This document shows, one piece after another, positions 1-31,483 of a DNA stretch of 31,483 nucleotides. The notes beneath the pieces were generated by a model. The model was not told where the DNA came from, ran no database searches, and saw nothing but the letters and a program-made list of their open reading frames with translations. A program made the translations under genes and the position numbers. Each line of letters begins with the position of its first letter. Position 1 is the stretch's first letter. This DNA comes from Gammaproteobacteria bacterium (GTDB taxonomy: Bacteria > Pseudomonadota > Gammaproteobacteria > Chromatiales > Chromatiaceae): contig JAHDCB010000001.1 of NCBI GenBank assembly GCA_020630035.1, positions 1 to 31,483 of the forward strand. The letters are read 5' to 3'.

Positions 1-1754
1 TACAGACCGGATTGATCGCGTCCCATCCGGTGGGCCCAAACAGGTCTTTGGATTCTGCTCAGCGTATAGTCTGCAGAAGCAGTGTGTAATATCCAATTCT
101 CAGTCTTCTCGGCATTACCGAGGCGTAGAGTCTGAGGTGATATTGTGGGCGCAATCGGCTGTATGGGTAAGGTTGTATCGACACCGGTCAGATACAGATT
201 ACCGTCATGCTGTAGCTGTAGAATCGGATTACCGGGCTGCGGATCAGACTGTAGCCTGATGCCGTCAGTATCTTCCACCAACCAGCAGTCGTGCGGTTGA
301 TATGTCTGGTTGTGTACCAGCGGCCAGTAATCAGTGGATAGCCCTGGTGGCCAGCGTTCCGGGTGTGTGCGTAATTCGTCGCTGTGGGCGGTTAAATATG
401 CTTGTGCGTAGGCAGGTCTGGTTTGGGTTCTGAGTAACAGATGTTGCCGGTGTCCGGTCTGTGTTAGCCAGTTTTTGGTCTCTGTTGGTGCACTACCTTG
501 TTGCTGATGGGTGCATAGCTGGTGAAAAAAATGGTCACAGGCTTGGATGACTGTTGTTGGTAAGGGTACGCCGAGTTGGTGTAGTCGGTGGACTTCTTCG
601 TGACGTGGTTCAGTCAACCAGTAGGTGTGGTGTGTCAGGATAGCTTTGCCGATCTGGTGTTTGATGGTATTCGGCAGTTCAGCAAAACGTTCCTGATAAT
701 AAATTGCTTGGTCAGTGCGCAGGCAATAACCATCATAAGTGGCGCACACAGCGGCGTGTTGCCACACGTTAACTTCAGCAGCGGCAGATATATCAGGAAA
801 CAACTGACGGATGGTGCGCAGTAGGGCAGGTTCGACAAACAAGGCAGCACTGGTGATGGCGAGTAACTGTTCTGTTTGCGTGCTGATCTGCGTGGCAGAG
901 ACGGTGCTGGTAGGAGGTACTTCGGGTTGAATCGGATACAGACCCGGTGCAGGCCCGGCTATCTTCAGGCTATACACAGGAATCTGTTGTGCCTGCCAGA
1001 TACGGCTGAGAGTTGCCCAGTGAGTGGTATGCAGCTCATCCAGCACCAGTATCGCATCTCCTGGCTGAGGTGACTGGTGTGGCGACTTATTCTGGTGTGT
1101 GGTGTCGGAGCCACGCCGAAAGGTGGTTAACCGGATACGTTGTGCGCCCAGCTGTTGTCGCACCTGGCGCTGGATTTGTGCATAGTCAGCCTGCAACGGG
1201 GTCAGCTCGCGTCGGGTATTGCGCCAGACGTGCAGCATACGCGGCCAGCGTGGTCGAGCCTGATATGGTATTCGCCGCAGAGGTTGCCCGCGTGCAATCT
1301 GGCGTACGGCACGTCTCAGATGCAGTCGGCGGCCTGGCTGTAAACGCCGTATCTGACGCAGCAGTTGGTTGTGGATCTGCGCATCACGACATAAGGTAGG
1401 TGATGCTAATCGTTCGCCCTCCTGCCCGCGCTGTAATAACGCATCAATAGGTGCCCGGTCTTCTTTTGTTGATTCTGGGTCAGGGATGACAGGTGGATTG
1501 ATCTGTTTGTCGACGTAATGTGTGACACACACAGCAGACCAGCGTCGTATATCGGTATCAGGTGCTGTTGTGTCGTGGCTGGTCTCATCAACCAGATGAT
1601 CAAGGGCGGGTGTCGGTAAAGCGGGTGTTTCTGTTATCGGAGCTGTCTGCCGGCGGCAAAATCCCAATTGTGCAGCCAGATGATCCGGATTTGCTTCCGG
1701 CAAGGTGACATGAGCCCGAATCAGATCGCCATACCAGCGTAAATGAGATGACAT
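1..1754 (-). CDS. Large vWA-like component of a MoxR ternary system, probably fused to a C-terminal FGS/CLec domain beyond the window edge (C-terminally truncated by the window, at least 584 aa; absent from the ORF track)
   Basis: Manual translation from ATG at 1754 (22 bp after the MoxR stop) is open to the edge: MSSHLRWYGDLIRAHVTLPEANPDHLAAQLGFCRR...PGRRLHLRRAVRQIARGQPLRRIPYQARPRWPRMLHVWRNTRRELTPLQADY...PGDAILVLDEL...LLAITSAALFVEPALLRTIRQLFP...LSRIQRPVWAHRMGRDQSGL(Y). The last motif parallels the N-terminus of the DGR target (PPTWATDWGEDIYGLY). The vWA assignment is from remembered family motifs. Confidence 0.8.
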   Translation of the reverse strand, partial: MSSHLRWYGDLIRAHVTLPEANPDHLAAQLGFCRRQTAPITETPALPTPALDHLVDETSHDTTAPDTDIRRWSAVCVTHYVDKQINPPVIPDPESTKEDRAPIDALLQRGQEGERLASPTLCRDAQIHNQLLRQIRRLQPGRRLHLRRAVRQIARGQPLRRIPYQARPRWPRMLHVWRNTRRELTPLQADYAQIQRQVRQQLGAQRIRLTTFRRGSDTTHQNKSPHQSPQPGDAILVLDELHTTHWATLSRIWQAQQIPVYSLKIAGPAPGLYPIQPEVPPTSTVSATQISTQTEQLLAITSAALFVEPALLRTIRQLFPDISAAAEVNVWQHAAVCATYDGYCLRTDQAIYYQERFAELPNTIKHQIGKAILTHHTYWLTEPRHEEVHRLHQLGVPLPTTVIQACDHFFHQLCTHQQQGSAPTETKNWLTQTGHRQHLLLRTQTRPAYAQAYLTAHSDELRTHPERWPPGLSTDYWPLVHNQTYQPHDCWLVEDTDGIRLQSDPQPGNPILQLQHDGNLYLTGVDTTLPIQPIAPTISPQTLRLGNAEKTENWILHTASADYTLSRIQRPVWAHRMGRDQSGL

Positions 1755-1776
1755 AGCTCAGCCGCTCTGCGGATGG

Positions 1777-2736
1777 TTATCCATAGTGACTGCCAGTCTG
1801 GTGTTTGTCTAATACATATTGTTTGGCCTGATTAAATAATGCTCGCTGGGTCTTTGCATCCTGTGCCAGTGTGCTGAGTGCGCGTAATAAATCCAGATAT
1901 TCAGCCTGGCCCGGCAGCGGCAAGCCTTGGCTATGGGCATCGGCACGACTATGCCATAACTGGCTGGCGGCATCAGCGTACAGTGTTTCATCATGGATCG
2001 TGGTGGCAAAGTGTGCTCGACCACGCCGACTCAGCTGAGCGACAAAATCGGTTTCTTTGTCCGGCAGAGCAAGGGCCAGTACCCAGCAGCGGCGCACAAA
2101 GGCCGGCGGTAACTCGCGCTCTTCATTCGTGGTGATGATCACCAGTGGTGCAACCCCGGTCTGGCAGATGCGTTCCCGGCGATATGGCACCTGAAAACTG
2201 CCTTGTCCGAGAGTTTCCAGCAAGCCATTCGGTACGTCAGACTCCGCCTTGTCTATCTCGTCCAGTACGACCACCACGCCCGCCGGGGTGGTATCAGGGT
2301 GTGCTGGCCCGGTCGTGTTAAAGGCACAGGTCTGATGAGCCTGTGCGGCACTCGTCCAGTCAAGTGCCCACCATAATGGTCCCGGGCTCAGGTAACGAGC
2401 GGGTTGTAAGATTTGTGCCGCATCCGCAGTCGGGTTGTGTGCCAGTAATTGTGCTTCACCCAGCCGGGCGATGTCATCAAACGTATACAACAGATCGTGA
2501 CTTTCGGTGTGTGAATCGAGTGTTTTGTGGATCAGTTGCCAGCTCCAAGCCTTGGCCACGGCTGCTGCTAACTGAGTTTTACCAACACCGGGCTCACCAC
2601 GTACCAGCAAGGGACGGTTGGCGGCATAGGCGGCTCGTACGGCGAGTGCTGCCTCTGCTGTTAATTCATGCGGTAGTGGTTGTGCGTCATTGCCCAACTC
2701 AATCGTGTCGGTAGGTAATTCAGGTGGACGTGGCAT
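1777..2736 (-). CDS. MoxR-family AAA+ ATPase (ternary conflict-system type)
   Basis: Walker A GEPGVGKT, Walker B VVVVLDEIDK, LLYTFDDIARL, PGPLWWALDW and ITTNEERELPPAFVRRC. Its ATG overlaps the upstream stop (TGATG at 2734-2738). Confidence 0.9.
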   Translation of the reverse strand: MPRPPELPTDTIELGNDAQPLPHELTAEAALAVRAAYAANRPLLVRGEPGVGKTQLAAAVAKAWSWQLIHKTLDSHTESHDLLYTFDDIARLGEAQLLAHNPTADAAQILQPARYLSPGPLWWALDWTSAAQAHQTCAFNTTGPAHPDTTPAGVVVVLDEIDKAESDVPNGLLETLGQGSFQVPYRRERICQTGVAPLVIITTNEERELPPAFVRRCWVLALALPDKETDFVAQLSRRGRAHFATTIHDETLYADAASQLWHSRADAHSQGLPLPGQAEYLDLLRALSTLAQDAKTQRALFNQAKQYVLDKHQTGSHYG

Positions 2737-3926
2737 CAGTCACTCCGCTGCAGACGTTCAATTTGTTTGAGCATGCCATTCACATATTGTTGGCAGGCGC
2801 CATCTTCCATGAGTAATAAGCCGCTGATTGTACCGGTTCCCTGGTTGATCACGCTGAATATGAGCATTGCGGAAGACAGCCTTTTATCTATTTCACATAA
2901 TGCTGCAATCCAGGTTGGATCGGTAAAATAATTTTTTTCCACCTTAATGTAATAAGATAGTTTTTCTTCTGCTTTTTTGTCCTCCAGAATTTGTTGTATG
3001 GTTTGAATCGTATCTTCGATAGGCCCTATTTGTTGTGTGTTGTCTAATTCCTGATAGATTTGCAATAACAGACTTTTCATCGCCTGTTTTGTGCTATCGG
3101 TAATCCCGTAAGCGTGTGGTAGTGGGTAGACCGGTGTTTTGTTATCTTGTATATCTCTTTTTTCAACTTCAATCTCATTTTCGTATATTACGTTTTTGCT
3201 GACATCGATATGCGGGAAGGTCTTGGAAAGTCTACCATTGACAATGGGTAAAATAAAGTCATGGCCTATGTCGATCTCCAGGCCGGGTAATGTGGTATTC
3301 CCATCAGGTTTGCGTAAGCGGCTTTTTGCAGCGTCTGAATTAACAATCAATAATAATAAGGTACAAAATACATGCCACATCTGGTATCCCCAGTCGGCTT
3401 CAGGCCTTTTTCCTCGCTTAATCCAATCTTCGACGGTCTTGACGAACGCAGACTTAAACCGTAGCAGGCATGCCTGGATGTGATTTTTACTATCAGACGG
3501 CTTACGGACGATATTGTAAGCAATCTCTTTTGGCTCCGGCTTGCACCCCAGACGTTGTGAAAACTCATCCAATAACGTTTGTGTGACTTCAGCATAAGAT
3601 GGGTTTTTTATTGTGAGATAATCGACAATCCTGTTTTCAATCTCAATATAAAATTCGTTATCCAGTTTGATATCGTTTAAACCGGACAGGTCTTTGTCAT
3701 TTTTTATGGCTGCTGCAATGATTTTTTCTGGTTCGGACGTGCTGGAAACTTGTTCCTGAAGCACTTCAACTTTTACTTTAATAGTCTGTTGCTGTTTTGA
3801 ACCCCAGCTCTGGTACCATTGTTGCAGGTCTGCTTTTAACTCAGGGACAGGGTGTTGCAGTATTACCGTTTTCCGGCTGATTTCGAGAAAAGCAAGCAGT
3901 TGGTCAAAGAAGATACGCCAAGTCAT
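2736..3926 (-). CDS. Hypothetical 396-aa protein; positional third component of the MoxR-vWA module
   Basis: Long ORF with an AAGAGG RBS-like motif upstream, translationally coupled to MoxR. AT-rich: two sampled 60-mers are 28% and 33% GC versus 63% in a MoxR sample. No recognisable motif. Confidence 0.75.
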   Translation of the reverse strand: MTWRIFFDQLLAFLEISRKTVILQHPVPELKADLQQWYQSWGSKQQQTIKVKVEVLQEQVSSTSEPEKIIAAAIKNDKDLSGLNDIKLDNEFYIEIENRIVDYLTIKNPSYAEVTQTLLDEFSQRLGCKPEPKEIAYNIVRKPSDSKNHIQACLLRFKSAFVKTVEDWIKRGKRPEADWGYQMWHVFCTLLLLIVNSDAAKSRLRKPDGNTTLPGLEIDIGHDFILPIVNGRLSKTFPHIDVSKNVIYENEIEVEKRDIQDNKTPVYPLPHAYGITDSTKQAMKSLLLQIYQELDNTQQIGPIEDTIQTIQQILEDKKAEEKLSYYIKVEKNYFTDPTWIAALCEIDKRLSSAMLIFSVINQGTGTISGLLLMEDGACQQYVNGMLKQIERLQRSD

Positions 3927-4128
3927 ATCACGGCCTCTTATTCTGAAATATGATAAATACCCATTGGTATCAGGGCCACGCAGCTCATCAGCATTGTGGT
4001 TTTTTTACAGTAGTCGCCAGGCCAACAGGCTTTCAGCTTGATGCTTACTCACCGGCTGGCAGGCATTTACTTTTTGCCGACATCTTGTCGGGCAGGATAA
4101 CTGTCTGGTCAGATCAGGTTGATCTGAG

Positions 4129-4242
4129 CTGGGGCAATCCGGAAGCCCTGGTTGTTGTTCCGGTTGTCGGGCCTGTTCCTGTTGCGGTAGGCTGAACGCA
4201 ACCTCCTGGCATTGTTGATCCAGGAGCCACCGCGCACCACGC
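4129..4242 (-). ncRNA. DGR template repeat (TR)
   Basis: Begins 19 bp after the RT stop. In the target frame it reads VVRGGSWINNARRLRSAYRNRNRPDNRNNNQGFRIAP, with 8 AAC/AAT codons and 27 adenines. It aligns ungapped to 5893-6006 (offset 1764). Confidence 0.96.
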
Positions 4243-4261
4243 CCGGCGTGATTGCTGACAG

Positions 4262-5281
4262 TCACCCGATGCTATCAGACACGAAATCCGGGTATTTTTG
4301 CAAGTGGTTTTGTCGCCAGGCACGGCTGTCTGCATGTTGTGTCATGGCGTATACCGAATTTAACGCTTGTTGTAGCGCCAGGTCATCCAGTATGCCTTGC
4401 TGCCATTGTTGTTCGTAAGTGGTACGTAATGTGTGATAACGACGTTTTTTGCGGGGACTCAGGCGGATGGCACCTGGCAGAATGCGATAGCCACAATAGC
4501 TGACGCCCTGACGGCTGCGATTGATAACAGGGTTTGGTTTGATCAGCAATTGTCTGTGTTGGTGCAGATAGTCGGTGAGTTGTTTTAGTGTATCGCGTGC
4601 GGCTATTTTGTCATGGCACCACCAGATGATATCGTCCATGTAACGCACCTGGGCGCGTACAGCCGATTGCTCAATCAGATAGCGGTCGGCACCACTTAGG
4701 TAGAGATTGGCAAAATGTTGGGAGGTTAAGGAACCAATCGGTAATCCTTTGCCTGGTTGCGCCTGATAGCCGTGGATAATTCGGGTTAACAGGTACAAAA
4801 ATGGTTGGCCTTTGAAATGCCGCGCCAGCAATTTCAGTAGGCTGGCATGATCCACACTCGGAAAATAACCTGCGATATCTACCTTGACGTACCAGTCAAA
4901 CCGTTGCAGATTACGTTGTACTTGTGTGACTGCACGATGCACCCCCTTGCCAGGACGGCAGGCATAGCAACCGGGTAGCAGCAGACGCTCAAAGATAGAC
5001 TCTGTTTGGTTCAGAATAGCATGATGTAAGACCCGGTCTGCAAAACAGGGGGCATGAATCAGGCGTTTTTTCGGATCTCGAATGTAAAAGCTGCGATAGG
5101 CATTATGTGGTACCTGATCTTGCAAAATGGCAGTGCTGAGGTGCGCGAGTTGGTGATCCAGGTCAGCGAGAAAAGCAGCAACATCCGGTCTGTGTCGCTT
5201 GCTGCGTGCTGCCTTGTATGTTGCCTGTAGCAGGTTGGTGTAGCTGGCGATCTCAGTCAGTGAGATGGCGTGTCGGCGCAT
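4262..5281 (-). CDS. DGR reverse transcriptase (339 aa)
   Basis: IRDPKKRLIHAPCFADRVLHHA, YACRPGKG, VKVDIAGYFPSVDH, GLPIGSLTSQHFANLYL (DGR GxxxSQ signature) and RYMDD catalytic motif. Compact, with no maturase or endonuclease extension. Confidence 0.96.
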   Translation of the reverse strand: MRRHAISLTEIASYTNLLQATYKAARSKRHRPDVAAFLADLDHQLAHLSTAILQDQVPHNAYRSFYIRDPKKRLIHAPCFADRVLHHAILNQTESIFERLLLPGCYACRPGKGVHRAVTQVQRNLQRFDWYVKVDIAGYFPSVDHASLLKLLARHFKGQPFLYLLTRIIHGYQAQPGKGLPIGSLTSQHFANLYLSGADRYLIEQSAVRAQVRYMDDIIWWCHDKIAARDTLKQLTDYLHQHRQLLIKPNPVINRSRQGVSYCGYRILPGAIRLSPRKKRRYHTLRTTYEQQWQQGILDDLALQQALNSVYAMTQHADSRAWRQNHLQKYPDFVSDSIG

Positions 5282-5744
5282 GTTGAGTGCTTCCGGAGCT
5301 GGTTTGCTGCAAACAGTTTAAAAAGGCAACACCATATTTTTCTAAGCGGGCTGTACCGACACCCTCAATTTCGCCCAGTTGTGTCAGGTTGCGGACTCGT
5401 TGCGTGACCATAGTGGCCAGTTGTTCGTGGGTAAACAAGGCATAGGCTGGTACACCTTCCTGTTGCGCCAGGTTCTTGCGCAGACTTCTTAGTTCGGCAT
5501 AAGTTGTAAAGTCTTCCGGGCTTAACACTTCCCGGTAATCAATCCGGTCACGCCTGGATGAGCGTTGCTGTGGTGGGGTATCACTTGTGATATAGGTGAC
5601 ACAGATTGCCCAGAAGCTTTCCAGTCCTTGACTGACCAAATGTTTTTCTACGGTGACAACGCGATGCTGGTGACAGAATGTATTTAACAGTTTCTGGCCG
5701 TCATCTGGTGTTACCGCATCAACCTTGAAAAATGCAAATGGCAT
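5253..5744 (-). CDS. HRDC-domain DGR accessory protein (163 aa; start reassigned to ATG 5744)
   Basis: C-terminal HRDC pattern YAELRSLRKNLAQQEGVPAYALFTHEQLATMV...LTQLGEIEGVGTARLEKYGVAFL. The ORF-track extension to 5858 runs through non-coding hairpins. The 3' end overlaps the RT start by 29 bp. Confidence 0.85.
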   Translation of the reverse strand: MPFAFFKVDAVTPDDGQKLLNTFCHQHRVVTVEKHLVSQGLESFWAICVTYITSDTPPQQRSSRRDRIDYREVLSPEDFTTYAELRSLRKNLAQQEGVPAYALFTHEQLATMVTQRVRNLTQLGEIEGVGTARLEKYGVAFLNCLQQTSSGSTQHAPTRHLTD

Positions 5745-5775
5745 GGCAAAACCTGGCAAGACGCAAAAATTTTTT

Positions 5776-5880
5776 GAAGGCACCGCTATCACGGTGCCTT
5801 CTTGTTTGTTGTTGCTGACATGCGCGCGGCTCCGCCGCTGCTGGTCAGACAACAACAAATCTATCGCGGCTCCGCCGCTG
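5776..5880 (-). promoter_or_regulatory. Post-VR hairpin/cruciform cluster (candidate DGR target-recognition elements)
   Basis: Two copies of GCGGC-GGA-GCCGC on the minus strand (5866-5878 and 5826-5838) inside a 16-bp direct repeat (5865-5880 and 5825-5840). An imperfect inverted repeat 5805-5819/5844-5859 encloses the second copy. A perfect 10-bp inverted repeat lies at 5776-5785/5792-5801. Confidence 0.7.
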
Positions 5881-6691
5881 ACCTGACCTGACCTGGGGCA
5901 ATCCGGAAGCCCAGGCTGCCGAACCGGTCGTCGGGCCCGCCCCTGCTGCGGCAGGCCGAACGCAACCCCCCGGCAACGCCGATCCAGGAGCCACCGCGCA
6001 CCACGCGATACTCGCCCGTTGCAGGGCCTGTGGGATCCACAGACTGTGATACATCATATTCTGCGTACCAGTCGGCACACCATTCCCATACATTGCCGTG
6101 CATCTGATATAAACCCCACGGATTTGCAGGTAATGCCTTAACCGGTATAGTTTGTTCCCGGTACTCACCCTTTTGTCCATCGGTATACGGATAATTACCA
6201 TCATAATTGGCTTGATGCGTCGTGATTGTCTGACCAAATGAAAATGGTGTGGTAGTGCCGGCCCGACAGGCATATTCCCACTGTGCTTCAGTGGGTAGTC
6301 CGACAGCTAGCTCGGGTACCCGGGCATTCAGTTGTTGCAAAAAGATGTGTACATGGTCCCAACTAATTTGTTCGACCGGGTTTTGCAGGTCATGCTGAAA
6401 ATGGGCCGGGTTGTCACCGGTCACTGCCTGCCAGAGGGCTTGTGTGCACGCTGTGTCGGCCAGCCAGTAGCCTTGACTCAGGGTCACCAGATGTGGTGTT
6501 TCATCAGTATTGCGTTCGGGTTCATCTGGTGGTGATCCCATCATGAATCGGCCTGGTGGTATCCAGCGGCAGCGTTGGTGTGCTGTTCCAAGCATAAAGC
6601 CAGCATACAGGCCGTAGATATCCTCACCCCAGTCGGTTGCCCAGGTGGGTGGAAAGGGTTCTGGCCAGATAAATGTTCTGGTGTTGGTCAT
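5861..6691 (-). CDS. DGR target protein, FGE-sulfatase (FGS)/CLec-fold domain, 276 aa, no signal peptide
   Basis: WIPPGRFMMGSP, ETPHLVTL, LPTEAQWEYACRAGT, ANPWGLYQMHGNVWEWCADW and RVVRGGSW...GFRIAP. The VR encodes the last about 37 conserved-frame residues. Start reassigned to ATG 6691, 8 bp after the trkH stop; the ORF-track start at 6778 overlaps trkH. Confidence 0.93.
   Translation of the reverse strand: MTNTRTFIWPEPFPPTWATDWGEDIYGLYAGFMLGTAHQRCRWIPPGRFMMGSPPDEPERNTDETPHLVTLSQGYWLADTACTQALWQAVTGDNPAHFQHDLQNPVEQISWDHVHIFLQQLNARVPELAVGLPTEAQWEYACRAGTTTPFSFGQTITTHQANYDGNYPYTDGQKGEYREQTIPVKALPANPWGLYQMHGNVWEWCADWYAEYDVSQSVDPTGPATGEYRVVRGGSWIGVAGGLRSACRSRGGPDDRFGSLGFRIAPGQVRSAAEPR
5893..6006 (-). 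repeat. DGR variable repeat (VR)
   Basis: Matches the TR at 95 of 114 positions. All 19 differences are at TR adenines (15 A>G, 4 A>T), giving 13 amino-acid changes: VVRGGSWIGVAGGLRSACRSRGGPDDRFGSLGFRIAP. Confidence 0.96.
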
Positions 6692-6699
6692 CGTCTGTG

Positions 6700-8148
6700 T
6701 TAGCGGCGCCAGAAGGCTGGTGAGAGTAAGACCAGCAGGGTGAAGATTTCGAGTCGCCCGAGCAGCATCGCAAAGCACAGGATGCCCTTGCTGATATCTG
6801 GCAGGTCAGCATAGTGTGACCCTACCTGGCCGAGTCCTGGCCCGAGGTTGTTGATACTGGCAGCCGTCGCGCTGAATGCGGTGATCAGATCCAGACCGGT
6901 CGCTGCCAGGCTCAGGTAGATCAGGCTGAAGCTGGCGACATACAGGGCGAAAAACCCCCAGACAGCGCCAACAATCCGGGTTGAGATCACCTTGTCGCCG
7001 ATGCGCAGGGGCAGTTGGGCGCTGGGATGGATCAGGCGCATGATCTCGCGCATGCCTTGTTTGAATAACAACAGGATGCGGATGACCTTCATGCCGCCGC
7101 CCGTTGAACCAGCACAGCCACCGATAAAGCTGCTGAATAGCAGCAGGATGGTGATAAAGGCTGGCCACTGGTGCCACTCGGCGGTGGTAAATCCGGCGGT
7201 GGTTGCGATTGATACTGCCTGAAACAGGCCCTGGCTGACATTGGTCTGCCAGGCTGTGCCCGGGTTGGTCAGTAGTAGCCCGATGATGGTGCCGAGTACC
7301 ACCAGGCTTAATAGCGAGACGTACAGCCGACATTCGGCGTCTTGCCAGTAGATACGCAGGTTGCGGCGGCGCAGGGCGACAAAGTGTAATGAGAAGTTGA
7401 TCGCTGCCAGCAGCATAAAGATGATTGCGACAGCCTGTATTGCCGGGCTGGCAAAATGGCCGAGGCTGGCATCGTGGGTTGAAAAGCCGCCGATGGCGAT
7501 GGTTGCATACGCATGGCCTAACGCATCAAACACGCTCATCCCGGCGGCCCAATAGGCGACGGCGCAAATTAGGGTCAGGCTAAGATAAATTAACCACAAG
7601 GCCTTCGCGGTTTCGGTAATACGCGGGGTCAGTTTTGCATCTTTCATCGGCCCGGGTGTTTCTGCCCGGTAGAGTTGCATGCCACCGATGCCCAGTAGCG
7701 GCAATACCGCCACCGCTAAGACGATGATGCCCATCCCACCGAGCCATTGCAGCTGCTGGCGGTAGTACAGGATAGAACGTGGCAGGTCATCAAGCTGGGT
7801 GATGACGGTTGCACCTGTGGTGGTCAGTCCAGAGACAGATTCAAACAGTGCGTCGATAACGGATAGTTCTGGTTCATGTGCCAACATGAATGGCAGGGAG
7901 CCGGTGGCGGTGAGTACCAGCCAGAACATGGCCACGATAATAAAGCCGTCACGCAATTGCATTTCGCGCCGTGGCCGGATCACTGGCAGCCAGCTGATCA
8001 GCCCGATACTGAGGGTCAGGGTAAATGCAGTGGCAAATGCAGTCGCTGTGTTATCTGCATCGTAAATTGCCAGCCCCAGCGGAGGTAGCAGGGTCAGGCT
8101 GAAGAAGGTGAGTAAGATACCGAGGATGCGCTGGATGGGTGAGGACAT
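6700..8148 (-). CDS. trkH: Trk K+ uptake membrane protein
   Basis: Polytopic protein with pore motifs FESVSGLTTTGAT, QWLGGMGI, IAIGGFS, SIATTAGF, GGCAGSTGGGMK, INNLGPG and MLLGRLEI. Confidence 0.96.
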   Translation of the reverse strand: MSSPIQRILGILLTFFSLTLLPPLGLAIYDADNTATAFATAFTLTLSIGLISWLPVIRPRREMQLRDGFIIVAMFWLVLTATGSLPFMLAHEPELSVIDALFESVSGLTTTGATVITQLDDLPRSILYYRQQLQWLGGMGIIVLAVAVLPLLGIGGMQLYRAETPGPMKDAKLTPRITETAKALWLIYLSLTLICAVAYWAAGMSVFDALGHAYATIAIGGFSTHDASLGHFASPAIQAVAIIFMLLAAINFSLHFVALRRRNLRIYWQDAECRLYVSLLSLVVLGTIIGLLLTNPGTAWQTNVSQGLFQAVSIATTAGFTTAEWHQWPAFITILLLFSSFIGGCAGSTGGGMKVIRILLLFKQGMREIMRLIHPSAQLPLRIGDKVISTRIVGAVWGFFALYVASFSLIYLSLAATGLDLITAFSATAASINNLGPGLGQVGSHYADLPDISKGILCFAMLLGRLEIFTLLVLLSPAFWRR

Positions 8149-8177
8149 CTAGGGGGCGTTCTCAATGCGCTGATGGG

Positions 8178-9551
8178 TTATAAAAAGGTGACGCCGACCT
8201 GAAACAGGCGCTCAACGGTTGCGATTTTGCGTTTATCAGTCACAAACAATATCAGGTGGTCTTCAGCTTCGATGCGGGTGTCGTGATGCGCAATAAGGAC
8301 CTGATCCTGGCGCACAATGGCACCAATCCGGGCTTCTTCCGGCAGGCGTAGGTCGTCTATCCGTCGTCCGACCACGCGCGAGGTTTCTGCATCGCCGTGG
8401 GCGACGGCTTCAATCGCTTCGGCTGCGCCCCGGCGTAAGGCATGCACTGCAGCGACATCACCACGTCGCACGTGGGTCAGCAGGGAGCCAATGGTGGCCT
8501 GCTGGGGTGAGATTGCGATGTCGATGCTGCCTGATTGCACCAGATCAACATACGCAGCACGGTTGATCAGTGCCATCACCTTCCGCGCTCCCAGGCGTTT
8601 TGCCAGCATTGCGGATAAGATATTCACTTCGTCGTCGTCTGTGACTGCGCAGAACACGTCAGTATGTTCAATATTTTCTTCAAGCAGCAGTTCTTCGTCG
8701 GCTGCATCGCCATGCAGCACGATGGTTTGCGCCAGTTGTTCGGCAATCTGTTGTGCGTGGTGGAGGTCATGTTCTATCAACTTGACCTGGTAGTCGGATT
8801 CCAGCGCCGCAGCCAGTCGGCGTCCGATATTGCCGCCGCCGGCAAACATCAGGCGGCGAAACGGCTTTTCCGCCCGGCGTAATTCACGCATCACGGCAGC
8901 AATATGGTTGGCGGCTGCCAGAAAAAAGACTTCGTCGTCGACTTCAATACAGGTGTCACCGGTAGGTTCTATCGCCCGGTCTTTACGATAAATCGCGACC
9001 ACCCGGGCCTTTTCACCGCGCAGATGTTGGTTGAGTTCGCGCAGTGCATGGCCGACCAGCGGGCCGCCGTGGTAGGCACGGAGTGCGACCAGCCGTACCT
9101 TGCCTTGTGCAAAGTCCAGCACTTGTAGCGCTCCCGGGTGTTGTATCAGCCGCAGGATATAATCGGTTACTAATTGTTCCGGGCTGATCAGCACGTCGAC
9201 TGGCAGGGCCTGTTGTGAGAACAGGTTTGGATATTTCAGGTATTCCGGTTCCCGCACCCGGGCAATCTTGGTCGGGGTGTGGAATAAGGTCCAGGCCGCC
9301 TGGCAGGCCACCATGTTGGTTTCGTCGCTATGAGTGACGGCAATGATCATGTCGGCATCTTCTGCCCCGGCCTGTTGCAGTATATGCGGGTGTGATGCCT
9401 GTCCCTGGATCGTGCGGATATCCAGCCGGTCCTGGAGTTCCTGCAGCAGGTCGTTGTTGTGATCGACGATGGTGATATCGTTCGCTTCGCTGGCAAGATT
9501 ACGTGCAATGGTGGTGCCGACCTGACCTGCACCCAGAATAATGATCTTCAT
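8178..9551 (-). CDS. trkA: Trk K+ uptake NAD-binding regulatory subunit
   Basis: [12 protein letters not shown], a second RCK domain (FAGGGNIG), [11 protein letters not shown] and VERLFQV end; 457 aa; adjacent to trkH. Confidence 0.97.
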
Positions 9552-9562
9552 CCGGATTCTCG

Positions 9563-10366
9563 CTAAAAGTGACGTTCGCGCCGAATGACTTCGTAGGCTT
9601 GCTTGATCTCATGGGTTTTTTTCGCAGCCACTTGCATCATGTCTTCCGGCAGACCTTTGGAGACCAGCTTATCCGGGTGGTGTTGGCTGAGCAGCCGCCG
9701 GTAAGCACGCTTGATTTCTGCGACTGAGGCCTGCGGGCTGATACCCAGTAAGGCATAGGCGTCAGCTGTTGATGGTTCTGATCGGGTGGTTTGTCCCTGT
9801 TGATGGAAGCCGCGTCCGGCTTGTACCATCCGCTCCATGCGCCGGTAGTGTTGTTCACTGACCCCCAGGCTGGCACAGATCTGCAATAACAACTGATCTT
9901 CTGCGGTATGCAGTTGACCGTCTGCGTAGGCGGCGTGTAATTGTATTTCCAGGAAGGTTTGCAGCAGGCCCGGCCTGCCTCGGCAGACCTGACCCAGCTC
10001 GCGTAGACGGGCGTGCAGATCGCATTGGTCTGCTTTGCCTTCATTAAACAATCGAATCGCATTGGCACGCTGTGCTGCACTCAGGCCCAGTTGTGCGATT
10101 ACCTGTTCAGCCAGGCGGATTTCGGCCGGGCTGATCTGACCGTCTGCCTTGGCTAGTTTGCCCATGATCTGGAAGGTCGCCCGAAAAAAGACCGTCTCGA
10201 CTTGTTCCCGGCTGGTAAAGTTAAACGGGTGCTGAAACTGATGCAGCGGGATCTGACGCCAACCCCGATCAAACTGATGACCTAATATCGCACCGAATAT
10301 GGCTCCCCAGAAGCCGCCGAACAGGTGCCCGAAAAAGGCACCGATAATTTTTCCCCACCATTGCAT
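9563..10366 (-). CDS. djlA: Co-chaperone DjlA
   Basis: N-terminal membrane anchor [11 protein letters not shown]...GHQFD, central [11 protein letters not shown] segment, and a C-terminal J-domain with HHPDK. Confidence 0.93.
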
Positions 10367-10390
10367 GGTTTAATCTTCCTCAGAGTCTGT

Positions 10391-10714
10391 ATGCGCTATT
10401 ACCAGCAACATGTGTTTTTCTGTACCAATCTGCGTGATTCTGTCCGTCAGTCGTGCCAGCGATGTGATGCTCAGGCTGCCCGGAATTATGTCAAACAACG
10501 CTGTAAAGCAGTATTTTCTGATCCACGTGCCATTCGTATCAACAGTGCCGGGTGTCTGAACCGTTGTCAACACGGTCCGGTGTTGGTGATCTACCCGCAG
10601 GGTATCTGGTATCGCTATGATAATCAGAACGATCTGGACGACATTATTGATCAGCATCTGCAAAAAGGCGAGATAGTCGAGCGGCTATTGTTGCCAGCAC
10701 CTCCGGCATTATGA
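10391..10714 (+). CDS. Thioredoxin-like [2Fe-2S] ferredoxin (start reassigned to ATG 10391)
   Basis: HVFFCTNLR...CQRC...RINSAGCLNRCQHGPVLVIYPQGIWY pattern with the four expected cysteines. Confidence 0.88.
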   Translation: MRYYQQHVFFCTNLRDSVRQSCQRCDAQAARNYVKQRCKAVFSDPRAIRINSAGCLNRCQHGPVLVIYPQGIWYRYDNQNDLDDIIDQHLQKGEIVERLLLPAPPAL

Positions 10715-10734
10715 CGATTGGCATGGTAAATTTG

Positions 10735-11961
10735 TCAGGGATGCAGGATATGATGTTGTGCAATGGTCTTGATTGTATTTGACCTGATGCCAAGATCAGC
10801 AGCGAGGGTGTGCCACTGGCTGAGTGCCTGTGTGGTTTGTTCTACGATTGTTATTGCTTTGTTGGGCTTGATATCAGCGAGCCTGGCCAGGTCAAGCAGG
10901 TGTTGTTGTGTAAATCGTCGGCTTGCTCCCATCAGCAGTGTGCTTTGTTCGCCATTCGGGCCAGAGGAATAGGTGATGTCGTATGCCGGTGAAAAGGTCC
11001 AGGTGCCGGTTTTATCCAGGATGAATGAAAAGTTTTTGGCATGATCATCCCGGTTATGCGACAACACGTTGAAGACGGCTAACTGGTACAGCTTTTCGAC
11101 TTCTTTTACAGATCGAGTCAGGACAAAACAGGCCTTGATCAGATCCTGATAGTCCAGACAGGGCGTTCTGAAGTCTGCGTGTAATAAACCACAGGCACTG
11201 AGAATGTGGCGGCGCTGGTTATGCTGCCGGTCAAATCGCCGGGTGGCAAAATAACGTTGCTGTAACAGCCGTACCTCTGGTACATCAACACCGGCCAGTT
11301 GTGCCATCCTGGCATAGGCGTATTCAATCAGACCGGCTTGCGGGTCATCATACAGGTGGCTGAATTTAACGATCCAGTGTTGAAAGCCGGTCGGCAGATC
11401 ACCTACCCCGGGTATGACCTGACTGGCTTGTTCGTTCAGGCCAATCAGCACCTTTGGCCGCGCACCAGCGGATGACCCGTTCAGTCGGAATAACTGTTCG
11501 GAAAACTCAGTGCCTCCCTGGATCAGGGCTGCTTGTTCCGCCAGACTGGACAGATCCAGCAGGGTATCCTGGTGTGTTGTATCGCTATAGTCAGGCAGGT
11601 AGGTTAAGGCGCCTATTGCTTGCTGACCGACTGCACATAACCGATCTAATGGCGAACAGCGAGCTGGGTCAATCTGACGCGATCTGAGCTTCCGGTCCAG
11701 CAATAAGCGCCCCCAGCCGTCCGGCAGGCTGTCATTAAACACACCGAACAGACCTTCAAACAAGTGCGGTTCTGCACGTATCAAGCCGGTTCTCAGGGGC
11801 AGTCTGAAGGGCGAAATCTGCAAACTGGAATGGATAAATTCCCGGTCATATTCAAAAAAAATCACCCGATCTTTGATTGCCAGTCTGCCCACCGATAGGG
11901 TGGTATCCTGATCAAAGTGTAATGTCACCTTGACTTGTGTGGCGGGTAGAAAACTGGTCAT
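10735..11961 (-). CDS. hipA: HipA-family kinase toxin (type II TA)
   Basis: N-terminal coupling region (FEYD...SLPDGWG), Gly loop GSSAGARPK, RRFDR, catalytic NRDDHAKNFS and SPAYD. Confidence 0.92.
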   Translation of the reverse strand: MTSFLPATQVKVTLHFDQDTTLSVGRLAIKDRVIFFEYDREFIHSSLQISPFRLPLRTGLIRAEPHLFEGLFGVFNDSLPDGWGRLLLDRKLRSRQIDPARCSPLDRLCAVGQQAIGALTYLPDYSDTTHQDTLLDLSSLAEQAALIQGGTEFSEQLFRLNGSSAGARPKVLIGLNEQASQVIPGVGDLPTGFQHWIVKFSHLYDDPQAGLIEYAYARMAQLAGVDVPEVRLLQQRYFATRRFDRQHNQRRHILSACGLLHADFRTPCLDYQDLIKACFVLTRSVKEVEKLYQLAVFNVLSHNRDDHAKNFSFILDKTGTWTFSPAYDITYSSGPNGEQSTLLMGASRRFTQQHLLDLARLADIKPNKAITIVEQTTQALSQWHTLAADLGIRSNTIKTIAQHHILHP

Positions 11962-12236
11962 GGCAAGGTTTTTAACAAATCATCCATGGACGTGTAGGGT
12001 GTCGCTTGAGCATAAAACAGCGTCATCAGGTCGTCCGCCAGTTCCAGTACAAACAAAAGCTTGATGAAAGAGGCCAGAGAGATCTGGCCGGTTTGTTCGT
12101 ATTTCCGTAAGGTGGACAGAGAAACGCCGGATAACTCAGCCAGCCGGACCTGGCTAAGCTGCATTTGTTTTCTGCGTTTTCTGACGGCCTGACATAACTC
12201 AGCCAATAATTCGCGCGGTGTTCTAAGTGATACCAT
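11958..12236 (-). CDS. XRE/HTH antitoxin (HipB-like)
   Basis: 92 aa with RRKQMQLSQVRLAELSGVSLSTLRKYEQTG helix-turn-helix; overlaps the hipA start by 4 bp. Confidence 0.88.
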   Translation of the reverse strand: MVSLRTPRELLAELCQAVRKRRKQMQLSQVRLAELSGVSLSTLRKYEQTGQISLASFIKLLFVLELADDLMTLFYAQATPYTSMDDLLKTLP

Positions 12237-12295
12237 AGTAGCGATATTATACGATTTTTGGCAAAAATTAATACAATAATGTTACTTTCTATCGG

Positions 12296-15200
12296 TTGGC
12301 TTATTGCCTGGATGGTACCTTGATAACAGATAACGCACAACGACGTACAGCACTGAATCCGGCAGAATCGTATATCGTGCAAGCACCGGCAGGGTCGGGT
12401 AAAACCGAATTGCTGACGCAGCGTTACCTGCGTCTGCTGGCGCAGGTAACGCTGCCGGAGCAGATTCTAGCGATCACCTTCACGCGTAAGGCCGCAGCCG
12501 AAATGCGTCAACGGGTACTGGCAGCCCTTGCCCGGAAAGATACCGAATCGCCAGAGACGCCGCATCAGGCTCTGACCTGGCAATTGGCGCAGGCGGCGCG
12601 TGAGCAGGATGCTGCACAGGGCTGGTATCTGTGCGATAACCCACACCGGTTGCGATTGCAGACCTTTGATAGCCTGGCAGCAGAGCTGACCAGGCAAATG
12701 CCAGTGCTGGCAGAATTAGGTGCACAACCGGCGGTCACAGAACAGGCCGGGCCTGTTTATCAGCAGGCAGCACGGGCCACGTTAGCCAGTCTGACAGAAG
12801 CGGATATGGCGCCGCATCTGAGCGCGGTACTGCGCCACCTGGATAATCAAGCGGGCCAGTTGGAACGGCTGATCTGCCGGATGTTACCACGGCGTGAACA
12901 ATGGTTGCCAAGTCTCCTGCAACTGCCGGATGTTTCCCGGCTGGAGATAGCACTGCAGGCTGAAATTGAACAGGATCTACAGCGCCTGGTAACAGCCTGG
13001 GAACCGGCGTTACTGGCGCAGGCGACTCGTCTGGCTCGGTTCGCGGCATTGCATGTGTCTGCAGATCATGTACTGCGTGCCTGGCTTGAACCGCCTGAAT
13101 CACTGTTGCCGGAATGGTCGCATCTGCATTGGTGGTGCGGCTTGGCGGCCCTCCTGCTGACTGTACGCGGCGAGTGGCGCAAAACAGTCGATAAACGGGT
13201 TGGCTTCCCTTCTCCGAAGACACCCGGCATGACCGCTGAAGAGCGACAGGTACGCCAGATGGCGAAGGCCGATATACGGGCGCTTCTGGTAGAAATGACA
13301 TCGAATCCGTTGCTACAAGCGCAATTAGCACAGGTACCGTATCTTCCGACAACAGGTTATCAGGCAGACCAGGTCGCCTTACTCGGCCACCTGCGCGTGG
13401 TGTTATTGCGTGCAGCGGCTGAGTTACGCCTGGTGTTTCAGGCGACAGGTGAAGTCGATTTTGCCGAGCTGCAACAACGGGCGATCCAGGCCCTGGGTGC
13501 GGAAACCGCTCCGACCGATCTGGCCCTGGTGTTAGATCATCGTATCCGACATATCCTGATCGACGAATTTCAGGATACCTCTATCAGTCAATATCGCCTG
13601 CTGTGTCTGCTGACAACAGGTTGGCAACCAGGCGATGGGCGTACCTTATTCGTCGTTGGTGATCCGATGCAGTCGATCTATCGCTTTCGCGAAGCCGAAG
13701 TCGGACTGTATTTACGCACCCGTGACCAGGGGCTTGGCGACCTTGTCCTGACACCTCTGATCTTGCAAATGAATTTTCGCTCGACACCGGGCATTGTGAA
13801 CTGGGTTAATCAAACCTTTCAGGTGTTGTTTCCAACCAGAGCGGACCCTGACCTGGGAGCGGTAGCCTACGCACCTTCACAGGCGGCACAAGCTACCGAA
13901 CCCCTGGATGCTGTCCATTGGCACCCGCAGATCGGACGCGATGATGAGGCAGAAGCGCAGCAGATTGCGGCATTGATACGCACCGTGCAGCAACAGCAGT
14001 CCAAGGTGCAGATCGCAGTGCTGGTGCGTAGCCGTCAGCACCTGACAACGATTGCAGCTGCCCTGGCCAGCACGCAGATACGTTATCAGGCAGTCGATGT
14101 TGATCCGCTGCAACACCGGCCCGTCGTGCAGGACTTGCGCAGCCTGACCGGAGCCCTGCTGCATCCGGCGGATCGACTGGCCTGGTTGGCATTATTACGC
14201 ACCCCTTGGGTCGGCTTATCACTGGCAGATCTGCTGACCATAGCAGAGAGTCCGGAACCACTGATCTATGCTGCGTTACAGCACTCGGTTGTACAGGCAC
14301 GGCTCAGCCCGGACGGGCTGCAGCGGGTGCAGCGTTTGTTACGTCTGCTGCAACCATGCATACCGTATCGCGCACGACAGCCACTGAGCACACTGGTGGA
14401 AGGTGCCTGGCTGGCCCTGGGTGGTTGCGCCCTGGCGGATGCTGCTGGTGTGGCGGATGCACAGGCCTATTTCAACCTGCTGGCGCAGATCGTTCCGGCG
14501 CATGGCTTACCGGATAGTGCCGGCCTGGACGAGCAACTGGCACGATTGTATGCTGCGCCGGATCCACAGGCCGACGGGTGTGTGCAACTGATGACACTGC
14601 ATGCCGCCAAAGGCCTGGAGTTTGACGTGGTGATTCTGCCAGGGCTGGGACGCCGGACGCGGCGTAATACATCAGAGCTGTTGTATTGGCAGGAACGTAC
14701 GCAGTCCACAGCACCCTTACTCATTGCGCCGATTCGAGCTGCTGCGACCGCAGCAGAGCCGATAGCGGATTATATTGCGCAGCGACAACAGCAGCAGGAA
14801 CAACTTGAAACCGTCCGTCTGCTGTATGTGGCTGCGACCCGGGCACGGCAGCAGCTACACCTGTTTGGTCATGGTACCTGCAACAACACCGGCCTAGTCA
14901 GACCAGCAGCAGGCAGCTTATTGCATACCCTCTGGCCGCTTGCCGAACCTTGTTACGCCAACCTTGCTGAACAAGACGCGGTACCTGAGCCAGCGGCCAA
15001 GCTGCATGCGCGTACCGAACAACGTCTGCCAGCAGACTGGCAGCTCATGTTACCTCAGATGCAACGTCAGTCACAGCAAACACCTGGTAACACGTCCATT
15101 GCTGCTGAACTGACCTCGACCTGGGTGGCAGATACGGCACGCCACATAGGTACCTTGGTACACCGTTACCTGGAGCGAGTCGGGCATGAAGGGCTGGATC

Positions 15201-15676
15201 AGTGGTCACCTGAGCGACTCACCGATTTGCGTCCGGCATTGCAGGTCGGGCTGGCTCATCTGGGAGTGACGACAGCTGAGCTGACATCAGCCACAGACAC
15301 TGTCTGCCGGGCATTGCACAATACCCTGACCGATACGCGCGGACGCTGGATATTGCAAGCTCATCAGGCTGTAGCCAGCGAATGGGCACTGACCTGGCAG
15401 CAGCCAGAGGAACAACCAGGTGCCCGGCACTATGTGATTGATCGTACCTTCATCGATGAAGCTGGTACCCGCTGGATTATCGACTACAAAACAGCCGAAC
15501 CCGGCGCCGGCCAGTCGCTGGCAGATTTTATGGCGCAACAACAGGCACAATACCAGGATCAGCTATATCGGTATGGGCAGCTCATAAGCCAGATGGAACA
15601 CCGTCCCATCCAGCTGGCGCTGTATTTTCCGTTGTGCTGCGGCTGGCAAACCTGGGCATGGACTGCTGACACCTGA
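12296..15676 (+). CDS. UvrD-like SF1A helicase with C-terminal RecB-family nuclease (AddA-like); start uncertain (TTG 12296 or 12320)
   Basis: APAGSGKT, TFTRKAAAEM, IDEFQDTS, VGDPMQSIYRFR, NFRS, TLHAAKGLEFD and YVAATRAR; nuclease IDRTF...WIIDYKT...QLYRY. Confidence 0.9.
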   Translation: MAYCLDGTLITDNAQRRTALNPAESYIVQAPAGSGKTELLTQRYLRLLAQVTLPEQILAITFTRKAAAEMRQRVLAALARKDTESPETPHQALTWQLAQAAREQDAAQGWYLCDNPHRLRLQTFDSLAAELTRQMPVLAELGAQPAVTEQAGPVYQQAARATLASLTEADMAPHLSAVLRHLDNQAGQLERLICRMLPRREQWLPSLLQLPDVSRLEIALQAEIEQDLQRLVTAWEPALLAQATRLARFAALHVSADHVLRAWLEPPESLLPEWSHLHWWCGLAALLLTVRGEWRKTVDKRVGFPSPKTPGMTAEERQVRQMAKADIRALLVEMTSNPLLQAQLAQVPYLPTTGYQADQVALLGHLRVVLLRAAAELRLVFQATGEVDFAELQQRAIQALGAETAPTDLALVLDHRIRHILIDEFQDTSISQYRLLCLLTTGWQPGDGRTLFVVGDPMQSIYRFREAEVGLYLRTRDQGLGDLVLTPLILQMNFRSTPGIVNWVNQTFQVLFPTRADPDLGAVAYAPSQAAQATEPLDAVHWHPQIGRDDEAEAQQIAALIRTVQQQQSKVQIAVLVRSRQHLTTIAAALASTQIRYQAVDVDPLQHRPVVQDLRSLTGALLHPADRLAWLALLRTPWVGLSLADLLTIAESPEPLIYAALQHSVVQARLSPDGLQRVQRLLRLLQPCIPYRARQPLSTLVEGAWLALGGCALADAAGVADAQAYFNLLAQIVPAHGLPDSAGLDEQLARLYAAPDPQADGCVQLMTLHAAKGLEFDVVILPGLGRRTRRNTSELLYWQERTQSTAPLLIAPIRAAATAAEPIADYIAQRQQQQEQLETVRLLYVAATRARQQLHLFGHGTCNNTGLVRPAAGSLLHTLWPLAEPCYANLAEQDAVPEPAAKLHARTEQRLPADWQLMLPQMQRQSQQTPGNTSIAAELTSTWVADTARHIGTLVHRYLERVGHEGLDQWSPERLTDLRPALQVGLAHLGVTTAELTSATDTVCRALHNTLTDTRGRWILQAHQAVASEWALTWQQPEEQPGARHYVIDRTFIDEAGTRWIIDYKTAEPGAGQSLADFMAQQQAQYQDQLYRYGQLISQMEHRPIQLALYFPLCCGWQTWAWTADT

Positions 15677-15702
15677 CGGGTCAGCTGCTGCTATCGGCTC
15701 GG

Positions 15703-18700
15703 TTACAGCATCATGCAACCGACATCTGTCCCGGTGCTGGCTAACAAATAGCCATGCTGTGTATTCAGCAGAGCTGCAGGTGGCATCCACCTGGTCTGTG
15801 GTGCAACCGGCCTGGTGGGGTCAAGGCGCGATGCTGGTTGTGATTGTTGTAGCGTGGTATACAGTGGCAACGAAGACAACACATCATCCATCGCAGTCGG
15901 GTGGGCATCATAGCCGGCCATGATCAGACGGCTGATCTTACCCCGGCGCAGGTGACAGGGAACCTGCCTCCATTGGGTGACCTGCAGAGGTGCAACTTGA
16001 GTTGTGGTTTGCAAACTGCCCGCGTCTACATCCACTGCTTGCACCGCAATCTCACCGGAAGTTGATAGTGTCGATGAAGCCTCAATCACTGATGGCCCGG
16101 ATCGCAGCAGATAGTCAGCTACCAGGGTGATATTACCACCGGCACCACCATGTGCATTTGCCTGTATCTGGCTGTTTTCCAGAATCACGAACACCGGGTC
16201 AATCTGAATATCGCCCCCCTTACCATCTCCGCCTTTGACACTGGTGGCGATCCGACTGTCTTGCAAATGTAACAGATCGCGCGTTTCAACCTGGATACCA
16301 CCACCACCGGCATTTTCAGATTCAGTCGTCAGTGCGCTGTTGCCCTGCATCTGAATCTTCTCACCGGTCAGAATCACCAGATGGCCCGCAGTACCAGCGT
16401 CTTCTGCGCCAGAGGTGCTGCCTGAGGTGATTTGTGCGCCGCCCGTCATAAATAACATAGCCGGTTGGCTTTGCTCACCGATCCGGATATCTCCTGCAGC
16501 ACCGGTACCAGCCGTCGATGTCGTGATCTGACTGTTGCCACTCATGTGTAGGGTGCCGCTCAGATCAATCCTGATTTGACCTGCAGCACCAGTTTTTGAG
16601 GCATTTGTAGACGGCTCTGGGGAATTAAGCCCGCTGGTTGATTCGATTCTGGTACCCTCTGCTAACGTCAGGTTATCTGCCTGGATCTGCACTGAGCCGG
16701 CGGTACCCGGGCCATGCGAAGAACTGCTGATCCAGGTTTGCTCGCCACTGAGCCGAATCTGATCATCCGCTGTCAGCCGGACAGAGCCACCTTGGCCGCT
16801 GCCCTCGGTTGCAGCAGTGATCGCTGCTGCATCTGCTAAGGTGATTGTCGGCGCTGTAATCACCAGATCACCACTGTCGCCCGCGTTCGTAGCCACACTG
16901 TCTGCGCCGATAGTGATGCCGCTCTTGTTCAGTATTACCTGCTCGGTGGCCTGCAGTCGAACAGAACCACCCTGGCCGCTGCCCTCGGTTGCAGCGATGA
17001 TCACTGCTTCATCCGCTAAGGTGATCGTCGGTGCCGTAATCACCAGATCACCACTATTGCCCGCATTCGTAGCCACACTTTCTGTGCCGGTAGCGATCAA
17101 GCTCTTGTTCAGCATTACCTGCTTGGTAGCCTGCAGTTGAACAGAGCCACCCTGGCCGCTGCCCTTGGTTATAGCGCTGATCGCTGTCTCATCCGCTAAG
17201 GTGATCGTCGGCGCTGCAATCTCCAGATTACCCCCCTTACCGGCATTTGTGGCCACACTGTCTGTGCCGATAGTGATGCCGCTCTTGTTCAGTATTACTT
17301 GATCGGTGGCTTGCAGTCGAACAGAACCACCCTGGCCGCTGCCCTCGGTTGCAGCGATGATCACTGCCCCATCCGCTAAGGTGATCGTCGGTGCTGTAAT
17401 CACCAGATCACCACTGTTGCCCGCATTCGTAGCCACACTTTCTGTGCCGGTAGCGATCAAGCTCTTGTGCAGCATTACCTGCTCGGTAGCCTGCAGTCGA
17501 ACAGAGCCACCCTGGCCGCTGCCCTCGGTTGCAGCGATGATCGCTGTCTCATCCGCTAAGGTGATCGTCGGCGCTGTAATCACCAGATCACCACTGTTGC
17601 CCGCATTCGTAGCCACACTTTCTGTGCCGATAGTGATGCCGCTATTGTTCAGCATCATCACCTGCTCGGTGGCATTCAGTCGGATAGAGCCACCCTGGCC
17701 GCCACCCTCGGTTGCAGCGGTGATCACTGTCCTATCCGCTAAGGTGATCGTCGGCGCTGCAATCTCCAGATCACCACTGTTGCCCGCATTCGTAGCCACA
17801 CTTTCTGTGTCGGTAGTGATGAAGCTCTTGTTCAGCATTACCTGATCGGTGGCCTGCAGCCGAACAGAGCCACCCTGGCCTCTGCCTTTGGTTGCAGCGA
17901 TGATCGCTGTCTCATCCGCTAAGGTGATCGTCGGTGCTGCAATTACTAGATTGCCACTATTGCCGGCATTCATGGCCTCACTGAGTGTTCCCAAATTGAT
18001 TCTGCTTGCGTTGTTCAGCACCACCTGCTCGGTGGCATTCAGTCGGATAGAGCTGCCCTGGCCAGTACTATTCACAATCGTTGTGATTTGTGAATAAGAA
18101 AATTCAATTGTTTCAGCCTGCAATGCTACGCCATCATGCACTGTTGCATCCATGCCACTGTTGTTATCTGCCCGCAGGAAGCTGTCAGACGCAGTGATCC
18201 TAGCACCTTGTGCTCGTATTCTGCCAAGCGTGGTACTGTTGGCCTGGTTGCTGACGTTGGCCTGGCTATTCTCAAAGATGATATCTGCCGGTGTTGTAGT
18301 GTTATGGATCCGATCCGGTGTGAGTTGCACTTCACCGGCTGAGTCCACCGTAATCAGGTCGACACGTCCACCAGCGGCCTCAAGTTTTGCCTCTGAGGTG
18401 ATTTCGATTTCGCCACCGACCAGGTTGACCGCCTGACCATCAGCGACACGCAACTGGCTGCCATTGATCTGGATTTGGCCAACGCTCGCATCCAGAAAGC
18501 CAAACGCTTCCGGTGCGGCAACAGTCAGGGTCATGTCCTTGTTGGTATCGGCATACAACCGTTGTCCATCTGCCAAGGTGACATAATCAGCTGTGCTCGC
18601 ATGAAAGGCACCGTTCACATCCAGACTGGCGTTTTCGCCCATGACGATGCCGTTCGGATTGACCAGGTACAGGTTCGCGTTGCTGGTGGTGCTTTTGATG

Positions 18701-18993
18701 TTGCCGTCGATCCAGCTCTCGTTCGAGCCGGTCACCCGGCTGATGATGTTTTGGGTATTCGCTGCGGCCTGGAAGTCAGCCGTCTGGCCAGTCTCAACAT
18801 TGAATTCGCGAAAGCTGTGCAACAGGTTGCCGCCTTGGGTGGTGCCACCGGTGATCTCAATGATTTGGTCTTGTAATGTGAGTGTCGTGCCAGCAGTATT
18901 GTCGGCGATCAGCCCGTCGCCCGATGCGGCGGACAGAACATTACTCAGCAGCAGGTTGCTGAGTAGTATCGGAATAGTAGTTTTTGTCAGCAT
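15703..18993 (-). CDS. Filamentous-haemagglutinin N-terminal (TPS) domain exoprotein with beta-helical repeats, 1096 aa
   Basis: Signal-peptide-like N-terminus; NLLHSFREFNV, NIISRVTG and NLYLVNPNGI TPS motifs; Gly/Ser/Thr-rich repeats. Confidence 0.9.
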   Translation of the reverse strand: MLTKTTIPILLSNLLLSNVLSAASGDGLIADNTAGTTLTLQDQIIEITGGTTQGGNLLHSFREFNVETGQTADFQAAANTQNIISRVTGSNESWIDGNIKSTTSNANLYLVNPNGIVMGENASLDVNGAFHASTADYVTLADGQRLYADTNKDMTLTVAAPEAFGFLDASVGQIQINGSQLRVADGQAVNLVGGEIEITSEAKLEAAGGRVDLITVDSAGEVQLTPDRIHNTTTPADIIFENSQANVSNQANSTTLGRIRAQGARITASDSFLRADNNSGMDATVHDGVALQAETIEFSYSQITTIVNSTGQGSSIRLNATEQVVLNNASRINLGTLSEAMNAGNSGNLVIAAPTITLADETAIIAATKGRGQGGSVRLQATDQVMLNKSFITTDTESVATNAGNSGDLEIAAPTITLADRTVITAATEGGGQGGSIRLNATEQVMMLNNSGITIGTESVATNAGNSGDLVITAPTITLADETAIIAATEGSGQGGSVRLQATEQVMLHKSLIATGTESVATNAGNSGDLVITAPTITLADGAVIIAATEGSGQGGSVRLQATDQVILNKSGITIGTDSVATNAGKGGNLEIAAPTITLADETAISAITKGSGQGGSVQLQATKQVMLNKSLIATGTESVATNAGNSGDLVITAPTITLADEAVIIAATEGSGQGGSVRLQATEQVILNKSGITIGADSVATNAGDSGDLVITAPTITLADAAAITAATEGSGQGGSVRLTADDQIRLSGEQTWISSSSHGPGTAGSVQIQADNLTLAEGTRIESTSGLNSPEPSTNASKTGAAGQIRIDLSGTLHMSGNSQITTSTAGTGAAGDIRIGEQSQPAMLFMTGGAQITSGSTSGAEDAGTAGHLVILTGEKIQMQGNSALTTESENAGGGGIQVETRDLLHLQDSRIATSVKGGDGKGGDIQIDPVFVILENSQIQANAHGGAGGNITLVADYLLRSGPSVIEASSTLSTSGEIAVQAVDVDAGSLQTTTQVAPLQVTQWRQVPCHLRRGKISRLIMAGYDAHPTAMDDVLSSLPLYTTLQQSQPASRLDPTRPVAPQTRWMPPAALLNTQHGYLLASTGTDVGCMML
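16789..18063 (-). repeat. Intragenic tandem array: seven 60/61-codon units
   Basis: GQG motifs start at 18055, 17872, 17692, 17509, 17329, 17149, 16969 and 16789 (spacings 183, 180, 183, 180, 180, 180, 180 bp). Consensus is about SGQGGSVRLQATEQVxLNKSxIxxGTESVATNAGNSGDLVITAPTITLADxxxIxAATEG. Confidence 0.93.
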
Positions 18994-19079
18994 GGTGGAC
19001 TACCTTGTGCCATTCAGCAGCTGCGCCCAGAGTGGCGTTATTTTGTAGTATTTTCTGCCAGAAATATTGGATAGTGACG

Positions 19080-20369
19080 TTATGGTGGGCCTACCATCCG
19101 GATTTCGGGATTTTTGCGCAGGCGTGCATCATCTGCCGGGCTCAATCTGACCCGTATCTCCCAGCCACCTGCTGCGGTAGCGGCTTCATGCACGACACTA
19201 CCCAACTGATACAGTTGTGCCCGCAATCGTCCCTGATCCGCAGTTAATTGTATCGTGCTTTGTATCCACCGTTGTGACAGGCGCTCCTGCAGCGCTTGTT
19301 GTAACAGTGCCATGCCTTGATTTTGTTGCGCAGATAGCCAGACTGCTGAGATGGTATCTGTTTGATCCCGGGCGATTTTTGTCACTGGCTGCGCCAGTTG
19401 GTCGACTTTGTTATATACGACCAGCTTCGGTAAAGACGCGGCCCCGATGTCGTCTAAAACCTGCTCGACATCTGCCATCTGTTCGTCCCGATTCGGGCTG
19501 GCAGCATCCACTACATGCAGCAGAATATCTGCCTCCACGACTTCCTGTAGTGTGCTCTTGAAGGCAGCGACCAGATTATGTGGTAGATCAGAGATAAAAC
19601 CGACCGTATCTGCCAGAATAAAGGGTTGATCGTTCGGCAGGTACGCACGACGTAAGGTGGGATCCAGGGTCGCAAACAACTGATCCCGTGCGACCACCTG
19701 TGCCTGAGTCAGCGTATTGAATAGAGTTGATTTGCCGACGTTTGTATAGCCTACCAGAGCAACAGTCGATAGTGACGCTCGCTGGCGTGCCCGGCGTCCC
19801 TGACTGCGTTGATTTTCAACTCGCAGCAACCGCTTGCGAATCTGATTGATGCGTTGCCCCAGCAGGCGGCGGTCGGTTTCCAGTTGTGTTTCACCCGGCC
19901 CACGCAGGCCAATGCCACCCTTTTGGCGTTCCAGGTGTGTCCAGCCACGTACCAGGCGGGTTGCCAGGTGCTCTGACTGTGCCAGTTCAACCTGTAACTT
20001 GCCTTCATGAGATCGGGCGCGTTGCGCAAAAATATCCAGAATCAGCCCGGTACGGTCTAGTACACGACATGATAGAGCTTGTTCCAGGTTGCGCTCCTGG
20101 CTTGGGGTCAGTGCATGATTAAAAATCACCAAGCGGATGTTGGCTGTCTCAATCTGGCGGGCTATTTCTGCAACCTTGCCCGCGCCCAGATAAAGTTTAG
20201 GGTTGGGGTGTCGGCAAGTGACCGTATAGATGCCACAAATTTCAGCACCAGCAGACTGCGCCAGTTCTTGAAATTCATGCAGCCGCGCCATATCCGGCGT
20301 CGTGTGACGCTGACAGGTATGGACGAGTAAGGTCCGGTGATCCGGAGATTGTGGGCGATGCTGCTCCAC
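19080..20369 (-). CDS. hflX: Ribosome-splitting GTPase HflX (GTG start uncertain)
   Basis: LDRTGLILDIFAQRARSHEGKLQVELAQ, GWTHLERQKGGIGLRGPGETQLETDRR, GYTNVGKST, DTVGF and NKVD. Confidence 0.97.
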   Translation of the reverse strand: MEQHRPQSPDHRTLLVHTCQRHTTPDMARLHEFQELAQSAGAEICGIYTVTCRHPNPKLYLGAGKVAEIARQIETANIRLVIFNHALTPSQERNLEQALSCRVLDRTGLILDIFAQRARSHEGKLQVELAQSEHLATRLVRGWTHLERQKGGIGLRGPGETQLETDRRLLGQRINQIRKRLLRVENQRSQGRRARQRASLSTVALVGYTNVGKSTLFNTLTQAQVVARDQLFATLDPTLRRAYLPNDQPFILADTVGFISDLPHNLVAAFKSTLQEVVEADILLHVVDAASPNRDEQMADVEQVLDDIGAASLPKLVVYNKVDQLAQPVTKIARDQTDTISAVWLSAQQNQGMALLQQALQERLSQRWIQSTIQLTADQGRLRAQLYQLGSVVHEAATAAGGWEIRVRLSPADDARLRKNPEIRMVGPP

Positions 20370-20399
20370 GAAGATCAGGTCCCAGTTTCAGATACGAGA

Positions 20400-20424
20400 A
20401 ACTCCCACACAAGGTGTGGGAGTT
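20400..20424 (-). terminator. Strong hairpin between hfq and hflX (candidate intrinsic terminator or processing site)
   Basis: Perfect 11-bp stem 20400-20410/20414-20424 with a 3-nt loop, followed on the minus strand by only a short U-rich run (TTCT after the stem). A second 6-bp stem is at 20443-20460. Confidence 0.55.
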
Positions 20425-20464
20425 CTGCTATCAATCAGGGATGCAGTCGGGACTGACTGCCGCT

Positions 20465-20737
20465 TTAATAGTCGTCCGATGACTCAGCGCCCGATCCATT
20501 CCGCGTATATAAAAACTGCTCGGTAGGAAGATTGTAAGCTGGTACGACGGTTGAGATCGCATGCTTGTAAATGATCTGGCTCGTATGGCTTTTCAGCAAT
20601 ATGACGAACTGATCAAATGATTCAATAGTGCCTTGCAGTTTAATTCCATTAACCAGAAAGATGGATACCGGAATATGTTCTTTACGCAGTGCGTTAAGGA
20701 ATGGATCCTGAAGATTGTGCCCCTTGTTGGGCGCCAT
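20465..20737 (-). CDS. hfq: RNA chaperone Hfq
   Basis: [44 protein letters not shown]...[11 protein letters not shown]; GAGGAG RBS. Confidence 0.98.
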
Positions 20738-20973
20738 GACGACTCCTCATAGTCAGGGGAACCCCCGAAAATTGCGTGTTCACGATATTTTCAGAGATGC
20801 CCTTAGGTTAAAAAGACAGTATGCCAGCCAGGGGCCTGCTCATTGGGAGCGTTCCCTAAAGCTGACAATGTACTGGTTACTATACACCAGTGATGAGGGC
20901 CACTATGTGGTGACGATTGTCAGCTTTTACAACCCTAAGTTATCAGAAAACCTCCTTTTTTTCTGATAATTAG

Positions 20974-21900
20974 TCAGATGTTGTTACTGAACTGACCAAT
21001 GAGGTGTAATGCACAATCCAATTGTGCTGCTGCTGTTTCCGGTAGCCAGTGCGCTGCTGCTTCAGTTCGTAGCCAGGTTAGTTGGCGTTTCGCCAGTTGC
21101 CGGGTAGCGGCCTCGCTGCGTGTAATCATATCGAAGCGGGTGCCATCACCAGCCAGATAAGCCCACATCTGGCGGTATCCGACTGCGCGCAGGGCCGGGA
21201 GTTCAGGACTTAGTTCAGGATGTGTCATCAGTCTGGCGACTTCTTCTTCCAGACCAAGTGCCAACATACGCGCGAATCGTTCATGGATGCATTGATGCAG
21301 CAGGTCGCGCGTAGTTGGTGTGCAGATCAGGGTCAGGATCTGATAAGGCGCCGGTGGTGTCGGCCGTGTTTGCAACTTGCTCAGAGGTGTCTGCGTTTTA
21401 TACCAGACCTCCAGGGCACGTAACACGCGCTGGCTGTCCTGTACGCGTGCTGCTGTAGCTGGATCGACCCGGGCTAATTCAGTGTGTAAGCCATTCAGGC
21501 CTTGTGTTGTCAGTCGTTGTTGCAGCTTGCGGCGTAATATCGGGTCGGCTGCCGGCAGGGGTGATAAGCCGTCGCGTAGTGCCCGAAAATACAACCCAGT
21601 ACCGCCAACCAGCAATGGTATACGCCCGCGTTGTGTAATATCCGCCATACAACCGAGGGCATCCTGTCGGAATTGTGCGGCTGAATAGGTTTCCGGAATG
21701 TCGCGAATGTCAATCAGGTGATGTGGCACCTGTGTCAGTTCAGTCGGTGTTGGCTTAGCAGTGCCGATATCCATACCGCGATACACTAGTGCGGAATCCA
21801 CGCTGATTATTTCGACCGGCAGACGAGCATATAGCTGCATCGCCAGAGCTGTCTTACCAGAAGCGGTCGGGCCGGTTAAAAAAACCGCCGGCGGCTTCAT
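20974..21900 (-). CDS. miaA: tRNA dimethylallyltransferase
   Basis: GPTASGKT, DSALVYRGMDIGTAKP, LVGGTGLYF, RAVGYRQ and TRQLAKRQLTW. Confidence 0.97.
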   Translation of the reverse strand: MKPPAVFLTGPTASGKTALAMQLYARLPVEIISVDSALVYRGMDIGTAKPTPTELTQVPHHLIDIRDIPETYSAAQFRQDALGCMADITQRGRIPLLVGGTGLYFRALRDGLSPLPAADPILRRKLQQRLTTQGLNGLHTELARVDPATAARVQDSQRVLRALEVWYKTQTPLSKLQTRPTPPAPYQILTLICTPTTRDLLHQCIHERFARMLALGLEEEVARLMTHPELSPELPALRAVGYRQMWAYLAGDGTRFDMITRSEAATRQLAKRQLTWLRTEAAAHWLPETAAAQLDCALHLIGQFSNNI

Positions 21901-23672
21901 CGGCCGCGCAGAAACAGTTTGTCCAGTGCCTGCATGGATACCTGCGTCCAGGTCGGGCGGCCATGATTACATTGCCCGGCCCGTTCTGTGCTCTCAACAT
22001 CGCGTAACAGCGCATTCATTTCGGCCACAGTTAATTGCCGGTTTGCTCGTACGGACGAGTGACAGGCGATGGTTGATAGTACCTGGTTGATATCAGTCTG
22101 CAATCGGTCTGTACGTCCCTGTGCGTTCAGGTCTGCCAACAAGTCGCGTAACAACTTTTCTGCATCAGCATCACCTAGCAGTGCCGGTAATGCGCGGATG
22201 ACCAGACTTTGCTGGCCGATCTGATCAACCACCAGGCCAAGTGTATGGCAGGTTGCCTGGTGTTGCCCGGCCAGATCAGCTTCTCGGGTGCTGACTGCCA
22301 CAGTGACTGGCACCAGCAATGGCTGCGATGGAATGTCCGCAGTTGACTGAGTTTGTTTCAGTCGCTCATAGGTGATACGTTCATGGGCCGCGTGCATATC
22401 GACCAGAATCAGGCCTTGTGCATTCTGCGCCAGAATGTATACGCCATGCAGCTGTGCCAGGGCAAAGCCGAGTGGTGGTATAGCGGCCGACGCTGCGGCT
22501 GGCTCCGGTGTGGGGATATGCGGTGTTACCCGAGGTGGGTCAGGTGGTATTGCTGTTGTTGGTGTACTGGGCCGCTGCCAGTCCAGCGTTGCCTGATAGG
22601 CGGCTGCACCTGGCTCATTGACCTGCCGGGTGGGAGGTGGCGCGACTGCTGGGATGCTGGCGTCTGACTCAGGCTGCGGGCGCTCATCGGCCAGAACCCG
22701 ATGTAAGGTGCGAAAGATAAAATCATGTACCAGTCGGCCTTCGCGAAAGCGGACTTCCTGTTTCGTCGGATGGACATTCACATCCACACAAGTGGGGTTC
22801 AGGGTCAGAAACAGCACATATGCCGGGTGTCGCCCCTGATACAACACATCCTGAAATGCCTGACGTACGGCATGACTGACGACCTTATCGCGCACCAGGC
22901 GCTGATTGACAAAAAAGTATTGCATATCAGTCTGGCTGCGTGAAAAGGTGGCGCGAGCCAGATAGCCGTGCAGTCGCAAACCGGCGGCAGTCTGATCCAG
23001 TGGCAGAGATTGAGCCACAAACTGCTCACCGAGCAGTGCTGCCAGGCGCCGCCGGCGTGCGGGGTCGTCTGTTGCTGCGTCAGCATTAAACACGGTTCGA
23101 GTATTATGTTGTAGTGTAAAGCCGACTTCTGGCCGTGCGACGGCAAAACGGCGTAACATCTGCTCGATATGGCTGAACTCAGTGCGCTCTGTCTTTAAGA
23201 ACTTGCGGCGAGCCGGGATGTTATAGAATAAATCCCGCACCTCAATCGTTGTGCCTACCGGGTGCGCCGCAGGTTTTGGCTCAGATATGTCTGACGTAAT
23301 TTGCCACGCATGATCATCGTCCTGTTCGCAGGATGTCAGCGTCAGACGTGAAACAGCTGCGATGCTGGGCAGCGCCTCACCACGAAAACCCATGCTGCTG
23401 ATCTGTTCCAGATCCTCCAGAGAGGCCACCTTGCTGGTTGCATGGCGCGCCAGTGCTAACGCCAGATCATGCTGATACAGGCCGTGGCCGTTATCACGGA
23501 CACGGATTAGTTTAATGCCGCCTTGTTGGACAGAGACATCAATCTGATCTGCATGCGCGTCTAAACTGTTTTCGACCAGCTCTTTGATGACTGAAGCTGG
23601 CCGTTCGACGACCTCGCCCGCAGCAATCTGATTGATCAGCAGAGAAGGCAAGGTATGGATACGGTTGGGCAT
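21897..23672 (-). CDS. mutL: DNA mismatch repair endonuclease MutL
   Basis: NQIAAGEVVERPASVIKELVENSLDA, GFRGEAL, DVNVHPTKQEVRF, DMHAAHERITYE and CNHGRPT. Confidence 0.98.
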   Translation of the reverse strand: MPNRIHTLPSLLINQIAAGEVVERPASVIKELVENSLDAHADQIDVSVQQGGIKLIRVRDNGHGLYQHDLALALARHATSKVASLEDLEQISSMGFRGEALPSIAAVSRLTLTSCEQDDDHAWQITSDISEPKPAAHPVGTTIEVRDLFYNIPARRKFLKTERTEFSHIEQMLRRFAVARPEVGFTLQHNTRTVFNADAATDDPARRRRLAALLGEQFVAQSLPLDQTAAGLRLHGYLARATFSRSQTDMQYFFVNQRLVRDKVVSHAVRQAFQDVLYQGRHPAYVLFLTLNPTCVDVNVHPTKQEVRFREGRLVHDFIFRTLHRVLADERPQPESDASIPAVAPPPTRQVNEPGAAAYQATLDWQRPSTPTTAIPPDPPRVTPHIPTPEPAAASAAIPPLGFALAQLHGVYILAQNAQGLILVDMHAAHERITYERLKQTQSTADIPSQPLLVPVTVAVSTREADLAGQHQATCHTLGLVVDQIGQQSLVIRALPALLGDADAEKLLRDLLADLNAQGRTDRLQTDINQVLSTIACHSSVRANRQLTVAEMNALLRDVESTERAGQCNHGRPTWTQVSMQALDKLFLRGR

Positions 23673-23835
23673 AATGTGTTACATCATACATCTTGAATTG
23701 GGAGGCTTCTGAAAACTATTCCGCTTGCAAATCCGTCGCTAAAAAATGCTCATGTATGCTGGATACACGACGTTTTTTCGCCTCGTTTTTGCTGTGTTCA
23801 TCGCGTTTTCAGAAGTTCCCTCAGGTTATAAAAAC

Positions 23836-24423
23836 ATGTCGATATTTTCTGCGCTGTATGACAAAGCCATGACCTGGTCACGCCATCCAAAGGCGCCTTG
23901 GGCACTGGCTGGTGTCAGCTTTGCTGAGTCTTCTTTTTTTCTCGTTCCACCGGACGTCATGTTGATGCCGATGAGTCTGGCACAGCCTCATCGAGCACTT
24001 TTTTTTGCAACCCTGACGACCCTGATGTCGGTCCTTGGCGGCATTCTGGGGTACTTTATTGGTTTATGGGCGCTGGATTGGGTGCTCCCTCTGCTGGAAG
24101 GCGGCTATGCTGAGTATTACCAGCAGGCTCGGGGCTGGTTTACTAGCTGGGGCTTCTGGGCAGTGCTGATTGCAGGTTTTTCGCCGGTGCCCTACAAGGT
24201 GTTTACCATTGCCGCCGGCGCAATGCACATGGCGTTTCTGCCGTTTGTTCTGGCCTCTTGTATCGGGCGCGGTGCCCGTTTTTATCTGGTTGCCTTGCTG
24301 ATGGCCTGGGGCGGTACTGGCCTGGAGCATAAGCTACGCCAGTGGGTTGACCGGGTCGGCTGGTTTCTGGTTGCTGTCATTGTGTTGTGGGTCATCATAC
24401 GATATTTCGTACTCAGCCGCTAA
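23836..24423 (+). CDS. YqaA/DedA-family (VTT domain) membrane protein (start reassigned to ATG 23836)
   Basis: SFAESSFFLVPPDVML, GFSPVPYKVFTIAAG and GRGARF motifs. Confidence 0.88.
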   Translation: MSIFSALYDKAMTWSRHPKAPWALAGVSFAESSFFLVPPDVMLMPMSLAQPHRALFFATLTTLMSVLGGILGYFIGLWALDWVLPLLEGGYAEYYQQARGWFTSWGFWAVLIAGFSPVPYKVFTIAAGAMHMAFLPFVLASCIGRGARFYLVALLMAWGGTGLEHKLRQWVDRVGWFLVAVIVLWVIIRYFVLSR

Positions 24424-24436
24424 ATTGCTACGATAA

Positions 24437-25177
24437 ATGGAAAATAATATGCATATTGCGATGTGGACTTGTGCCCGGAGCCGCTCTACCCTACTACTAC
24501 GTGCCTTCCAGCAACATACAAAGTGTCTGGCGCAGGATGAGCCATTGTATGCACCCTACTTATCTGTCGCAGGCTTTGACCACCCAGATCGTGAAACCAT
24601 ACTGGCGCATCATGAAACTGACTACGATGTAGTGATTCAACATATGACAGGCAATTTGCCGCCGGATAAAGATTTTTCTTTTCAGAAACATACGGCAAAT
24701 AATGTGCGTCAGGATAGGGATCTGAGTTGGTTGAAACAGCTCCGAAGCTTTTTTTTGATACGTTCCCCTGCAGAAATTCTTTTATCTAGGCAAGCTATTT
24801 ATCAATCGAAGAAGATTTTCAGGATGAGCGAAGTGGGCCTGGAGGACTTATATCGTTTGTTCTTACAGGTGCAGGAGCTGACCGGCAAAACACCTATTGT
24901 GTTAGATTCTGCTGATTTATTGAAAAACCCTCGTGAGGTGCTACAAAAGCTGAGTCAGTTACTGGGGTTCGCTTTTTCAGAATCCATGCTGTCTTGGTCT
25001 CCAGGTTTGCGAAAAACAGACCCCGCCTGGGCTAGAACCTGGTATCGAACTCTAGAACACTCCACTACTTTTTTACCTTATAGAGATAAAAATATGACAT
25101 TACCGGCTCACCTGGAAATTCTCCATGCAGCTTGTTTGCCATTTTATAACGCACTTTATGCCCAGCGCATACAATAA
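24437..25177 (+). CDS. Sulfotransferase-like P-loop protein (family often fused to branched-chain aminotransferase-like domains)
   Basis: IAMWTCARSRSTLLLRAF, DEPLYAPYL...HPDRE, FQKH, FLIRSP, DSADLLKNP, MLSWSPG and WARTWY pattern. Activity not established. Confidence 0.7.
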   Translation: MENNMHIAMWTCARSRSTLLLRAFQQHTKCLAQDEPLYAPYLSVAGFDHPDRETILAHHETDYDVVIQHMTGNLPPDKDFSFQKHTANNVRQDRDLSWLKQLRSFFLIRSPAEILLSRQAIYQSKKIFRMSEVGLEDLYRLFLQVQELTGKTPIVLDSADLLKNPREVLQKLSQLLGFAFSESMLSWSPGLRKTDPAWARTWYRTLEHSTTFLPYRDKNMTLPAHLEILHAACLPFYNALYAQRIQ

Positions 25178-25210
25178 TTTTAATTTGTACGATACGGATA
25201 CGCTTAAATA

Positions 25211-26467
25211 ATGATTTCAAACCACCGTTATACCATTAGTAAATCAACGTTCACCGATACTCAGTCGCTTATTGCTGGTATTGAGAAAGCAGTCGGCTCT
25301 AATGTGATCCGCTGGTACATTAGTGCAGCTACTCCTGAGTGTGTGACTGTTGAGGCGACTTGTTATGCAGATCCATTAGATGGCTATCCGAGTTTGGGTC
25401 AGCCCATGGCCTATCCGGGTAAGCAGGCAGTGTTGAATATTGTGCCGACTGGTATTGGTTGCAGTATTGGCGGTTATGCTGCTGATGCAACGCCAGCTAA
25501 CAATCTATTGGCAGCTGTATCAGACTATCTGATTACTAACCCTAACACTGTTAATGCTTCTAATTTTATCAATCTGCAACCTAATGTGGTATACGCTGAA
25601 GGCCATGCTATTGATCTATTCTGCCGAGGTCAGGTAGATTTTCATCTTCCGAATGCGAATAAAGTTGGCTTGATTATCGAAAAAACTGAGGCTGCTCACC
25701 TCGATATCTTATTTAATGTGGTTAATGCGGTCCGGGCTATTTATGGGGTCAATATCATTGACTGTATTGTAACTGATGAGCATATTCATACAGCTTGTGA
25801 GCGCAATGAAGCCGGAGCGTTTGTGGGCACGGTGCGTAATCCGGAAGTTTTATTCGATGCGTGTGAAAAACTGGTTGCCAAGGGTGCGAATGCTATTGCA
25901 GTGACAACTAATGTACAAAACCTGCCTGCTGAGCTATATCGTCAACACTTTGCTGGTGCAGCACCTAACCCTGTGGGTGGTGTGGAGGCTATTATTTCTC
26001 ACTTACTGATGCGAAGGTTCGGGTTACCTGCTGCGCATGCACCTCTCATCAATTTTAAAGACGATGCAATTGACCCTGTTGTTGATGCCAGGGGAGCTGG
26101 TGAAATGGTTTCCACGACAGGCCTTGCCTGTATCCTGGTTGGTTTGCATCAGTCACCACAGATTAACCCTGACAGAGGCAGTATTGTCAGGGATATTCTC
26201 AATATTCATAATCTACTGGCGGTGGTGATGCCGGCGTCTTGTTTGGGTGGTTTGCCAGTATTACAGGCACAAACACATGGTATTCCTGTGATTGCTGTGC
26301 AGGAAAATGAAACTATCTTGCATGTTACGCATGAACATCTGCCGTTTGATCGAGTGATTCCGGTGCGAAACTATGCTGAGGCTGCTGGCATTATCGTGGC
26401 ACTAAAGCACGGTATTCATCTGGATAGTCTGTCACGGCCGCTCCGAACTCTGAATTGGCAACTATAG
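25211..26467 (+). CDS. DUF3326-family protein
   Basis: IVPTGIGCSIGGYAADA...LITNPNTVNAS, VYAEGHAIDLF, NPVGGVEAIISH, AHAP and IAVQENET. Confidence 0.8.
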   Translation: MISNHRYTISKSTFTDTQSLIAGIEKAVGSNVIRWYISAATPECVTVEATCYADPLDGYPSLGQPMAYPGKQAVLNIVPTGIGCSIGGYAADATPANNLLAAVSDYLITNPNTVNASNFINLQPNVVYAEGHAIDLFCRGQVDFHLPNANKVGLIIEKTEAAHLDILFNVVNAVRAIYGVNIIDCIVTDEHIHTACERNEAGAFVGTVRNPEVLFDACEKLVAKGANAIAVTTNVQNLPAELYRQHFAGAAPNPVGGVEAIISHLLMRRFGLPAAHAPLINFKDDAIDPVVDARGAGEMVSTTGLACILVGLHQSPQINPDRGSIVRDILNIHNLLAVVMPASCLGGLPVLQAQTHGIPVIAVQENETILHVTHEHLPFDRVIPVRNYAEAAGIIVALKHGIHLDSLSRPLRTLNWQL

Positions 26468-26475
26468 GCAGCAAT

Positions 26476-27288
26476 ATGATAGATCTCGGCAAAAAAAACG
26501 ATTGGTCTTCTGTTTATCAGCAGTCCACTCCGGCTGAGTACTTGTTGTTTTCCAGAGAAAATACCTATCAGGTTCCGGACTTTGCATGCAAACATTTGCA
26601 TTCGATACTGGCTGAACAGTCACAGCGGTTGCAGTGCCCGGTTAATGTTCTGGATCTCGGTGCATCCTATGGCATTATGCCCTCTCTATTATTGTTAGAG
26701 GATATGACTCTTGACAGGCTCACCGATTTTTTTGTGCAGAATGGAAAAGTCAGGACACGTACCCAAGCTGAAATTAAACAGTTCTTTGATCAGAATAAAT
26801 GTTCACAGACACCTCTGAAGTTCTATTTGACCGATATCTCACAACCGGCAATGGAATTTGCCGAGCGCATGTGTTTATGTGAACAAGCTTTTTGCTTTGA
26901 TACCAGTCAGGGTGTATTGCCCCCTGAACTCAGAACAATCATTCCGCAGATTGACTTATATCTTGCTGTTGGTTCACTAGCCTATATCGGTGATGCTTTT
27001 TTTGCAGAAATATTACCTATGATACAGCAAAGCCAGCGATTACCACTGTTTGCCTTTACGGTATACCGAACATTCTACCCGGATACGCTGGAGCAGCTAT
27101 TTAAGCGTTATGGCTATCAGTTGCGTCGGATAGGCGGCCCGCTGAAGCAGGCTCGTCGGTTTGCAAACTCGCAAGAACAGGAGTGGGCTATTAATCAATT
27201 GCATCAAAGGCAGGTTGATACTGCGGGATTAGAAGATGATGGTTATTATGCCTGTGAGTTTTTATTGGCAGAACCGGTCTGTAATTGA
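26476..27288 (+). CDS. Class I SAM-dependent methyltransferase (start reassigned to ATG 26476)
   Basis: Motif I VLDLGASYG, acidic motif II LTDIS, and N-terminal GKKNDWSSVY...YQVP. Confidence 0.75.
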   Translation: MIDLGKKNDWSSVYQQSTPAEYLLFSRENTYQVPDFACKHLHSILAEQSQRLQCPVNVLDLGASYGIMPSLLLLEDMTLDRLTDFFVQNGKVRTRTQAEIKQFFDQNKCSQTPLKFYLTDISQPAMEFAERMCLCEQAFCFDTSQGVLPPELRTIIPQIDLYLAVGSLAYIGDAFFAEILPMIQQSQRLPLFAFTVYRTFYPDTLEQLFKRYGYQLRRIGGPLKQARRFANSQEQEWAINQLHQRQVDTAGLEDDGYYACEFLLAEPVCN

Positions 27289-27365
27289 TTATGTTTGGTA
27301 TGAGCTGATTAAGGCGAATTATCTGACGAATAAAATGCTTTTTTGGCAAAAATAGTAGGAAAATT

Positions 27366-28520
27366 ATGCAAAATAACTACCCAGTATGGAAAAATCATAT
27401 GGACTTTAAGCCAATTAATTCAGATCCATGTCACTCTCCTACTTTGCCGGGGTTCTATTATCATGACCAAGCTGTTTTTGATGCTGAGAAAGAAAATATT
27501 TTTTACAAAACCTGGCAATTAGTTGCACATACTAGCCAGCTGAAGTCGGTCGGTTCTTATGTGACTGCGCAGATTGCTGACCAGAATGTTTTCGTTATTC
27601 GTAGTCAGGATAGTCAGATTAAGGGTTTTTATAATGTTTGTCAGCACCGGGCGCATGAGTTACTTGAAGGTTCTGGGTGTATTAAATCCCGTATTGTTTG
27701 TCCTTATCATAACTGGAGTTACGACTTTAGTGGTAAACTTAAATCTGTCCGTTATTGTAACCAGCCTTGTTTTGACCTGGCAGATCACTCCTTAAGCCCG
27801 ATTCAGACAGCAGAAATGCTGGGTTTTGTATTCGTCAATCTGGATCCGTCTGCATCGTCACTGGAAGATTTGCCGGGCAATTTGTTTGATGATATCAAAG
27901 AAAACGTACCTGGTTGGCGTGACTTAGTGGTTTCTTCTGAAATTGATTCTAGCCATTATCCCAGAGCAAGACTACATACTAACTGGAAGGTATTGTCAGA
28001 AAATAGCCTGGAAAATTATCATGTTGAAGTCGTCCATCCGGCGTATGCCAAAATGGTCGATATTCATACTTACGAATGGAACATGTCTGGTTATTGGATC
28101 AAAGGTAGTGGGAAAATTAAAAGTCTTGAAGAAGGTGCTTATACCATAACTGAATCAGAATCATCTCAAATGGCGATCACTTGGCGGTTGTGGCCTAATA
28201 CAGCGTTTTTTTTGTTACCAGGTGAGCAATCTTTTTCTGCGGTGGTTTATCATCCGGCCAAGACGGATCTCACATTGCGGACAAACATCACTCTGATGCA
28301 TCCCAGCCAAGTACTGAAGTCGGATCGATGGAACTATCTCTGGAGTACGATCTGGGAAGAAGATGCTTCAATCTGTGAATCAGTGCAGCGTGGCTTGCAG
28401 TCTCGTGGTTATCGTCAAGGCCGGTTTATGATCAACCCGGATAAGCCAAGCGTTAGTGAATATGGGCCACATTTATTTCAATTGAACTATGCCCATGCGA
28501 TGGGGCTTGAGAGTGAGTAA
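27366..28520 (+). CDS. Rieske non-haem iron oxygenase alpha subunit (CntA/choline-monooxygenase-like)
   Basis: Rieske CQHRAH...CPYHNW; mononuclear Fe ligands in NWKVLSENSLENYHVEVVHP and EEDASICESVQRGL; AGGA RBS. Confidence 0.9.
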   Translation: MQNNYPVWKNHMDFKPINSDPCHSPTLPGFYYHDQAVFDAEKENIFYKTWQLVAHTSQLKSVGSYVTAQIADQNVFVIRSQDSQIKGFYNVCQHRAHELLEGSGCIKSRIVCPYHNWSYDFSGKLKSVRYCNQPCFDLADHSLSPIQTAEMLGFVFVNLDPSASSLEDLPGNLFDDIKENVPGWRDLVVSSEIDSSHYPRARLHTNWKVLSENSLENYHVEVVHPAYAKMVDIHTYEWNMSGYWIKGSGKIKSLEEGAYTITESESSQMAITWRLWPNTAFFLLPGEQSFSAVVYHPAKTDLTLRTNITLMHPSQVLKSDRWNYLWSTIWEEDASICESVQRGLQSRGYRQGRFMINPDKPSVSEYGPHLFQLNYAHAMGLESE

Positions 28521-28521
28521 C

Positions 28522-29301
28522 ATGCAGATATCCCCATTAACCCCAACAATTGGTGCTGTTATTGACGGTGTCGATTTACGTAGCTTATCTGATGAAGTAT
28601 TGCATTCTGTTGAGATGGCTTTGGCTGACCATCTTGTGCTTTACTTTCCTGAGCAGTCGTTTGATCGATTTTCGCTACGAGAGTTAGCTCAACGGTTCGG
28701 TCCATCTTTTATACACCCGATTGAACAGACACAATATGCTGATTGCCCTGGCGTGCTTGAAGTTAAACGTGAGCCAAATAAAAAAAATACTATTTTCGGT
28801 GGGGGTAGTTGGCATGCGGACTTTACCTGGAACACAACACCTGGCTATGTTTCTTTATTGCATGCTAAGGTTCTTCCGACTATTGGTGGGGATACCTGTT
28901 TTGTCAGTTCTATTGCGGCCTTTGAGGCGCTGTCTCCGAAAATGCAGGCGATATTGCGTGACCTGAAAGCAGTTCATATGTATCACGATTATAGTGGTGA
29001 GGTTGATGTCCAGTTTAATGCTACACATCCGGTTGTCCGTAAACACCCAATAACCGGGAAAGAAGGGTTGTTTGTTAATACTATGTTTGTAACGCAATTT
29101 GAAGGTATGACTCTTGCTGAGAGTCATGCGTTGCTTGAGTATTTATTTAAGTTGTTAGAGGATCACCGTTTTAGCTGCCGCTTTCGCTGGAGCGAAGGTG
29201 GTTTGCTATTATGGGATAACCGTTTTACTGTGCACTATCCTATTCATGATAATCATGATGAGTTGCGGATGATGATATGGGCTAGTGCACTTGAGCGATA
29301 A
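28522..29301 (+). CDS. TauD/TfdA-family Fe(II)/2-oxoglutarate dioxygenase (start reassigned to ATG 28522)
   Basis: ISPLTPTIGAVIDGVDL, WHADFT (HxD), GGDT, HPVVRKHPITGKEGLFVN and WDNRFTVHY. Confidence 0.9.
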   Translation: MQISPLTPTIGAVIDGVDLRSLSDEVLHSVEMALADHLVLYFPEQSFDRFSLRELAQRFGPSFIHPIEQTQYADCPGVLEVKREPNKKNTIFGGGSWHADFTWNTTPGYVSLLHAKVLPTIGGDTCFVSSIAAFEALSPKMQAILRDLKAVHMYHDYSGEVDVQFNATHPVVRKHPITGKEGLFVNTMFVTQFEGMTLAESHALLEYLFKLLEDHRFSCRFRWSEGGLLLWDNRFTVHYPIHDNHDELRMMIWASALER

Positions 29302-29354
29302 AAAATTCAGGTGTTTGGGGTACACCAGGCGACCTGAGTTTTATAGGAGTTATA

Positions 29355-31451
29355 GTGTTTTTTATAGGTTATAATCTGCTGGCATTGTTGGCTTCTGGTG
29401 CAGTAGCGCAGTCAGCTTATCAAGCCTATCGAGGTGTTCGAATAAAATCGCAACTAGCTTCTCGTGCTACTCTCACCGAAATAACTTCCTCTCAGGAAAC
29501 ACCGGCTGACTCAATCTGGTTGCAGTCTGTCCATGGTGTTCATGGTGTTTTTGAGTCTAATCGTCGCTTATTATTGGCTGGGAGTGGTCTTACTCTCTCC
29601 ATTCTGGCAGCGGTGGGCACCCCTGGTGCTGGTTTGCTTGCAATGCCTTTTATTGGTGCTTCAGCGGCTTCTATCATCACAGATGCTATTAGGCTGATCA
29701 GGCACCGAGAGCGTGTTGCAGTTGCGATCATTGATCTTTCCAGCGCAGCGATCATCGTGACTTCCGGGCATTTTGTGCTGATTTCGCTGACTCAGTGTCT
29801 GTACCATTCCAGTCGCCGACTGCTGATGATGACCGAAAGTAAAGTGCGAGGCCACTTTGCAGCGGTTTATACCAGTCGGCCACACCATGTGCATCGTATT
29901 ACAAGTGAGGGTGTGGTTGATGTAGCGTATAACGATGTTATGAAGAATGATGTCATCGTGGTGGCTGCTGGCCAGGTTGTTCCTGTGGATGGTGCAGTGA
30001 TTGCAGGAGAGGCACTGTTAGATCAGCGTATGCTGACAGGTGAAAGTCAGCCACTTGCCAAGTGCCTTGGAGATGACGTTCTGGCGTCAACAATTGTGGT
30101 TGAAGGGTATCTGGAACTGCGGGTTGAGCGTACCGGCGTTGAAACGATAGCGGAGCAGATAGAACAATACCTGCGTACCACGGATGAGTTTAAGTCTATG
30201 GTTGTGGCCCGAGGTGAGCGCATTGTGGATTTGGGCGCTAGGCCGACCTTGGCAATCAGCGTGGCGGCATTTGCTCTGATGGGGCTACAGCAGGCCTTGG
30301 CGATCAATTATGCTGCTTTTGGTTACCATATGAGGACTGCTGCGCCACTCACTATCCTTAATTATCTGGGAGTTGCTTCTGCCTCTGATGTCTTGGTAAA
30401 GGACGGGCGCTCGCTGGAGTTGCTGAGTCAGGTGGATACCTTTGTGTTTGATAAGACTGGTACTCTGACTGAAGAACACCCGGAAATAGGGCGTATTGTC
30501 GTGCTGCCTGGCCAGGATCCTGATGAGATACTGCGTCTGGCGGCTTCTGCAGAAGCTGGACAAAGTCACCCTATTGCCCGTGCTGTTCTGGAGGCAGCTG
30601 AACATTATCAGCTAGACCTGTTCCCCATTCAGTCTGCTGCTTGTCGACTTGGACTCGGTCTCAGTGTCCAGATTGATGGACGCCGAATTATTCTGGGGAG
30701 TCAGCGCCTGATGGAGCGAGAGGGTCTTGAGCTATCTGAACATCTCAGGTTGCCTGGTGTGTCGCCTTACGGTGCTTCGTGGATCTATGTTGCCATTGAT
30801 GGACAGGTACAGGGCGCATTGGAGCTGATGCATGTGGAGCGACCGGAAGCTCAGGCGATGATTCATGCTCTGCAGATGAGAGGTATAGAGGTTATTATTA
30901 TTTCTGGCGACCATGCTGGTCCGACTCAGGCGTTGGCAAGCAAACTGGGTATTGGAAAGTATTATGCAAGTGTTTTGCCACATGGGAAGGCGGAGATTAT
31001 TGATCAACTACGTGCAGAGGGTCGGTCGCTTTGTTTTGTCGGTGACGGTATCAATGACGCGATCGCATTAAAAAAAGCGGATGTGTCTGTTTCCATTAGT
31101 GGTGCATCAACTGTTGCTTTGGATACAGCGGCTGTTGTTCTGATGGGTGGTAGGCTCACGCAGCTGATTACACTGCTGGATTTGGCCCGGCAAATGAAAG
31201 TTGACTTAGATAGAGGCACGTTTTTATCCATTATTCCAGGTGTTGTGTGTGTTTGTGGTGTGTTTGTGGCGGGAATGGGTGTTGCTGGTGCCATGCTTTT
31301 GTATAATGCCGCTGTTGTTACCGTAGTGGGCCATGCCATGATCCCCTGGGTCAGAGGTTTCCATAAAAAACGGGCCGCTTTGCAGGGCAGTCGCAAGCAA
31401 TTAGAGGCGATGGTCAGTCAGTCAGTCAGACAGCAATTCCCGCTGATATAA
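29355..31451 (+). CDS. P1B-like (heavy-metal-type) P-type ATPase with atypical transmembrane motif
   Basis: TGES, DKTGTLT, SHP and GDGINDA motifs; AGGAG RBS at 29345-29349, 5 nt before GTG. No CPx motif and no N-terminal metal-binding domain. Confidence 0.88.
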   Translation: MFFIGYNLLALLASGAVAQSAYQAYRGVRIKSQLASRATLTEITSSQETPADSIWLQSVHGVHGVFESNRRLLLAGSGLTLSILAAVGTPGAGLLAMPFIGASAASIITDAIRLIRHRERVAVAIIDLSSAAIIVTSGHFVLISLTQCLYHSSRRLLMMTESKVRGHFAAVYTSRPHHVHRITSEGVVDVAYNDVMKNDVIVVAAGQVVPVDGAVIAGEALLDQRMLTGESQPLAKCLGDDVLASTIVVEGYLELRVERTGVETIAEQIEQYLRTTDEFKSMVVARGERIVDLGARPTLAISVAAFALMGLQQALAINYAAFGYHMRTAAPLTILNYLGVASASDVLVKDGRSLELLSQVDTFVFDKTGTLTEEHPEIGRIVVLPGQDPDEILRLAASAEAGQSHPIARAVLEAAEHYQLDLFPIQSAACRLGLGLSVQIDGRRIILGSQRLMEREGLELSEHLRLPGVSPYGASWIYVAIDGQVQGALELMHVERPEAQAMIHALQMRGIEVIIISGDHAGPTQALASKLGIGKYYASVLPHGKAEIIDQLRAEGRSLCFVGDGINDAIALKKADVSVSISGASTVALDTAAVVLMGGRLTQLITLLDLARQMKVDLDRGTFLSIIPGVVCVCGVFVAGMGVAGAMLLYNAAVVTVVGHAMIPWVRGFHKKRAALQGSRKQLEAMVSQSVRQQFPLI

Positions 31452-31483
31452 AAACCCCAATAAAAATAAGGCCTGTCAGGGTG

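Follow-up and report, generated by a model that had tools for sequence, protein, structure and literature searches.

The window, i.e., the whole 31,483-nt stretch of DNA that was analysed, was one whole contig of a 1.6-Mb MAG. The source sample was an algae metagenome, and the genomes of the genus measured 1.5–1.8 Mb. We found a cassette island after trkH, in which a short FGS/CLec target, an HRDC gene, a reverse transcriptase (RT), a TR, a 396-aa ORF, an AAA+ ATPase, and a long ORF followed one another on the minus strand (Table 1). The start of the short target at 6691 was the same as that in the gene call of a relative. The start of the ATPase overlapped the stop of the 396-aa ORF in TGATG, and these two genes are translationally coupled; the long ORF began 22 nt past the end of the ATPase. 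Since the window is a whole contig, the long ORF is truncated by the assembly. The GC content of the 396-aa ORF was 0.42, compared with approximately 0.53 in its neighbours. A HipA toxin module was also detected near the cassette.

Table 1. Coordinates of the cassette features in the window.
Feature	Position	Strand	Remarks
Short FGS/CLec-only DGR target	5861-6691	-	277 aa; Pfam FGE-sulfatase 7e-42
VR	5884-6006	-	123-nt direct repeat of TR; inside last 50 codons of short target
HRDC-domain DGR accessory protein	5253-5858	-	Pfam HRDC 5.5e-15; start codon uncertain
DGR reverse transcriptase	4262-5281	-	339 aa; RVT_1 5.8e-14; PADLOC RT 2e-39
TR	4120-4242	-	Translation matches C-terminal end of FGS domain
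Third component	2736-3926	-	396 aa; residues ~90-393 probably the conserved C-terminal module
MoxR-like AAA+ ATPase	1777-2736	-	319 aa; AAA_5 1e-11 (Pfam)
Long sensor protein, N-terminal extension	3-1754	-	At least 584 aa; ORF cut by contig end
Alpha/beta Rossmann-like domain of long protein	915-1367	-	Residues ~130-280; AF2 domain model, pLDDT 84.5
All-helical middle domain of long protein	315-896	-	Residues ~287-480; AF2, pLDDT mostly >85
Beta-rich region of long protein, then first FGS lead-in residues	3-293	-	Residues ~488-570 (beta-rich region); AF2

The TR and VR were 83% identical, and all mismatches were located at TR adenines except for one C/G near the 3' end. The RT motifs were intact (YMDD and the DGR-type SQ motif), and the RT shared 53% and 41% identity with its counterparts in two architecture-matched loci, L019 and L023, in both of which HRDC homologues adjoined the RT. 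The VR lay at the C-terminus of the FGS-fold domain of the short target. The DGR was complete, with a TR/VR pair, a DGR-type RT, and a CLec/FGS target with a C-terminal VR all present. These sequence features showed that the RT, the HRDC gene, and the TR are able to diversify the VR in the short CLec protein. In L019, a relative whose gene set is the same, we observed one TR and two VRs, and all differences were at TR adenines; a single TR there serves the long as well as the short CLec protein. The preliminary description had stated that the target lacks a signal peptide and is probably cytoplasmic. In agreement with this, a 19-residue Kyte-Doolittle scan revealed no hydrophobic N-terminus in the target and no signal-peptide-like or transmembrane stretch in any cassette protein (maximum 1.6), and the lectin-fold (FGS/CLec) domains are probably cytoplasmic.

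The MoxR-like ATPase and the third component

The cassette ATPase was assigned as MoxR-like from its AAA_5 match, its best PDB profile match, which was to Midasin AAA domains (1.5e-17), and its 29–31% identity to the MoxR genes of one Pfam-defined iSTAND locus and one VMAP-C locus. Its Walker A, Walker B, and sensor residues were invariant across its family. The gene neighbourhoods of AAA+ loci were surveyed in a species-genome collection, and the 13 best-scoring loci were compared with approximately 67 more distant loci. Two to three FGS domains were present within ~5 kb downstream of the AAA+ gene in all 13 best-scoring loci, whereas only 1 of the ~67 more distant loci had FGS domains within this distance. 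The 13 loci spanned several phyla, including Nitrosomonas, Accumulibacter, Planctomycetaceae, Holophagae, Contendobacter, Thiothrix, Polyangiaceae, and others. These results showed that the DGR and the ATPase are not associated by chance, and placed the ATPase in a subclade whose members, in the 13 best-scoring loci, always lie beside FGS genes. An RT together with HRDC was found in 2 of the 13, and many related loci had no RT within 10 kb. The coupling of the DGR to a MoxR-like three-gene conflict-type module had been proposed beforehand, and both the gene layout and the FGS adjacency bore it out.

Like the metabolic MoxR-vWA pairs (NorQ-NorD, CbbQ-CbbO, RavA-ViaA, and CoxD-CoxE), the cassette has an AAA_5-type ATPase adjoining a protein with a Rossmann-like domain. 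Unlike those pairs, it has no metabolic client genes nearby. The genome's own canonical MoxR-vWA pair (contig C21) showed no similarity to the cassette ATPase. The ATPase did not group with metabolic MoxR genes, a grouping that the preliminary description had named as contrary to its reading; the orthologues always adjoined FGS genes and effector-bearing third components.

The 396-aa ORF had no Pfam, NCBIfam, or PADLOC match, and only one homologue was found, with 72% identity. In related loci, the upstream gene carried a Trypsin_2, TIR, SEFIR, TCAD9, or PNP_UDP_1 head on a common C-terminal module. When the ORF was compared by hhalign with this module of the relatives' third components, a probability of 83.6% (E 8e-6) was obtained with one profile and 34.5% (E 4e-4) with the other. 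The C-terminal module typical of the third component is thus probably present in this ORF, with moderate and profile-dependent homology, and what had been called an orphan is probably a third component without an effector domain. No effector domain was recognisable in it, and its first ~90 residues had neither a match nor a paralogue in the genome. As for the identity of the module, PF20028 (VMAP-C) matched neither the 396-aa ORF nor the third components of 15 relatives, and hhalign with three VMAP-C domains gave a probability below 0.1%. PF19995 (iSTAND) was not matched at E values up to 1, and hhalign of two Pfam-positive iSTAND proteins against the module yielded 2% and 0.2%. By these profile comparisons, the module is neither VMAP-C nor iSTAND. 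The sole iSTAND hint for the third component was an ESM feature lead (0.80).

The long protein and its vWA-like domain

No Pfam domain was detected in the 584 residues of the long ORF. It belongs to a family of ~900-aa proteins with 347 representative clusters, and FGE-sulfatase was located at the C-terminus in 43 of 49 sampled members. The family consensus runs on into the FGS domain at the position where the contig cuts, an FGS lead-in motif is present at the cut end, and the relative's long ORF continues into an FGS domain. These features identified the long ORF as the predicted N-terminal extension of a second FGS/CLec protein. In this family, an alpha/beta domain related to the vWA component of ternary systems was shown to be followed by a helical and then a beta domain, with FGS/CLec at the C-terminus. 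Because the C-terminus of the long ORF is absent from the assembly, we infer that it is a second VR-bearing CLec. The second FGS/CLec identity of this ORF had been missed in the preliminary description.

The large ORF had been described as vWA-like, and this view was sustained in part. The Pfam and NCBIfam vWA models matched neither the long ORF nor 49 family members, and a Foldseek search against the PDB returned nothing below E 0.01 (best E 0.014), with NorD (E 0.084) among the weak matches, its chains scoring E 0.08–0.1. Profile-profile comparison by hhalign linked the alpha/beta domain to a set of 28 vWA components from canonical VMAP loci (90.9%, E 1e-6) and to the proteins that follow AAA+ genes in Streptomyces and Sorangium loci (99.9%). 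The comparison with CoxE vWA gave 27%; this was a control without power, the canonical set itself reaching only E 0.095. In the family, the MIDAS columns, a D in at least 90% of the members and an SD, ended strands 174–179 and 234–238. In the protein described here, N179 and D239-E240 occupied the MIDAS sites, and both MIDAS aspartates were replaced (N179 and E240). Collectively, the profile-profile chain partly supported a divergent vWA-like domain with kinship to the vWA proteins at canonical VMAP loci; a significant match to a vWA model or structure and the MIDAS aspartates did not stand.

Relation to known systems and proposed role

Doré et al. (2024, PNAS; PMC10907252) described this very layout, in which a MoxR-like ATPase directly precedes a target whose long N-terminal extension has no domain, and a short CLec-only target accompanies them. 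Thiohalocapsa PB-PSB1 DGR 8 is their example of a DGR-associated MoxR-like "ternary variation" with an RT of clade 5A, and the hosts of clade 5A DGR-MoxR systems were enriched for multicellular or aggregate-forming bacteria, although not strictly (PMC10907252). The present cassette shares its gene architecture with clade 5A/DGR 8, with the ATPase directly upstream (22 nt) of a long protein whose N-terminal extension has no Pfam domain, a second, short CLec-only target, targets predicted to be cytoplasmic, and TIR or trypsin-like effector genes that are often adjacent in relatives. It differs in its gene order, a circular permutation (short target, HRDC, RT, TR, third component, ATPase, long target), in its third slot, where a 396-aa protein without an effector takes the place of an HTH, TIR, or peptidase gene, and in its host, whose 1.6-Mb genome came from an algae metagenome. 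The suggestion that the gene set might be undescribed was thus not borne out; the locus is a new example of a predicted immune-sensor layout published in 2024 and not a new kind.

The MoxR-vWA ternary conflict systems, with their VMAP and iSTAND subsystems, were described by Kaur, Burroughs, Iyer, and Aravind (2020, eLife; PMC7159879). In these systems, the ATPase belongs to the MoxR/helix-2-insert clade, the vWA component is a six-stranded Rossmann-like domain, and two conserved aspartates (MIDAS) end its core strands 1 and 4. The cassette has the same three-component logic: a third protein whose effector head varies (in the relatives), an AAA+ ATPase of the MoxR clade, and a DGR-linked protein that is putatively of vWA type and is predicted to end in an FGS domain. 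With VMAP and iSTAND loci in particular, the cassette is connected by its ATPase, which is 29–31% identical to their MoxR, and, for the canonical vWA component, by the hhalign match of its alpha/beta domain (90.9%). Unlike in those systems, the third-component module matched neither VMAP-C nor iSTAND, the vWA-like domain was not recognised by Pfam vWA models and both metal-site aspartates were missing, and no effector or EAD domain was recognised.

Taken together, we consider it probable that one accessory island combines a complete DGR with a MoxR-like three-gene conflict-type module in the clade 5A/DGR 8 architecture. The immune role is a published prediction, with mechanism proposals in PMC7159879 and PMC10907252, and our literature search found no experimental test of any system of this class. 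In the proposed mechanism, two cytoplasmic hypervariable CLec domains would bind an invader-derived ligand, and an ATPase hexamer would engage the long sensor at its vWA-like domain and remodel the third component. In relatives, the TIR, SEFIR, trypsin, PNP-type, or kinase-like heads of the third component might then stop the infected cell. Here, the ~90 N-terminal residues without a recognisable effector may point to another output, such as an adaptor function or neutralisation by binding, or to a partly reduced system. The nearest relative no longer has HRDC, RT, and TR or half of the FGS domain of the long protein, and three congeners are without the cassette; the system is therefore dispensable and may be decaying. 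We tentatively propose, as a possibility that is more doubtful than the architecture itself, that the systems of this AAA+ subclade form a further MoxR "ternary" subsystem with a ~300-aa module that is neither VMAP-C nor iSTAND and a strongly diverged vWA-derived sensor domain, and that in this locus, where a suicide effector and the MIDAS aspartates are lacking, a diversified cytoplasmic binder and the ATPase would neutralise or regulate rather than kill the cell.

DGR-diversified cytoplasmic sensors combined with MoxR-like ATPases are the closest proposed bacterial analogue of anticipatory antigen receptors, and the locus exemplifies them compactly, in a small genome and with its RT intact. 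It provides evidence that in clade 5A targets the "domain-less" N-terminal extension is akin to the vWA component of ternary systems, and the third slot gains a so far unnamed module common to the TIR, trypsin, SEFIR, and PNP fusions. A close relative that lost the RT block offers a natural comparison. The locus leaves the picture of such systems unchanged and helps to choose constructs for a first experimental test.

It is also conceivable, but unlikely, that the cassette is a decaying remnant of a full DGR-MoxR sensor system in a reduced 1.6-Mb genome, having lost the effector head and the MIDAS residues, with perhaps just the DGR and the short target remaining functional. The third component without the effector domain that relatives have, and N179 and E240 in place of the family aspartates, would fit such a history. 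So would the losses in the nearest relative, namely a 1.77-kb HRDC-RT-TR block and half of the FGS domain of the long protein, and the lack of the cassette in the three congeners and in GCA_020630515.1. However, every ORF is intact, as are the catalytic motifs of the ATPase and the RT motifs, and the VR-TR differences at TR adenines (except for the one C/G) are the footprint of DGR mutagenesis. In addition, comparison with the relative at a dS of ~0.5–0.6 yielded dN/dS values of 0.10–0.34 for four cassette genes (0.34 for the 396-aa ORF), well below 1, and all four are under purifying selection.

A sensor outside defence, with the CLec proteins and the ATPase acting in signalling, protein quality control, or host association, appeared less probable still. 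The defence role of the class is without experimental proof, the PADLOC defence models matched neither the long protein, the 396-aa ORF, nor the target, and a suicide effector is absent here; the genomes of the genus are reduced, and an alga is a putative host because the sample was an algae metagenome. Against this reading, the same slot in relatives holds TIR, SEFIR, trypsin-like, and PNP heads, which are typical conflict-system effectors, the island is patchy among close relatives, like defence islands, and the HipA toxin module lies nearby. We regarded as highly improbable the remaining explanation, in which a DGR with a single short target and an independent three-gene ATPase operon are chance neighbours. 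The relatives without a nearby RT are compatible with it, including L013, which has the short target and the three genes but no RT. Yet in L013 these four genes have stayed together, FGS genes adjoin all 13 closest AAA+ loci, the long ORF itself shows the lead-in to an FGS domain, and one TR serves the two CLec genes in L019. The chance reading was already contradicted by these co-occurrence data.

Gene layout and repeats of the cassette

The window is a complete 31.5-kb contig from a metagenome-assembled genome (MAG) of 1.6 Mb that is 94% complete, and the source sample was registered as an algae metagenome. The relevant genes were all located on the minus strand, and the cassette came after trkA and trkH. 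The template repeat (TR) and the variable repeat (VR) formed a 123-nt direct repeat with 83% identity, in which all the differences fell at TR adenines except for one C/G difference at the 3' end. The gene layout, the TR/VR pair and the reverse transcriptase (RT) motifs, together with the TGATG overlap and the 22-nt gap, therefore confirmed the arrangement read in the preliminary description. A hydropathy scan revealed no signal-peptide-like or transmembrane segments in the six cassette proteins.

Coordinates of the cassette features in the window
Feature	Position	Strand	Remarks
FGE-sulfatase/CLec protein, 277 aa	5861-6691	-	contains the VR
VR	5884-6006	-	inside the 277-aa FGE-sulfatase/CLec gene
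HRDC-domain protein	5253-5858	-	
Reverse transcriptase, 339 aa	4262-5281	-	YMDD and DGR-type SQ motif present
TR	4120-4242	-	
396-aa ORF	2736-3926	-	overlaps the ATPase gene in TGATG
AAA+ ATPase, 319 aa	1777-2736	-	
Long ORF, at least 584 aa	1754-3	-	begins 22 nt past the ATPase stop; leaves the contig

The sole non-adenine difference (window ~4127 versus 5891) was a C in the TR and a G in the VR, immediately ahead of the end of the homology. The same C/G difference was observed in both VRs of the Contendobacter locus L019 (~12376). Its presence in the window and in L019 suggested that the 3' boundary of the TR/VR repeats bears a conserved distinction.

The ATPase and the neighbourhoods of its homologues

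The ATPase had ~4000 homologues of roughly 320 aa, most of which were annotated as MoxR-like or AAA family ATPase. The protein matched AAA_5, the best solved match was the Midasin AAA domains, and the Walker A, Walker B and sensor residues were conserved. Its identity was 29% with the MoxR neighbouring a Pfam-positive iSTAND protein and 31% with the MoxR neighbouring a VMAP-C protein; comparison with the canonical MoxR-vWA pair encoded elsewhere in the genome (contig C21) gave no similarity. The NCBIfam MadB_ATPase match scored 64 bits (cut-off 475) and was rejected as non-specific, as it also occurred below the cut-off in 12 of 14 control genomes; no paper on MadB_ATPase was found. PADLOC and NCBIfam scans of the 396-aa ORF, the ATPase and the long ORF returned nothing specific.

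The profile of the ATPase homologues was run over one genome per species, and the flanks were searched with the window's own proteins. All 13 best-scoring loci (from Nitrosomonas, Accumulibacter, Planctomycetaceae, Holophagae, Contendobacter, Thiothrix, Polyangiaceae, Isosphaeraceae, a Lamellibrachia endosymbiont, Verrucomicrobia, Lysobacterales, Ectothiorhodospiraceae and Algibacillus) carried two or three FGE-sulfatase (FGS) domains downstream of the ATPase, within about 5 kb; among the more distant loci, just one had FGS domains downstream. Two of the 13 also had RT and HRDC homologues. The best loci were usually ordered as third component, ATPase, ~900-aa long FGS protein, HRDC, RT, TR and short FGS protein, and the window contained these genes in a circularly permuted order. 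At the Contendobacter locus, a single TR matched two VRs, located at the end of the long protein and in the short protein, and the differences were all at TR adenines. Judged by context, no grouping of the ATPase with metabolic MoxR genes was seen, and the association with FGS held throughout the best loci.

The source genome had a paralogous AAA+ ATPase, with 40% identity to that of the window and the same family-specific motifs, on the 2-kb contig C40 (L110:122-1114, minus strand), behind a 305-aa ORF. It probably belongs to another system of this class that was fragmented by assembly.

The long protein and its alpha/beta domain

An exhaustive search with the 584 residues of the long ORF identified 347 related representative clusters, typically of 850-1000 aa, and the FGE-sulfatase domain was found at the end in 43 of 49 sampled members. 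The FGS start in the family consensus coincided exactly with the cut point of the window's long ORF, at the WA..GRD.YGL lead-in. The sole close homologue (82%), on the syntenic JGI contig, extended further, into the N-terminal half of an FGS domain. Since both the family consensus and the JGI relative continue into FGS, the sequence comparison indicated that the long ORF is the N-terminal extension of a second CLec protein. A search of the MAG for the rest of this ORF found no second FGS domain or second TR-like repeat; the MAG lacks the C-terminus, and a break of the assembly at repeated FGS/VR sequence is the probable cause. In sequencing run X2 of the source sample, a low-depth 351-nt Logan contig matched the TR (window 4124-4242) with 17 differences, and the listed differences were T-to-A on the plus strand, i.e., A-to-T on the coding strand. 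This contig may represent either the second VR that the MAG lacks or a variant of a VR that arose by diversification.

The AF2 model of the long ORF (pLDDT 77.8, pTM 0.72) comprised an alpha/beta domain (~130-280), a helical domain (287-480) and a beta region (488-570). No vWA model from Pfam or NCBIfam matched the long protein or any of 49 relatives, and Foldseek against the PDB gave nothing below E 0.01 for either the whole model or the separately modelled alpha/beta domain (pLDDT 84.5). Among the weak Foldseek matches, NorD, the vWA partner of NorQ, recurred at E 0.08-0.1. In the long-ORF family, at least 90% of the members had an aspartate at one strand end, often as D-R-S, and S-D occurred at another strand end; Kaur et al. 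place the two MIDAS aspartates at those same two positions (PMC7159879). In the window's long ORF, N179 and E240 replaced both family aspartates.

Profile comparison by hhalign aligned the alpha/beta domain with ~340-aa proteins that come after the ATPase in Streptomyces, Sorangium, Anaerolineales and Methylibium loci (99.9%, E 4e-32), to which, at the profile level, it is unmistakably homologous; one of these proteins had a sub-threshold VWA_CoxE match. The domain also aligned with 28 Streptomycetaceae N-terminal domains (90.9%, E 1e-6). The latter belong to the large protein that comes after the MoxR gene, and the set consisted of homologues of two post-MoxR proteins beside Pfam-positive VMAP-C genes in a single genome. 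The ESM features of the domain likewise pointed towards the ternary-system vWA component. Against a 5-sequence CoxE vWA alignment, hhalign placed the domain in register at 27%, a comparison that was uninformative because canonical ternary vWA components also scored poorly. As judged by profile comparison, not by a recognised fold match, the alpha/beta domain is probably a divergent homologue of the vWA component of ternary systems. The vWA-like character proposed for this ORF thus kept its profile link to the ternary vWA component but gained no support from Pfam, NCBIfam or Foldseek, and both aspartates were gone.

In five more distant loci (L028, L029, L035, L036 and L037), the vWA-like domain was a separate ~340-aa ORF according to our own ORF calls in high-GC DNA, and the third components had TIR or trypsin heads. 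The vWA-like ORF was followed by long proteins with TIR-CHAT, TIR-NB-ARC-TPR or PNP-SLOG domains in L028, L029 and L036, and by type VI secretion sheath genes in L037.

The probable third component, relatives and known systems

The 396-aa orphan had a single homologue (72%), on the same syntenic JGI contig, matched no family in Pfam, NCBIfam or PADLOC, and had a GC content below that of the neighbouring genes. In the relatives, the gene in this slot encoded 460-770 aa with an N-terminal Trypsin_2, TIR, SEFIR, TCAD9 or PNP_UDP_1 head, followed by a common ~300-aa module that was neither VMAP-C nor iSTAND. Residues 90-393 of the orphan were collinear with this module (83.6%, E 8e-6 with ten sequences; 34.5%, E 4e-4 with nineteen). 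An iSTAND reading was favored by ESM features (0.80), but Pfam and hhalign gave no confirmation, and a VMAP-C reading was rejected, with no match from Pfam or hhalign. For the first ~90 residues no match was found, and an EAD-type adaptor in the first 95 residues was discarded, as the genome contained no paralogue. The best reading, which we regard as likely, is that the orphan would be a third component that lacks the effector head.

The cassette forms an accessory island that follows trkH. On a contig of GCA_020630515.1, trkA-trkH was followed by unrelated genes, and neither the ATPase nor the RT was found in three congeneric genomes that were 98-100% complete. The JGI relative L013 retained the short target, the orphan, the ATPase and the long protein, the last with 717 aa and an FGS domain reduced to its N-terminal half. 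Comparison of L013:7269-7607 with window 4026-5798 revealed that the short target was joined directly to the orphan and that the ~1.77-kb block of HRDC, RT and TR was absent. The breakpoints, ~62 nt beyond the stop codon of the target and ~95 nt beyond the TR, did not fit a simple VR/TR crossover, so a block deletion or insertion was indicated rather than VR/TR recombination. The dN/dS between the window and this relative was 0.10-0.34 in all four cassette genes and 0.03 for trkA and trkH. We consider the four cassette genes to be real and constrained, with the orphan the least constrained.

MoxR-vWA ternary systems were defined by Kaur et al. in 2020, with FGS fused to the vWA component and a DGR linkage (PMC7159879). 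Doré et al. reported that such loci often have TIR, peptidase or adaptor genes next to them, and their layout is that of the window locus (PMC10907252). The outline of a DGR joined to a MoxR-vWA conflict module therefore stood, but the suggestion that the gene set might be undescribed did not. A literature search found no experimental study of such DGR-MoxR systems. Particular to this locus were its permuted gene order, its probable third component without an effector, its vWA-like domain without aspartates, and its intact RT beside a relative that had lost the RT.

The genomes of the genus (G001-G003) were 1.5-1.8 Mb, compared with ~2-4.7 Mb, mostly 2.7-4.7 Mb, in other genera of the family; the lineage of the genus is genome-reduced. 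A contig of a relative carried dsrEHC. Elsewhere in the window, 15703-18993 encoded a 1096-aa protein with an N-terminal two-partner secretion (TPS) domain, with no homologue of at least 90% identity in the protein collection. The stretch 10735-12236, a few kb from the cassette, held a HipA-family kinase toxin gene (408 aa) and a 92-aa small ORF (11958-12236). The small ORF overlapped the start of the toxin gene, and the matching 92-aa gene in the syntenic relative had an HTH_3 domain.

Follow-up and report, generated by a model that had tools for sequence, protein, structure and literature searches.

At the left edge of the analysed stretch of DNA (the window, 31,483 nt), a minus-strand open reading frame runs off the end of the sequence just as it enters an FGE/CLec-type domain, a short distance downstream of a complete DGR. 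The earlier note on this DNA proposed that the frame encodes a vWA-linker-FGS fusion with a second VR at its unseen 3′ end, so that one RT/TR would diversify both a free and a vWA-tethered receptor. The locus raises two questions, namely what kind of protein is encoded by the frame and how the gene ends beyond the reach of the assembly.

From the ATG at position 1754 to base 3, the frame is uninterrupted for 584 codons, which confirms the original reading that it stays open to the left edge. The partial coding sequence (3..1754, minus strand) specifies P0001, a long sensor- or target-type protein of a MoxR-linked module. The visible product terminates in ...RPVWAHRMGRDQSGL and is followed by the partial codon TA_, which in the ortholog is TAT (Tyr). 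Because base 1 of the window is also base 1 of contig C126, the 3′ end of the gene has been cut by the end of the assembly, a MAG of ~1.6 Mb that is divided among 214 contigs and is 93.7% complete. Among 5.8 billion proteins there is only one close homolog, P0002, which is 81% identical to P0001; its frame is likewise open from the equivalent ATG, and conservation between the two proteins is seen already in the first 74 aa. Comparison of the pair gives a dN/dS of 0.17 over the visible gene and 0.23 for the last 60 codons (dS ~0.6), such that constraint is present along the entire visible length. P0001 is a real gene under purifying selection.

This gene encodes the long member of a defence-like module, made up of three genes and coupled to a MoxR ATPase, which resides directly downstream of a complete DGR. 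Along the minus strand, the order is short CLec target, HRDC gene, RT, TR, 396-aa ORF, MoxR-like AAA+ ATPase and P0001. The short target (5861..6691; Pfam FGE-sulfatase E 7e-42; its ortholog is called as 276 aa) is a CLec-only DGR target carrying its VR (5884-6006) at the extreme C-terminus, with a GC-rich hairpin at 5776-5880, and it is succeeded by an HRDC-domain accessory protein (5253..5858; Pfam HRDC E 5.5e-15) and by the DGR reverse transcriptase (4262..5281; Pfam RVT_1 E 5.8e-14; PADLOC RT E 2.3e-39), whose closest match found is a 48% identical RT in genome G365. The template repeat (TR; 4120..4242, 123 nt) is shared with the VR, from which it differs by 21 mismatches, 20 of them at TR adenines. 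The RT/TR of the source genome is apparently intact, and both elements are linked to P0001, lying 2.4-2.5 kb upstream of it on the same strand.

Between the DGR core and P0001 are the two other members of the module, both on the minus strand. The 396-aa ORF (2736..3926) is a candidate effector with no recognisable domain: searches of Pfam, NCBIfam and PADLOC return no family match at E<=0.01, and neither a VMAP nor an iSTAND domain is found, while in relatives this slot is occupied by TIR or trypsin-like proteins. The 319-aa ATPase (1777..2736) matches Pfam AAA_5 with an E value of 1.1e-11, its bpMoxR match (E 0.002) being under the cut-off, and its gene ends 22 nt before the P0001 ATG. Relative to the syntenic locus that harbors the ortholog (L003), the values of dN/dS are 0.03 (TrkH), 0.10 (ATPase), 0.18 (short target) and 0.34 (396-aa ORF).

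The greater part of P0001 precedes the lectin-type domain, and its N-terminal ~570 aa go unmatched when searched against Pfam, NCBIfam and PADLOC or, with sequence profiles, against the PDB. A good model obtained with AlphaFold2 from an alignment of 45 sequences (pLDDT 79, pTM 0.69) divides this portion into a doubly-wound alpha/beta domain (residues 120-285; 900..1397, minus strand), a helical domain (residues 286-487; 294..899, minus strand) with pLDDT mostly above 85, and an all-beta region (residues 488-569; 48..293, minus strand) whose strands lead up to the FGE domain. Part of the helical domain (residues 288-431) is similar to the winged-helix/arm region of STAND ATPases (VIA-align Z 9.1 to 6mfv_A and 8.7 to 8bob_D, MalT), values that are marginal for helical folds. 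The alpha/beta domain aligns with vWA/I-domains at Z 6.0-6.2, among many unrelated alpha/beta folds, such as HGPRT and periplasmic-binding proteins, at Z 6-7.

Several further observations bear on the nature of this domain. An AFDB cluster labelled 'VWA containing CoxE family protein' matches it at E 2e-8, and AFDB neighbours beyond the family also include proteins with links to domains of the GUN4, TIR and kinase types, a repertoire reminiscent of the vWA components of ternary systems. The family carries the motifs hhhhhD..LxPxWxD and hhhhhSDLG, which faintly recall vWA strands; at those places P0001 has N179 and LVLDE, respectively. D179 and D190 are conserved in the family with no Ser/Thr of a MIDAS, and P0001 itself has Asn at the first of these Asp positions. 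No sequence match to a vWA domain is obtained for any of 39 family members. Thus, in the modelled structure the domain is vWA-like at best, and a vWA identity for the N-terminal part of P0001 is not demonstrated.

At the other end of the visible protein, the frame appears to enter an FGE/CLec-type domain. The short DGR target contains the motif PPTWATDWGEDIYGLY, to which the end of P0001 had been likened, and the motif is indeed present in the known target. In P0001 the corresponding junction, PxWAxxxGRDxxGL, spans residues 570-584 (3..47, minus strand). An alignment of 39 family members gives it the form PxWAxxxGRDxYGL, with W573 and G583 nearly invariant, and since the family consensus passes directly from this motif into a complete FGE-sulfatase domain, the motif at the contig edge is a conserved family landmark. 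An exhaustive search recovers 347 family members, mostly of 850-1250 aa. The Pfam FGE-sulfatase domain is recognised in 30 of the 39 sampled members, and a phmmer search finds a target-type FGE domain in 122 proteins out of the 151 retrieved, a set that includes the query; the rest are mostly short fragments.

P0001 shows no more than the opening 12-15 residues of the domain, and a family-built FGE profile touches residues 563-585 weakly (E 0.7). The continuation is better seen in P0002, whose 136 aa beyond the edge point align to residues 44-181 of the target with 38% identity (E 9e-28). The Pfam FGE-sulfatase model (PF03781) matches neither P0001 nor P0002, even at E<10. Of the fusion originally proposed, then, the FGS entry is upheld by the P0002 alignment and the family consensus, and the vWA portion is left without a profile match.

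The family is sporadic, and in a sample of 400 genomes from the class it occurs in 13. Its genetic setting recurs: a triad consisting of a variable first gene, an AAA_5 ATPase and a large FGE protein is found at no fewer than 10 related loci in distant gammaproteobacteria (G009, G034, G045, L032, L034 and L056-L060). What the first gene of the triad encodes varies: a TIR protein (L034), a trypsin-like protein (G034) or, in the source genome, an unannotated protein. An HRDC-accessory-like ORF and a short FGE protein often come after the triad.

The nearest view of how the gene might end is provided by P0002, which is encoded on a 93.7-kb metagenome contig syntenic with the window. Because the frame of the relative is open from the same ATG, the true length of P0002 is 717 aa. 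The protein ends 136 aa past the edge point, in the middle of the domain, where its stop codon and a convergent PFK gene overlap. The C-terminal half of the FGE domain has left no remnant in any frame, nor is there a TR-like or VR-like segment at the end of P0002. The half-domain is degenerate, retaining 52% of 62 strongly conserved columns versus 84-98% in typical members, and it has lost the EWEYAxRAG motif. Together, the 136 codons through which the half-domain stays open and the purifying selection on the visible gene suggest a stable truncated form. Homology of the relative to a genome of the same genus (G001) resumes 4 nt after the P0002 stop, and thus the island of the relative ends exactly at that stop.

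The relative differs from the source locus in a second respect. A 1,770-bp block corresponding to window positions 4029-5798, which comprises most of the HRDC gene together with the RT and TR, is replaced by 31 nt, leaving the relative without a DGR core. Its VR compared with the TR of the source genome has 23 mismatches, 15 of which fall at adenines. A crossover between VR and TR was considered as the route of RT loss and rejected, given that the exact alignment shows the 1,770-bp block exchanged for 31 nt with the VR and the downstream hairpins intact. Because the relative has lost both the RT cassette and half of the lectin domain, the one loss may be tied to the other, and both may be peculiar to that lineage.

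Taken as a guide to the source genome, the ortholog favors an ending in which P0001 likewise terminates in a short half-domain devoid of a VR, and we hold this, with modest confidence, to be the somewhat likelier state of the gene. In addition to the degenerate half-domain of P0002, its missing VR and the position of the island edge at the stop, this reading is supported by derived departures that P0001 and P0002 share (N179, GRDQSGL, and LVLDE followed by a deletion). The half-domain decay is not necessarily older than the split of the two lineages, as a dS of ~0.6 leaves time for decay specific to one of them. Counting against a VR-less ending is the family pattern, as a full-length member almost always possesses one complete FGE domain or more. 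If P0001 does end in this manner, the short free target would be the sole receptor diversified by the source DGR.

The arrangement envisaged in the earlier note is that P0001 continues for ~0.7 kb into a complete CLec domain, the 3′ end of which is a second VR rewritten by the TR at 4120-4242; a single RT/TR would in that case diversify two receptors, the free short target and an ATPase-coupled long sensor. The nearest relative, which has no VR and a degenerate half-domain, speaks against a second VR. This arrangement remains a serious contender that we nonetheless place short of an even chance, given that a complete FGE domain is the family norm and that the two-target layout is the published one for clade 5A DGRs (PMC10907252). 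Large proteins related to TRs are known within the family itself: the large protein of G009 has two FGE domains, each matched by a local TR (16 of 21 and 18 of 25 mismatches at adenines), and in G365 the TR matches the FGE end of the large protein (14/21 at adenines). The TR/VR patterns of L032 and L034 are ambiguous and were left out of this comparison. The apparently intact source RT/TR with its clean, adenine-directed VR pattern and the purifying selection on P0001 up to the edge point in the same direction, as does the consideration that the relative lacking the second half of the domain is also the one that lost its RT cassette. Set against these points, beyond the ortholog, is what the MAG contains. 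A search of the assembly with the TR for remote VRs, of the kind proposed at the outset, yields no second TR-like copy (blastn, word size 7). HMM searches in six frames detect no FGE fragments other than the known target and the edge stub, and tblastn with the target and P0001, along with blastn using the locus of the relative, bring up nothing beyond the target already described, the TR and the edge stub. A weak tblastn match on contig C63 is elongation factor G. Although the MAG is 93.7% complete, the ~10 kb adjoining P0001 are absent from it, along with all 10 genes that come next in the relative, and so the absence of a second VR from the assembly is weak evidence.

Four public runs cover the source at 2-10x depth in contigs of 170-780 nt, two of which pass base 1, one of them by 228 nt. 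Metagenome scans with a protein pattern and with an exact 26-mer across the edge return no match in records that seem not to include near genomes, no short protein fragments matching the P0002 C-terminus are found, and identity look-ups of the AAA ATPase and P0001 in other assemblies are likewise negative. A further conceivable ending is a complete FGE domain that never was, or is no longer, a substrate of the TR, making P0001 a fixed, non-diversified lectin-fold sensor. Precedents can be cited for such a state: at the large-protein locus of G034, three VR-like segments differ from the only DGR TR at all four bases, 7-8 related loci have neither a local TR nor an RT inside 10 kb, and G311, G137 and G251 contain no close RT match (E <= 1e-20). 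In the source genome, however, a functional-looking TR/RT is situated only 2.4 kb away, and the close ortholog points to truncation rather than to a complete fixed domain; this ending seems the least probable of those considered here.

Published models offer a framework in which the module could operate. By analogy with them, the long protein may act as a sensor that engages a ligand through its CLec tip, and the MoxR-like ATPase may relay or gate the resulting signal to the variable first gene, the effector-type neighbour; the signalling roles of both proteins are inferred from those models. If P0001 is instead truncated, as we think slightly favored, it could be that in this lineage of small genomes the long protein has lost its own lectin-fold tip and is retained under purifying selection, ending in a conserved beta-extension plus half-domain. 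The short CLec protein encoded upstream, which is free and diversified by the DGR, would then provide ligand recognition in trans. We regard this last proposal as unlikely. Were it true, a split sensor would have been derived from the usual fused one and would persist in the relative even without its RT cassette.

The comparison of the two sister lineages is a more instructive result than the answer to the second-VR question. Seen side by side, they can be read as a successive dismantling of the locus, in which the RT cassette has been deleted and the lectin domain of the sensor halved. Despite this dismantling, the ATPase, the N-terminal module of the sensor and the candidate effector are still under purifying selection, and their persistence hints that the MoxR module can work without ongoing diversification. 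A second VR, if it exists, would make the locus one more instance of an arrangement already in the literature, with the same DGR tuning two putative antigen sensors, one free and the other coupled to an ATPase; its use would be as a compact case, the bacterium having ~1.6 Mb, and no new principle would follow.

Among known systems, the closest parallel is found in clade 5A DGRs, of which DGR 8 of Thiohalocapsa PB-PSB1 is an example. [quoted passage not shown] Two targets are described, one short and CLec-only and the other long, with frequent TIR- or trypsin-type neighbours (PMC10907252), and the long protein is usually the second target (PMC10907252). A free and a tethered receptor served by a single RT/TR are thus already known from published clade 5A DGRs (PMC10907252). 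The source locus shares with them the MoxR-like ATPase directly upstream of a CLec-type protein with a long N-terminus devoid of predicted domains, a short CLec-only target with a confirmed VR, effector-type neighbour genes (TIR or trypsin in relatives) and a gammaproteobacterial host near the Chromatiales/Sedimenticola group, its closest named relatives being Sedimenticola, Ca. Thiodiazotropha and Chromatiales. It differs from them in having the short target and the HRDC-RT-TR core upstream of the triad; in most of the relatives examined, the short FGE gene comes after the large one and no RT is nearby. Other differences are the small host genome (~1.6 Mb) and the CLec domain of the nearest relative, which has been cut in half.

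A second point of reference is the group of MoxR-vWA (VMAP/iSTAND) ternary conflict systems whose vWA components are fused to FGS. In cyanobacteria and gammaproteobacteria, approximately 80% of the VMAP ternary systems are reported to have a DGR link (Kaur, Burroughs, Iyer and Aravind, 2020, eLife; PMC7159879). The source locus resembles these systems in its three-gene logic, which combines a MoxR-like ATPase, a large protein ending in FGS/CLec and a variable third gene, as well as in the frequent link to DGRs, the all-beta region that precedes the FGS domain and the AFDB neighbours, which include GUN4-, TIR- and 'VWA CoxE'-labelled proteins. Unlike them, the P0001 family has no detectable vWA domain or MIDAS motif, no VMAP domain is found in the 396-aa protein, and the bpMoxR match of the ATPase is below the cut-off. 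With regard to the diversified proteins themselves, the domain type that P0001 enters is that of the FGE-sulfatase/CLec variable proteins of DGRs, such as TvpA of Treponema denticola, and the short neighbour at 5861-6691 is a classical member of that group with its VR at the extreme C-terminus. Overall, the source locus belongs to an already published kind of MoxR/DGR locus.

Between TrkH and PFK lies a variable hotspot (window ~6620 leftwards; L003:6655-11935; G001:C2:26325-50700). In L003, a 93.7-kb metagenome contig of the sister lineage, the DGR/MoxR island at this position measures 5.3 kb, and in the same-genus genome G001 the same place holds unrelated content of ~24 kb. The island is missing in its entirety from three same-genus genomes. 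None of the ten genes that lie 3′ of the P0001 ortholog in L003 (PFK, CinA, GGT, a ferredoxin, CoaD-like, RsmD-like, HemE, HemY, HemX and DnaA-like) was found in G000, the MAG to which the window belongs, and therefore at least 10 kb adjoining the window is unassembled or unbinned in this genome.

Comparison of the window with L003 places only 31 nt (L003:7477-7507) where the window has 1,770 bp (4029-5798), a block that comprises the DGR core: the RT, the TR and most of the HRDC gene. The short target of L003 retains its VR and downstream hairpins. Most differences that separate this VR from the TR of the window (15 of 23) still fall at adenines, so the L003 short target is frozen and orphaned.

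The source sample also contains a second strain, ~8% divergent across window 66-293 within the P0001 gene (runs X1 and X2). Nine of its 15 variants in this segment are synonymous, and since only 7/15 variant letters are shared with L003, the gene is present in at least three lineages.

Among more distant relatives, G034 carries the triad of a variable first gene, a MoxR-like ATPase and a large FGE protein (L015), with three FGE domains. The sole DGR RT/TR of this genome (L017) lies 1.2 Mb from the triad locus. Mismatches between that TR and the three VR-like segments of the triad locus involve all four bases, so the segments are not current substrates of this TR. Several relatives have an ORF between the large and short FGE genes (L014:7478-8392; L016:3543-4109; L056:7541-7717; L060:11810-12070) and no RT within 10 kb; these ORFs have weak similarity to IS200/Y1-transposase, are similar to the HRDC accessory protein over its N-terminal part, or combine the two. 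In G045, a 66-nt unit occurs in seven tandem copies (L016:8312-8922) within an ORF that lies downstream of the FGE cluster. In G365, the genome with the closest RT found, the RT locus (L061:3137-3512) and the large-protein locus (L057:10951-11175) each have tandem repeats of ~93 nt where their contigs end; these repeats probably account for the separation of these loci onto two contigs and suggest that the two are genomic neighbors.

Structure comparison of the predicted model relates a helical domain of P0001 (residues 288-431; window 462-893) to the winged-helix/arm region of STAND ATPases, with matches to 6mfv_A (Z 9.1) and MalT (8bob_D, Z 8.7), although P0001 itself has no NTPase domain.

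Follow-up and report, generated by a model that had tools for sequence, protein, structure and literature searches.

To our knowledge, DGRs are the only prokaryotic systems for targeted protein hypermutation. Their VR falls in a ligand-binding fold of the C-type lectin/FGE or Ig kind, their accessory protein is Avd or, in a minority, an HRDC protein, and a structured RNA beside the TR supports cis-primed synthesis of cDNA. The element of Bordetella phage BPP-1, with the order mtd-avd-TR-brt, is one in which the function of the hairpins that follow the VR has been demonstrated (PMC3240598). In the HRDC-type DGRs ("Architecture C," with Treponema denticola TvpA as the prototype), the accessory protein carries an HRDC domain, and about half of the members described had avd (Wu et al., 2018, PMC5758913). 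The RNA elements of DGRs have been surveyed in print for Avd-containing members only. Two further descriptions join a DGR to a MoxR-type ATPase: the "clade 5A" loci, such as DGR 8 of Thiohalocapsa PB-PSB1 (Doré et al., 2024, PMC10907252), and the vWA-MoxR ternary conflict systems (Kaur et al., 2020, PMC7159879). Diversification of the putative sensors of MoxR/STAND conflict systems by this clade has been proposed to be an anticipatory immune-like mechanism.

Here we describe a locus of an uncultured proteobacterium in a window of 31,483 nucleotides, by which we mean the whole stretch of DNA analyzed. Taken as a whole, it is very probably a chromosomal DGR of the Avd-less, HRDC-accessory type. 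By gene set and shared host taxa, it matches the "clade 5A" loci (PMC10907252). The first-pass annotation had placed the interest of the locus in this instance and its context. That interest was set too high, as both architecture and context are already in print (PMC10907252, PMC7159879, PMC5758913). The element type is described and widespread, and the general picture of DGRs is unchanged by the locus. What is new is a covarying RNA behind the TR, the deletion of the DGR core in a sister lineage (L071), and homing since the split from that lineage. The features are collected in Table 1.

TABLE 1. Positions in the window of the DGR, its neighbors and associated elements.
Feature	Position	Strand	Remarks
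Long protein, 584 aa seen, runs off the contig	3..1754	-	No recognized domains
MoxR-like AAA+ ATPase, 319 aa	1777..2736	-	Pfam AAA_5 1.1e-11, bpMoxR 0.002
396-aa protein, no recognized domain	2736..3926	-	Stop overlaps MoxR start
Structured RNA 3' of TR	4005..4127	-	Covariation and covariance model
TR	4129..4242 (homology on to 4120)	-	Begins 20 bp past the RT stop codon
DGR reverse transcriptase, 339 aa, full length	4262..5281	-	IGSLTSQ and YMDD
Accessory gene, 163 aa from the ATG at 5744	5253..5744	-	Pfam HRDC 3.6e-15
Perfect 10-bp inverted repeat between target and accessory gene	5776..5801	.	Terminator-like
Target gene, 276 aa, FGE-sulfatase/C-type-lectin fold	5861..6691	-	Pfam FGE-sulfatase E 4.9e-42
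GC-rich hairpin GCGGC-GGA-GCCGC (coding strand)	5866..5878	-	Within the last target codons
IMH-like 3' boundary of VR (GTCAGGTCA)	5884..5892	-	G at 5892 faces TR C
VR	5893..6006 (homology on to 5884)	-	19 mismatches to TR, all at TR adenines

The TR/VR Pair

Realignment reproduced what had been claimed for the repeats: TR and VR, 114 bp each, align without gaps and, read on the minus (coding) strand, differ at 19 positions, every one a TR adenine. Thus 19 of the 27 TR adenines are hit (15 A>G, 4 A>T), and the hypergeometric probability that all 19 mismatches should fall on adenines by chance is ~1e-15. In the target frame, the TR has eight Asn codons (seven AAC and one AAT), all of which are changed in the VR. 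At the protein level, a recount gave the same 13 amino-acid changes as first reported, those at the eight Asn codons included, and one difference is silent.

The homology continues for 9 bp past the core, to 4120 in the TR and 5884 in the VR (123 bp in total), with two further mismatches. One of these is a fixed non-adenine difference, C at 4128 in the TR against G at 5892 in the VR. Across 10 loci of the RT clade, each of the 19 VR copies compared shows the same difference, AGGTCA in the VR as against AGCTCA in the TR. The whole codons of the 123-bp repeat contain 29 adenines, of which 27 lie at codon position 1 or 2, and a codon check of the TR found no stop codon within reach of adenine substitution in the repeat. 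The nucleotide space had been put at 4^27, about 1.8e16, which is arithmetically right; the protein-level repertoire over the 123-bp repeat is ~3.4e15. The substitutions are skewed (A>G 16 of 20, A>C none; p ~2.5e-5 against equal thirds), which selection or a bias of the RT could explain.

A gene segment that was duplicated and then diverged by ordinary mutation or gene conversion, with no retrohoming, would account for the bare existence of a repeat and for nothing else. Against it stand the confinement of 19 of 19 differences to one base type of one copy, the varied adenines at positions 1 and 2 of AAC codons, a DGR-type RT between the copies and the same pattern at dozens of related loci. 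We give this explanation next to no credence. The sequence features favor instead a DGR that is real and apparently working.

Neither the TR nor the target protein, used as queries against the assembly's own genome, brought up a second VR.

The Target Protein and the Elements Around the VR

The VR encodes residues ~230–267 of the target, at the 3'-end of its gene; the part so diversified is the binding tip of the small protein. The closest solved relative of the target is T. denticola variable protein 1 (TvpA, 2y3c; E 2.2e-25). Inspection of the N-terminus by eye revealed no evident signal peptide, and the 276-aa protein is probably cytoplasmic.

Six nucleotides beyond the end of the 123-bp homology begins the GC-rich hairpin, with a loop of 3 nt (GGA). 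The hairpin has a second copy at 5826–5838, within a larger inverted repeat, and the DNA fold of 5750–5900 has a z of -6.7. By eye, comparable short hairpins rich in GC, their loops being GGA, GGTA or the like, can be made out behind several VRs of relatives, most clearly at L023, L025, L028, and L029. By analogy with BPP-1, the hairpin in the window is a candidate target-recognition hairpin or cruciform, and it may have a role in homing. The inverted repeat between target and accessory gene looks like a terminator; a promoter and terminator scan gave nothing above shuffled expectation.

The Reverse Transcriptase and the HRDC Protein

An intact RT and an accessory gene had been reported between the repeats. 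Both are there: the RT has the two motifs characteristic of the DGR lineage, [ILV]GxxxSQ in motif 4 and YxDD (Table 1), and the accessory protein proved to contain an HRDC domain. Among solved structures the RT is nearest to 8ub7 (E 1.4e-39), which we take to be the Bordetella phage DGR RT; group II intron RTs follow at 1e-13 and chains labeled "retron-type" by their depositors at 1e-10. This, together with adenine-only differences between TR and VR and a VR at the 3'-end of a lectin-fold ORF, bears out the identification of the element as a DGR.

The accessory protein consists of a conserved N-terminal beta-alpha-beta-beta domain and a C-terminal HRDC domain. In its structural model (pLDDT 86), the HRDC part superposes on the HRDC domain of E. 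coli RecQ with an rmsd of 1.0 Å. A fold search with the whole model matched the HRDC half alone and returned no solved look-alike of the N-terminal domain. At 24 related loci, with 23 distinct sequences among them, the gene likewise precedes the RT. A profile search for Avd (PF05635) found none in the genome, which is 93.7% complete.

A Covarying RNA Behind the TR

Directly behind the TR lies a covarying RNA of ~110 nt that is common to the whole RT clade. A short hairpin (4111–4125) is followed by a conserved single-stranded stretch, GACCAGA...ATCCTG, from 4104–4110 onward, and by a second hairpin; then come the linker GCAAAAAG and a long helix that encloses a further hairpin. In an alignment of 19 sequences, the structure has 22 pairs, for which 96.4% of the cells are paired (32–46% in slid controls), and compensatory changes are found at 18 of the 22. 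The copy in the window is intact, keeping 21 of the 22 pairs. The covariance model matches 4005–4112 with 87 bits (E 1.4e-19), its sole match in the genome, and it matches once per DGR locus, including seven loci outside its training set. The element had been delimited at 4129–6691. The core of that assignment stands, and the outer limit does not, as the structured RNA 3' of the TR lies at 4005–4112.

Rfam, searched over 3800–6100 with E up to 1, yielded no family, and no description of the RNA was found in Rfam or in the searchable literature. The RNA probably corresponds to the "spacer" RNA of BPP-1, and a role in priming, shared with the HRDC protein, may be envisaged. A fuller proposal is that this so far undescribed counterpart positions the template and gives the priming site, the HRDC protein with its N-terminal domain replacing the Avd barrel. 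We advance it tentatively, as somewhat short of an even prospect. If true, there would be a second, mechanistically distinct route for assembly of the DGR ribonucleoprotein.

Relatives and Homing History

RT relatives of 30–70% identity, at more than 30 loci, have adenine-specific TR/VR pairs of their own. The same cassette is found in Methylococcales, Thiothrix, Electrothrix, Accumulibacter, a planctomycete, and a tubeworm symbiont. The collections searched held no near-identical second copy of the element in the window, the closest RT being 70% identical. One of the relatives was recovered from different metagenomes with flanks 98.9–99.7% identical, an identical TR, and VRs that differ only at TR adenines. 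Near-identical copies with different VRs mean that the clade is active in nature.

For the window's own lineage, the most informative relative is L071, a syntenic sister lineage from which HRDC gene, RT, and TR are gone by a clean deletion. L071 retains the target, the 396-aa protein, the MoxR, and the long protein together, and also the 3' half of the post-TR RNA. Since that RNA is a part of the cassette, we prefer deletion in L071 and reject the converse event, in which the lineage of the window would have gained the DGR core by insertion at the junction of target and 396-aa gene. The orthologous VRs of the two lineages differ at 18 of 30 adenine sites, compared with 7 of the 93 remaining sites (Fisher p = 1e-8). 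The divergence is 7.5% at the non-adenine sites of the VR and 18% in the rest of the target gene. In the window, VR and TR agree at each of the 92 non-adenine sites, the fixed boundary base aside. Homing in this lineage therefore postdates the split from L071, a conclusion drawn from sequence comparison. Elsewhere in the genus, all that is left in G001 is ~95 bp from the 5'-end of the target, a relic, and G002 and G003 have nothing.

The first-pass claim that the element has been active in this lineage is thus borne out by the comparison of lineages (18/30 vs. 7/93; 92/92), and not by reads. Independent Logan contigs (four runs, 3–7x) reproduce the TR-RT and VR-target junctions. One reads through the VR with two differences, whose positions are not listed, and one starts exactly at 6006; the depth is too shallow to reveal variation of the VR at the level of reads. 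A joint of 4236 to 6077 in such contigs was traced to the lectin-domain gene of another organism and discarded (flanks of only 21 nt, higher depth).

The DGR is probably active at the present day. Alternatively, the element could be a fossil that homed fairly recently and is now silent, through lack of expression or of a host factor, with a VR that is effectively fixed. Such a fossil would agree with the lack of demonstrable VR variation in reads, with the ongoing loss of the island in the genus, and with the frequency of degenerate loci in the clade (PMC10907252). It is less easily squared with a locus in which RT, HRDC gene, TR, post-TR RNA, and VR boundary are all intact. Nor would one expect an absence of non-adenine mismatches between TR and VR, when by a rough estimate 7–17 should have accumulated had the last homing preceded the L071 split. 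We therefore regard a silent element as decidedly improbable and hold to an active one.

The MoxR Module

Next to the DGR core are genes that are linked to it without belonging to it. The 396-aa protein is such a linked component. It had no match in Pfam, NCBIfam, or PADLOC. A homologue lies behind the TR at L069 and L070 (33% identity, E 2e-57), and in L071 a gene of 396 aa is found in the same syntenic position. Compared with iSTAND clusters, the protein had a feature score of 0.80, a weak iSTAND/TIR lead. MoxR homologues of 40–49% identity adjoin the DGR at L021–L026, L028, L030, and L031.

Pfam, NCBIfam, and PADLOC gave nothing for the 584 residues of the long protein, and at E up to 10, vWA, VMAP, and iSTAND had no match in either this protein or the 396-aa one. 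The visible part stops where a lectin-fold domain begins, with the first motif of that domain. The homologue at L069/L070 is joined to a complete FGE/lectin domain that carries a VR; the nearest orthologue, that of L071 (81% identity), ends after the N-terminal half of the lectin domain and has no VR. The long protein may be a second target of the DGR. No second lectin domain was found elsewhere in the assembly.

Judged by gene neighborhood and published proposals, the diversified protein is probably a variable ligand sensor for the adjoining MoxR-like ATPase module. The DGR might instead merely adjoin that module, and the lectin-fold protein serve an independent role, for example in binding a surface ligand or a metabolite. 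Between the short target and the MoxR gene there do lie the DGR core and the 396-aa gene; searches for vWA, VMAP, or effector domains detected none; and at L069/L070, the available sequence, which breaks off shortly before the long target, yielded no MoxR homologue, and downstream an integrase follows the 396-aa homologue. On the other hand, MoxR, long protein, short target, HRDC gene, RT, and TR are found as a set at loci in at least five distant taxa, L071 has held on to the remaining genes as a group after loss of the RT, and published analyses find the same linkage. We think an independent role unlikely, although less so than a silent element, and favor the sensor.

Proposed Mechanism

On the minus strand, the cassette would read target (VR), HRDC gene, RT, TR, and structured RNA. 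Its RNA would carry the TR with the conserved structured element of ~110 nt on the 3' side. The RT, probably with the HRDC protein, would copy the TR into cDNA, misincorporating opposite adenines. The cDNA would then replace the 114-bp VR, which corresponds to the last ~38 variable-region residues of the 276-aa lectin-fold protein. The direction and end point of the transfer are probably set by the AGCTCA (TR)/AGGTCA (VR) boundary and the GC-rich hairpin behind the VR. The diversified protein would probably feed ligand sensing to the MoxR-like ATPase module, as proposed for the "clade 5A" DGRs.

Comparison with Known Systems

With BPP-1, the locus shares adenine-specific transfer from an AAC-rich template, a lectin fold whose C-terminal end holds the VR, a boundary difference of IMH-like type, a GC-rich hairpin behind the VR, a non-coding, structured RNA that adjoins the TR on its 3' side, and an RT that matches 8ub7. 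It differs in being chromosomal rather than phage-borne, in having an HRDC protein where BPP-1 has the Avd barrel and the RT upstream of the TR, and in a hairpin loop of GGA instead of GRNA. In sequence, the post-TR RNA shows no detectable resemblance to the spacer of BPP-1.

As in the HRDC-type DGRs (PMC5758913), an HRDC accessory stands instead of Avd and the target is of the FGE-type lectin fold, with TvpA as the best solved relative. Here, however, no avd was found anywhere in the genome, the TR is downstream of the RT, and the accessory protein has the extra conserved N-terminal domain. The post-TR RNA and the HRDC accessory offer a handle on the workings of Avd-less DGRs.

The vWA-MoxR ternary systems (PMC7159879) likewise bring together a MoxR ATPase, a domain-less third protein, an FGS/lectin domain and a DGR. 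[quoted passage not shown] Neither vWA nor VMAP was detected in the neighbors here, and for iSTAND there is only the weak lead in the 396-aa protein.

The resemblance to the "clade 5A" loci (PMC10907252) extends to a MoxR-like ATPase adjoining a long target-type protein, to an N-terminal extension of that protein without predicted domain, to the presence of a short lectin-only target as well, and, judged by architecture and shared host taxa, to an RT that probably belongs to the cellular clade 5 group, which also includes those of Accumulibacter and Nitrosomonas. The gene order is different: short target, HRDC, RT, TR, 396-aa gene, MoxR, and long protein here; MoxR, long target, HRDC, RT, TR, and short target in most relatives. 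The lectin end of the long protein also lies off the contig. Finally, the "clade 5A" hosts are mostly multicellular or aggregate-forming bacteria, whereas the host here, with a genome of 1.6 Mb, was recovered from an algal metagenome. The locus is a clean, compact, and apparently intact example outside the multicellular hosts in which most of the clade is said to occur, with natural controls among its close relatives, one core-deleted, one relic, and two empty.

The repeat pair

All genes of the DGR region lie on the minus strand. The template repeat (TR) and the variable repeat (VR) align without gaps and differ at 19 positions, and on the coding strand all 19 are TR adenines (15 A>G and 4 A>T; 19 of the 27 TR adenines are altered). 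Mismatches placed at random over the 114 positions would all 19 hit the 27 adenines with a probability of about 1e-15. Read in the target's frame, TR carries eight Asn codons (seven AAC and one AAT), every one of them altered in VR; in all, VR differs from TR in 13 residues, and one further change is silent. The first-pass annotation had given these counts for the alignment, the mismatches, the adenines, the residues and the Asn codons, and a recount found all of them correct. Its claim of a complete DGR also holds, all known parts being intact: the adenine-only TR/VR pair, the RT, the accessory gene and the lectin-fold target. The window makes up one entire contig of a 1.6-Mb, 214-contig MAG, and searches of that assembly with TR and the target protein found no second VR for this TR.

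Features of the DGR and its neighborhood (forward-strand coordinates)
Feature	Position	Strand	Remarks
Long domain-less protein	3-1754	-	Leaves the contig just where the lectin-domain motif starts
MoxR ATPase	1777-2736	-	
396-aa gene	2736-3926	-	AT-richer; between TR and MoxR
Structured RNA	4005-4112	-	Sole covariance-model match in this genome
TR	4129-4242	-	
RT	4262-5281	-	339 aa; IGSLTSQ and YMDD
Accessory gene	start most likely ATG 5744	-	163 aa; C-terminal HRDC domain
Perfect 10-bp hairpin	5776-5801		After the 5826-5838 copy
GC-rich hairpin, second copy	5826-5838		Nested in a larger inverted repeat
GC-rich hairpin GCGGC-GGA-GCCGC (coding strand)	5866-5878	-	Six nucleotides past the end of homology
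Target	5861-6691	-	276-aa FGE-sulfatase/C-type-lectin-fold protein, Pfam 4.9e-42
VR	5893-6006	-	

Counted over whole codons, 27 of 29 TR adenines are at codon positions 1 or 2, and no adenine substitution can create a stop. The TR/VR homology extends nine bases more, to 4120/5884, with two further differences, one of them non-adenine (C in TR at 4128, G in VR at 5892). Over this longer pair (5884-6006 vs. 4120-4242) the spectrum is 16 A>G, 4 A>T and no A>C (n = 20), a skew toward A>G that departs from equal thirds (p about 2.5e-5). Selection for Gly, Ser or Asp codons, or a bias of the RT, may be the cause. By hand count, the two VR1 copies of one related DGR (L021, L047) have together about 13 G, 10 T and 3 C.

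Where the homology ends on its 3′ side there is a fixed non-adenine difference, AGCTC in TR and AGGTC in VR, shared by every one of the 19 VR copies compared (10 loci). By analogy with the DGR of Bordetella phage BPP-1, we read it as a putative marker of the IMH/IMH* type that would keep the transfer one-way. The hairpin region beyond this boundary folds far better than its shuffles (z = -6.7), and short GC-rich hairpins that look similar by eye follow the VRs of several relatives. In BPP-1, a hairpin/cruciform of such kind is needed for efficient homing (PMC3240598).

Proteins of the core

The best solved relative of the target is TvpA, the DGR variable protein of Treponema denticola (2y3c, E 2.2e-25). 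The RT matches PDB 8ub7 at E 1.4e-39 vs. about 1e-13 for group II intron RTs; the record of 8ub7 is titled just "Reverse transcriptase," and we take it to be the Bordetella phage bRT. The usual accessory family, Avd (PF05635), was not found in this 93.7%-complete genome. A model of the accessory protein built from 20 homologues (pLDDT 86) has two parts: a conserved N-terminal domain, beta-alpha-beta-beta in layout, and after it the HRDC domain, which superposes on its counterpart in E. coli RecQ at 1.0 A. In two Accumulibacter loci (L030:5767-6816 and L056:943-1992), a single 350-aa ORF joins the accessory N-terminal domain (residues 1-77) to the RT from about residue 67, without the HRDC domain and without the RT N-terminus. 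The ORF arose as a fusion by deletion or represents an architecture of its own.

A structured RNA 3′ of TR

After every TR of the clade the same layout is found: a variable hairpin, then a single-stranded, conserved stretch made up of GACCAGA, 3-8 nt and CATCCTG; beyond it come a second hairpin, GCAAAAAG and a long helix that encloses an inner hairpin. Given 19 distinct sequences, RNAalifold proposes 22 pairs, and compensatory changes are present in 18 of these. The paired cells amount to 96.4%, vs. 32-46% when the partners are slid, and the covariation score is 0.71, vs. 0.06-0.19 for slid partners; none of 500 shuffles reached it. The RNA of the window retains 21 of the 22 pairs. A covariance model finds exactly one match per DGR locus, always just past TR, including seven loci outside its training set (L069, L070, L027, L037, L023, L063, and L012). 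No family matched in an Rfam scan for an RNA flanking TR.

The 140-nt spacer RNA that adjoins the 3′ side of TR in BPP-1 provides the priming adenosine and binds bRT-Avd, and such elements have been surveyed in Avd-containing DGRs only (bioRxiv 10.1101/2023.10.23.563531). The RNA described here is probably the counterpart of that spacer in Avd-less, HRDC-type DGRs.

Evidence of homing since the split from a sister lineage

The gene order of the window recurs on a 94-kb JGI contig of this sister lineage (L071): uvrD through trkA and trkH, followed by the target, the 396-aa gene, MoxR and the long protein. Nucleotide identity between the two is 82-88%. L071 has no HRDC, RT or TR, and the RNA after TR has lost its 5′ half; the stretch missing runs roughly from window 5800 down to 4040, and the covariance model has no match in L071. 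The 3′ half of this RNA is still there, as are VR and the hairpins, so L071 derives from the full cassette by deletion. The deletion, within L071:6584-7640 (orthologous to window 6691-3900), is clean and leaves the target in frame with a frozen VR, a natural knockout of the DGR core.

The two VRs differ at 18 of 30 TR-adenine sites and at 7 of 93 other sites (Fisher p = 1e-8); over the remainder of the target gene the two lineages are 18% divergent. Between VR and TR of the window, 20 of 30 TR-adenine sites differ; elsewhere only the fixed boundary base does (0 of the remaining 92). Had the last homing been older than the L071 split, 7-17 non-adenine mismatches would be expected, by a rough estimate that ignores selection. 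Because there are none, homing appears to have taken place after the split. The earlier reading that the element has been active in this lineage is supported in this sense, for past homing, by the VR comparison.

Metagenomic sequences are neutral on this point. Three runs, all from an algal metagenome that is probably the source sample, contain the sequence, and a biofilm run contains a small part of it. In the four runs it occurs as contigs at 3-7x, one of which crosses VR with two differences and another begins exactly at 6006. The biofilm run (X4), from a different study, has a 198-bp contig over window 4122-4319 (TR and the 3′ end of the RT gene) with a single difference, and hardly any other part of the window. 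A related strain sampled at very low depth may be its source, or TR may be unusually conserved. For the clade, one relative's DGR is found in different metagenomes with flanks 98.9-99.7% identical, an identical TR and VRs different at adenine sites only, which shows that the clade is active in nature. At L069, the closest related DGR, with an RT 70% identical, the VR has a 3-nt insertion and several non-adenine differences from TR (1519-1648 vs. 3453-3579), and may no longer be refreshed by homing.

Turnover in the genus

The cassette is old at the trkH site and is repeatedly being lost, as the following observations show. No RT relative occurs in three further species of the genus, whose genomes are 98-100% complete, and the DGR-side flank of trkH is different in each. 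In one DGR-less species (G001), about 95 bp beside trkH (L044:9984-10080 vs. window 6603-6700) look like a degenerate relic of the cassette, from the 5′ end of the target. Finally, a relative of about 88% identity in the same sample diverges from the window exactly at 6702, the trkH end. The relic resembles the first 30 codons of the target but has a stop.

Neighboring genes

The long protein is a possible second target. Its homologue at L069/L070 (50% identity; L069:3-1649) continues into a full lectin domain that bears a VR. The L071 orthologue (10001-11932; 81% identity) stops after the N-terminal half of such a domain; this half shares 39% identity with the short target, and the orthologue has no VR. 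The 396-aa protein is a conserved partner and not an orphan, since a homologue follows TR at L069/L070 (33% identity over the full length, E 2e-57; L069:4212-5474) and in L071 a 396-aa gene stands in the same syntenic place. No domain is recognized in it, and an iSTAND/TIR feature is a weak lead.

L071 also has an HTH-HipA toxin-antitoxin-like pair (1039-2540; Pfam HTH_3, Couple_hipA, HipA_C). In the window, ORFs of equal lengths (92 and 408 aa; 10735-12236, minus strand) are in the syntenic place, between djlA and a UvrD-like helicase gene; the domain calls are from L071 alone.

Relation to known systems

The RT family has 1,597 proteins at E <= 1e-20. Since the closest RT relative is just 70% identical, there is no near-identical copy of the element in the collections searched. 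RT relatives at 43-60% identity are at loci of Methylococcales, Thiothrix, Candidatus Electrothrix, Accumulibacter, a planctomycete, a tubeworm symbiont and many metagenomes. Most related loci have adenine-specific TR/VR pairs, usually two VRs per TR. Their usual order is MoxR ATPase, long protein with a terminal lectin domain (VR1), HRDC, RT, TR and a short lectin-only protein (VR2). The window holds a permuted set: short target (VR), HRDC, RT, TR, 396-aa protein, MoxR and long protein.

Four elements go beyond the literature that could be searched. Two concern the DGR parts: the covarying RNA that follows TR where the DGR is of HRDC type, and the conserved domain at the N-terminus of the accessory protein. 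The other two are the series of natural deletions in the genus and the small genome of the host.

The DGR itself belongs to a published kind. HRDC accessory genes were found in 4% of DGRs (Wu et al., 2018; PMC5758913), and DGR-diversified FGS domains were earlier linked to vWA-MoxR systems (Kaur et al., 2020; PMC7159879). In RT "clade 5A," a MoxR-like ATPase is by a target with a domain-less N-terminal extension, together with a short lectin-only target (Doré et al., 2024; PMC10907252), the same organization as in the loci of the window's relatives.
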